DNA of 63,610 nt, filler included, from Perkinsus chesapeaki ATCC PRA-425 (GCA_013115145.1; 8 parts of 8 records of this genome joined end to end with filler, not necessarily neighbours in it); one strand, 5' to 3'. Shown: positions 1 to 63,610, counted from the whole stretch's first letter. Numbers and translations are program-made. Notes: generated by a model not told the origin, from the sequence alone.

Positions 1-492
1 TCTGTCTTTCTACCCTTGAGCAATGAGGACTTGAGTTATGTTACTACTATACTCTCAGCTGCTAATGAATAGTCACTGCAGTCTCCTGGGTTGCTCGTGG
101 ACATGCCTATTCCGGAGCGGATACGATCTATGGTACCACCGGCCTTTCTGTTGAGATGCCGCATGCAGGCGGGAGGCGGTGGATGGGTAGACTGCTCGGT
201 GCTATTGGGCACTGGGTCAGGCCTTGATTTCATTGTATTATATCATGGTTTTGCTCCCTTTATGCCGGGGAGGAGGCCTGTAATGTCAGGGTAAGGTTGG
301 CCGATGGTTCAGCGTGTGCGGTGACTCGCTGGGTCTCGTGCAATATGCAGATCGCTTAAGGCGAAGAATGGGGCTTTCGTACGGCGACTCCATGTTATTC
401 CGGCCTATCGAAAGGTTCCATCGTGCGCACATGCGGAGACCGTATTTTTGATTGCTGGCCGATCGTTCCTCCGTGATTTCCATGTAACAGTC
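1..492 (+). mobile_element. Left part of an interrupted, degenerate LTR retrotransposon pol (aspartic protease region); target of the nested insertion
   Basis: Frameshifted translation gives WVDCSVLLGTGSGLDFI (degenerate LLD[ST]G), VRLADGS and LIAGRSFLRDFHVTV. Removing 493-7090 joins this in frame to VGGEGKVLIHGPVPEP at 7091. Confidence 0.75.
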
Positions 493-897
493 TGATGAGA
501 CTGAGGATAGTCTCATAGATGAGCAGATGCCTTCCCGTGTAGGGATGCGCATCTCGGTCGCTACTACTCTATCTACTGGTACTAGACGACCCCGGAGAAA
601 ATGGTGTAGCGGTAAAGTCTGTGCAGTGCGCAAGTCCGGCGCGCTGGATATCCTCTGGGACGGTATTGGTGAAACGGCTAGATATGAAACCGTATGTATC
701 GACGACGCTGACTATCGAGTGCTTTGGTGATTATTGATGACTGATGCCTTAGTGTCACTGTATATGAATCTATATAGTTTGATAATTCGCTGCTCTCGTT
801 TGTTTCAGCTCGTTGCATGCACTATACTCCGTAGCCATCTTGGCTCAAGATCTTAGTTGCGGTTGCGTTTTTATAGTCCCCCGACTGGGATCAAACA
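493..897 (+). repeat. 5' LTR (405 bp, long form)
   Basis: TGATGAGACT...GGGATCAAACA. Matches 6818-7087 except 3 substitutions and 135 bp (132+3) absent from the 3' copy. Confidence 0.92.
828..849 (+). promoter_or_regulatory. Perkinsus-type spliced leader (SL) sequence embedded in the 5' LTR
   Basis: TCCGTAGCCATCTTGGCTCAAG matches the 22-nt perkinsid SL NCCGTAGCCATCTTGGCTCAAG. It is followed by ATC, not a GT donor. Confidence 0.9.
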
Positions 898-2355
898 TGG
901 CGACACCTTCCGACGAACTCCGAGCGGCTCGAAGTGAACTCCGACAATCGAAGCGCTCACTCCGAGATGTACGAGAAAAGCTCAACAACATCATTGATGA
1001 CGACACCGATGAGACCACGCCATTATAAAACACCTCGAGGACGAAGAGGCTAGTCTACAAGACCGCATTCGTGAGCTTGAAGCTCGCATAGCTGAGCTTG
1101 AGACGTCAATTGACTCTGAGAGATCCGAACTCGCACGACAAGAAGGACAATCCCGAGTTATTCTACCAGCCATCTCAAGCGAAGGCAAACAAGAAGATAA
1201 AGAGGCTTTGACCGGCGGCTTCATCTCCGCTGCTGCTGAAGAGGACGACGATGACAACAAGATCAAAAAGGTCAATGAGCACGAACATGAGAGTATTTCT
1301 GAGATACCATCGACGTCGACTACAACCAGAATTGGCCAACTGGCAGCCGCTGATCTGAGTGCCCTCTCAGTTCCCACTCTACAAAGCCCATCGTGTATTG
1401 GTGCTCATTTGTCTCTCTTGGAACAGTTATTCCACGAGGCTGGTGCTGGCGTATTTGCTGCTGACAATTCATTTTTACCTCACGGACATCTCCGTATCTC
1501 CGTCTACAACAAGTTACTTGAGAGCTTAAAGCCGTGCACTCAGGTTTCAGAGGTGGTAAATGCAATTGCCCAAAACGCCAACTACCAATGGTCTACAATC
1601 AAGTCAGAGCTACAACAGGAGTTTGCTCGCAGAGACATACTCAAAGCCGAATATAATACCGTTATTCGGTCGATTTGCTTCTCTGCTCTTGCTTCGGTAG
1701 AGACGTTTCTGCGCAAGGCCCTTGCCGCCTTTCGCATGTATCGCAGTGTTTATGGAAATGACCGTTCCGAACTGCGAACTATGGTAAGGTCCTTGTCATG
1801 AAACTCCCCGAGAAGCTCAGGGTTGATGTTGTTCGGAGCCTACAGAACCACAACACCGGTAACAAAGATTGGGAGCTAAGCGTTCCATTCGACGATGCCA
1901 ATAACCGTCTATCTGTCATCTCTGTCATAAGGGCAAACTGTCGTACCTTTAGAGATGCTGCCATCAGTCTTGACGCACCCCAAGGACAATCATCTACTAA
2001 CCGACACCAGAGTTACCCCAAAGAACGTCACTCTCAGAGTGACAGGATATCTCAAGTGTCGGACGGCAAAAGCACCAAAACCGAGTCCTTATCAAAGTGG
2101 GCCGGTCGCTTCGGCGCTGTCTTTGTGGTTACCGGTCCTGGTGTGGTTGGCTCTCCAGAGAATCACGTTCAATACGACGATGCACGTCACTACCCTCGTA
2201 GGGACGGTAATGGTGTCATCTGGTTTCTGGCTTACAAGGACGAGGCTAATGGTGCCCAAGTTGTCAACGATCTCTCCAGCGACCAGTTTGAGACCAGGAG
2301 GTTTGAATTTCGAACCCGACGCCAATCCTTTAAATCGACATCGTCAAAAAACTGA
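897..2355 (+). pseudogene. gag: gag-like ORF (N-terminal coiled coil), broken by frameshift and stop
   Basis: MATPSDELRAARSELRQ... at 897 shifts into IIKHLEDEEASLQDRIRELEARIAELE, then ORFs 1208-1801 and 1798-2355. Position between PBS and protease. No clear CCHC knuckle seen. Confidence 0.65.
898..915 (+). promoter_or_regulatory. Putative primer-binding site
   Basis: TGGCGACACC... immediately after the LTR-terminal CA; TGG is complementary to a tRNA CCA end. Primer tRNA not identified. Confidence 0.65.
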
Positions 2356-2544
2356 GCAGGTCTGATGCCGAGGCTCGCGAAACGCCTCCGCATCATCAAG
2401 GCCTATCTACCCAAGTTTCGCAATCCGTCAGTCCTCAACCTCGTGAGGACAGTGTTTTTGCTCTTTCTTCGTCTGCCATTCCCCCAGAGATCGTTCTAAG
2501 TGGTGCACTCCGTTCGTTAGCATCTTTTTCTTGGGACTCCCCGG

Positions 2545-4112
2545 TCAACGTTCCCATTCTTGTGGACTCTGGGGCAGGAGGCAATTATTTACTCGTTTGT
2601 AACACCGATACTGACTCTCTTCTCCGTGACTCAGGTGCTCTATTCACCCCGTCAAAGGGCATCTCTCCCGTTCAGTCAGTCTCGCTTGCAGATGGATCCC
2701 GTCGTACCATCTCCAAGTCCGTCGATGTCACCATCGGTGTCTACCCGGTCAGCTGCAATGATCCCGGTTCTATCGTCGGCCAACGTACGGTGACTCTCAG
2801 TGTACTCCCCGTTTCACCATGCCCTTTCATCCGTCCCAGCTCTTGGTGTGTACTCGCAGGTCGCTGCTTATTGGCTCTATGGGATCTTGCTACCAAAGGT
2901 TCTTCTATCGCCATCATCGATGGCACATGTGTCTTCCACTCCGATACCGACACAGAGGACACTGCTGCCATCTCTCACTGTGAATGCTTGGCGATTTGTC
3001 ATGATTATGACAGGCCAGATCTATCTTCCATTGGCGTTGAAGTTCAACCGACTTGTGACACAATATCCGGTCCTATTCAGGTCATTCCCCCCGACAATAT
3101 CGTCAACCGTGTCGAGGAACTACTGGATCGTTTCTGTGCTCAAGGCTGGCGTCCTCTGGTTCGATGTCCTAGCGAAGATCTCCGTGTTATGCTCCGCCGT
3201 CTGCTGCCAGATGAACTCCGTGACACCCCAAGCCAGAAGTACTGCTTCACTGTCGACTTGTCAGCCTTCGACAAGTCAAAGACGGACCGTTGTCGAAGCT
3301 ATGCTCGAGGGATGTACAACCGGCTACAAGCAGCAGACAAGGATGCATATACTGCCGACGACGCTCACCTAAAGGCCATTACTGATCTCTCGCCGCCTAT
3401 TCCCGTATTTATGATCGGCGGCTCGTCGAAGTCTTCATCAACCGTCAAGAAGCACCGTTTGGTTCTCGACTGTAGGTCCATTAACAAACGACTACCGTCG
3501 AGCAGTAGCGAGAACCCCAGCGGCCACCTCATCCTCAACTCTATCCGTTGGACATCTCCCGTAGCAGTGTCCAGTGTAGATGCGCAGCAGGCCTTTTATC
3601 GGCTCTGTGTCTGCGGTCTCACGCTGTTGCTGATGAGCGCGCTAGGCTCCTACATCAGTTGGCACATTTGCTTTTGTCTCTCCCCCGGTACTTCATCGCT
3701 CCAATCATCGTTGGGAGCTCTATTTTTTCTGGTGACTTGTCTTTATAGAGCCGGTTTCTGGAGCTTGTATGTCGATGATGGCATACTGGCTGGTGCCGTG
3801 CAGGCTCTTATATACAACTTGACGATCCTCATCTACTGTATGCTGCTATGTGGCTTCGCAGTACAGCCAACCAAGTTTGCATGCACCTGCGAACCATCAC
3901 GTACCGAGGAACTCCGTCAAGCTCTGGTTCCGTTTGGTGTCGAACCGTCTGACTCGCTCTCTCTTCTGCGCACAACTATCGGTTACACGCCTGGCACACT
4001 TGTACTCCGTTGTTGCAGAGAGAACCGTTTGGATCGAGTCTACAATTCGCCTGCTCCGACACCTCTCACGAGATTTCTAAAGCTTCAGCGTTTTCATACG
4101 CTGGCGCCTTAG
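2545..4112 (+). pseudogene. pol: pol: aspartic protease + reverse transcriptase
   Basis: VPILVDSGAGGN (PR active site), KKHRLVLDCRSIN, SVDAQQAFYRL, LYVDDGILAG. Confidence 0.88.
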
Positions 4113-5514
4113 CCTACGATGTTGCTCGTGTGCACCCTGAGTGCCGGTGCTGTTCTGATGGTTTCCGGTCACTCATCGGTCGCTGCCTAGCCCAACAAGG
4201 ATGGAATACTGTCGTTAACCTCTGTTCTTTTTTATCCCCTCTTCAGTTGGCAGCATATGATTTCTTCATCAAATGGATGCAGCAACTTTCTACCGCGTCC
4301 ATCGCTGACTGCTCCCATGCCACGGCGTGCGCTTCCGACGAGGCCTTGCCTAACCTCACGCTCGTTACCGATGCCTCTCGTTCTGGTGGCGGCTTCTTGG
4401 TGCTACGTGGCTCAGTGGAGGGCGGGAGCGAGAATGATCTCGCAGGACTACCGATGCTTTGCGGTGATGATTTCCGACGGAATAAAACCCAGAGGAACTA
4501 CCACTCCAATCGTCGGGAGTTACTTGCGCTAGTAGTCGGACTCCGCGCATGCGCAGATCTAGTCAACCACTACTTCGATAACTCCAAGGAATCTTCCGCT
4601 AATACCCCCCGCAGAAGACCCAAGGTTTGCGTGCTGTCCGATAATAAGGCTGTCATCCACTGGTCCCGAGAAGATGCCCCTGCCTTGTTTAACAGTGGTC
4701 AAGCTTTGGAAAAGAGAGCACTCACTCGTCTAGTCCTAGTGGCTATGGATGAGCTGAAGGCTCTGAAGCGTCACGCAGACGTCGAGGTGAGACACGTTAA
4801 GGGTTGTCGCAATGTCCGTGCTGATGAGCTCTCCAGATTATTCGATAATGTGATAGCTCCTGGGATCTCTTTAAGTGATATTTTATGTGATGACCTTCCA
4901 GATTCAAAACCCATTTGGCCTGAGGAATCTGATGACGATATCCGATTCCTGTTCACCGACGAGTCTGATGATGCGTCGGAGGCTGATTGCTATGAATCAT
5001 AGCCTATGATCCTTACGCCAGAGATCGCCTTCTCCTGTTCCGACATTGCGAGCCCGACTCTGGTGACGTCTCACTCGATCTGCGTACTGATTATGTCCGT
5101 GTGCTGGCTACCGACCCTCCCCAGACTTCTCCGTGCTTGGTGGAACGCATTGCTCGTGGTTGTTATGACTATTCGACTGTTTTGGACCGTATCCGTGGTA
5201 TGCGGTTCGTTATTCGTCTACTACGTAACAATGCGTCTGGGGCGGATTTACGAAATGTGGAGTATGCAGCCATCAACGGTGACGCTGACAAGAAGGCCTT
5301 GGTATACTCTGCTCAGCTACATGACGACTTTTGCACTACTACCCGATCGGCGCCGCAGTCCTGTGGTCCATATGTACTTTCTCGTGATGATAGTTCAGAT
5401 ATGCCCTTGGTGTTGTTCCGGTCTGGTAGCCCGTTTGGTACCGAAGTCTTTCAGTATGTTTTGCCTAAGACTGTGGCCAGGCTGAGCCTGGCAGGCTCCG
5501 TGAGAAGGTTCTGA
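4010..5514 (+). pseudogene. pol: pol: RNase H and RH-IN linker (frameshifted pieces)
   Basis: LVTDASRSGGG, NYHSNRRELLALVVGL, VLSDNKAV, HVKGCRNVRADELSR; linker YDYSTVLDRIRGMRFVIRLL. Confidence 0.85.
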
Positions 5515-5546
5515 AAGATGCCCATTCGCGAACGGAACACCAAACG

Positions 5547-6920
5547 GTGAGGCCGACATTAGCAGCTGTGGTAGACTACCATCTGCCTGGAGGCACACGT
5601 CAATGCCGCGATCTGCTGAGTACATGTATTATCTTTGCCGAAGGCAAAGAGGACCACTGGTCCTCTTTGCCTTCGGTGCGTAGCGATGCTGCGGCTCTTG
5701 CCCATTTGCCACCTTATTGGCATGTGGCCGTAGACTTTCTTGCTGTCGGCGACCACGTTAAGCTGTTCAGTGCCGTTTGCATGTTCACTCGTCATATTAC
5801 TTTGTTTAGGGCCAGATCCGAAACTAGTGCCGAAGCAGTCCGTTTGCTCAGGCTGTTGAAGGTTAAGACTGGCGCCGTCCGAATTGTGACTTGTGATCGT
5901 GCAGCCTACTTCAGGTCGTCTGAAGGCTTTCTGCGTCGAGTCGAGACCGAGATTGGTGCGGAAGTTCGGTTGGCTTCTAGCAGAGCTCCTTGGGGGATCT
6001 GTTCTGAGTCGCACCATGCTATTATTCTCGACCGGCTCCGTTGTATGCTTCGTCATTCTTCTGGGAAGTGGCCCTCTGACCGTGATGAGGAAGACTTCCT
6101 ATTAGAGCGTTTGATGTCAATCGTCATTGCTCGCCCGTTGGGTAACTTTCTGATAAGCCAAGGTTCCGCTGAGATTGTTACCCCTGATAGTCTCTATTTC
6201 GGTAGGACTAGGGATGCTGGCAGCTGCCTCATAGGTACACAGCCTACCTCCACTAGTCACCAGCACTTGATGCCCAATAGACTGAAGGTCTTCCGTAACG
6301 TATTCCTTGACTTCGTTTGGTCCGAGCTCAAAAAGCAGTCTCTCAGTGCTATTGCATCTAAGTGCAGAGGGAAGCAAACTACTGTGGTTGGTTTCTATCC
6401 TGGTGATGCAGTACTTGTATCGATGAGTGGTCGCAAATGTGGTATGTCATTCCGCATGGGACATGTGGTGAAGGTGCTGTCTCCTCGTCGAGTCCAAGTG
6501 AGATTTCCCGGCGGGCTCCTAACCCATGAGAATGCCTACAATTTGGTTGTACTTCGTCCCTTTCCGCGGCTTGATCCTGACATTCCTACAGTATCTCGTG
6601 AAGGTCAGCGTCTGCGCATATCGGGTGCTGACGGTCGGTGGGGTGAAGGGCTTGTTACCTTTGATCCCTGCGATCCAACTAACGATAAATTGTGGATCCA
6701 GTTTGATAACGGCGATGCTCCCGAGTTCCTGTCTCTCTCTATGCAACAGTGGGATTCTGTTGAGAAGGGTAACTACGAGGCCAAAGATTGTGCTCGTGAG
6801 TCCTCGCATGGGGGGCGTGATGAGACTGAGGATAGTCTCATAGATGAGCAGATGCCTTCCCGTGTAAGGATGCGCATCTCGGTCGCTACTATCGACGCTG
6901 ACTATCGAGTGCTTTGGTGA
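5547..6920 (+). CDS. pol: pol: DDE integrase with BEL/Pao-type C-terminal region and Tudor-like tail; ORF runs into the 3' LTR
   Basis: HVAVDFLAV, IVTCDRAAYF, RAPWGICSE, IVIARPLG, IVTPDSLYFGR, FYPGDAVLV...GHVVKVL; tail GQRLRI...WGEGLVT...IQFDNGD..E.LSL. Stop TGA at 6918-6920 is inside the LTR. Confidence 0.88.
   Translation: MRPTLAAVVDYHLPGGTRQCRDLLSTCIIFAEGKEDHWSSLPSVRSDAAALAHLPPYWHVAVDFLAVGDHVKLFSAVCMFTRHITLFRARSETSAEAVRLLRLLKVKTGAVRIVTCDRAAYFRSSEGFLRRVETEIGAEVRLASSRAPWGICSESHHAIILDRLRCMLRHSSGKWPSDRDEEDFLLERLMSIVIARPLGNFLISQGSAEIVTPDSLYFGRTRDAGSCLIGTQPTSTSHQHLMPNRLKVFRNVFLDFVWSELKKQSLSAIASKCRGKQTTVVGFYPGDAVLVSMSGRKCGMSFRMGHVVKVLSPRRVQVRFPGGLLTHENAYNLVVLRPFPRLDPDIPTVSREGQRLRISGADGRWGEGLVTFDPCDPTNDKLWIQFDNGDAPEFLSLSMQQWDSVEKGNYEAKDCARESSHGGRDETEDSLIDEQMPSRVRMRISVATIDADYRVLW
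6808..6817 (+). promoter_or_regulatory. Short polypurine tract
   Basis: ATGGGGGGCG directly 5' of the 3' LTR TG. Confidence 0.6.
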
Positions 6921-7087
6921 TTATTAATGACTGATGCCTTAGTGTCACTGTATATGAATCTATATAGTTTGATAATTCGCTGCTCTCGTTTGTTTCAGCT
7001 CGTTGTATGCACTATACTCCGTAGCCATCTTGGCTCAAGATCTTAGTTGCGGTTGCGTTTTTATAGTCCCCCGACTGGGATCAAACA
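6818..7087 (+). repeat. 3' LTR (270 bp, internally deleted form)
   Basis: Direct repeat of 493-897 lacking the equivalents of 566-697 and one GAC. Confidence 0.92.
7018..7039 (+). promoter_or_regulatory. Perkinsus-type spliced leader sequence embedded in the 3' LTR
   Basis: Identical 22-mer TCCGTAGCCATCTTGGCTCAAG. Confidence 0.9.
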
Positions 7088-7090
7088 GTC

Positions 7091-7672
7091 GTTGGAGGAG
7101 AAGGCAAGGTCCTTATTCATGGCCCTGTGCCTGAACCGCCTGACGGACACTCTTTGTGCCTGATATCTGCGGTAGGCTCTGGCGGTAAAGCCTCTGAGAC
7201 GAGTCTCTTCGCTTTGGAAGATGCTGATGATCTCTCCCCAACCGGCAATGACAAGTTGCTCCTGGACGCAGTTCCTAGCGACCAGGAGGTTATCTATATT
7301 CAGTTTTCTTCACCTCCTGCATTGTGCGACGACTTGCTTCGCACCTTAACCGGAAGGTCGTGGGTTCCGATGAGATATTGCCCGCATTGGTTGGCTCGCT
7401 TGAGGGCATTGGAGCGGGATGAGCCGCGAGATGACCCGGAGCAGAGATATGTCTTCGAGCTCACGTCCGATAACCTTGCCGAGAAGCGCCCCCTGTCACT
7501 CCCAGACTCAGCGATCCGGTTCTCAAAGACGGCTTATGAGCGGCTCGACGCTACTCAGCAGAAAGCATTTGATGACATCGTCAAAGACTACGAGGATCGC
7601 GGGTGGTGGGTACCGACGGATGAGGGAAGGCTCCGAGCTACCGCTGAGCGCGTGCTCGATCCAGCTGTTGAT
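7091..7672 (+). mobile_element. Right part of the host LTR element pol (PR-RT linker to RT N-terminus), truncated by the GTACAC element
   Basis: RFSKTAYERLDATQQKAFDDIVKDYEDRGWWVP resembles the pre-RT segment of the other two elements (e.g. RLRKQGLYEVYDNEIQNFLRSGYI). Confidence 0.7.
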
Positions 7673-7954
7673 GATTGGTACACATAAACTACGTACACAT
7701 GAAACTCGTACACGGAATTTTTGACTTTTAGCTGGTACACCAAATTCCCGTACACTCAAATCTCTGTCGACAAAATGTGATACACCTAAAATAGGTTCAG
7801 GGCCAAGTAGTACACAAAAACTCCGTTCATATCAGTGTCGTACACTAAGATTTGGTTCAGTGTGATTTCGTACTCCTCGAACTCGTACACCCGAATCGGG
7901 TGTACGAGTTCGAGGAGTACGAAATCACATCGGGTGACCCGATGGCTCGTACAC
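7673..7954 (-). mobile_element. One arm of a GTACAC-repeat foldback/MITE-like element, cut by the contig end
   Basis: Begins GATTGGTACACATAAA; near-identical reverse complement of 13781-14014; at least 8 GTACAC motifs. Confidence 0.8.
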
Positions 7955-8054
7955 NNNNNNNNNNNNNNNNNNNNNNNNNNNNNNNNNNNNNNNNNNNNTT
8001 AATTAATTAANNNNNNNNNNNNNNNNNNNNNNNNNNNNNNNNNNNNNNNNNNNN
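7955..8054. other. Artificial contig linker (N44-TTAATTAATTAA-N44)
   Basis: N runs around a six-frame stop 12-mer. Confidence 0.97.
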
Positions 8055-8599
8055 CCCCCTTCGACGGTTCCCATAGCCTTAGCCCTCTTTGAGGCTTTAG
8101 ATACATCAATATCATCAGATATAAACTCATGCGACGCCGTTGATGATGGAATCTCGTATCTAGCTTTCTTGTCATCTTGAAGATTTCTTAACTCATGAAT
8201 TTTGCCGGATGAAGACCCTGCACCAGAGGCTCCACCGGATCCACCACCAGATGCTCCACCAGTACCAGTGCTAACACCACCTTGATAACCAGACCCAGAT
8301 ACTTGAACATCACCAGATCCAGAACTAATGCCCATAACAGTACCAGCACCGCTTTGATAACCAGAACCAGGTACTTGACCATTACCAGTACCCGAACTAA
8401 CAGCAGCCTCAGATATAACCTGCTTAATCTCCTTCAAAGCCATCGCCAATGCATCGACCTTCACTTCGATCTTCCGTACTTCTTCAATATCATGTTTCAA
8501 CTGCCAGGCCCACAGAGGAGGTTCACCAGTCATAACAATGTCATCATTTTCCTTAGTCTCAACCTTCTTTAAAGACTTATCTTTGTCGGAGGAACCCAT
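8055..8599 (-). CDS. Probable gag N-terminus of another LTR element (coiled coil + Gly/Ser-rich tract), cut by the gap
   Basis: Intronless ORF MGSSDKDKSLKK... with GSG repeats. Upstream CGGTTGCGTTTATA motif is shared with the LTR at 860-875. No diagnostic domain seen. Confidence 0.45.
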
Positions 8600-8876
8600 A
8601 GATTATCGTTGGTCTCAAATTCTTCTCGGATGATTGTACAGAATTCAGGTTCTTATAAACGCAACCGTTCTCACAAGATAAGTCGATAGTAGATGTGTCA
8701 AGGTAACAGTGAACCACTAACAATGTCTTGCTACAACTTCAACTTTCTCAATTAAATTATCAATACTACTAGCCTCACAGCGTGACACAATAAACTGTCT
8801 TCACAGTTGCACGCATGCACAAACATTGTCTCCCTTTTTGAAGAAAAAGTAAATACACAGAACAGCTTAGCAGAAA

Positions 8877-10300
8877 TCAAGGGATCTCGTCACACCCATT
8901 AAGGTTTTCAATTTCCCTGGCTGTTCGCCAAGTTGATGCTGGAAAGGAAGTTGGTGCAAGTACGCCACCTTGGGAGACTCCGACTTCTCGGTACGTTACG
9001 CTGTCTCCCAAGTGTATGTCCCCTCCCTTTAGGTACGATGTGATGAGAGCTCCCCAAGCACTCTTTCCTGTCAGGGCTGTTATCTCGCGCGCTATGTGAT
9101 CATGGCTAATCTTATCAAAGGCTAAGGCCATGTCATAGGTCGAGATAAGTGTTTTGTCAGTCTTTACTGATTTGGAGAAGGTCGTGTGGATCGCAGTACA
9201 TGTACTGCGTCCTCTGTGAAAGCCGTGAATGCTCTTTGGAGCCTCCCCTAGGTCTAATTAGTCCGTTCTTTATGACAGTTTCAAGGAATTTTCCAAGACA
9301 TGACGTTAGTGCAATTGGTTGCCATGCTTTTGGTCCTTCTCGTCCGTTGTTTTTGAAGATCATTACCATATCTGCTCGTTTGAAGCATCGTGGGTAATGT
9401 GCTCGTTTCAGTATCGCCTCAATGAGGTGCTTCACTGATTCTGGAAATTACTGTGAGTTGCTCACTGCATATTTAATGTGTTCGTTAAAGATCCCATCCC
9501 AGCCATATGATCTCCTTGTTTTAAGACTATCCAGTGCCCTATCAATCTCTGTTTCTGACACGAGTCCACCCAGGTCAGTGAGATGTTGCTCCCCTTCCTC
9601 CGCTTCTATGACATTGTCTACGGTTTCGTGTTGTGTCATCTCCTCTCGGATTCCGAAGAAGTATTCCAGGATTTCCCGGGAATCATATGTAGCGAGGTTT
9701 GGAGTGCGGGTCTTAAATTTTCGATGAAGTTTAGCTTCATCTATTGAGTCAAGCTCTCTCGAGAAATACTTAGTTCTTGCAGCCTTGACACTGTTGAAGT
9801 ATCTTCTTTTGGCTGCTTTGAGACTGGTTGCTAGTCTTGTACTGATTGCTTGCCCTGCGGCGTCTTCAGCTGATCTGGCTTTCTTAAGTTGGTTTCTGAG
9901 CTGCGTGTATTCTTTCCTTTTCCCGTCCAGTTCCTTTCCCCACCATGGTGGTTTTGTACCTCTCGCGGTTGGTTCATAGGGATGGGATTTTGGTGTTGAG
10001 CTTATGACAGCTTGGCGCAGTTGTGAGGCTAGTCTCCTTGCCTGGTTGTCAATGTGTTGGATTTGGTTAGTTGGGATATGTAGGGGTGAGTGTTTGTCAA
10101 GAAACTGCAAGAATTTGTCCCAGTTGGTACGAGAAGGATAGTGCTTTGGAGCACTCATGGTCTGCGTAGCGATAGGACCTACATCAGGACTTAGTTTAGC
10201 CGTTAGCCGGCAGTCTGAGAAGCCTTCCTTGCGGGACCTCCCCTACCTGGCGGAGTTGATCACCATTCCGGGCGTTGCGTCCTCTGACCCCAGTGGGGTC
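8877..10300 (-). mobile_element. Degenerate non-LTR retrotransposon ORF2 fragment (post-endonuclease linker + RT domains 0-4)
   Basis: TNWDKF, KPPWWGKEL, SETEIDRALDSLKTRRSYGWDGIFNEHIK, WQPIALTSCLGKFLE, AFDKISH, GVSQGGVLAPT across frameshifts. Confidence 0.88.
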
Positions 10301-10311
10301 ACCCCACTTGG

Positions 10312-13132
10312 TTGTATTATGGTTTATGGATTACTTCGTCGCAGACCCACGGGTGGCGACTCTCCTTGGAGACGGCTCCCGACGATTCGGTTCCCCTCAA
10401 GCATGGTCTGGTTGAGTCCTCACACGAAATACCGATCCCGGCTCTACCGGCGGATATTTCTGCGCAAGTTACCTTGGCGGAGCTACCTCCCCCAGTGGGG
10501 GACCCCCACCCTCTCCGCCTCCTTTGAATGGGGGTTGGCTACGCGCCCCTGATACCGCCGAGCGGCGCGCTTACTACTACAACGTGGTTACTCGTCAAAC
10601 TCAGTGGGTATGCCCCGTTGGTCTTTCGTTCGGTGAGGACAGTCTTCATGGTCCTGCCCGGCACGCTGATACTCTATCGACAGTAGAAGCCAGCTTTGTG
10701 CCGGTGTCGCGCCCTGATCTGCATGCTCCTCCTCTGACGAATGGTTTACCTGGTGTTTCGCATCCTATCATCGCACCGCCCACCCCTGTTCGCTGAAGAG
10801 TGGTCACAATTCAGCTCAGAGCCAGCAATCGCCTCAGTACTACGAGGCTTCGGTAGACGAAAGGGATCGTCACTTTACTGCTGTAGAGCGTAAGGCCTTC
10901 TCAGGGGCCTCCAAAGTCCTGCCCGACTACCCGAAGTTTGCTGGAAGTGGTGACAAACGTTCGGTCTCTGCCTTGGTACAGCAGACAAACCTCCTCTCGG
11001 TCCAACATGCTTGGTACGCTGTGGAACTATACCATTGGTTAGTCTCCCGGTTATCTGTCAGATAATATCTGAGAAGGTCAGTAAACGTGTCAATCCTCAA
11101 GGCTCGAGAACTCACGCGGCAGCTGAAAGAGAAGTACATCGTCTCGTTGCGGCCTTGTATGACACTTATGCTCGTCCTACCGATAGTATCGTAGCCTGGC
11201 AAAACTTGATTTCACTCAAGATGCGCCAGGGCTCCAGTTTAGCCAGTTTCGTCGAGCTCTTTCAACAACGCCTCCTAGAGTATGAACGCACGACCGGTCC
11301 CTTGCCGGTGCAGTATGCTTGCGACTTGCTAGTAACCGTCCTCTGCGCGCCTGACAAGGAAGGGGCTCTTGGTATTCGGCGCTCGCTCCCGAACTGTTCT
11401 TTGGAGGGTATGGTCAACGGTCTCCTGAAGATGAAGCCTTACGTGGTTCCCGAGAGGGTTCTCTGCCCGAACCGGTATCCCGCATTTCTCTGAGTCAGGT
11501 GTCTGCCGAGACTACGGATGCGGCACCTCCTTTGAGCCAGGGTGCTGGCGAGGGTCGAGCTACACCTCCAAAAGCGAAATCGTCCTCTTCGCAAGAAGTC
11601 CAACGAGGAAATCCTCGTCGCAAGGGTACTCGTAGTCGTTATCGCTGTACTAGATGTTTAGATTCGGATCCGGACTGTAATGGTCTGCCAAAACTCTGTG
11701 CGGCTCCTGCGCCGATACGTAAAGCGGACCGCTGCTTCCTCTGCAACCGCCTGAAGCTACGATGCCCTGACACGTCTACCTGTCCCTGGAGAGACTCTGT
11801 TTCTTGTGAACGCTGTCAAGGACGCCACCACACGTCACATTGTACCAAGCCTTTGAAGTTCGAGAAATCATCGACTCCTACAAGCGACACCTGTACCCTC
11901 TCGATGGAGAGTATTACGATCTCTAATGTCCGCTCTTCCTCGGTGTGCCTCGAGGAGACCTCAACCTCTGACGTCGCTGCGGCTCAGGTCCAACGTGATC
12001 CATGCCACCCTCTTCGGCACCTAGGACTAAGCTTCAAGACTTCCAGTGGCTCTACTGCTTCCTTCAACGGCTTACTGGATTCTGGGGCAATGATGCATGC
12101 CTGCTCCTCAGAGGGGTTAGCCGCTTTGCAGCGTGCTGCGGTGGTTCTGGTCGACACTGGTCGCACATGCAATGCCCGACTGGCGGCAGGCTCGTTGGTA
12201 ACCGGCTACCCCATTCTGGCACTTACACATGTACATCAAGGCGTTGATATACCTACCGAGATCGTGTTGATCTCTAACTTGAATCGTCTCTTCTTATGGA
12301 GTACTTCGATCTCCAGGTCATATCCATCTCCCACCATCTGGGTGTTTGATCATCAACGAGATCGTCTGATCAGCCTGGTAGGCAAGACGCCGGCGGTGCT
12401 CGAGGCACGGTCTTACTTCGTGAACACTCTCGACAACCCTCCCGCGACGGAGTCTACCCATTTCCCTGACTCCCACCGTCATCGAGACCCTGCCGACGAA
12501 GCCCCCGGCTCTCTTTCCACCGACTTACTGACACTCGCTAGCGAGCTTGTGGACGACATCCCCGACTACACGAGGGAGTTTCTTGAGGTCGCCTTCGCTC
12601 ACACCAAGCCCTTCGCCTTGAGCCTATGTTCCGGTGAAAAGAGCCTTACTTCTGAAGCATCAACCCACGTTCATCGACTCGGTCATCGTATCCGCTGGGT
12701 AGCTGCTCGCCCTTCTAATGACTACCGCCCATTTTTGGCTAAGGCTCGCACTCTCGCTTCTAGGCTACGTAAGCAAGGCCTTTATGAGGTGTACGATAAT
12801 GAGATCCAGAACTTCCTACGTAGCGGATATATCCGTCCTGCTACGGTTGGAGAGGTCACCTATTGGATGTCTCACTTCCCGGTTATCAAGTCTTCACCTG
12901 AGGGTGGCCCGACTACTTCATCCAGGAGTTCCATGAAGGTTCGTCCCGTTTTCAACGGGGCCCCCTTAGCACACATTGTGCACTCGAGTCTGCCGACGGG
13001 TTGCGATCAGGGCGTTGTACAGTCTCTATCCCTCATTCGCAGGTTCCCCTTTTTTTCCAGTTTGGATTTGAGACAAGCGTTTCTCCAGCTGGAACTTGTT
13101 GACGTCCGAGATCAACGGTGTATGGCATGGGA
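10312..13132 (+). mobile_element. 5'- and 3'-truncated BEL/Pao-like LTR retrotransposon (gag, Zn knuckles, PR, RT N-half)
   Basis: YPKFAGSGD, LKMRQGSSLASFVELF, CTRC/CFLC/CERCQGRHHTSHC knuckles, LLDSGAM, YWMSHFPVIKSS...KVRPVFNG, LDLRQAFLQL. No LTR visible. Confidence 0.88.
10524..10616 (+). CDS. WW domain in the gag N-terminal region (frameshifted relative to its neighbours)
   Basis: PPPLNGGWLRAPDTAERRAYYYNVVTRQTQWVCP fits the W-x22-W-x2-P pattern with a central YYYN. Confidence 0.8.
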
Positions 13133-13528
13133 TGTTAACGATTGGTACACATAAAACACGAACACTTAATGTTCAATCTCCATAAATCACGTTCATACTC
13201 AACTCGATTGCTTGAAACACGTACACAGTCAGCTCGTTCGCTCCTATTCAGATCATCGGCAGTTCGACCACCAAAAGTACGTTCACTATTATCTCGTATC
13301 CATAAACTCGGTACACTTGCATCAAGTACACTAAAAGTTCGTACACTTTCATTCCGTTCACCCCCATTCCATACACCAAAATCTCAATCCACACTTTTTT
13401 CATACACGCATATCTCGTACACTTTCATTTCGTACACTCCAAAAATTCCGCGCCGGCTCCACCCGCGCTTCAATTCCCGGCTTACTCACCCCAGGCTTTC
13501 AGCTCCTCACACTCCCATGAACTGAAAA

Positions 13529-13598
13529 TACCCCGGGTTAGATTCGAACCTAGAACCTTGCCCATGTCAGATAGCCCTTATACCACTAGACTCTAGTG
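13529..13598 (-). pseudogene. Degenerate tRNA-like sequence inside the GTACAC element
   Basis: Minus strand AGTCTAGTGGTATAA (A-box-like) ... GGTTCGAATC (B box); stems poor. Confidence 0.45.
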
Positions 13599-13700
13599 AC
13601 TAGAGCAACCTGACTACACAATTCAGTGGCGCATTCACTCGATATTGATCTCCCCAGAAGTGCTAATTGCTCCGCCGGACAGACAAAGTTTGCCGGTTAT

Positions 13701-13744
13701 GTCGCTTCTGGGGATTGAACTCTCAACCTTTGGATTAACAAATT
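13701..13744 (-). pseudogene. tRNA 3'-half relic (Asn/Arg-like)
   Basis: Minus strand TTGTTAATCCAAAGGTTGAGAGTTCAATCCC resembles the anticodon-to-T-arm part of the tRNA-Arg(TCT) in this window. Confidence 0.4.
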
Positions 13745-14022
13745 AGTGATCTCCCTACTGAACTGGAAAAAAAAGCATAGGTGTACGAGCCATCGGGTGT
13801 ACGAGTTCGAGGAGTACGAAATCAAACTGAACCAAATCTTAGTGTACGACACTCATATGAACGGAATTTTTGTGTACTACTTGGCCCTGAACCTATTTTC
13901 GGTGTATCACATTTTGTCGACAGAGATTTGAGTGTACGGGAATTTGGTGTACCAGTCAAAAGTCAAAAATTCCGTGTACGAGTTTCATGTGTACGTAATT
14001 TATGTGTACCAATCGTTATACA

Positions 14023-16667
14023 CCCCCCCAGCCAATTCTCATATCACAGCAGAAATATCCAGCTCCAACTTTAGCCATGTGATCATTCTTAGCTGGAATC
14101 CGGCTACCATCCGAGAAAATAACCGTGGGATTTCCTTCAAATTGGGTAACTCCAGGGCTAAGAGAGCCCTCAAATACCTTCAAGCCATTACCCAGATGGT
14201 AGCGAGTTGAATCCAGCCCCCTACTATACCGGTCAGACCTCCAAATCTCTACAGGATCAGGATAGGCTACCCCCACCACGGTGGTGGGCCACCACTGGTG
14301 GCACCACCTTCCGCCACCATTTACGAATATCGTCACCTTTCTGGAACCTCCAAGAACCATAACGAGAACACAACCTTTGGTAGATAGTCAGTTTCGCATC
14401 ACTCAGTAAAGCCACCAGATCCGGGACCCGGATTCCGGGGTACCGGATATAGGTACACCAAGCATAATCTTCTCTAATCTATTGTGCAGCGCATTCATTC
14501 TTCTTTTGACAGCTTTAAGGGATAACCGGTCGCCCCAACATTCTATTCCGTATCCAAGCGAGGCAGCCTCATGGGCCCTTACAACCTCCCTGGCCTTGGG
14601 GTAATACGAACACAGCCTTCAATAGTAATCAGTCTTCTAAAGGATTCAATTTCAAAACTTGCCTTCCTTATAGCTTGTTATCGGGTTCGGTTAAGTAGTT
14701 AGTTGATGTAGGACTAGAGGCTCAGATGCGTTAACACAACAGGAGGGACCTTGAGGGATAGTTAGCTTACGCTAGAGAGAGAAGTGATAACCAAGGGCAG
14801 GCGAACAACCGACCGCGCCGGCCGCTTAGCTATAGATTATTATAGCACGCATGCACATAGACTGCGCAGAATCCTACAACAAGCTTCCTCCACGTGCGGA
14901 GTCCATTTACCGTCAAAACTCAGGCGGATACCCAAAAAGGGAATAGTCGCTTTAGCCGGTATACCACAGCAGCTGTCGCCAAGATCTCGAGACAAGATCA
15001 CACTCTTTTCCCTAGCCATAGAGAAGCCTAAGAGAGGGAGCTCACGCTCTAGCGCCAGCACAATGTCCCTTATAGGCTATAAGTTATAGCTTGAGCAAGG
15101 TCATTCTCGTCCTCGGCCGCAATCAGAATCATCATATCATCCGCATAAGACACAACTCGTACTGATATGCCAACCTTAATAGCCATCTGGGGGACGTTCA
15201 TAACCTTTGTATGAAACAACCTATAGATAACCGGGGAAAGAGCGCCACCTTGTGGGGTTACCCCACTGGGGTACCCCCTTTAGTCATACATCTCCCGGAG
15301 ATGTATGGCTAAAATACGGACTATATTTTCCCATTATAATGGCATCGGCGTCCATGTAAATAACCACCAACCACATTTGCCAGTGCCGAAGAACCAGTAA
15401 TAGAGCGAACCGCGTCACAAATAGAAACATGAGAGGCTCCAATAAAGGCACCTTTCAATGAAAGGCTTTCATGTCAAGACTTAATACAGCGATAAACGAG
15501 TCATCAGACTTCAAATCCGAGATACTACTAACAACCTCATTAACTGCAGTAGCCGTACTGCGCCCCAGCGCATAACCATGAGAGCTCAGAAGGTGGGTAC
15601 CCAACGCTGATAACAGATCTTATCCCTCTCCTGCGGGCTCTGGCAACCAACGCCGGTGCCTCTCGCAGTTTGGAAGAGGTCAACCTTAAAACCTTTCCCT
15701 TTCAAGACCGAAGGTACCTCCTCTTTCTTAGCCAAAGGTAGGTTAGCAGGGTCAGGAGTCTGCTGCCTCCTTGAAGCATCTAGAGTTCTGGACGTAGAAT
15801 AAACCCATCTTTCATCAATAACCATAACCACAAAATCATTCTTCCTCTTAACAGAGGGCACAGTACCAGTTTGAGCTTCACCCAGATCGACAGTACCAAT
15901 GGCCGGTCTCACAGGCCTACCTCGAGCTTTATTTTGCCGACGAGACCTTGTAGTAACCCAGTTACCAGAAGCCGGCTCATGACCACGATCAGCAAACCTT
16001 TCAAGCTCCATGTCAACCTCTTCAGCAGCCTCAGAGGAGGAGAGGGAGACAATTTGTCTCAGACAAAGTCGGCCTCCTCAACTTGGGACACCCTTCTCCT
16101 GTTCCTATATGTATTGGAAGAAGAAGAGCCAACTACCACCGACTTAGAATTCTTGCTAGTCTCACATTCTAGTTTAGCAATTTTATCATGTAAACTACCC
16201 ATTTCACTATTAAGAATTTCACATTTATCTAATTCCTCACCAAGACGAATAGAAAGTTCAAGTACGAAGGATAACAGAATGTTACCCGAGGCACGACTCA
16301 TCTTATCTGTCGCCACATTCCTATCTATTACTGCCTTTACGGAGTGCATGACACTCCATACATCCTTAATCTCCCAAGGTAAGCCGGGAAGACCCGTCTT
16401 TTCTCTGAGAGCTTCAGGAGGCAGCTTCTTAAGGGACCCACAGGCGTAGCTGCTGGTCTGCAGCTTCGCCGTCGAAAGTCTGTGGACGTCTCCAGGAGGG
16501 GCAGATGTCGGGAGAGGAACGGGGAGGATTTTGAGCGACCATTGAAAAAACAAATTCCACTGCCTTGAAGTCCAGTGGCTATGGTACGAATCGTACCGTA
16601 CGATCAAATGTGTAAGACCTATCACTCTCTCCCCCACCTTCTGCAAGCTCATGGAATCTATCATCAT
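14023..16667 (-). mobile_element. Degenerate non-LTR retrotransposon with ORF1, RT and RNase H; apparently internally deleted
   Basis: ORF1-like coiled coil at 16059-16667; HGYALGRSTATA, VLSLDMKAF, PQGGALSP, VSYADDMMIL, FLGIRLSFDGKWTPHV; RNase H IFSDGS...VGAG. Confidence 0.85.
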
Positions 16668-16779
16668 TCTACGCCTCTCTACTGAGTGGGAGTAGAGTCC
16701 ACTCCTATCGCATGAGAGTACGCTTACCTACCTGGCCGGTCATCGGTGTCATTGGTGAAGGACTTGCTGCATCACGTTC

Positions 16780-17120
16780 AAGAGGGCTTCACTGGGAAAG
16801 TGGTTAAAACCCTCCTGAGCTATAGCAGGACTGGAATTGAGTAATGCCTTCGGCTCCATTCCTCACAGCAAACTCATCACGGCCATCAATGCCCTCGGTG
16901 CGTCCTCTGCTGATCAACAATGGCTGGGCGTTAGGCGCAATACTAACCAGTATCTTGGTAATAGTATTACCGTAATACCACGTTGGTATGATACCAATGG
17001 TATCACCTCTCAATGAGAGGCTCTCATAGACTAGCTGACACTAATGTAGGTCTCACTCAAGGAAGTGTTTTGTCGTTGATACTCTTGGTACTCTTGAGGA
17101 GTAACTCTTCGAACAGAGGC
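16780..17120 (+). mobile_element. Highly degenerate non-LTR RT relic
   Basis: VQEGF, NAFGSIPHSKLITAINALG, GLTQGSVLSLIL. Confidence 0.6.
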
Positions 17121-17930
17121 TATGACAATATGAAATGCTGTATTTTCATTGGTTCTAGATCGGTTCTATTGGCTCTACTCAATGGCACGTGCAACCCCAG
17201 GGCTCGACCGTATCAAGTGTGGCATGGCATCCCTACATAGATCTCTCCATCTGCTAGATACCTGCCCACACAGAGGAAATAATGTATAACGACGTCGCCG
17301 GATCGGCGACGCCGACCACATGGCCCATCTTGGAAGAACGTCTCAGGTTTGCCTTGAGACCCCACCGCCGGTGCCACCGGCGCGGTGGGGCACCGGGAGC
17401 TTCCCACACGGCTCGCGGAGCTCCTGCGCTCGGAACACCAGCGCATGACTTTACGGAAACCTGCCCAGAAGCTACACGACTGGCCCTCTTTCGTTGTTGG
17501 GCATTCAAAAATCTATGTGTCCTACATGCACCGCATAGGACGATGTCCCTCCCCTTTATGTTACATAAATTATGTAGTGGTTGTCCTATGCGAGTACGCC
17601 CTGAGTGGATCAGTCCATACGGAAGTCTTGATCAATTCAGCATCAGTGATCGAAAGCTGTTAAGCCTAGCGACCTTATTAAGGTAATGTCTCTCATGCAG
17701 CTGCGGTCACTCTTCCACTGGGAAATCTAGGTCTGACTAAGCCTTAAGGCGTCGGACCTTGAACTACACACACACCTCTCGCGTTAAAAAAAGCCGTGCC
17801 CCGAATTTTGTGTCAGAAGTCCGCTACTCTATTGAATTCCGGCGATCAGAAATCAAAACTAAAAGAAGAAATATCTTCTGAGGAGATTGTAATCTTTCGC
17901 TCGGAATTGCGAAGACATTACAAAGTGGTA

Positions 17931-18004
17931 GCTGTGGTGGCTCAATCGGATAGATCGTTGGACTTCTAATCCAAAGGATGCGGGTTCAAGTCCCGCCCAG
18001 AGTA
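17931..18004 (+). tRNA. tRNA-Arg(TCT), acceptor and D-stem mismatches (possible pseudogene)
   Basis: Cloverleaf; anticodon arm TTGGA-CTTCTAA-TCCAA; G4:G mismatch and GATC instead of GAGC in the D stem. Confidence 0.75.
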
Positions 18005-18110
18005 TTATCAGGTGAATGTTGCATTTTCATCACAAATTGTGGAACTTTGTAAGAACTCAGTAAGCATCTATTGTATATCATAGCCCTGTGAAAATATGCC
18101 ATGATAACAA

Positions 18111-18182
18111 TAACCCCAGCGGGACTTGAACCCGCAACCTTCGGCTCCGGAAACCGACGCGCTTCCATTGCGCCACGAGGTC
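18111..18182 (-). tRNA. tRNA-Arg(CCG)
   Basis: GACCTCGTGGCGCAATGGAAGCGCG-TCGGT-TTCCGGA-GCCGA...GGTTCAAGTCCCGC. Confidence 0.85.
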
Positions 18183-18400
18183 CGACTTTTCTGAGCTTCC
18201 ACGAGCGGCGGTGTCCCCCTTGCCTGGACACTATTGTGAAAACTTCCTAGCCTTCGAAAAAAGCCGTGCCCCGAATTCTGTGTCAGAAGTCCGCTACTCT
18301 ATTGAATTTCGGCGATCAGAAATCAAAACTAAAAGAAGAAATATCTTCTGAGGAGATTGTAATCTTTCGCTCGGAGTTGCGACGACATTACAAAGTGGTA

Positions 18401-18474
18401 GCTCTGGTGGCTCAATCGGATAGAGCGTTGGACTTCTAATCCAAAGGTTGCGAGTTCAAGTCCCGCCCAGAGTA
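18401..18474 (+). tRNA. tRNA-Arg(TCT), one T-stem mismatch
   Basis: GCTCTGG/CCAGAGT acceptor, intact D and anticodon arms, T stem GCGAG/CCCGC. Confidence 0.85.
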
Positions 18475-18580
18475 TTATCAGGTAAATGCTGCATTTTCAT
18501 CACAAATTGTGGAACTTTGTAAGAACTCAGTAAGCATCTATTGTATATCATAGCCCTGTGGAAATATGCCATGATAACAA

Positions 18581-18652
18581 TAACCCCGGCGGGACTTGAA
18601 CCCGCAACCTTCGGCTCCGGAAACCGACGCGCTTCCATTGCGCCACGAGGTC
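18581..18652 (-). tRNA. tRNA-Arg(CCG)
   Basis: Same as 18111-18182 with a fully paired acceptor GACCTCG/CGGGGTT. Confidence 0.88.
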
Positions 18653-19942
18653 CGACTTTTCTAAGATTCCACGAGCGGCGGTGTCCCCCTTGCCTGGACA
18701 CTACCGTGAAAACTTCCTAGCCTTCAGAACTATTAACGCAGAACTCCATAAATTATTCAGCAACGAGACCAACAGCATGCCCACATCAGGGAGGATCTCT
18801 TACGGCGGGGTGATCTTCTCCCCTTGTTGCTGGAGGTAAGATGAGAATATGTTCTGAGAACAGCAAACTTCGCAGCCAAAGCTTAGCCGCTGTTTGGAAT
18901 CATAACTTTTACGAACAAGATGGACAGTTACACTTACTTACTGTATAGAATCTATACAGTAGTAATATATTATAATATCTATACTAGTATCTATACTATA
19001 GATAGTACTTACTGTATACGAAGGTGTAGTGCTTCTACTGCTTAATCTTCCAAGCCCGCCTGATGTCTGTTCTGGCAAGGGTAAGGAGTACCTTCGAAGG
19101 GAAACCTCATGAAGTCCTCAACAGAGTAACAGTGGTGACAGGTATTTTTTCATCCTTGACGAATCATTCGCATTTACGACGAATTGGCTAGAGTTTAATA
19201 GAGTGATGAGTTTATCCTCGTAGATACACCTTTTCTTAACTTCTACGAGCTCAATGGCATCCGAACAACTGTACGCCTCTCGAGATAGTTCATGACATAG
19301 ATATGTAAGCATGTTGTAATTAGAGCCACCTCACCTTGTAGAAACCGGAGAAGTGATAGCGAGTCTCCCTGTCAAGGTGGACTCTTCCCGGCTTAGCGAA
19401 TGCGGCATTAGGGGTCTTAAATCCATCATTACAGCCTGCAAGTTCAATATGATGCTTCCCTTTTCAACAGTTGAGTAACTCGGAGCTTGACTCTTCTACA
19501 GATCAGCACATACCGAAGGTAGCTTTCATAGGCGTTATATATCATGCCATGACATAGCATCGCTAGTGTAGCAATATAATTAGGTTGACTTGCTAACTCT
19601 AGTCAAATTCCAGAAACGAGGCACGCGTCGCTTCGGTAGCCCGAACGCATGCGCACGTGCAGTTACCGAGGACACCGGTGCGATAGCAAGCACGGAAGTG
19701 CTGCGGCCCATATGTTCTGCTCGAATCCTCTCACCACACCGGACAAAAAACCGACCGGTTGCGCCGTGCACAGGTTCACTCTTGAAATGCCGCTAGTCAG
19801 CCTTTAGCTGGCAAGAAGTGCCACAGCTCCTATGTCACCGCGTGCGGGCCGAGTTTCGAAAGATACGTCTTCTCTCGGTTGCCTCCAGACCCACTTGTGC
19901 CGACCCAATGTGGATATTTAATGCCCATTCGAAGGCATTAAT

Positions 19943-19974
19943 AACCGACGCGCTTCCGTTGCGCCACGAGGCCC
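19943..19974 (-). pseudogene. 5' half of a tRNA-Arg(CCG)-like gene
   Basis: GGGCCTCGTGGCGCAACGGAAGCGCGTCGGTT matches the 5' half of 18111-18182, then similarity stops. Confidence 0.6.
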
Positions 19975-20229
19975 AACACCCACAATGCGTGTCCCACATT
20001 GTCCCTCATCTCGAGGGCGTCAAGCAATGGTCCGTGGCTATGTAGGAGAAAGTTTGCGTTGCCGAATCGCTTCCAGCTTTTTTCACATAACACTGAGTAA
20101 CTCAATCCCTCTCAACATGGAGAAACCTTCGCTGGGAAGTAATGGCATCCTACGGTGGGCCGAATAGATTCCAACAATTCTGGTAAAAGAAAAGTAACAT
20201 ATCATACAAAATCGATCACGCATCAGTTG

Positions 20230-20701
20230 ACCTGTCTCTTAAGTCCTCAAATGCTGCTTCTCGGTTTTACCACGACCGAACAAATGGAATTTGGAATTCT
20301 TTTCCTGTGGCGCCTTTTCATCGGCCAACAGCGATGCCTTCATCGACCCTTGCTTGAACTCGCAATCGGCATCAGTAACGACCGAGTCCCTCATGCTGCT
20401 GTCAGCTCTGGTTGTCATAGGTGATGACGATGATCCCTAAAAAACGCAATGAGCGAATCAACCAAAGCCAAGTACCAACCTCAGCGGTGGAGGTCGAATG
20501 CGTCGGTCTGTTATCGGAGTGTTTGATCAGTTGAGGGTCTTTCACCGAACCGGATGAACATCCGCAACAAAAGGTCGACTTCATCTTCGACGAGAATGAC
20601 TTCTTTTCGGTGTTAGTTCCCTCAGACGCAGAAACGCCAGCGGCGCCTTGACTTGGAGATGCTGGCACTTCTTTCTTATCCTTCTTAAACCAATTTACCA
20701 T
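20230..20701 (-). CDS. Hypothetical protein, probably spliced
   Basis: ORF MVNWFKKDKKEVPASPSQG... with a plausible downstream exon DSSMRDSVVTDADCEFKQGSMK. No domain recognised. Confidence 0.35.
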
Positions 20702-21168
20702 AACTAATCGAGTGGTTCAAAAATGATATATCCTGAATAACAACAATTTGTGCTAGAATTCGGGAGGAAAAGTTCCTGAAGAATTTACCGGAAAAACGAT
20801 GGGAAAAGTGGGAAAATTTTTGCCGGCTATTCTGCCGCAAATTGAAAGGGGTACCTCGCGAAGATGTGTATTTTTGTTGGAACAAAATACGGTGCGTTCG
20901 CGTTTGTTGGGCAAGTTGATGAAACGGCTGAGAGTTTTGTCACGAGAATTATACCGATCGATTACCCTTGTCTTATAGCTATATCCTTGAAGGTTTCAGC
21001 CAATTTTCATCACTCTCACGCGAAATATTCAATTTTAATCAACTTGCCCAACAAACGCGAACGCACTGTAAATATTGGATTCTACACTAACACAATGGCT
21101 GAGGATACTTCCAACGAAGCGTCTTGTGGTGTGCCACAATCCAGCTGCTGCTGATAAGTTCAGTAGAG

Positions 21169-24100
21169 TTAATCTTTCCTAGTCAACTTGTACAATCGGA
21201 GATTCCAATCTCCCTCCTCCGGTGCCGTAATGTCGTGCTCTTCCAGGATTTTGAACTGAACAATACAACAATAAATAACATATAGTCACTTTTGACATCT
21301 GAACCCTCAAACAGTTACTCCCTCACTTTCCCTTACCGTGCCATCGGTCTCTTGCCCACAACCATCGTTCTCCTCAACCAGCGCCGAGTAAAGCAGCTCG
21401 CAGTTTAACCCTCTCTGGCGGCACAACTTCGTGAAGAACCTCCAACGAACCCACTAGCGACTTCATGAGCAGTAAGATCAACGAACCTTTTCTCGACTTT
21501 CCAGTTCCTCTTGATTTGCCCAATGTATGCCACCGCCTTCGGCCTGGCATTTAGGAGCTGCTGGAAGGTGTCAGCTAACGGCGCCATGAGCGAGTCGAAA
21601 TACACCTGATGAGGGGGGTTATACCTTACAAGCGAAGATGCAATCAATCGAGAAGAAGTTGGTGTGTAAAGAAGCGTGTAGAGGAACAAAATAAATAAGC
21701 TGACTGAAAAATATTAAAGATAAACCTAAGTTCGAAGGATAAGATAAATGAAAAGGAGATGCGTTCACGTGAGTATCAGATGTTAAACCGGTGAACATTA
21801 CATTTGGTGACAAAATCCTACTATACATTTTAAATTCGCTCATGGTACTTGTTAGAGTGAAGAGCCTCCTACATTGATAAACAGAAATTACTCATTTCAC
21901 TTCACAATAGCGCGAGGGATGTATTTCAAACTTCGAGATGCTTACCAGCCCCGAACCGCAGACCCAAAGCTCGCGATCCTCCTCGTTTCCGTCAGCACTC
22001 AGAGCCTCTATAACTTTCTTGCCTGCTTCAAGATCACCCCATGGAAGTGGCATGAGACTAGTCTTAGCCTTAACCTGAAGAAGCAGCTGTAACTCTAGTT
22101 ATTAAGAACCGATGCTACGATGCACTCATGCTCCAAATAAGAAACTTGAAAATTTGAAGAAGCTGGAACTTTGAAATGGTGAAGAACGAAATCCTAATTT
22201 GTGAATACTTGTTCACTGTACAATACAGAATTACACTGAAATGAATTCAAAGGGGATACGGGAATTGACAATTTCAAATTGTGCAAATGGCAATACATAA
22301 CATATTTAACAATTCCCGAGCAATCCTGCCTCTTCATCGTTGAGATCCAATGAACGTTGTGGAGATCCTAATTGATCCTCTAGGTCGGTGAGCAAAACCT
22401 GGTGGGAACCTAACAACGAAAGACAAAAATGTGTACATCACACGACAAGAAATTCGACAATCAATTTACATATATTTTCTCACTACTATTTCTCTACAAC
22501 CGGGAATGCAGTTTTTACACTGGCAGCAAAACAAAAAACTCCCCCGTACTGTCGCACAGACTTGCGGCCCTCCTTGCCTCTATTAACCGAGGCGTATACC
22601 GTATAATTCCCCGCCACGCAGGGTGAGGCATTAACCTTGACGGAATCCTGCCACGACACTCATGAGGGGTTCTCTGTCCACCTATATAAAGGTCGGCACT
22701 GCGATCAGGTAACTAATCACTCATCAAGTTCACTATGAAGCCCGAGAAAACTTCCCGGGGTTCACGCAGAATTATTTTCCATGAACAGGAGTCAAACGCC
22801 CCTCTAATGTCAGCCAGCACCAATAAGAATTGATCACAAACCTTATTAGTTTTATCATATGAGCCATATATAATATCATCAGCAAACTTAGTGGTACTAC
22901 CACTGCGGTAGATCTCCCAGATGTGTAGGCAAACTGCCATCTAAGGTGACCCACCTCCCCAGAAGCAATTTCATGCTTTCCCGATCGGGGAGTTCCTGAT
23001 CGCCGCCCCCCCCAGGGCTAGCGTTTTTAACATGAAGTAGTCTTAGAAGAGTCTCATAGCGGCTCAATGAGGTCCACTAAGGACCGTCCTCATACTCCAT
23101 ACCTCATGCGCTAGGCATAAGACCTTCCTCAATGATGGCATCAGGAAGCATTGCTTCCTCATGCAATCTATTATATCGCTCCTTGCTGCAATAGCGTGTA
23201 GTCTACCAGCACGTGTCCGCGTTCAAAGACTTCCTCGAGCAGTTAGACGCCGTTTCCGATTTGGTTGTCGGGAGCATCCCGAGGGGATGATGCAGAAGTG
23301 GACAGCAGGTTTCCGAGGGCGCCGTCCGTCATTTTCCAATCATAAACTGTTTCCGTGTGTTCGTCTGTGATTACCACAGATTCTATTATTTCTACAAACA
23401 CCGTGGAATTGCTGAATATCTCAGTGTAACAACTAAGGACCGTGCATTTTCCTTAGGCAAATCGCGAAAACTTTTATTTTTCGGCCAATTTTGAGAGTTT
23501 TGTCCTGAAATTCGAAGGTTGACAAGCCTTGAACCTGTAGTAATAAATACTAAGTACAAGGTCAAATATGAAACGGTTTGTGTTATATCACAGGGCGGGC
23601 AAATAATTTTTTCACGATTTGCCTAAGGAAAATGCACGGTCCTTAATACCACATCACCGAGCCGTAGTGATACGATTCGTATCATACGGAAGCAATACAT
23701 CATGCACTTACAAAGAATGCGATGTCAGCAGCTGCATCACGCGCTCCATAATTCATCCCACCATTACCTTTACTGGCTGCCACAGCTAACCCAACCAGCC
23801 CAGCACCGCATCCAATATCAATGAAGTCAACAGGGGAATCTGTGTGATTCTTCAATTCCTTCGCGAGAAACTTAGTTAGCAACTACATAACAAACATAAC
23901 AATTAACACCATTCTCTTTCACCCCTCTGGCATACAGTAAGCTACTTCCTGAATTCTAAAAGTTGAATTAATAAAACGGTGAGATTCCTCCCAAAAATAA
24001 ACACTCCCCAGAGGTAGGAACGGAAGACGGCCTCGGTTGTGCAAGCATGATGCTTACATGAGCGCTTGGCCAAATCCTCCAGGCATAGCCTCTACCTCTC

Positions 24101-24207
24101 TCATGCACAACTGAGATCTCATGATCAAGGTCATCATTTTCCATCTTATATACATGCGCCACCGTCTCAGTGTGGATACTTGGGTCGTACTCCTGCGTAG
24201 CGGTCAT
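21169..24207 (-). CDS. SAM-dependent protein methyltransferase (Methyltransf_16 / METTL21-like), multi-exon
   Basis: Exons GYAWRIWPSA, DFIDIGCGAGLVGLAVA, YFDSLMAPLADTFQQLL...IKRNWKVEKRF; last exon ...WNLRLYKLTRKD*. Confidence 0.72.
22713..22940 (-). mobile_element. Non-LTR RT relic within the methyltransferase intron
   Basis: YRSGST...FLLVLADIRGAFDSCSWKIIL (RT domain 3). Confidence 0.65.
23436..23643. mobile_element. MITE, 208 bp, ~35-bp TIRs, TA on both flanks
   Basis: AGGACCGTGCATTTTCCTTAGGCAAATCGCGAAAA ... TTTTCACGATTTGCCTAAGGAAAATGCACGGTCCT (1 mismatch). Confidence 0.88.
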
Positions 24208-24430
24208 TGGGGGAAGGGGAATTAGAATATCCTTAGGAGAGTGATCGATGTAGGTTAAATATATTAGAATTTGTTGAGTTACAAGTCAGAGTATTAAAAA
24301 GAAAGGGAACACCGTCACAGTCAGCCATCCAGATGCTTTCTCAATGGAAACATCCTCGCAACACGAGAACTTATGGAAATAGAAAACAATATTACATATT
24401 TTACGTATCAATAATGCAACCTGAGAATAA

Positions 24431-24500
24431 TCACTCAGCAAGGATTTGAACCCACGTTCAAACGAATGACAACATAACGCTCTACCCACTGAGCTACCTT
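24431..24500 (-). pseudogene. tRNA pseudogene / tRNA-derived relic
   Basis: GGTAGCTCAGTGGGTAGAGCG A box and GGTTCAAATCC B box; anticodon and acceptor stems do not pair. Confidence 0.55.
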
Positions 24501-26536
24501 TACACGAATTCTATTCTTCGTCTTCATAGGACGACCATTCTTCATCGCTGCTCGTCGAATCAGTGAAGTCCGTCGAACTATCATCAGCTATCTGAGGCAC
24601 CAAATCTCGGAGAGCAAAGTACCTAGATGCATGCAATTTAGTGGCGCGTGACGCATGCATAACCTTACACTTCCACCAACTGAGGTGTTGATACCTCCAA
24701 CGTTTCGAATGGCAACAGCAATCTGGAATCCTTCGCTGTGCGCAAAGATACTTCCGAACTCGCTGGTGTATCATCAGCTTCGACCTCGATCGCAAGATAC
24801 GTTATGATTCGGAAGCCATAAACCTACATAAACCGATCACGTGATCGATTATGCAAATAGCTATCTTACAGCTTCTTGTAGTATAACATCTTTTACCGAG
24901 CTTATCTGAATGAACTCGGTCTTCAACGCACCGTTACCATATAACGTCTGCAACTGCACTCCCAAACCCCTCACTAATAATACCTAAACACAGATATCAC
25001 TTCTTTGAAAAGATTCTTTTCGATTAAGATTCAATACCGATGATAAGTCTTACGGGAGGAGATAGAGAACCGATCGGAAAGGTTGTAGTAGAACCCTCCT
25101 TGTGTAGTAAGAGTAGATGGCCGACAGCATGACTCAATTTCGGTGGATGAACGCTCCCTAATATACAACGCATTGGACCCTCGCGGGCAGATTTCTTCAC
25201 CCTCAGCTGAGAGCTCATTTCTCTATGTAAGCAGCTCTTCGCCCGACCGTAGCGCGGCGCCCAATACAAATATCAACGTGATTCATACGGCAATAAAGAG
25301 GACTTTCCTTCATCTTGCAAACGCTTCCTCTCTTGTTCAAGAATTCCTACGCAAATCGCAGAGAGTGGTCCACTTTTTCGCAATATTACAATCCACTCCT
25401 CCACCTTTCGGCCCTCAAATCGCCACCCTCTGCCACATCCTCGTAATTCCCCTCCCCGCTTAAATTCCAACACGAAAAGTTGATTGCAGAAGATCTTTCT
25501 GCATTCAGAGTTCCCACTCAAAAAGCAAGTCATTTAATTAAAATGCCGGCAAGAATCAAAGTCATCTGATCATTCAGAAGCTTTCCCAATGGAGCCAGCC
25601 ACTTCGCTCGTTCGCTGCACAATTTCCAAACCAGAGAGGAGTCGCGTAGCAATAATTACACAGGAGAAAGGTCACCTCCTGAAAGTCAAAAACTCTTACA
25701 CCGATCGGCGGTGGAGTGCAAAAGTGATGATGAAACTATTTATCGAATCTTTAGCACAAACGTCCCAAGCGGCCGAGAGTACATGAAATCTCTACAGTGA
25801 GAGAGCATTCAACCACCAAAGAGAGAATCTTTCATTTTTCTAGGAATTTCAAAAAGCGCGTTGTGTGCAGCTACTCTTCCGAATCCCCCCTATTACACTT
25901 TCCTCAGTAACTCTTCCGTTCCTAATAAACACCTTCCGCACCATTATAAGCAATAATGCTACCAACGCTGGTGACCACAAATGCGCCAAAAAATTATACT
26001 GGGATTTATTCTGGGATGCTGCGAAGATTGAATATAAAGCTGCAATCACCATACTCACCACCCCTACCTGCGAGACACAAAAACAGTAATTTTTACATCA
26101 AAGGGAATCCCAATCGAATATAAATGATATATTCAATATATAGGTTAATTTTTGATCATTGTAAGATATATCTTCCTTTATAAACCATTCAGCAGTTTTC
26201 TTATTTGGTTAGTGGCAGCCGACCATTCAGAAAAACAGACCGAAGATATATATTCATTTATAATAGTAACAGGAGCTCCCAATCCAATGATCAGGGAATC
26301 ATACGGCAGCAGTACACCGTTGACAATGATGCTGCTTGGATTAAATCTTCATCTGAACTACTGCCACCCAACTTGGAATCGAATAGGGCACAAGATTCCC
26401 CAGATGGCAACGACTACCAATATTCCAGGTAGGTCTGAAATTCGTTAACTATGTAAAATCAGAATTCCTGATCTATGAAAATTTCACAACCGAATTCCGA
26501 AGTTGCGATTTTTAATAAACAATAAATTCCGACGCT

Positions 26537-26623
26537 AAAATGTTCCATAAAACCGGAACTTCGCGAAAATCTTCCATCAAACCGGAACTTCGCGAAAATG
26601 TTCCATAAAACCGGAACTTCGCG
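26537..26623 (+). repeat. 29-bp tandem repeat x3
   Basis: AAAATGTTCCATAAAACCGGAACTTCGCG, three copies with two substitutions in copy 2. Confidence 0.9.
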
Positions 26624-28039
26624 ACGTACACCCCCTGATCGGAGTTAAATTGCAGTCTGAAAGGAATTCTGATTGGCATTAGTCCATCAATGCTTAACTT
26701 CCTAAAAATCCCTGCAAAAATGAATCTGTAATCGGTTCGAAATTCCTGTATTTTATAATCGAACTATAAACTAACAACATAATAAATATTTTAACGGTCA
26801 TATGATTACCATGTAACAACATAATATGTAAAAATATAATATTTACCAAGATACTGTAAAAGTACGGAACACAATCAGTTTATGTCTGCCGACTTCAGCG
26901 CCATAATTTCCCACCAAATCATCAACCGAAATCCCTCGGCATTTTCCTTCCTCGCCTACATGAATAGTTTCAAACTCGCGAAATCCCATACCGAATTTTC
27001 CTCGGAAATTCGCAACCAATACCAACTTTGTTCCACCAACATATTACCATTATAGCGGACCACAAATATTTCCCATTTTTCGAATCGCACGTATCGATCG
27101 GTGTGGCTCGATAAAGTGTAGTGTCTTGTGTGATGTGCTCAACCTCAAGCTCACAGACCGGTTCAACCTCCTGGGAATCTTTCATTATTAAAGGCAACTG
27201 GAAGGATTTCGAATACATAAGAAATTAGACAATTTATTGTAAGCAGTAGCGCGCGCCACGCTGATCGATTTATGCGAGCAGTTTGCGTACCTCCCCGGGG
27301 AAGGGGTATCTTATGTCGAAGCGTGCTTGATTCATAATAAGTCTCGATCTTTCAGTTCCTCCTTCGTTACAATCCGATTGTGCTGCCCCTATCTGCTGCT
27401 TATTCGAGGATAGTAATGTCGGTAAGGAATCCTATACTAAATATATTAATGGTAATAACAATACAGCTACAAGGGACGTAGAGCATATCGTAGTTGCTAA
27501 ATTCTATAGCACTATATACGTATCTATATCCATTCATTATATATAATAATAATATCACTACTTCGTTATATTTCTTCAAAGTGCCGCACTCCTTTGACTG
27601 CCGCTCGCCTGCCTGCAAAAATTTATTTCCTTTTGTAGTTAATGTCATATCATTATTTATATTATTATTCATCTTTATTTATAAATATAATTTATATTTT
27701 AATATATATCAACATCTCGGTATAATATAATTTATATCATCATTCACTTTCCATCACAATTACGTCAAAGTGCCTATTACACCAGTTTACAGTATGCTTT
27801 TTAATATAGGGTATATTAGTATCCATTCGTTGAGTCTACTATTATTGTCCCTATGTGCTTGTATATGTCTTCAAACAGTAGTTTCCTAGGAGTAAGTCCA
27901 CTTTCCACCTTCCACTTTTGTGATAGTTCTGTTAGAAGGTAACTCACCACAAGGCCGACCGATTGGCATATAGTAGGTATAGCTCAATGATATTGCCAAG
28001 CTCACTATAGCTCAATCCGTGGCATAAAACATCTCGTGT

Positions 28040-28828
28040 TGTTTTAAGGTTTTTACGATTTTTCTATCAGAAAAATCCTCATCGATTATCTTTCAGAACT
28101 GCTCCACAACTCTAACAACAATCCCTGATGAATATTTTAGTAAAGTCGACATGGTAATGGTAGAAGCTGTACTGGACCAAATAGAGCGTATCATTTCTGG
28201 AAAGTAAGTGAAAAACTCATTAAACAGTTTAAATGGCTATCTGTAGGAGGTTGATGCTTGCACGTGACGATGAGGAGGATTCCTCAAACCCGGGCTACGA
28301 TGACGATATCATTTCTGTAAGCACACCGGCGCGTCGAACGTCATCAACAAGGCCCGACGAATCTAATGAAGATATGGATAATATTGAAGACGATCACATT
28401 GCGGTAAATAATAAGGTGAATGAGCTTTTGGAAGTTGAGGGTTTGAATTCATCCCACACGCCTTCTTCAGGACTGCATTTATTCTGATAGAAGATCCAGG
28501 CTTGGTAGTGTGGAGGAATCATTTCATAGGTGGGTTAACCACGGAAGATCTTTGTGAGGTTGATTGTATGTTACTACTACTTACGGTTTCCAGTGAATTA
28601 ATACGACGCGCACATCTTTTCTTTTTCCGCTATCATATCGCCTCGAGATTCGCTGTTTCTAACATCGCTAGCTGCATGATTGTATCGTATTGGATTTTCA
28701 GACCATTCGTTGATGAGCATTACGATAAGTTGATGAGCTCACTTCCCGTAGAGGGGGCCAGCAACAGCAATTCTGGCGATGAGATGGATGACCCTCGTGA
28801 TGATGATGATGAAGACGACGGATGGTAG
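28040..28828 (+). CDS. 3' exons of a hypothetical acidic-tailed protein
   Basis: Open segments separated by GT-AG intron-like stretches, ending DDPRDDDDEDDGW*. Confidence 0.4.
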
Positions 28829-28851
28829 GGGGTCTTGAGGGGTACACGAAT

Positions 28852-28925
28852 TATATGTTACTAGTGATACGGAGGAGGAGGAGATATAATAGAAAGGAGT
28901 TTGATAGGAAATATGTTACTAGTGA
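28852..28925 (+). repeat. ~52-58-bp minisatellite at the contig end
   Basis: ATATGTTACTAGTGATACG(GA)GGAG...ATAATAGAAAGGAGTTTGATAGGAA; same unit as 40216-40350. Confidence 0.85.
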
Positions 28926-29025
28926 NNNNNNNNNNNNNNNNNNNNNNNNNNNNNNNNNNNNNNNNNNNNTTAATTAATTAANNNNNNNNNNNNNNNNNNN
29001 NNNNNNNNNNNNNNNNNNNNNNNNN
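28926..29025. other. Artificial contig linker
   Basis: N-TTAATTAATTAA-N. Confidence 0.97.
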
Positions 29026-29084
29026 AATTTTATGAACGTAATAAGTTAAGTTCTCCTCTCAAGATTGTATTTTATTGGGTTCGG

Positions 29085-29192
29085 ATAATTCACTACAAAT
29101 TCGAAGACGCTCTTGCTATGACCCTGTATACCGGTAAGAACAACACACCAGCAATCAGTCTCTACGAGAAGTTAGGCTTCGTCAATGTCGGT
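29085..29192 (+). CDS. GNAT acetyltransferase C-terminal exon (gene cut by the gap)
   Basis: HYKFEDALAMTLYTGKNNTPAISLYEKLGFVNVG (GNAT motif B) followed by a GTAAG donor. Confidence 0.65.
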
Positions 29193-30102
29193 GGTAAGTG
29201 GAGCTCTTGTATCACCTTTGTTCGACTCTCGTTTCCCAGACTATATGGGTTTTTGTGAGTTTGCCTATTATTATGCTAAGACTCGGCCGGGGACTTTGAG
29301 AAGCACAACACAAGCGTCTAGGCTGTAACCTCTACCCCAACCCTATCGCCCGTTGCACTGTAAGGCCTCCGTCATTTCACAAATATCTCATTGTTGGAGG
29401 CCTCGGGTGTGTTTATTTAGTAAGACTCTCACTATGAGAGTATCAGTTGGTCGGCAACGTTTATGAACTTGATATAAATATGTGACTGATTGGCACTTCG
29501 TTGATATTACGGAGTTATCTCAGAAGCATTATTCTCTAGAAGGCGGTTTTTGATACCTACACAAGACTTGAGTTCCGAAAGCTTTGTGAATTGTACGTTC
29601 ACTCGAATGAAGCAAAAAAGTTGAATAATCGGGATCCTCGAAAGCCATCACAGCGTCACATTCATTTGGCTCATGGCACTAGCCACCTGATTGCCAAGAA
29701 GTCATGATATGAATTTTGATTCTCGACTAAAGAACTCAACTGAGACCAGCATTGAAAATAGACTGTTATTGCCTTACCGCGCACAGTTCCAGGTAGAAAT
29801 GGCTGACGGTGATAATTGAGCAGCTAGAAAACTGGGCAAACACTGAGTGGTTACCACTCTGTTTTTGTCTTGAGAGGATAGGACAAGTGTCCAACGAACC
29901 TTAGTTCCAATATTGAGTAACAGGATAAATCAGCACTATTGCTTTCACCGTGAATACACACTTATCTCAGATAGCAGATAAGTTATCTGCCTGCAATAGC
30001 TACACATGACGTTGTAACTCAGCAGTTATTGAATGCAACTTTGTTCTCAGAGTCTTACTGTCGCGGAACAGCGATTTGACGAGTCATGACCAGAGGTATA
30101 TT

Positions 30103-30769
30103 GGAGTTTCACCGGTTTTACGTGTAAAGCTGCTTTTCGCGATGTGTAAAATGCGATGTGTTGTGTAGATATGACACTTCGCGTAATAACACTAGCGAAA
30201 AACGCAATAACGCGTTTTACACCTCCATCATAACGCGTTATAACACGTTTTTCGCGTTAACGCGTGAGTAAAACGCGTTTCTTGTAACACCTGTGAAACA
30301 CTGCAACTTTAAAGCTATATAACGCGGTATAGCGAGTCAAACACGGTCACAAACGCGATGCTACTATTAACGAAACACTAACTGGAATTCCGAAACTGCG
30401 AACTTGAATGTCACCAATGGAACCGGCCACGCTATTTAGATTGCTCACTTAGAGGCTCTCGCCCTTTTGTGGCCCTTTGTCGTAGCAGCTTTAGCCTTAG
30501 CTTTTGCTCGGCGACGCCCGCGCTCGTCTTGCAAAGCCTCGCCCTGGTCCTCTTAACTGGGATGGCCTTTCTCCTCGCCCCCGTCAGACTGGCAGCTGAC
30601 TGTCAGCTTGTGGCCCCGCACCCGAAGTGGTATAGCTACGCGTTTTCATACGCGTCAGTGAAACGGGTTTCGCGTTTAACGCGTTATGTGCGTTATTAGG
30701 CCACAAAACGTGTTGTGTTATGCGTTATGTGTTTTACACTAGCGTTTTACATAACGGGGGTGAAACTCC
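30103..30769. mobile_element. MITE-like element, 11-bp TIR, 3-bp ATT duplication, subterminal AACGCG/AACAC repeats
   Basis: ATT|GGAGTTTCACC ... GGTGAAACTCC|ATT; AACGCG/CGCGTT motifs in mirror orientation at the two ends. Confidence 0.8.
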
Positions 30770-31569
30770 ATTGCGTGAGGTAGCACGTGCTGAAATGACA
30801 GGGAAGTGGCTACATCATCCAACTCGATGAAACTGGACAGTTGTGCTTTCTCAAGTTCCTCCACCATGAGAGCTCGGAATGACAAATCAGTTTCAATGCT
30901 TCATGAACTAAGATGAGGACACGTTACTCAACTCGAATAATAATCGGCTTTTACATTGGTCAATACCATAAAACTCTTAGAAGTTCCCAATGTAATAAGT
31001 CTGCCGCTGGCACCGCGTCACAGGCGTTGTCCCGTAGGGTATTCCCTTAGCCCAATACGGTTGGATTTTCCTATTGCTATAAGAGGTCCTTTCGTTGAGC
31101 TCAATACCGCACAGGCTTAGCAATGCACGCCAGCATTCTACTACTGCAGTAGCACCCAGTGAAGTTGCCTATATTTGATACTACATGGCGCAGCGTAGAG
31201 TTCGTAATTCCCGCCCTGGCACAAGGCAGACGCACCAAACGAATTATATCTACGGACTAGAGAGTATCTCAATTGTAACGCCTTTCCCGGTTATCCACAA
31301 AGAAGGTAAACTAATAGCTACGATGGACAGCACCACGCGAGAAAGAGTAGAAATAAGTGCGGTGTGTCGAAATCCATTAACGAATAATTTGCTCTGAAGT
31401 TCAGGATCTCTACGAAGAAGGCGCAATCAGCTCCGCTATATATGCTCCTTAAAATATTGCACTCTGTCCTTCATAATATACCTTGCATAGGAACAACTGC
31501 TATATCGGATATAGTATATCCTATTTTAGGGAGATCAGTTCGTCGATGACACTGACTCAATATTTTTCT

Positions 31570-32892
31570 TATGAGCTATAACGGCAATAGACGGAAAACT
31601 CACGCGACTAGCAGTCTCACAGCGGCGCCCTTCATGTTGCTTGCTTGTTTGATTGTCCTGAGCGGCGTAGCTTTCCAAATTGAAGATCGCCGTGCCTGTC
31701 CGAGCAATCTTGGCGTCCCCATGAGGTATGATCCCCTACAAACCGGACCCTGAGTTGTTGACACTGTGGGCCATGCAGAGGCGTACATAGAGACATGTTT
31801 AGGCACATCTTTGGTTCGCCTGCGGGCCAGGAGCCAGGCTCCATCCGAACTTTATTGCCCTCTCTGGCAGAGAATCATCTTGTAGTGGAACTCAAAGTCA
31901 CTTGGCGTCTGTATCGTTACTTAAGTATCTTGCTAATACCAAATACATGAGGGCATTCTTCTACCTTTGGTTTTCCAATGTGGCTGTACTCTCAGTAACT
32001 GAAAGTATCCAACATCGTAACTATACGGATGGTGATCAATATGAAGGTGTTAAGCTCACCCAGTGCAAGTTCATGGGAAGTATACCCTGCTATGTAGCAG
32101 TTGATACCGATAGGAGTGCGAAGGTGAGAATCTTTATATCACATACAAGTCAAGTGCGGCAACCACTGGTCGTTACTGCACCTAAGCAGATAAGCCACCT
32201 ATCACTCTGTCTCAGACGGTTGTTGGATACATAAGGATTCGTGTTCCCTTCCAGCTGGATTCCGAAGAAGAAGAACTCGTTAGAGCCAAGTTGTGAGCAA
32301 CAAATCGCTATATCTCACGCTACTTGTACCATTGCTTAGGTTAAACCCCAAGCAGAAGGGAAACTTCGGCCGTGTAGTCTATGTAGGCGATCAGTAGTGT
32401 GCACCACAGCGGTCTTCAGTTACCTTAGTCTGTGTACAGTGCTGATCTTTTCGAATTCATTCATCCTCCCATCGTTTTCGTACATACTTGCTGAGCTTTT
32501 ACACTTTGATCCACATAGGTATATGTTTTATCTGGATTTCAGGTCGGAGTTGAGAAAGATTATCAAGGACATGGTATTGGACGCCAACTTGTAACATACG
32601 CCATCGAGAAGGTGAGTATCGTAAGTTGGCTTTGGCTATGGACCAGTTGACCGTTTCTTGTTGTCCGACTGCGATGCACCCAAACTTGCACGAATGTCAC
32701 CATGGTTAAACATTCTCTCAGCTGGAATTCAATCTGTTAGCTCGACTTAACCGAGTCGGTTCATGTCATTGAACATATGTCAAATGCTTAGGGAAAAGAA
32801 CGCAAAGACACTCTTGCTATGACCCTGTATACCGGTAAGAACAACACACCAGCAATCAGTCTCTACGAGAAGCTAGGCTTCGTCAATGTCGG
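31570..32892 (+). CDS. GNAT acetyltransferase paralog, multi-exon; possible N-terminal signal peptide
   Basis: KDTLAMTLYTGKNNTPAISLYEKLGF at ~32805-32892. Upstream MLLACLIVLSGVAFQ is hydrophobic, but its link to the GNAT exons is inferred. Confidence 0.5.
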
Positions 32893-33611
32893 TGGTAAGT
32901 GGAGCTCTTGTATCACCCTGTTTCGACTCTCGTTTCCCAGACTATGATATGGCTCATTACGAGTTTGCCTATTATTATGCTAAGACCCGATCGGAGACTT
33001 TGAGAAGGACAACACAGTTGTCTAGGCTGTAACCTCTATCCCAATCCTATCGCTAGTTGCATACTGAGGCCTCGGTGATTTGCAAATATCTTCTCACTAA
33101 AGGCCTCGGGTGTGCTCATTTAGTAATACTCTTTGTTGATATTACAAAGCTATCTCAGAAGCATTATTTGCTAGAAAGAGATGTTTGCTCCTGACATATG
33201 ACTTGAGTGCCTCAAGCTTAGTAAACCGTTCATTCTGAGTTAACTCTGTCAACACTGTCTCATGTACACTGTGAGACACACTAGACCAAGCACATCATTA
33301 TGACGCCGAAAGATCTCCTCTCGGGAATCTTACAAGAGCGTCTCTGCTTTGAGAGCCGCTGAGCTCGAAGTGTCGTTTATCCGTTCAACTAATTATCCGT
33401 TTCATGTCAACTCAGCAGTCACTAACGTAGAACTAAACACCTTAGTTTTATGCGTACGCCCGTATGACATGTGGGACATGAATGTAATAAAACGAACAAT
33501 AATCTCCATTGTACCGCCTAGGCAGAATATTGTTCGCTATGACAGAACTGACAAACAAGGAGGTTCTGGGAGTATATCTCAGAACGAGTAGAATGCTCGA
33601 GTGGTGTTGTC

Positions 33612-34232
33612 TCAAGCGCAGAAAGTGGTCCGAGCGCGGCCTCCACGATACACTTCAGCAGCACGGGCGATCCTTGAAAGCTGAGCGTCTTGGGCCTTCT
33701 TGAAGTGGGGATGTTCGCTGAAGTCTATGGTCATGAGAATGCCACCTTCAACTCCAACGTTTTCTGGATGGACTTTGATGAGGGGCTTCCCCAAGTCATA
33801 TCTCATGCAGAGCAACTCAGCGTAGGTCTCTATACGATGGGACTCCATCTCTTTGATTCTTCCAAGAGACTGAAAACGATGAGAAGAGTTACATTAAAGT
33901 GAGAAACGAGAATGCTGAGGAGCTCACAAGGCTGCAGTTTAACAAACTGTTAAAACCAGGAATTCGTGGTGAACCACTAGGGGACTTACGTCATCTTCAT
34001 TATCAGCGAGGAGGCCGGTCGAGTCCACTTTTCCTTTAATGTCACCAGAACCAACCATATCCAAAAGTGCAGATCTGAGTAGTTCACAGGTAACGCGGCG
34101 CTCATGACGGTCGATGCTTTCCATCGCCATGAACTTGAGTTGCTCGGTTGCCTCAACCAGTTCGGAGGCACTGGGAGGAATGTCCTCTTCATCTGAGGAC
34201 TCGGGAGTTGGGGGCGCTGGCCCCATTATGGT
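33612..34232 (-). CDS. Hypothetical protein, two or more exons
   Basis: ORFs 33939-34265 and 33612-33848 with coding-like composition, separated by an intron-like gap. Confidence 0.45.
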
Positions 34233-34673
34233 GAATCTCTTGTGAGTAGGTTTGTGAAGCGGCATTTATTAAGCGAAAACAGCGTAACGAGACGTGTAAG
34301 GACAAGGGCAACGGCGACTGCGAAAATGCGCAGTTGGCGAAGCGAAGCGATTCACGCGTTGATGTTTTCGTTTCTCGCGCGCCTTGAAAACATCGACAAG
34401 GGGTGGGTGACATTAATGTATCCTCAGGATTCTATCCTGCGAATAGAATCCTGTTGCACCTCGTGACCGTTGCCTGAAGAGTGTTGTTATACATGCCTAC
34501 TGGGCCTCAGTAACTGTGGGCTTCGTTGAATGGTGTGATAAGATGTACATGTTACGTTGTCTTGCTTCGGAACTCGTTGTAAACACAAAACCATAGATTA
34601 AGGGCAAACAATTAGGCGAGAGGCCGTTACTGGTTATTTCGAAAAAATGGAATAGAAAGTATCAAGGAAGAGT

Positions 34674-36808
34674 TCAACTTCTGGTGTGGCTGAGTCCTTC
34701 AATGCCCTTCTCGGCAGAGCGAAAAGCAAGAACCGCTTGTTCGACTTCTTCGTTATAACATTCACGCATCAACTGAAATAGAGCAAAACATTGTATAATC
34801 AAAAATAGAAACATAGAAGGCTCACTTCGGCGTCTACCCATTCCGAGTCTGTAACGATGATTGTGCTGACCTGATGGAAAACACAAGTCGTCCGCATTTG
34901 GCTGTAATCTACGAACCTTGCCATTATAAGTGATCACGCTGAACGTCTGTGAATGGCTGACGTAGACAGATAGCCTTTGAATTGCTTCTCCACAAACAGA
35001 GCGAGGCGCCCGCGGGCCCGGGACGTTGGTAACGGTAAGAGTCTTTCCGAAGATGTATCGTTCGCCACATATACAGTTGATGAGGAGGCGACGGAAAATA
35101 GGGAAGTTCATGAAGAACCCACAGCATCGAGTGAAAACTTTACCTGAAGATGAATATATAACGTAGCAAACTGACAGCCAGTTCTGAGGATGGGTCGATA
35201 GTATTGACTCAATACTCCGGAATGAAACACACGAAAAATGGGCCAGAATGCTTGAGAACGAGATTTCCGAGAAGTACGTATTTCTATCACCAGATAAACA
35301 AAGCATGGTCAAAGGACTACGGATATTTCAATTTGCAGCCATGCTCGCGAGGTTCTTGTGGCTAGAAGTTGGAATCACAATCCCTTGGGACTACAGTTTT
35401 CCCCTTCGTAGCCTAGGTGGACGAAGGGGAAACACTCACCGAACAAAAAAGCCGGAGACCGCTTCAGACGGCCAGTTTGAAGTTGAACATTCTTGATTCT
35501 TTTTTGGAGATCGGCGTCCAGGCAAACAGGAACCTGAGAGCCTTTGAGACACCAAGGGCGCCGCCTTGACGAGAATCTCACAGCAAAGACCCACGACTCG
35601 TTCCCTCCGCCACCAATGGAGGGTTCACCACTGAGCGACCGCATATTGGCGGTGAACTGAAAACCCATCCGAAGCCTTGCTGGATCACGGATCTCATCGA
35701 CGCCTTTCTTCAATGCCTGAAATTAATCTCAATGCCTGAAATTAATCTTAGAGAAATGCTTAAAGAGCCACAAAGTGCGCTTCGGCGAACAGACATAGCT
35801 TCCGCTCAAAGCGGAATACAAATCTCAAGCTTACAAAAGAACCTTACCCTTCTCGAAGTTTGAGAAGGCGCAATACAAGAACTGGTTGTCAGTCAATCAT
35901 GGACTGCTTAGACGTCAACAGTCATGGCCACCCACCTCAGCCAGCAGATATCGTCGTGCAGTCCCAGCGAGTAGTGCCAGTATAACATCATTTATTTTAG
36001 ACCCAGTTGCCTTCGAAACAATCTTAAGGTCTTCTAGGGAGACTTCCGTTCCGCAGCGGACCTCCGAGCGACCTCGTTTGCCGAAAGTCGGACGAAGGCT
36101 GGTATAGGAATCAGGGATAACAGAAAATACCAAAAGCATGTAAAGCGCCCATGGCACGTGTTTGATCCACTGCCAAAGTAGAGTCAGCCTGACGCGAACA
36201 AACAGGGAATTGACTAGCGCGTATCCACATCACGTATACACTCACAGTTTCATCAGAATCTTCCAAATCCTCTCCGTTTTCGTCTCATAAACTTTGGCAC
36301 AGGAATCACTAGCATTGGTGGAGCCCACTGAAGCAGTATCAGCAAGTGGCATCGACTTCTCCAGAGTATCGGTCAATTCCAAGAGTGCCATTATGCTGGA
36401 GAATCCATCAGCCAGAGCATGGTGCAGCTCGCTAACAATCGTAGTGCCACCATCGTCGTTATGAATGAGATAGAATCTTATAGGCGGAAGCTCATCACCG
36501 AAAGGCTTTGTGATGGTGTTTTCTAGTAGCGCTTCCACCGCAGACATTTTAGCATATCGCCTCGGAATGTCACAAGCCTCAAATTCCTCTATAATAGAAA
36601 TGACGTCGAATCCTTCACCTAGGTCTTCTAGGTGATAGCTGGCATCAAGGCCGAAGAATGAAGGCTTGGTGAGGATACGGGAACGATACCTACCGAAGTG
36701 AAGCATTTTATCTGGTCTCTCAAAGACAATGATCCACATTAAATTCGCGGACACGAAGAGGCCGAGTATAAAAGCAAGAACAAACATCTCGCCATACGCG
36801 GGCGACAC
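34674..36808 (-). CDS. Wax ester synthase / diacylglycerol acyltransferase (WS/DGAT family), multi-exon
   Basis: ELHHALADGFS (HHxxxDG), SLEDLKIVSKATGSKINDVILALLAG, TLTVTNVPGP, FSVITYNGKV. Confidence 0.85.
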
Positions 36809-39335
36809 ATTTGCGGGATGTGTCTACAAAGGAGAGTGTGGGATACTGCCCCAATGGGGCAGGGAAAACCGAGATGCGGGGCATTTCGAAATGGGGCAGC
36901 CCCATTCAAGAGTTAAAAATCTCACGCAGCACGGTCGGTTTGTGTACTACGTAGGGACATCGTCGATAAATGAGAGAACGCAAATCAGTATGACTCGTTC
37001 TGGAATGTGAATATGCGATAATATCACAGTTATATCATGTAGGATTCCCGAGCAATGGAAATCTCACTATCATGGCAAGACTCACCAACGCGGCTAGCTC
37101 TTCGAAGCTCGTGAATCGAGAGTCCCCAAGTAGGCGAGCCACTGAACGGTCGAGTTGTACAGCCTCGCATACACATGACTGAGTTTAGGACACCGCGCCG
37201 TGACCGGTTCACAATCGTGCCGATCATACGTCAAACTTCCATACACGGCGGTCGAGTTTCGTGGAGTTTTCATGTCAATCCACTCTGTCTGCAATCCGCA
37301 GTGTGTATCCGAAGAATGTCCGGCAGAGATTTAGACGGCCCACTGGGCCGGGCCCAGTGTTCACGGCGAACTTGCTTCTTCGACGAGTAGAGTTGTCGGA
37401 CTCTTGATCCCACAACGGAACACGAACGTTTTGAAAACGTCGTTTTCTGAAGCTTATCAGTAAGCAGGAAACATCAACCGAAGATCAAGTGAAGGGGTAG
37501 AGCATTTCTCATGTGGTAGGACTTAGGAGTCCATATTCCTTCCTGCTGTCCGCACTTTTCGTTGGAGACTTTTATTGAATGGATCACAATTGCGGCGCAA
37601 TTGTGATGCAATTATTGCGGTCGATTTGTTTCTCGTGGGAGTGAGCGAGTCTTACTCGCCAACTGAGCGAATATAGGCACTCAAGAGTGACTATATTTCC
37701 TTCACGGAAACAGTCTGTTTCCGTGGTTAGGAGTTATGCTCGACGGTGTGATGTTGAACAAGGGAGGCGCCCCCTTTCCCGAGACAAAGATGACCCGAGA
37801 GACGGTCATAGTTTTTTGTCCAATTTGACTGCACCATTTCGGTTTATGGCTACCTGGCTTTCTGGAGTATAAACAAAGAATTCAATAAAAGAGGAGCTAT
37901 GTCGAAATTTGCTATATTTTTCAACACGCGTATCGACCATGCATTTCTTGACCCCTCGTGATATATAACATCACGATAACATTTCCAATAAACGCGTAAT
38001 TATCGAAAACCACGAGCTTCGGGATTCCGAAGATAAACAATGTGAGTCAAGCCAGGCGACGTACGTACCGGGGGTAAACGTCTGAGATGCGTTCCTTAAA
38101 AAGTTTCGCGAACTCCTCTCGATGGATTTTCTTACCTGAGCAAGACAAAAACTGGCACTTCAAGCTGCACAACAAAGTCATCGGGTGACACCAAGCTCGC
38201 GTAGAAGCATAACGTTCTCGACGGTAGAGTTCAGCGAGTAAGAACTAACTCGATAGAATCCATACTGCAAGAGAGCTCCTAGAAACTTAGCAACGTAGAA
38301 AGTCCACTACCAGCTATCGCACCAGAAACAAAACAACAATAAAAGCCCACCGAGAAAGCCAACCTCGGGTCTCCATGCAACATCCTATATTCAGACCATG
38401 TCCAATGGATTGGCCCTCGATGGCAGCGAGGAATTCTGATTCGAAGGACAGGCGGCGGCGCTTCGGTAGCGAGTTCATTTCAGCGGGAAGGGAGGAAGCC
38501 ATTTGCATAGGAAATCGATGGAACCGAAGCACAGAGCTCGAATCGATGCCCTCAATCGTGGCTTCTCGTTGAGCTGAACGGAAATGGTCGCATTCGATGC
38601 CAAGTCTTGTGCCCACAAACTGTACATATCATTTCGAGTTCCTTCATAGCAGCAATCCAGGTACAAGTGTCATCTATGCAGAAGTCGAGAAAATAAATCC
38701 AGGACAACAAGCACCAAGCAATCCAGGTAACTCAACCAGATTCACTACGTTGAGTTGCATAGACCCCATACTACTGCACGCCTTTCCCACCATGATTAAG
38801 GGAATTTGGGACCCGATCTGCGCGGGAGCTTGTGCGGAATCGTACTGGAGCGAACAGTGGGCAAAAAAATACTGACAAACTAATGTGGTTCGTCATAGAG
38901 AGGGAAGCATCTTCGGCCTATAATCATTATAGTGGACGTAATAGTAGATCATACTCGTGACGGTTCAATGTAAAAATGGTACAACGGGGGCGCGTTAAAT
39001 CACAAATACACCGTGAGAACGTCAGTGACCTTCGGGCTGTTGATCGATAGGGCATCGGAGCCCTCGAGCAGAAATACTTGCACCTTCCAGTTTTGGCATC
39101 CTACGCCGCTTTACAATGGGAGAGAACTAAAACTAGTTGATTTGCATAACGGAAGTGAAACACCTTATAATGGAAAGTTAGCTACAATTAATAAGTTAGT
39201 GATAGAGGAGGGACCGCAAAGTGTATTGGCTACAGTCCACCCACGACTCGGAGCACTCCGTCCCACGCCCAAGCAAAGTTGCCCTCGAATGAGTTCTGAA
39301 ACACAACCTCTTCAATTTCGCGGTTGAACATGATC

Positions 39336-40150
39336 TCATGGGAATGTCTTTTTTGTCATGACAATGTAAAAGGCTTCGGGAGTGATTCGCCAATTTCCAG
39401 TACGCTGCAAATCCAGTCTATCAGGATCTGATGTGGCCTGCCTGACAACCTCCGTGATCTCGTCAGTAGACAGATGTTCCCCCAATTCCTTGGCAACCCT
39501 CTCGACGTCCTTGACACTAATATATTTTTTATCTGATAATAGTCAGATGCCAATGGTTACCACAACCTGGTCCCATTATGTCCAGGTACAGCCTGCGATA
39601 TAATTATGGAGGGAACAATGCTGGAAAAAAGAGCATGGAATTGCTGAGATGTTGGACGCATTTTGAATAACACGACGAAATTTCGATATTTCGTTGACCA
39701 TCTAGATCATAGCTAAGGTAAAGTCATCCCCTTGAAGCATGGAGCTAATAAATTCGCACTTATCAATATGAGCATTAGGAATTACTCGAGCTCTGAAAGT
39801 CCAGATCAAAACTTTTAGGCTAGAATGGAGTGTGACCGAGAGTTACCAACCCAAATGATTCCCATAGGAAGATAAATCTGAATCCATTCCAAAAATTAAG
39901 AGTAGAAGAAAGATTGCTTCTGAGGAGCGAACCACGATGACGATTTTGCAAGCCACCATGGATGCCCAGCCCCACCGTCAATGTCAAATAGACAGAATAA
40001 TTTATGGACTTCCTCTCGTGTAACATTTCCGTCATCAACATGCTTGCCACTCATCAGCTCCAAGAACTCCTCGAAGCTCAGGGAAGCATTGCCATCTTTG
40101 TCCAACTCAGATAACATCGTAAAGATGGTCTCGCTCTTTGACCTACCAAC
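39336..40150 (-). CDS. Centrin-like EF-hand protein (3' portion)
   Basis: TIFTMLSELDKDGNASLSFEEFLELM, EEVHKLFCLFDIDG, ISVKDVERVAKELGEHLSTDEI, FYIVMTKKTFP*. Confidence 0.8.
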
Positions 40151-40215
40151 AACTTGTTGGTAGGGTTGGTTTGCCTTGTTGGCCACAAGGCAATTGAAAA
40201 CCTCTAACAAATGAA

Positions 40216-40350
40216 ATGGAGGAGATACAATAGAAAGGAGTTTGATAGGAAATATGTTACTAGTGATACGGAGGAGGTATAATAGAAAGGAGTTTGATAG
40301 GAAATATGTTACTAGTGATACGGAGGAGGAGATATAATAGAAAGGAGTTT
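40216..40350 (+). repeat. ~52-58-bp minisatellite at the contig end
   Basis: About 2.5 units of the same repeat as 28852-28925, varying in GGA number. Confidence 0.88.
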
Positions 40351-40450
40351 NNNNNNNNNNNNNNNNNNNNNNNNNNNNNNNNNNNNNNNNNNNNTTAATT
40401 AATTAANNNNNNNNNNNNNNNNNNNNNNNNNNNNNNNNNNNNNNNNNNNN
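40351..40450. other. Artificial contig linker
   Basis: N-TTAATTAATTAA-N. Confidence 0.97.
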
Positions 40451-41068
40451 GAGACTGCTTTAAACTCTTGGAAATGTTCCTTCGAGCTTGGGCGAGCAAA
40501 ATGACATTTTTATGGCGAATCACTAAGTTTGGCAAATGCTGTCTCGTTGGACGGGTACGTATTACGACTTGCATTGCCGCGATTGACTTATGATATCGTC
40601 TCACTCCCTCACTTCATAACTGCGCCTCAAAATTATCCGCCATGCAATTGGTTTCGGCTTTGCAGTTTAGTTTATGCTCCACAGTATTAATTCACTAATT
40701 AACAAGGAGACTTTGAATGAAACGTGTTATTATATTATTCGGTCATCAGTTTACCTCCTCTGCGCCTAAACTACGCATGCGTATTGCTGCCAGACGCGCA
40801 GCTATGAAACGCATCAATACTTCACCCTGAAAATAATATTAATTTGTTAAATAAGTTTTGGATAACCTAAGAAATCTGTTAGGCGTAGGTCACTTCCTCT
40901 TTACAAGGACCGAACTCATGCAGTTGAGTCAATCAGTGTTGCGCAGATTTATTATTTTAATTTCAATTTCAGTGTCAGAGCGTCTAAAGGAAATACCTGG
41001 GGAGCGATGTTCAGAAGAAGGCACATTTCTGAATCGTATTGTAAATGTTGGTTCTGCAATATATATAA

Positions 41069-42519
41069 TTATAATGTTACTGTACTGTTTTTCCTCGCGA
41101 TGATATCCAGAGACAATGAAAAGATAATTCTTCGGCATGGAACGAGTTCACTTACCTCGCCCTTTGAATCCTTCAACACATCAGTTGCCTCTCCCGGTAG
41201 CTCATGAAGCTCAACTCTATCGCCCTCGGACTCGAGCTCCCGGACTATTCTTTGCACCGAAGACTCTGGCATCTGACGACAAGCAGCACAGATCCTCCAG
41301 AGCGTCCAGCCCGCGGAGCCCCACTGTGATACATAGTCCCGACACATGCTTGGACATATTGCAGAGGTTCTATGTTACATGATGAATCCATCGCTAACGC
41401 AGTGCGCACCATTCGAAGACACTCACGTCGCGAAGTTATAGACTACTGGATGTTTCGTACGTCAATATATCTTGTATACGTTCGTGCTTTTACTTGTAAC
41501 GCGAATCAGTTAGTTTTGATAACTTATACGAAACGCATGTACGCCTACTTCATCACGCTTTCCATGTACAATGACAATCCGTTGAGAACATCTTCTACTC
41601 ACTGGACCTGAGACTCTCGAATATAGGAGAAGCTGAGAAAGCTTCCTAGGCAGAGCCTTACATTTCAAGACTAACTCATCTGGAGTCAGGACGAACAAAC
41701 CGGCGAACTCCATCTCCAAACTGCGACCTGTTTCAAGCGCGAAGGTGCCTACTAGCATATCAGAGCTAGTGTGTCAAGGTTCAACCATACCGCCTTGTCC
41801 AATGCCTAAGAAGGCGATTTCCCAACTTTCCCAGCCAACAGTTTTGATGAGCACGTCTTTTATGTATGCTTTGAAAGTTCTCAGAGAGCCTTCGCAGCTT
41901 TTTGTTAATGTATTCTGAAATATTGAAGATTCTCACAACCACACCTGGCGCGGCGCTAGTAGCACCGGGCAAAAACAAAAAACGCGGGAAGCGAAGTCTT
42001 ACATCCCCTCGGATCAACGGATCTCCCGTCTCTAGATCCATGTTGTCATACCAGTAGTAACCAATGTCATTACTATTAGGTGGAAGCAGCTCAGAAGGAA
42101 GTCGCCCAGGTCCTGAAATTTAGCGTTAGCTCACAGCAAAAGTCTCTGCAAGTTTCAGGACAAACGACAGTCCGGATGTGACTACTTCGCAGTGCGAAGT
42201 AGTCTGACTACTTCGCACTGCGAAGTTCGCACCAGTTGAGCAGCTTACCTTGTAGCACTAAACACGCAACTCCTGGTAATTGCATACCACGAGCTAACTT
42301 TGCCAAGGATAAGCTACCATCACCGAAACCATGTAGAATTATGAGTAACATAACAGGTGGTTGGCCATCGCGTGGGGGTACATAGAGACCACTCTCCGGC
42401 AGGTCTACAAAATGAGAGACGCTCCAGACAATGCTGTCAAGTATATCCTTCAAACTTTGCTTACTTACAGGCTGCAGTTTGACCGACAGAGACCTCGCCA
42501 CAGTGAATACCCTCGACAC
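41069..42519 (-). CDS. Alpha/beta hydrolase (phospholipase/carboxylesterase-like), multi-exon, 3' limit uncertain
   Basis: VMLLIILHGFGDGSLSLAKLARGMQLPGVACLVLQG; later exon MDLETGDPLI. Nucleophile motif not located. Confidence 0.55.
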
Positions 42520-45321
42520 TAGTGATACCTAAAACGAGATTATCGAAGACAGACAACATGCCCTGATTGACTATCGGACGATGTCAATCTGGAGTTGGCG
42601 GAGAAAGGTATTCCATAGACGAGAGACTGATGATCAAGAGCCTACTGTGCGCCCTAACCCCAATTAAAGACTGTAATCAGGAATCCTGCTTCAGGATCAC
42701 CACTTTTTCAACAGACATGAAAGCTTTGAGGTGACTATGCGGGAGACTGAGCATAAGCTCTGTATAGGCCAGGCTGAACTCAACACCAGTGAAAATTGAC
42801 AGTTCCATATACTCGTCGAGTATTATTCGAGCAGAATTATGTCTATCATGATTTGAAGAAGGGTCTAAACTGTTGGTGTTGATGAGTTGGGGTTTAGAGG
42901 ATATAGCTGCTATATACTCTAGTAGAGTATATAGCATAGAGTTACTCTATAGAGTAACTCTACAATAATCATGTGATGTCAGAGCATGAATGATCACTAT
43001 AAGTCCGAGTTACTACCGAATCGGCTGAAAGCTGAATCTCTCGTCTCGAAGCCGAAGTAGTCGTCTATGTATGATATGACGGCAATGCCGAATATCATGC
43101 GACCAAGTGTGTGATAGAGTGAGAGATTCGCAGGTAGTTCGTGACGCTGGAAAATGCGCCGAATGTGAGAGCCAAATGACTTATCAAGCGATAAACAACC
43201 AAGCTACATTTTTTCAAGTTACGGCAGATACTACCGCCTACATATCATATAACCTAGATGTGGGATCCACATCAATAGTCTGAGAATGTGAATATTATCA
43301 GCCTGTCACATGGGGACTTGCCTGTAGGCAGAGCTGTGGTCTACCTCGAAAGAAGATACAAGATTGTGGGGCCAATTTGCTAGCCGTTATCAAATGCTTC
43401 ACGCTGTGCGCTGCGCTGACATAGCGCGTAGCGGGCACAGTAGTCGCCCACTACTAGTCGGCCAGGCCGACTCCGCCTCTATCAGAAACTGACATATCTT
43501 CTAGCTGCCACAGTAAAACGTTCGTCTCGTGATCCAGTTACTTGCTCACTGTAATACAAACACTATATAGTGATACTATACACTGTATGCTATACAGTGT
43601 ATGCTGTATACAATGACTCAGTCATTGACAGTCATTATGACTGTAGTACAGTCTCTATCATACAGATATTCGAGATGACTCGGCACCTCATTGGCGTGAC
43701 CAAGATAGGTGGCGCTCGCACTTGATTCGATTTGAGTGATTCAAGAAGTTCTTGGGCACTCAACGGTTCGCGGCTATCGCGGCTAATACCGCGGCTGGCA
43801 AATATTTTTATGAAATTCATGCCCCGAAGCACCATTTCTCACATGCAGCGTCCCTGTCGGTGATCCCTCAACGTCCAGCAACGCTCGTGCTCTTTCAAGC
43901 GAAGAAAACGCCTCGTCGAAGCCGACTGCATTCTCAGCCTTCCCGGTATACGCCAATATCAGACGATAAATCTGAACGAGCAACATCAGGAGCGAATGTC
44001 CTCATGGAAACCTGCAGCTTTCTCTCGCCTTTGCCTCGGCAAGCCACCTCCTTTGTGAAGCAATTTTTCACAAATATCAATAACATCGTCGAACGCTTCC
44101 AACGCCAGAAAACACGCTGCCTTATTGAGCTCAATCACCATTGACAAACTGAAAAACCGAGATCATCCGAGAAAGAATAAAAAATCATGCGAATTCAGTT
44201 CCACAGAGACACCTGGTCGCTGCTAAAGGAGTCAACATTCCAACCTACTCTGAATTATCATCCTTTAGGGCATTGGACGCTTCTTTGTATTTACCCAGAG
44301 CTGCCGTATATTGACGTTGCGCAAATCTAAAAAGTTTGGGAATTATGAAAGTAAATATCACTGGTGCGAGGCAGTTGACTTACAGTTCATTTGCTTCCTT
44401 TTTCAGTTCTTCAACAACTGTCGACATTTGGCTTGATAGAGATCTCAATTCAATTCAATATTCTTCACCGGCAATCGCGTGCGCCATTCTAATCGATGAA
44501 TATTTTATCTACACGGGTATCTTGTGGTCGACGTTGCATGATACAAAATAGGTGAAGTTGATGACCTTTTTCTGAATGCTACCTTGTATAGCACGGTCTT
44601 CTCCTCAATATCTTCGAGTCTCTACCAGACTGCTTCATGTGGCCAAGCCGATATCCTTGGACCCTATTGAAATGATGGCGATTATTTCTAGAGCACCAAA
44701 GTAAGTTAATATTTATACATGCTTGTAATATCGTCTCAAGCTGTGAGGCGCATAAATCACTGTGAAGGTATAAGAATTGTAATCTACGTTTTCAACAGTT
44801 GTTTGCTATCAACGTTCACAGAGACCGTATTATCCGATTTTTGAGGAATGATCTGGGACGGACTATCTGAGAGATCTTTTACCTGTCATTTTCGAAACGA
44901 TATTCTGGAATCGAGGTAGTAAACTTAGACTCTAACAAATCTAATATTTCAAACCATAATCGCGTGTGAATGCCAAGTGGTGAGATATATTCTTTAAGAA
45001 GAGCCAAAGTTCCCTCAGTACAGTGAGATATTCAGAAAACGCGGTCTATCATTTGCAAGAAGTTCGTGGAAAATCGGATAGAGCAATGTTTTACGTGGTG
45101 AGAATTGTTTGCTCTGTCAGATATTCACCTGGTGAAGTGTTAGAAACCCTTACACGTATGTCACGTCACGAATCGGCTAATATATCCCTCTGTGATGGTA
45201 AGGCATTGAGAAGTTATATATTGTTCGGATGACGGGCGCTTGAAAGGAAATGTATTATTATATAATCCTTCGCATGGGAATGTTGCTGAGCGAAGAAAAT
45301 TTCGGAGAAATTTTCCGGCTA

Positions 45322-45415
45322 AAGTTTGAAGGATATGCTTGACAGCATTGTTTGGAGCGTCTTTCATTTTCTGCACCTGCCGGACAATGGTCTCTATGTA
45401 CCCCCACACGAAAAT
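45322..45415 (+). pseudogene. Inverted partial paralog of the hydrolase first exon
   Basis: LKDMLDSIVWSVFHFLHLPDNGLYVPP vs LKDILDSIVWSVSHFVDLPESGLYVPP at ~42380-42460 (minus). Confidence 0.65.
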
Positions 45416-47793
45416 GGGATTTATTTCCTTTTAATAATTTCAGCTCTTGCTCGGCGAGTCGGTCAATCAGCGGAAGAGTTCTTCCCAACCCAAATAGTGG
45501 AGGCAACACGGCTCTTCAGAAGCCTGGGGTAGGTAATTTCGTGGCGCAGTGACTTGTTTATCATGCATCAAGGTACGCAGACGCCGCATTGTGGTCGGCA
45601 ATTGCTGGGCGAAGTGACGATGTTTTGGGAACGGCGAGCCCAAAACGATTAGTTGAATTTTTGGAGGTAAAAGTTCTTTTTTCTGAAGGGAAATTCACGA
45701 TTTTTTTCGTCCCGATTTCGGCTTTGATTTCGGCGTTTTAGTAATTTTGAAGGCTCAACTGAAGCATTAGACACGAAAGGGTAGATGGGGTGATACGGAA
45801 ATCTGACGATGTTGTTGGCACACGAACGTGTTTAGTATTTTTGGAAATCTTTCAACGACCTTTCTCAGTTTGTTGGCGATCTACAGTTGCCCCTGCGAGA
45901 CCAAGCGATATGGTCGGTTGCACGTCCGAGTATATTGGGTAATAAAAGGGAGGGTGTGGGGTTGGAACTGAGGGCCTTTGGATTAATAACAATCTCCCTT
46001 AACCAGTTGGACTGCCCTTTCAGCTGTATTGCCGCATATTCGAGGAGGGCTTGGCACCGTGATGGAGAGTTTAGCGGCTCATGGATGCCAAGATCATTAT
46101 GTTGTTGATGCTCTGATGGCACAGGTAATATGGGATGCGTGAAGGCTTTAAATTTTCATAATTATATTTTTCTCATTTCGTGAAATATTTTTTGTCTGCT
46201 GTATTGATACTGCGTCATGTTGAAAGAGCCTTAACAGTCATAGACTGCAGTCGACAGATGACACTATACTACAGTTATTACCTTACAGTCTTTATAATTA
46301 CATAGCTTGGAGTGAATAATAATATACCCACATAGTGCAGCTTACCGAAAGCATCTTCATAGGCCAACACGGAAGGCGAACAATATCGCCTGGCGCTCGA
46401 TCGGATAATTAAATATTGAGTTTTGATTATATAGACGTCGCATACAATTAGGCTGCTGTATGTTTCATCAGCGACTATCTCCTTTCAAGATCCCTATCTT
46501 CAGGCGAGAGTGCTCTTCCGCGGTGGAGAGCTACCCCTAAGTATATTTTCTAGAGTGGTGGAGTCGTATGGCATTATGAGACCTCAATTGGATGGTTTTG
46601 AAAAGAATTGTGAAGCCATCAAAGGTGATATGTTGGGGGGTATGTTATTTTGTAATGAGTTGGCGGAGAGAGCGGTATGAATTTTGAAGGTATTTCTTTT
46701 TGAAGTAAATGCGAAATATTACTACTGCGATGAGAAGTTACGATATACAGTGATTTATCGAGTCAAGACAGATCCTTCAGAAAAGCAGACAGATATTGTG
46801 TGCTATAGGAGATGATATATTACTTATATAAATAATTCATAAATATTGTTAAACTTATCGCTTGCTGATGGCTTGAATGTTTTTTGGCTGCTTCCCTAGA
46901 AAGTTGGAGGTCATCTGCAAACTCGAAATCGCAGTATGGAACTCAAATGCATAGCTATCGGGCATCTAATTTAGGTTACTTTGGGGAAGAGGGTAAAGAT
47001 TCTGCGAGTGATTGGTTGATGTTGGCAGCGGCGTCGAAGAGGATAGGGCATGATGATATGCATGTATGGGGCTGAAAGATACGCTCATCGCACTCGAAAG
47101 ATTTTTAGGAACATTGCATTAGGCAGATGAATGTGTTGCGGGAGAGACAAGAGGGAAATGGACACGAAGAAAAGATGGGAATGGTTAGGTTAGGTCATGT
47201 TGCGGCGAGGGTATTAACCTATTACGTATCTTGCGCGCTTCGAGCTAAGATATGTCTCAGATAGGCTACTACGATGATAAATTTATCGAAGATTTCGAGA
47301 ACATTTTAGAGCAGACGATAACTACCGAGCCGCGATATGTAAACTCCGTGGTCGTCGGTTCGAATCCTTGTCGATGCTTTCTAGATCCATTCCAAGTTAG
47401 CCTTCGCATTCCCATCATTGGCGTCCCTCCCCAACAGCAGTGATGTCATATCGGTGTTGCTTCAGTCTGATGCCGTTAAAGGGGCAATCAAAGAGTTGCC
47501 GCCAGCTCATTTACTGTAAGATGAGGGAGCATGCACGATTGTGTCGTCGCTGTCCCCTTTTCGAGAGATATTTCACAACAGATGTTAAACGGTATCTAAT
47601 TTGTTAAGTAGTTATTGTTAAACCCGTTAAGGCCGCTAATACTTTCGGATTGGAGTAGTAGGCTTCATCAGACGACAGAAGGACACCTTATCATCTTCCA
47701 CAGATGCTGCCAGTGTAGCTTGAATAAGCGGCACGATTAGGATATTGTTAGATGATTCCAGTTCCTTATTAATTAATGTCTCAAACGCAAAGG

Positions 47794-47866
47794 AGCAGTT
47801 TTAGCGTAATGGTTAAGGTGTTATGGTCTTAATCAATAGGTCGTGGGTTCTATTCCTAGTTAGGCA
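47794..47866 (+). pseudogene. tRNA pseudogene (Lys-CTT-like)
   Basis: TAGCGTAATGGTTAAGG A box, TCTTAAT loop, GGTCGTGGGTTC; stems imperfect. Confidence 0.45.
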
Positions 47867-48555
47867 TATATTTGGATAATTTGCAATCTAACATCAGATA
47901 TTACAATGATCTCACTGTCGTTCCTCTTCTATCAGGTCACTGCTGTATGCATCGGCCCTCGCGGGAGTATCGAAAGATTCTCAAGTCGTCAATGACATCG
48001 CCAACGTATTAACCTTCACCGCATCTTCACTAGATCTTCGCCAAAGGTATCTTTTACCTGCTTCGCACTATGAAGATTTTCCTCAGGCGTATCTTGTGGT
48101 TGTCTGCTCACAATATGAAGGCATTTCATCATTTACCGGTCCCATCAGCCTTGCCGGCGAGGATGCCTTGGGAGGCGGATTTCGAATGCGAGACAATCGG
48201 TGCATTTCAACTGCCCAGAAATGACGACGGAAAACTCGTTATTTTTGTGAGAAATAAATATCAGCTTTCGATGAGGGCTTGTTGTGGCTTACTTGGCGAA
48301 GGAAGAATAATTTCATCAAGCTGATGAAGATGAGTGATGATGATGATGGTGTTTTTAGGAGCCGAGAATGACGGATGGTCCTCGTGTTGAATTGATGAAA
48401 CGAATTCTGAAGGACGAAAGTGGCGAGGAAATTACTGTGGAAAGCATGATGTGTTTCTGAGGTGTCTTCCGCTGTTGAGTTGTTATGAACTCATTCAAGG
48501 TCCCATCATTTATAACGCATTTCGTGGTGAATAATAAAATGTTATGAATAGTACA

Positions 48556-49081
48556 TTAAAGAGAACCCTCTATCAATCGAACCCAACCGGTCTCGGCAGC
48601 CGAACTAAGACGCGGTATAATCGATGCCGCAATGCTACCGCTCTCGAGGGCATTGGATTTCGGAGCTAGAGGGTCGATGAGGGTAAGTGTTTCGATAGAA
48701 CTGTCAACCGATGGAGGCACACTTTCCTCGGAAATGGTGATAATATTGCCAGTTGTTGTAGAGGTGATGGAATGTAGCCATCTTAAGAATCCCAGGAAGA
48801 GATTGCCAATATCAGAATCATGGGGCAGTCGAAGGCCGAAACACTCAGCCTCACTCGGTGTCGAAATTACCGAGAACGCTTGTCTCGGAAGGTAACCATA
48901 TTTCAGTTGTCGTAGCCCTAGTCGACGTGCTGTATGCAGATTAGGTAGAATCTGTTGCTTTTGCAGGAATGATATACATAACAGTGACCATTGGAAACCT
49001 GACAAAGAGTTTGGAAGGATGTCTTTTGCCCATCGTCGAACAATGCAGACCAACGGGGCCACCAAAGGGCTGCAATTCGAA
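48556..49081 (-). CDS. Terminal nucleotidyltransferase / non-canonical poly(A) or poly(U) polymerase, C-terminal part (cut by the gap)
   Basis: PLVCIVRRWAK...LSGFQWSLLCISFLQ...LPNL, IGNLFLGFLRW, IDPLAPKSN fit the Cid1/PAP-associated region. Confidence 0.7.
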
Positions 49082-49181
49082 NNNNNNNNNNNNNNNNNNN
49101 NNNNNNNNNNNNNNNNNNNNNNNNNTTAATTAATTAANNNNNNNNNNNNNNNNNNNNNNNNNNNNNNNNNNNNNNNNNNNN
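49082..49181. other. Artificial contig linker
   Basis: N-TTAATTAATTAA-N. Confidence 0.97.
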
Positions 49182-49600
49182 GCCGGTAGCGATCCCACTA
49201 GACATCATTTGGGAGGCACTTAATGATCTAGCCAGACATCCCAACACTCGAATAGCCTCCCCGAATCAGCTCACCATCGCCCAAATCCGATATCAGCTTG
49301 GTGAGGATGCCAGAGCCATTGGCCCTGAGCCGTTTCTTAGGCTTGGATGTACCGTTCGTGCCCACCACCGGCCTCTATGTCCAGGAATCTTGGAGTCCCC
49401 GCCCGCCCCGCCACCCCTCCGACTACCCTCGGGTTCTCGTCTGGCGCTGCCCACTGCAGCGGTGCACTGTACATCTTCGTACCAAGTGAATGTCGCCATT
49501 GCTTTTAGGTCTATCGTCATATGATACTGCGGTACTTGGAGACTAACCTCGAACAATCGCGATATACTCGTGAACCTTTTGGAATACGACTAGATTTTTT

Positions 49601-50290
49601 GTGAGGCCTTCGAACGGGTGCAGCATCTTTTCTACTCGCTTTGCTGTTGCCAACGGTCACCGCTGGAGGACTTGCTTTTCCCTAGGCTCCATGATGAGAG
49701 TCACCTTGGCGCTGAGAGCACTGAACGAAGAATCTTTCGCGAAGCAGCACATCACATGCCATACCTCGTTGGGCTGGTGGGTCGAGTTCCGAAAGTACGA
49801 GTTTGCAATTGATGAACAGGTGGAGAGGCCGCTCTCCTTCAGTGAGATAGCGTCGACTTATCACGCAGTGGTTCTGTTCCCATGGGAGCCTTTCATGTTG
49901 ACAGTAACCGATCTGATGGGCCTCGGCATACCCGTCTTCATCCCAGCTGAGTTGCTCCTCCACCGTTTCATTCTTCCTGGTCGCTTCACTCGCCTCGAAA
50001 TGTTCGGAGCTGGAACCTTAGGCTCTTTCCCATACGGAGGGGTGATGCAAGATCCCATCCTAGCCCGTGCAAGGTCACCTTACGCTACAAGCTACTCGGG
50101 AGTGGATCCTTTCCAGTGAGGAGAGTGGGACCATCGTGACATTAACGCGTATCTTAGGTTCATGCATGATGAGTTGGGTGTCAATCTCGAAGATCGGCAT
50201 TACTGGTTATCACGAACGGATTTCGTCGACACTCATTGGATGCTGCGTTTCAACAGTAGGGTTGCTGCTGTTGATCAGATAAAATGCGTA
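49601..50290 (+). CDS. Hypothetical protein, possibly glycosyltransferase-like
   Basis: SFSEIASTYHAVVLFPWEPFMLTVTDLMGLGIPVFIP loosely resembles the GT-B C-terminal motif (E..A.G.PV). Confidence 0.35.
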
Positions 50291-51485
50291 CGTGCTGTTC
50301 TTCAGGCACGGCGGATCTTCTCACTAAACTGCATCATTTCATACATCACAACGACACCTTGCGAGTATCTTTACTGGGGCGTATCCGCCACGAGCAGCAC
50401 CGCCGTGTCCTCCTCAGCATTCCATGGTGGAGGGCCGCCATGGCCGGGCATGCTCTTCCTGTTCAAGATTCCTAACAGCTCGCTGTTTCGTTTCATAGAT
50501 CGCCCACCAGTGAGGCTCTGTGTTTAGGCGTCCTCATCCACTTGTTGAATGTCCTCCTCCAGTGCCGCTTCTTCTTCATCATCAGCAACTGGTAAAGGCT
50601 CTCGGCGCAGGTCGGCTTCGATCACAAGTGGCTACCAAACGGAAAGTCTGCCGGATTTCCTTTCACGATCATGGCATCGAAGTTTCAATGACGTGCCTAT
50701 CGAGGATAAGATACGCACCGCCGACAGGCAAGTGGCTGGTCAGCTTCCGGCATCTATGGCGTGATCAGGATGATACAGCGGCTGATGGGGTGGGACTCAT
50801 CCGAGAATCCTCTTATCGAATTCCTTTACGATCCGAAGACAGGAAATCCCAGCAAGGCCGTGGTGGATGTCGAGGCATTCCATCGGCGTCAGGCTGCTGC
50901 AGTAAGCTACACTCATTGAGAAAACTCACAGGCCAACCCTTTGTCAGTTCCATGGTATTCTACGGGTACTGGGGACCATGATGGAGCCGCAGGATATCGA
51001 GAAGCTTATCAGAATGGACGAAGATGCGGAGCCTGTTAAACCCACGGGGCTCCGAGAGAGACCGATTGTGAGACCATTGCAGGAAACTGGCTTAAACGAG
51101 TCTCCTTCCTCAGAAGCCATCGACAAATGGAGTGCAGCCTCACGAGGAGCACTCTGTCGCCAAGTTGGCCATCGAAGGCGCCAGAATATCGGTTCCTTCA
51201 TCGAGGGTGAGATGATTATTGCTTTCCTGTTCTGGTTCATGAGGTATTATGTCATATTTGCAACCTTCCAAGTCCTCAGGTGCCTTTCTTAATAGGGTCG
51301 GATAGCGATGAGTGCCATTTCGACATATCATTTCTGATGGACTTCAGCGATCGTAGGACTCGAGAAGGAGATTCTCTCGTACATTCAGTAAGTGTTTAAC
51401 ACTTGCTCTGAGCCATGCTGTACAATACACTGCCTTCTAGGTCCACTGTGGTATAGACCGAAACCCTGAGGGTGGTGGATGGATC

Positions 51486-51671
51486 TTGCGCAACTACGGC
51501 GGGGGTAAGGGCTTCATCATAGGATGTGTTCCGGCAATGTTCGTTGAACTTTGCTCAGGTACATTTGTCGACGGTACAGCTGTTACAGAAGAAGCCATAA
51601 TAACACTGAGGCCGGGAAGCCAAATTCAAATCCATCATTTGACGTTTATATTCTTCCCCATTGAAGAATAG
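51486..51671 (+). CDS. C-terminal exon with the second half of an FHA domain
   Basis: SGTFVDGTAVTEEAIITLRPGSQIQIHHLTFIF fits the FHA pattern GTFV.G..V.....L..G..I.I....F.F. Confidence 0.55.
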   Translation: MRNYGGGKGFIIGCVPAMFVELCSGTFVDGTAVTEEAIITLRPGSQIQIHHLTFIFFPIEE

Positions 51672-52582
51672 TCCGCAACGATTGTTTCGAAAGACCTCCT
51701 TGTCATCGCGTTTCGACAGTGTAATATGGTAGCCTCTCACTCATAACAATTCCTGTACGATAGTGCGGAGCACCACTTGTTGTGTGTAGAGTAAATAAGC
51801 GTAGTGCAGCTCGGAGAGTCTGTGCTGCCTGCTTAGTTGTGCATTGTGTATTTTGCGCGAATACGCCCGTGGGCGAGCGAGGTTCCTGATGGGAATCCTT
51901 CCGCAATGGAAAGTTGTGAAGGTGCGCCTTGGAGAGTCCGACGAAATCTGACTTCCATTTTTTTCTTTATCGGGAGGAGCCTGGTTTATGACTCATAGTT
52001 GGCTGGGCCAACTTGGCTCTCTACATGGATTGTAGTGAGCACGAGTCTCTAGCTGGGCTCGGCTTCGGTGTTGTCACTGGCAGCCTATAGGGAGATAATC
52101 CCAAACTTCAGAGGCTGTCTTGCCAGACAAGACATGCCGCCATCCGGCTGTCGGTCAACACCTTCGCCCTCTTCCCACTCTCCCGAGAAGATAGCGATTA
52201 AATAGAAGGACAATCGATCTCTTAACTTGCCGGCCATCGAAGGTACCCATAAAGACTCCCTTGCCGATGGCGGTAACTCAATTATACTCTCCGCTCCATG
52301 AACCACGGAGATAGCCCTAAGGTGGAAGTCTAAACGCTGGACTCCTTGTGATAATCAAGCTGCTGCCCTTCCATAACGTTATATCACTGACATGGATGAC
52401 ACTTCTATGTGAAACACATACCTAACTTCCAATAACAAACTCCACACCTTTGCAGCCCCTATTCGGAAACCTGGACAGGCGAACCGAATTGAAGTTGAAA
52501 TTCTCGTTGGAGGGCCCCAATTGTCACAGTTGTCTAGGAACACTTGTTGAGGAAGTTAAATTTCGAACCTTTAGTGAGAACA

Positions 52583-52682
52583 NNNNNNNNNNNNNNNNNN
52601 NNNNNNNNNNNNNNNNNNNNNNNNNNTTAATTAATTAANNNNNNNNNNNNNNNNNNNNNNNNNNNNNNNNNNNNNNNNNNNN
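52583..52682. other. Artificial contig linker
   Basis: N-TTAATTAATTAA-N. Confidence 0.97.
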
Positions 52683-53491
52683 GTTTTGCTCCTACTGATT
52701 CTAACTGTACTGGTGAACCCTATGCCTGCCCAAGCATATAAGAAGTGAACAGCCACCCAATAAGCCAGCCAGTTCGTTGTGTGGCGCTTTACTGTCCGAT
52801 TCACAATTTAGTCCGTTTTTTGATCCTAACTCAACTTCACATTTCTAGTTTGCAGAGACATCGTTCTGGTTGTTCAATTCTCCGACTTGCGTCCCTCACT
52901 CTACCAAAGGCAGCACTGGCATCAGTCCGCCTTGCCTTAGCAGGATATCACGACGCCCCAGGAGGAGGCCAGTCTGACGGCTCACGACCGGCCGATTACG
53001 CTACCGAGCTCCCTCAGTTGACACATTGACGAGAATCTCTTGACATTTCGTTGCTCTTATTATTAACTGTGTACTACTCGTATATCGCGTGATGCGTTTT
53101 GTGCTCCGCATATGAACTGGATCGTTAGTGATAATTCGGCATAAAGGGACGTAACAGCTCACATCGCAGACTTGAGTGCACCCACCCACGGCGAAGATGA
53201 GCTCCACGGAAAAGCCACTGTCTCATAAATATATGCACGACGTTGTTTACTAGAACTGACCTGTAATCTATCAGGAAACCATTGAACATTCGATGGCATC
53301 TATCTCTAACGGCATTTATCAACGACATATTTCCGTGAGTGAAGCTCCGTTCCTGAACCATACTGCCGCTACTGTGGGCCGGCCATGGCGCATATATGAA
53401 GTGATGACGCATATGATGTGGCGCTATCTAACAGTTTGCACTTCGTGGATGTGAGATAACACGGTTTCCTGATTAGCAAAGCTTTCTGGGG

Positions 53492-54606
53492 ATGACAGTC
53501 CAGCATTTAGCTTCATCGTCTCCTATGGCGTGTTCCGTCCCTACATATCATCGAGCGTTCTTCACCGTGGCTATCATAAACCTGGTTGCTCTTATTGTCG
53601 TATCTTGCAAGCTCCACTTGAATGCTTTCGGCACTTCGACCGCGGCAATCACAAACTTGCTCATCTCGGCGGCCTGCAGGAATGAACATATCGTTAATTT
53701 ACTCTTCACTGTATTTGTAAACAAGGCTAGAAGCTTTCCCCTTAAATTAAGGAGAGGGTTCGCTAACATTTACTGCTGCTATGGTGGAGTACATAGTGGA
53801 TGCGCAACCGCCGCTCTCATTTGGTATATCGTCTTTATTATTGAAACTACTCATGGTGCCATTGCCATGGGTCCTTCAGTTCTTATGTCCTGGTTTATTT
53901 TATCTCTTCTTCTTGTGATCATCGTTTTTGCTTTACCATGTATTAGGAGTCTACATCATAATTTCTTTGAATGTGTTCACCGGTACTCTTCCTGGACATT
54001 ATTGGTCATGGTCATCGTACAGCTACTTCTCACTTCCATCGAGAGTGCCTCACAACAGGGACGGTCCCCCTTAATACTCTATCTTCTTGCGGACGCTCGC
54101 CTGTGGGAAGCGTGCGTTTTGGTTATGTTTGTTATATATCCTTGGTTGCATCTGAGGAAGCGGAATGTGTTGTCACACCGACTTTCCTCGCACGCACTTG
54201 TCCTCAACTTTGACTACAGCGACGTATCATTTGGTCAAGCGATTCGCATTTCAGACTCTCCACTACGTGAGACCCACGCTTTCGCAGTGATACCAAATAT
54301 TCGTAGCACAGTAGATAATATGAGCCATGAGGAAGCAAAGCTATGGCATGTTGATGAGAAAGGATTCTCTGTTGTCATCTCCCGAGCTGGTGATTGGACA
54401 GGTCGAATGATCGACAATCCTCCTAAACATATATGGACTCGTGGTGTACCTCAATATGGTGCTCTTCGTGTTACAAGCCTCTTTAAACCATGTATCGTTA
54501 TGGCTACTGGTTCTGGTATAGCTCCGTGCCTCAGCATATTCGTACAGCTCCCAGAGCATCCAATCAGAGTTATATGGTCCGCCAGATCCCCCCGCGAGAC
54601 CTACGG
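53492..54606 (+). CDS. TmpA-like multi-pass membrane flavoprotein (ferric-reductase-like TM + FAD/NAD-binding), intronless, cut by the gap
   Basis: About 6 hydrophobic helices; YGGVHSG, HNFFECVHRY, ETHAFA, ISRAGDWT, MATGSGIAP. Confidence 0.72.
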
Positions 54607-54706
54607 NNNNNNNNNNNNNNNNNNNNNNNNNNNNNNNNNNNNNNNNNNNNTTAATTAATTAANNNNNNNNNNNNNNNNNNNNNNNNNNNNNNNNNNNNNN
54701 NNNNNN
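54607..54706. other. Artificial contig linker
   Basis: N-TTAATTAATTAA-N. Confidence 0.97.
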
Positions 54707-55489
54707 CTACTAACAAGAGGAGAGATGATCTGAGATCATCTCTCTCTGAGATGACTATAAACTCGTATACACAGAGGAGAGTGCCGGATAAAAGTTGTAC
54801 AGATGCACCGTTTTTGCACTTCCGCACTTGCACAACCCAATTGAGCAAGTAGAGCTCTGACAACGCTGGTCCTGCGGCCACTGGGCGCCGTCCAGCGCGA
54901 AGAGCGCACAGAGCTCTTGGTGGGGCTCAACTTCAAGCTGAGGCCAGGACGAGTGGGACGAGAGGACGAGTGCGGGGTGAGAGGGAAGTCGCAAAGGTTC
55001 TTTCTTACCCAACTCTATTAACCAAAAGAGAATAAGCTGTGCACGAGCCGTGCCGCACGACTGGAGGTACAATAGGGCAGGCGGCGCTCTCTGAGCCGCG
55101 CACAGTGACTCATTGTCAATCCAAATGATGGCGATTAAGTATTTCTCCCCGCCTGGCGGGGCCCGCCTCTCCTTCATTATAGTGGGTTTGGCCCAAGGCA
55201 CTCATTGGCTCCATCGTTTGCCTATGGGGCTTCCTCTATGGGCAGCGTATCTGTGTAATTAATCTTGTACTTTCGGAGATTGGGAGCTCCGTATCAGGAA
55301 TCCTCATTACCATCCTTTCAGGCTAGCTTCGGTTTAGCTGTCGATGTTATACAACCTCAATCTGGTCCTGATAGCCCTTTCACTTGTGAACGCAAGAGTC
55401 CATCAGTCTCCAAGAAGGAATACTTCAAGTAGTCCACTCCTCGTCTAAGATAAGATGAACTGACTGAGCACTTCGCAGGTGCTGATACC

Positions 55490-55790
55490 CACAGTGTGAA
55501 GAACAAGGCAGTTAAAAATGGTGGAGTGCTATGTCCTGGTACCGTTGGAAGTCAGACCTTCGGGTATTCGCAGGTTAGTCCAAAAAACAGGTAAGATATA
55601 GACTTACACTGTTCAACTATACCTCTTTGCCGTCAGGTATTTTTATTCCATCATAGAGGCAGACGAGAATCCTAGTACTGCTCCGACTTTCATACACCTC
55701 GCAGGTGGTCCCGGCGTGAGCGCCATGGACCCACTCCTTGAGTGGAACGGGCCTTGTTTGATCCAGGCGGATGGCCGAAGTTTAACTGCT
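55490..55790 (+). pseudogene. Serine carboxypeptidase S10 N-terminal fragment
   Basis: TFGYSQVS / intron / YFYSIIEADENPSTAPTFIHLAGGPGVSAMDPLLEWNGPC. Downstream exons not found. Confidence 0.7.
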
Positions 55791-58154
55791 AATGACTTCC
55801 AACACTACCGGGACATAGCACTCCACCATTTTGTAGTGTCCTCCTCTTCGCAACAGGAGTATCAGCACCTAGGAGTTGCTCGATCAGCCCATCGTATCTT
55901 AGACGGGGAATGCATCATAGATAATACCTTAGACTGGGGGATTCACGCACTCGAAAATGACAAGATTGCCAGGATTAGTTTAGTGTTGTATAACATCTTA
56001 GCCTAAGCGGAGCAAACCTGAAACGACCATGAAGTTAGTAGAAATCCTACGATAGGATCAGAGTGGAGGAGAAACTAGGCCACACACCTCTTCTTTTGTG
56101 AAAACTTCGCCGTAATTCGCCCAGCGCCACTTCCTCGTGGTACATGGAGCTGATGTCCCGGGTAAGCTGCCCCTCATCTGGGCGGTTTTTGTAGATCCCC
56201 GTGATGGGTTTGAAGGACTGCCTTCACGTGTAGTCGATAGTCCTCACTTCTGACTGCCCGTTCGTTGGAGCGTATCTCACGCGAAACTGTTTATTCTCCA
56301 AGATGAACTTTCCGCCACATAGTAAGGTTGCATCGCCGTAGAGACACTTCGCTTCTTTTTAGAGTCTCGAAGACTCCACGTTTTGAGCCTTAGTGAGTAC
56401 TGTTGGACATGTTGGACACCTTGCCTACCAGTTGATGTGTGCCACTTCCTGTTCTATCCTTTTAGTGCGTATTCTGCCCCGACCTCGGCTGTCTCCTAAC
56501 GAGATAGTGCACCGGCCAGGGTAAAGCCCAGCTGTCACCGTTGATTGTGTTGAAGCTCGAGATGATATAACTCATCGGTTTGTATATTACTGGTCTTTAG
56601 TTTGGCAGCTTCACGTCGTGAACTCGACGAACCGTCGTGAAAATGGCGCTCTCTGAGAGAGCGGAGAGAGCCTCTCTCCCTATCCTCTAAATAGTACGAG
56701 GTAGCAAGGATTTAATATTCGGCACACGAAGTGTTTCGAAGTAAAATCTAGACTAGTCCGCCTCTCGGTCACGTACGCATGCGCATTGGCGAGATGTCAC
56801 GCTTCTTTACAAGAACCTCATCATGAGATCATCATGGTGAGAGTTAGTGTCGGTAGTGCACCCGAGCTTTGATTGTCATCTTTCTTGACCCACCCTACTC
56901 CCACCGATGCCCAGCTCGTGACATGGTTGATAATATCTTTTTGATTTTACCTGTATCACTCAGTCCGAGCTTTCCGCTTTCCGTGATACGAGCTCACCTT
57001 CCCATTGTCTTAAGTAGCTAGTTCGCGGACGAACAGTCAGGATTTCAATGACAGCAAATATTAGGTATAATTTATTCGCGGTTGATTCAATACCTATTTC
57101 ATGTCTGCGTATCGATTTGGAAGTGTAGGGTACTTTACTATTCAGTGACAACTTAACTACAGGCATGAAAGTGAAACAGTAACATCGAGCTGAGCCGGCT
57201 CAGTTGACTATACAATCCCGTCACTCTCGCTCTCTCTCTCTTCTCAATCGTGCACCTGAAAGGCGTGTACTGTTCGGTGGAGATAAGTAGCAGATGGTAT
57301 AACTCGATTCAAAGTGGACTTACTTCATTAAGCTCTCATCCCAAGTTGTTAGTATATGCTGGAGGAGGGACATATCCTGCGTATTGATGATATCTGTTAT
57401 TATACCCACCACCTTTCCCTGCACCATGTCCCTTGCCATATCCTTTCCGAAACCCCCCGTGATCTGCATCAGATAAGTCCCCAAACAACAAACAACCATG
57501 TCCTACTATATCGCCGACTTCCATACGAGCCTGGCCGCTGTGGAGCTTTCTGTGATGGCTGCACTGGATGTTGTTGCTGTTGATGGCCCTTACCGACAGG
57601 AACAGGTTTCGCGTAGACGTCAAAGTTGTGAGACTGCAAGATAGGGGGGTAGGCCAGACCGCTCAGTGCTCCTGCAGAGCTACTCCGCGAGCGGGCCAGA
57701 CCTCTTAATTGAGATTCCGAGGTCTCCAAATACCTAACAAAACCCGCTTCACTTTCAAACGTCTGATACTATTCAGAATTAGCCCCCATTCCTCTAGTAT
57801 CACGAACGGAGCCGGCGGCGGCCAAGCCATCGATCATCCGCGGGATCGAAAATCTTATGAATCGTAACTACCTCGCATATTATTGGCAAGCTACAAGTTA
57901 AATTCGTGGGTGACCATTCTGGGCCCCTTTCGGTGAAGGAAAACGCACTCTTCTGAGCCCGCTGGAAGACCTCATATTTACAAACTGCCGAGATCCCACG
58001 TGACACTTCGACAATCGGAATACAGACATTTTTGGATTCATTGTTCTAATCTATATAAATGTTGTACGATTTATATGATACTGAATTAGATCGTGTAGGG
58101 CTACGATATCCTTCGCAAGGAAAGAGTAATACTATATACTGCACATCAGATGCA

Positions 58155-58498
58155 TTATACTGTTAGAAGTGAAGGGTAGTATTATATACTGCTAAAAGTG
58201 AAGGGTAATATTATATACTGTTAAAAGTGAAGGGTAGTATTATATACTGCTAAAAGTGAAGGGTAATATTATATACTGTTAAAAGTGAAGGGTAATATTA
58301 TATACTGTTAAAAGTGAAGGGTAATATTATATACTGTTAAAAGTGAAGGGTAATATTATATACTGTTAAAAGTGAAGGGTAATATTATATACTGTTAAAA
58401 GTGAAGGGTAATATTATATACTGTTAAAAGTGAAGGGTAGTATTATATACTGTTAAAAGTGAAGGGTAATATTATATACTGTTAAAAGTGAAGGGTAG
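58155..58498 (+). repeat. 29-bp minisatellite, about 12 copies
   Basis: AAGTGAAGGGTA[A/G]TATTATATACTG[T/C]TAA head-to-tail, no spacers. Confidence 0.95.
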
Positions 58499-58848
58499 TT
58501 ATAACTTATTCCGCACGGATAAGACCACAGCAAACCACCACACTGTACTTGAATAGAGTGTTATCACTAAGCAGGGGCAGAGCCGCACGAATTTCGTCTC
58601 CGACCGAGTCCACATCTGAGAGCGATCGATGCGGGTACCTGATGAATTTCGAGAATTAGGCGTCTGACCAGTGCACTTCGCTCTCACGCTCGCACTATCG
58701 CCTCCCTCATTCGACTGCATGCAACATAACCCTGCTGTAGTTTCTGATTTAAAATAGCATTCCGGAATCCAGGGAACTGCCGACCAGTATCGCCTGTTTT
58801 CTTATAGTATCTTCAACCAATCAGCTTCGTGTTATGGGCAACGCCTCC

Positions 58849-59560
58849 CTACTTTTTAGTGATTTTTCTGAACCCAGCTATATTGACCTCGCAGTAGGCC
58901 ATCAAATCGTTGAGTGCCGGTACCGCTTTATTCATTTTGCCAATCAAGTCACTGACCGCTGGGGATGTGCTGGCGACCGATGCCGATGAAAGTATGCGGA
59001 CCACAGTATCTAACACCACGCTTTTCAAGGCCCGGACGCGCCCATCACCTCGACTGGGCCGCCCTTTCCCGCCCGACGAAGATGCTGCTCCGACGGAACC
59101 GTTAACAGCTGGAGTGGGAGCTGGCCCCGAATCCAAGAGCTCAGCACTGGCCTTGTCTACTTCACTGGGAGTGTAGAAGATACCGAGCAGAATAGCCGAC
59201 TGAAATCAAAACCAACCGTCGATAAATGGTATACGACCTCCACCGTCGATGATGCTGATGATGTTACCTACCAGCTGGGCTTCGGCAAGCAAGGACTCCA
59301 ACGCACTAAGGCGAGTCTCAATGAGCCCAGCAACGTGTGTTAGGTCTGTTTGGAGAACTCTAGTGAATTCAATCACGGCGGGATTCTGAAAAGATATATT
59401 CACTGTAGGGGAGCCTTCCGAACCCATACCGTATCGCCGTCGAAGCTGCCAACTTTCGAGGCCTCCTCCAAGGATAGTTTAATAAGCCGTTTTAGTTGTT
59501 TATATGACACATACCTGTGAAGCTCAGGATGGGCTTTCCGAATGCCAAACTTCGCGCGCT
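58849..59560 (-). CDS. SPX-domain protein, 5' exons
   Basis: KFG, YVSYKQLKRLIK, EFTRVLQTDLTHV, LNDLMAYCEVNIAGFRKITKK. Confidence 0.8.
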
Positions 59561-59896
59561 TGTGAGGTTCTACAGATAACTAGGGCGCATAGTAATAGAA
59601 GTCGACTCTACCGAGCAGGCCCTAGTGACCGCCTCTCAGGATCATCGTCGTAATTCGGGTTCTCAATCTCCAATCACCGTACGCTCCGAAGGTACAGCAA
59701 ATCTAGTCGGAACGCGCTCCTCGGGCACCAAGAAGATCCCTATACTGTCGTCGTTGATTTTGACAGTCCAAAAATGAAAATACGGAAGACTTCTACTATC
59801 TCGTTTCGACGAGCTAATCAACATCAATAGCATTTTTCTGAAGACATTGCTCTCTCCCTCCCCGCCAAACTTCTCAACGGATCGGTAATCCCCCTA

Positions 59897-61344
59897 CTAC
59901 GGATGAGATGATGACGTTGCATGGAGGGCCAAGGTTTTACCAAACCGCATAGGAATCAGAAAACAAAGAAAAACCCTGAAACAGAGAACCGTCGAGACGG
60001 GACAAACTACACTACAACCCTTCTTATAGGGCCCGTGATCACCGTGGGAAGACTCATGAGCCGATTTGAAAGTCGGTCTCACTGCTCCCGATTCCAAGAG
60101 ATCAACTGCCCTCGTGGACCTAACCAATAGGGACCTCTCTGGTCCAACCCGACTCGACCCCAAGGTAAAGGAAACATCGTTATCCCTCCTTAACAGTAGT
60201 GGCGTGGCGTATCTTGACAGCCATTTGGATAGCATCATCTTCCAGGAAACTAGGAGGGATATCGGCATCACCATCAAACGATGGTAAGTACGCAAGCACC
60301 ATAGGCGCTGGGCCCTAATGAGAATCGCGCTACCCAGGTTCTTCCAGTAAGAAGCCTACTTTCCGCGTCTCCTTGTCGAAGGTAACTACCACTATAATGG
60401 CCCCTCCACAAGCGGCCTCTTCAGCGGCAGTCGGGTCAGGCAGCAGCCACGTTTTCTCATCCGATAGAAGGGCCAAAGTGACCGAGCCAGGAATCGAACC
60501 CATGACCATCCCGTGTGCCGTGGATATTTCTTTACCGACTTTCTCCTACCAACAAGATTCAACCATCCACCAGACCCTCCCCTCCCAAGTACCGTCGTGA
60601 GAGATTGAGCGCTGACGTCCCCGGCTCTGTCGCCCAAAGCTTTCCCTGCATACAAGGTCGGCAATTCCACACTCCTCAGAGCCTCGACTGCAGCCTTTAG
60701 GCATAAGTCCATTAAGGAGCCGTCAACAGCTAATACTGTTATAACCAGGTGGAGCTGCCAAACCACCTAAACCGCGAATGGTCCTTCGGGAATAACAAAT
60801 TTGTGAGCTACCTGCCCCTCTACTACACACAGCTGACTAGGGTCGAACACTTCAGGGCCCATCTGCAATATAGCTCCTACCTTCGAAGAGACCTGAACAC
60901 TCAGAACTCGGCCGGCTTTCCCGGTGGCTGTAGTACCCAAGATGATAGCTGTTGAGTTTGTCTGCGAGACTGATCTGGTGCAGGCGCCATGTCAACTGAG
61001 ACCTATGCGACAACTCACTACCTCCTAAAATGCATTCTACTTACCGTGAGCCGTCCCTGCCGAGGCATCGAGGAGGCGGGCTCTCCCAACAAGGGATGGA
61101 CCACACAGGTGGCACAGTTCTGAAGGTCACGATGGAGCTGTCAATTTACATCCTATCGAATGCCTGGTAGTACCTTGCCGATCCTCACGGTCGATTTGCC
61201 TTTATTTGCCGAGATTGTTATCTTCCTACTCGAAAAAGGCGGATTAGCCCTGCCGTCAGGCCGTACGCCAGCACTGAGGTGCTTCAGTAGGAACCCACGA
61301 GGATCTATCGACTCGAATAGGGCTGGGTTCATAGGAAACGCCAA
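59897..61344 (-). CDS. Exosome RNase PH-like subunit, RRP43/EXOSC8-like, multi-exon
   Basis: FESIDPRGFLLKHLSAGVRPDGR, STVRIG, VWQLHLVITVLAVDGSLMDLCLKAAVEALRSVELP. Confidence 0.8.
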
Positions 61345-62325
61345 CTGCTTATAGAACTAAGCAACTATTGTGGTTTTTGGACATCAAACTAGCCGCGTGA
61401 AGCCATGATGATCGATACCAGTACTCCAGTCAAGTCGTGCAAAAAAGCGAGTTTGAAACTCAAATCAACTTATCGCGTTCACATGCCTGGTGTTCCATAC
61501 CGGTCTCCAGAGCAAGAGGCCGATCTAGGGTGGCGGAGAGATGCCTTAGCACTTGCCACTTACGGTATTACTACTGATACATTTGATTTTACTTAACACA
61601 AGTCGTTGGTTTAGAAACTGATGCCTCCATATTATGCCACGTTGCCCTCTTCGTATCTCAGATGAATGACACAATGAGACAATCGATCATGCGGGCGCGC
61701 GCTTTTTACACAGCGCAACTTGGCTGTCGTGTTCCTGCCAATGACCGAGTAAATGACTACACCTTCAGCACCTCTTGTTGCCCCACCACAGTCGGCACCT
61801 GATTCCTTTAGTGTATCAGCGTAGGCCCTCTCTCTATCAGACACTTTGTGTACTGTTTTCTCGCAGACTCGGTCACCAAACTGATAGTATCAAACCGTCC
61901 CGGCCGGCGTATTCGTTCGGTCTGGGCACAAGAGATGCCCGAGAGAAACTCTTCCTTTCGAAGGAGCACGAGAAGCTGATGCCTGCCAGGTAAAGTCGCT
62001 GGATCCTCTCACTATGGCGATCCTCATGTAGTTGCTCCCCGGGCCCGGTGTACCGACTGCAAAGCAACCACGATGACTTTCACAGCTACACCTTCGGTCA
62101 CGCGCCCCAGCGGCCGGCACCGCGCAAGCGCTACCCAGGTGAGGGAGCTCGAGAGTACGGGAGGCTCCAGCCGACGTTGTAGATCCCTCCATTGATTTGA
62201 CCGATGCTTTGGTGGACTCGCAGCCGTTCAAGTACCCAGCTGTGAAAGGGACAGTATTCGGGTCAGACCCGAAGGGACAGATCAAGAACGCAACGATAAT
62301 GAAGTTAAATCGATTCCGATGACCA

Positions 62326-62425
62326 NNNNNNNNNNNNNNNNNNNNNNNNNNNNNNNNNNNNNNNNNNNNTTAATTAATTAANNNNNNNNNNNNNNNNNNN
62401 NNNNNNNNNNNNNNNNNNNNNNNNN
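62326..62425. other. Artificial contig linker
   Basis: N-TTAATTAATTAA-N. Confidence 0.97.
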
Positions 62426-62917
62426 ACCTTGGATCTTAACCACGTACTTGACTTCCCGGTAGACCACCTCCAAACTAAAGTCCGGAGGACTTTACAGCGT
62501 AAGTTCCCTCTACTGCGAGCTTGAAAACCTCTCAGCCTCTATCTGACCGCAGGTTAGGTAGAGTCTACGAAACTCGTCACCTCTTGTTTGTTTTCAGAAT
62601 TACCTATTATGAGTGACTCAAAGGATTGACACTGAGCAAACTCAAGGGCACCTGGGTGTACATCCCAAGGATAACGGTTTTTCTGACGAAAACAATAATG
62701 ACGGTACGACAAACCTCGGAGAAGAGGAGCCACGGTGTCTCAGACGCCAAACAGACGGTCAAAATAGGCGAAGAAAGAACAAAGACTTTTTGTGCTTCGT
62801 GAAATCCCTACCAGTTGTATGACCATGTGCGAGACGTGCGAGTCGTAAAACTACAGAAGTTATACCAAGAAAACCAAATTGCATAACGGTTTGGTTCGCA
62901 CTGTGTACATCCGGGGC

Positions 62918-63322
62918 TTATGGTTTTGAATATGTATAATTTAGAACCTTGCCGTTTTCATGTCTAACCACAAATGCATCAGCTGTATCAGCACGGACCA
63001 ACTTCGTGAGAGTATAAAGGCCGACATGTGTTGGGTACTGCTGTTGCCATTTGATCGTTTGTCGAATGCTCCAATAAGGAATGATTGAACCATCAAAAGC
63101 CACACCGTAGCGCGCCCTTACTGTACCACAGTTTGAAGTTATGAAGAGGGCCTCATCCTCAGCAAAGATATGAAACTCCCTAATTGGCTCATCAGTATAG
63201 TCGCCAGTGCTGACATATGCTCCACGACGTGGTGATAGTCGTCTCGGTCCAGGTACCATATCAGTTGCTCTATGTACCGCAATCATCGAGATGAACCATA
63301 GCAAGGCGAGCACGGTAGTCAT
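62918..63322 (-). CDS. Small intronless putative secreted protein (134 aa)
   Basis: ATG start, hydrophobic leader MTTVLALLWFISMIAVHRA, no recognised domain. Confidence 0.55.
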   Translation of the reverse strand: MTTVLALLWFISMIAVHRATDMVPGPRRLSPRRGAYVSTGDYTDEPIREFHIFAEDEALFITSNCGTVRARYGVAFDGSIIPYWSIRQTIKWQQQYPTHVGLYTLTKLVRADTADAFVVRHENGKVLNYTYSKP

Positions 63323-63610
63323 ATTAGTGGGATAGAATTGTAGTCGGAAACTGAAATTGTTGTAGCCACCGTGATAGAACTCAATGCCAGATTCGTTTAA
63401 ATGATACAGAACTCGAGTACAAGGGATGATAAGAGTCGCTTCGCGAACACAAGTGAGGTGAGTCGACTAAGGATAAGGAGAAACCTCAGAATCGTCAAAC
63501 CCCATGCCCGAACTGAAGGGTGGGACACAACTATCAAACAAAAATTGGGCTGATCAGGTCTCATTACAGACTGTAAGTTACAGTAGTTCCACGCAGCTTG
63601 TAGAGAGGCC

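Follow-up and report, generated by a model that had tools for sequence, protein, structure and literature searches.

The window, as we call the whole stretch of 63,610 nt analysed here, comes from Perkinsus chesapeaki, a parasite of shellfish; an ORF on a different contig of this assembly matches the P. chesapeaki hypothetical protein FOL47_005154 at 100% identity. It contains a degenerate LTR retrotransposon with the host spliced leader (SL) in both LTRs. The element, with all of its features, lies on the + strand between two copies of the target-site duplication GTC (490..492 and 7088..7090), which directly abut its ends; duplications of 3 bp recur in the P. chesapeaki element C61 (CTG) and the P. 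olseni element L066 (CTT). The 5′ LTR (493..897, 405 nt) aligns to the LTR of L066, which is orthologous to the window's family. Together with the 3′ LTR (6818..7087, 270 nt) it forms a direct repeat with TG...CA ends, in which 493-566 and 703-897 correspond to 6818-6891 and 6893-7087, with three substitutions in 270 aligned nt (about 99% identity). A run of 135 nt (567-701) occurs in the 5′ LTR only and is missing from the 3′ copy. We place U3, which includes these 135 nt and holds 11 ATGs, at 493..827, and the rest of R/U5 at 850..897, an ATG-free stretch of 48 nt that reaches the LTR end and whose first 18 nt are conserved among family members; these boundaries are inferred from the DNA and not from RNA.

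The predicted primer-binding site (PBS), TGGCGACACC (898..907), overlaps the gag start codon (897-899), which is made up of the last LTR base and the first two PBS bases. The same 10 nt stand directly 3′ of the 5′ LTR in C61 and in the P. olseni elements L066 and L067, and nine of the 10 do so in L068 of that species. A longer part of the C61 PBS (16 nt searched) matched, with one mismatch, a tRNA-like 3′ end at two genomic sites, tRNA-like as judged by sequence. Directly 5′ of the 3′ LTR lies a polypurine-tract-like motif, ATGGGGGGCG (6808..6817), and C61, L066 and L068 likewise have this G6 motif ahead of their 3′ LTRs.

Between the LTRs, gag and pol are collinear with the ORFs of L066 (61-77% identity), and pol runs from reverse transcriptase (RT) through RNase H to integrase. 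The gag remnant (897..2286) is broken by two frame changes (near 1022-1052 and 1792) and has a stop at 1027; in tblastn searches the intact 499-aa gag ORF of L066 matched it at 61-69% identity in three different frames. The pol remnant (2283..6890) is broken by at least three frame changes, and the 1600-aa pol ORF of L066 matched it at 66-77% identity in frames 3, 2, 1 and 3 (tblastn). Its C terminus extends into the LTR: the first ~100 nt of U3 encode it in the 3′ LTR copy, and residues 1524-1599 of the P. olseni pol match 494-724 on the U3 side of the 5′ LTR. With at least five frame changes in all and early stops, the window element is a dead copy. The RT region, with a YVDD motif at 3768-3779, is 25-30% identical to the RT of the gypsy-like P. 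chesapeaki element C2061. Since the integrase (5547-6920) matched the Pfam profile rve weakly and the RT gave no scoring match to RVT_1, we leave the superfamily open.

The 21-mer CCGTAGCCATCTTGGCTCAAG occurs twice in the window, exactly and on the + strand (829-849 and 7019-7039), whereas no match is expected by chance (200 shuffles). Together with the preceding T, it forms the 22-mers at 828..849 in the 5′ LTR, the proposed start of R, and at 7018..7039 in the 3′ LTR, the proposed 3′ R, and stands 48 nt ahead of the LTR end. Save for nucleotide 1, this sequence is PmaSL1 of Perkinsus, ACCGTAGCCATCTTGGCTCAAG (PMC3101222). The true SL RNA genes of P. chesapeaki, at C411:601 and C2742:298, have A as nucleotide 1 and match the window SL at 21 of 22 positions. 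There the SL is followed by a GTAAAT donor and the intron GTAAATATCC..., of which the window SL has neither and continues instead with ATCTTAG. The S-type 21-nt SL of P. marinus was not found in the P. chesapeaki assembly.

The layout given by the original prediction, with an SL in both LTRs, 47 nt (850-896) between SL and gag ATG, and no GT donor, was borne out; the SL lies just 5′ of PBS and gag and is followed by AT. Its description of the 22-nt SL as perfect holds for the 21-mer, and for the first base only if that position is taken as degenerate. The pyrimidine-rich, acceptor-like TTTGTTTCAG (799..808, AG at 807-808) that it pointed out exists as well, but the orthologous LTR of P. olseni lacks the stretch that contains it, other SL-bearing LTRs do not have it either, and it is probably irrelevant. 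We rejected this AG as a working acceptor, as it is not conserved and its use would give SL-19 nt-SL duplications, none of which was seen.

Scanning the P. chesapeaki genome for SL-like sites returned 30 at up to one mismatch and 51 at up to three, compared with none for the reversed SL pattern. Three further SL pairs, ~6 kb apart on one strand, turned out to be full elements, so that four of these (C8, which is the window element, C61, C919 and C2061) carry the SL in both LTRs, although their LTR sequences are mutually unalignable. C61 is related to the window's family and has an identical PBS. C919 is Bel/Pao-like: its two LTRs of 396 nt show 100% identity, its target duplication is CACC, and a single intact 2027-aa ORF has Pao peptidase and integrase domains. 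C2061 is Ty3/gypsy-like, with 211-nt LTRs that are also 100% identical, a CTATT duplication and a single intact 1857-aa ORF encoding a zf-CCHC zinc knuckle, protease, RT and integrase. Chance or assembly artefact can be discarded as a source of the LTR SLs, given the absence of reversed-pattern matches and the SL pairs in 100% identical LTRs with target duplications. At C3246, a gypsy-like pol is closely followed on its 3′ side by an SL, and two further families (C476/C553/C217 and C3349/C72) carry the SL in ~180-300-bp units that end in AACA and differ in their flanks; these units look like solo LTRs. GT directly follows the SL in a few families, namely C919, L068 of P. olseni and short 'L2-like' repeats, but among the LTR SLs examined no copy had a GT donor plus SL intron.

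To gauge prevalence, contigs with integrase matches were compared with contigs with SL matches. The genome holds at least 150 integrase matches, and 35 contigs have integrase-containing open frames of at least 1300 aa; only C919 and C2061 among these have SL-like sequence. About 33 of the 35 lacked it even when the 15-nt 3′ part of the SL was searched at one mismatch, and in 17 SL-negative contigs the element lies deep inside a large contig. LTR elements in P. chesapeaki therefore evidently replicate without an encoded SL, and the encoded SL is a minority strategy used by several lineages. The proposal that it solves a general conflict between trans-splicing and LTR replication was accordingly too broad, as most intact integrase-bearing elements do without it.

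P. olseni contigs were reached via protein relatives. The two LTRs of L066, 329 nt long and 98.8% identical, each contain a perfect SL; the element has intact ORFs, and its PBS and gag start are identical to those of the window's family. In L067, a second copy of the L066 family, the 5′ LTR holds a perfect SL, while the 3′ LTR ends at the contig edge before the SL position. L061, a gypsy-like element with a 1952-aa ORF, again carries the SL in both LTRs, and L068 is a C61-like, SL-bearing element. The 5′ repeat of L068 starts at SL nucleotide 2 and adjoins unique ORF-free DNA; such a U3-less copy starting at the SL is compatible with trans-splicing of the element RNA and with SL mimicry alike. 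A neighbouring, probable tyrosine-recombinase retroelement, whose RT and phage-integrase matches each stay below the Pfam cut-off, starts with a perfect SL. The SL takes the same position in the SL-bearing families of P. olseni as in those of P. chesapeaki despite diverged LTR flanks: between orthologous LTRs it is identical at 22 of 22 positions, whereas the flanks are only ~56-65% identical (P about 8e-5). No SL was found in the metagenomic relatives of the C2061 polyprotein (L058-L060) or in the P. marinus contig L062, where LTRs are partial or absent, and this absence carries no weight. Scanning metagenomes with the SL 21-mer gave 57 contigs, and the long ORFs behind the SL that were tested among them were not retroelements. 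Some of these 57 contigs contain dinoflagellate-style relicts.

Within the SL-bearing elements, the SL stands where the transcribed part should begin. In each of the four full P. chesapeaki elements, gag or the polyprotein starts at the first ATG past the SL, whereas the U3 sides hold 3-11 ATGs; in the window, no ATG lies between SL and gag start. In C919, the ATG-free stretch from SL to start codon measures 234 nt (P about 0.03). The distance from SL to LTR end is 48 nt in C8, 30 in C61, 52 in C2061 and 206 in C919, and the SL-to-PBS distance is 30-52 nt in four of five full-length families, with C919 (206 nt) as the exception. This is what a short R-U5 would give. Retroviruses and LTR retrotransposons can achieve minus-strand transfer with an R of no more than about 15-25 nt on each end of the RNA, and a 22-nt SL with 30-52 nt of U5 fits that scale. 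R is normally element-specific, however, whereas in Perkinsus it would be a host sequence common to SL-bearing families and host mRNAs. The two listed sequencing runs of P. chesapeaki, both very small, contained none of the window's words and left positions 1-6000 without coverage. On the sequence evidence as a whole, and with RNA ends inferred, we consider it fairly probable that the SL marks the U3/R boundary, i.e., the 5′ end of the replicative RNA.

The pattern of conservation differs between living and dead copies. Old copies of the C8 family show the SL with five substitutions, deletions or an insertion, while it is perfect in the lineage C1068, which is 72% identical to the C8 family in the flanks. 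Replicating lineages therefore keep the SL, whereas dead DNA loses it, at about the neutral rate. Conservation of the SL, which the original prediction had proposed to follow across copies, was thus family-wide, multi-family and cross-species and not the quirk of a single copy, and decay was limited to dead copies instead of running neutrally through the family. In the C8 family, the conserved block reaches past the SL, from -26 to +18, and part of this conservation may reflect other cis functions.

Mismatches within the SL are unevenly spread. Across 48 SL-like sites, 32 of 57 fell on nucleotides 2-3 (P = 2e-18), and at the single CpG of the SL, C-to-T exceeded G-to-A by 15:1. The latter bias is therefore strand-specific, which speaks for an origin at the RNA or cDNA stage and against DNA decay; it fits copying of a genuine, modified SL. 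Likewise, the mismatch bias fits copying from RNA in which cap-proximal nucleotides hinder the reverse transcriptase. Cap-proximal modifications have been invoked for incomplete SLs in Perkinsus cDNAs, a known problem (Joseph et al. 2010, PMC2868825). Three of the four full elements (C61, C919 and C2061) have a variant SL nucleotide 2 or 3, the same in both LTRs: at nucleotides 2-4, C919 and C2061 read CTG and C61 reads ACG, against CCG in the canonical SL. A faithful reset of the SL in each cycle would not predict such variants, unless the reverse transcriptase misreads there. Taken by itself, the feature is real, recurrent and conserved.

The sequence pattern fits an SL that was copied from trans-spliced RNA and is now the start of R. 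The proposed LTR layout would be U3 (493-827), host SL (828-849) as the first 22 nt of R, and a short U5 (850-897). RNA of an ancestral element would have been trans-spliced like host mRNA, and minus-strand strong-stop DNA would have copied the leader, which, once present in the 3′ LTR too, could have supplied the terminal redundancy for the first strand transfer. Each later cycle would write the SL back into both LTRs, and it is this proposed rewriting that would keep the SL exact amid an otherwise diverging LTR and let it decay only in dead copies. The element RNA would resemble a mature trans-spliced host mRNA, with SL, short ATG-free leader and gag start. Two routes could account for today's 5′ SL: it could be newly trans-spliced at the terminal AG of the encoded SL, restoring an identical sequence, or the encoded SL could itself be where transcription starts. 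If trans-splicing used the terminal AG, genomic RNA could also be cut at the encoded SL of the 3′ LTR.

In its furthest form, which we regard as conceivable but doubtful, R would be outsourced to the host, with the 5′ SL trans-spliced on, the SL of the 3′ LTR serving as the landing site for strand transfer, and both rewritten from host SL RNA in each cycle. Any upstream transcription, even read-through, would then yield correct genomic RNA and make for a promoter-independent LTR retrotransposon, and strong-stop DNA could jump among any SL-bearing RNAs.

A variant of the main reading, with another origin of the RNA 5′ end as its sole difference, is SL mimicry without trans-splicing: a promoter in U3 would start transcription at the encoded SL or a few bases into it, and selection for translation, export or stability would keep nucleotides 4-22. 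We hold this to be possible but less likely. The SL varies freely at nucleotides 1-3 but is conserved from 4 to 22, a pattern to be expected of a transcript that begins just past the first bases. The variants shared by both LTRs of the young elements C919, C2061 and C61 look inherited rather than renewed, although they fit misreading by the reverse transcriptase as well as mimicry, and no tandem SL duplication was seen. However, no promoter or initiator motif common to the families lies upstream of the SL, and the 15:1 strand bias at the CpG speaks for an origin at the RNA or cDNA stage.

It is improbable that the SL is a passive internal relic, captured once or a few times from a trans-spliced RNA, now inside R or U5, neither marking the RNA 5′ end nor having a role, and seemingly conserved through young copies. 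Its neutral-rate loss from dead copies and the many LTR elements that manage without an SL agree with such a relic; yet the SL is exact in at least seven LTR families with unalignable flanks and across the orthologous families of two species, the ATG-free stretch starts at the SL, and the SL mismatches are not evenly distributed.

The trypanosomatid elements SLACS, CZAR and CRE are site-specific non-LTR retroelements inserted into SL RNA genes. They share with the Perkinsus elements the physical tie to an SL sequence; in contrast, the Perkinsus SL belongs to the element and travels along with it. That the LTR SLs are SL RNA genes or pseudogenes, possibly SL donors, or that the element targets SL RNA genes like SLACS/CZAR, is very unlikely: GT directly after the SL in C919, L068 and the 'L2-like' repeats would agree with SL RNA genes, but the window SL is followed by AT and by nothing like the SL intron, it sits inside both LTRs with 335 nt of common upstream sequence, the element is flanked by target duplications of its own at a site that is not an SL locus, and 'L1-like' and 'L2-like' loci gave no small RNAs in P. 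marinus (Zhang et al. 2011, PMC3101222). We also rejected the idea that an SL RNA gene, or the promoter of one, had been captured, because upstream sequence and intron are both dissimilar.

Intron-less genomic SLs have been noted in the genus before. More than 100 PmaSL sequences without an intron, mostly T-first, repeated and unexpressed as SL RNA, were reported from the P. marinus genome (Zhang et al. 2011, PMC3101222), and numerous genome-encoded SLs were mentioned for the same species (Joseph et al. 2010, PMC2868825). In the 'L1-like' primer of the former study (SL + ATCTTAGTG), the first eight post-SL bases equal those of the window's family (SL + ATCTTAGT), while the 'L2-like' primer (SL + GTCTCAGTGTAC) matches short repeats in P. 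chesapeaki. Both papers left these copies unexplained and unlinked to LTR retrotransposons, PBS, gag or R. No description of SL-bearing LTRs was found in the literature searched on spliced leaders or DinoSL together with LTRs or retrotransposons. Of the novelty originally supposed, the link to LTRs appears to stand, whereas intron-less genomic SLs of P. marinus have been on record since 2010-2011.

Relict SLs are also known from dinoflagellate retrogenes (Slamovits and Keeling 2008, as cited in PMC3229502, PMC7245778 and PMC6050394). As portrayed in these citing papers, they share with the Perkinsus LTR SLs that they are DNA-encoded, have no donor or intron, and are explained by reverse transcription of trans-spliced RNA. 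By the same accounts, however, dinoflagellate relicts head retrocopies of cellular genes, are truncated at an internal AG and stand in tandem behind a new SL, whereas the Perkinsus LTR SLs are full length and single, have hundreds of shared bases upstream, occupy both ends of an autonomous element and occur across species. Neither a tandem relict SL nor poly(A) after the SL was found at ~30 distinct sites. A dinoflagellate-type retrogene was rejected for the window: 335 nt of LTR sequence are shared upstream of the SL, no relict or poly(A) is present, and the downstream ORF is gag-pol.

Another LTR retrotransposon in a trans-splicing host is Cer1, a Ty3/gypsy element of Caenorhabditis elegans whose leader contains an SL1 acceptor (Dennis et al. 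2012, PMC3315495). Its 8-kb full-length gag-pol RNA is not trans-spliced, and SL1 is found only on a 2.4-kb spliced RNA (PMC3315495). Cer1 thus skips its acceptor site and has an LTR without an encoded SL, whereas the Perkinsus elements encode the SL in the LTR.

Trans-splicing strips the 5′ end of a transcript, whereas an LTR retroelement can replicate only if its RNA carries the same sequence at its two ends. Cer1, the one well-studied case, avoids this conflict by leaving its genomic RNA un-trans-spliced; several unrelated lineages in two Perkinsus species instead have the host leader in the LTR where R should begin. This recurrence in unrelated families suggests that the host leader is used as the start of the element's own RNA, and an LTR architecture with the host leader at the U3/R boundary would be best described as a new variant on the known LTR design. 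There is a practical side as well: cDNA libraries primed on the SL, and retrogene counts based on it, will include SL-bearing elements in perkinsids, and the same may hold for dinoflagellates. If confirmed on RNA, the variant nucleotides 2-3 would offer a natural marker for encoded versus trans-spliced leaders, the long-puzzling intron-less SL copies in Perkinsus genomes would be explained, and the elements would represent a new fit of a retroelement to a trans-splicing host, with its RNA disguised as mature host mRNA.

In the P. olseni contig L061 (JABANP010000359.1), a gypsy-like element is followed, 15 nt past its 3′ LTR, by a perfect 22-nt Perkinsus-type spliced leader (SL). The ORFs headed by this SL give weak matches to reverse transcriptase and to phage integrase (tyrosine recombinase), which makes it probable that this stretch (12074-15762) is a DIRS/Ngaro-like retroelement, also beginning with the SL. 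A second P. olseni contig, L068 (JABANP010000640.1), holds an element that resembles C61 of P. chesapeaki, with repeats at 1029-1082 and 7304-7357. Here, the 5′ repeat and the complete 3′ LTR have only the SL and 33 nt in common, and the 1028 nt upstream of the 5′ repeat are unique and without an ORF. The copy may have started from the 5′ terminus of the RNA; alternatively, the SL could have been a site of rearrangement, or the contig could be misassembled.

The SL was also found in several other sequence contexts. In one family of P. chesapeaki repeats (G000:C1631:1302, C211:70609, C2932:25007 and C3189:6106; loci L056, L055, L054 and L053, respectively), the SL is followed by GTCTCAGTGTAC, and the copies are homologous over only ~130-170 bp surrounding the SL, which has no ORF downstream. 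GT directly follows the SL, but there is no SL intron, and the sequence agrees with the primer for the intron-less L2-like class of P. marinus genomic sequences (Zhang et al. 2011, PMC3101222). In metagenome contigs L097, L108, L116, L079 and L082, the exact Perkinsus-type SL is directly followed by a degenerate, truncated SL-like sequence; these arrays are tandem relicts of the dinoflagellate kind, from perkinsid or dinozoan genomes or transcripts. Furthermore, an SL variant, CCGTAGCCTATTTGGCTCAAG, is identical at three sites (G000:C796:355, C3300:1609 and C3352:18); it could belong to a further repeat family or constitute a second type of SL. The motif [AG]T[CT]T[CT]AGT lies immediately 3′ of the SL in several SL-bearing repeats that are otherwise unrelated, including the window's element (850-856), in the forms ATCTTAGT, ATCTCAGT, GTCTCAGT and ATTTTAGT. 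These repeats may share the motif by common descent, or it may extend the leader functionally.

In the 3′ flank of the window's element, an ORF at 7127-7687 has 28% identity to residues 215-381 of the pol of its P. olseni orthologue L066. This ORF is a remnant of another retroelement, which places the window's element beside or inside older retroelement debris. A GTACAC motif-rich repeat of ~222 bp follows at 7673-7894; the genome contains at least 40 copies of it, which are 84-97% identical. Its last 34 nt and an inverted copy form a perfect palindrome (7861-7894 / 7896-7929), and the inverted copy is present at many other copies of the repeat as well. Contigs C1631, C72, C1446 and C3238 carry both this repeat and SL-bearing LTRs. 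The repeat may represent a MITE or the terminus of a transposon.

Target duplications in the lineage of the window's element (the C8 family and C61) are 3 bp long, unusually short among LTR retrotransposons: GTC in the window (490-492 / 7088-7090), CTG in L038 and CTT in L066. The reverse transcriptase of this lineage is not recognized by Pfam RVT_1. C8/C61 may represent a divergent lineage of retroelements that merits classification.
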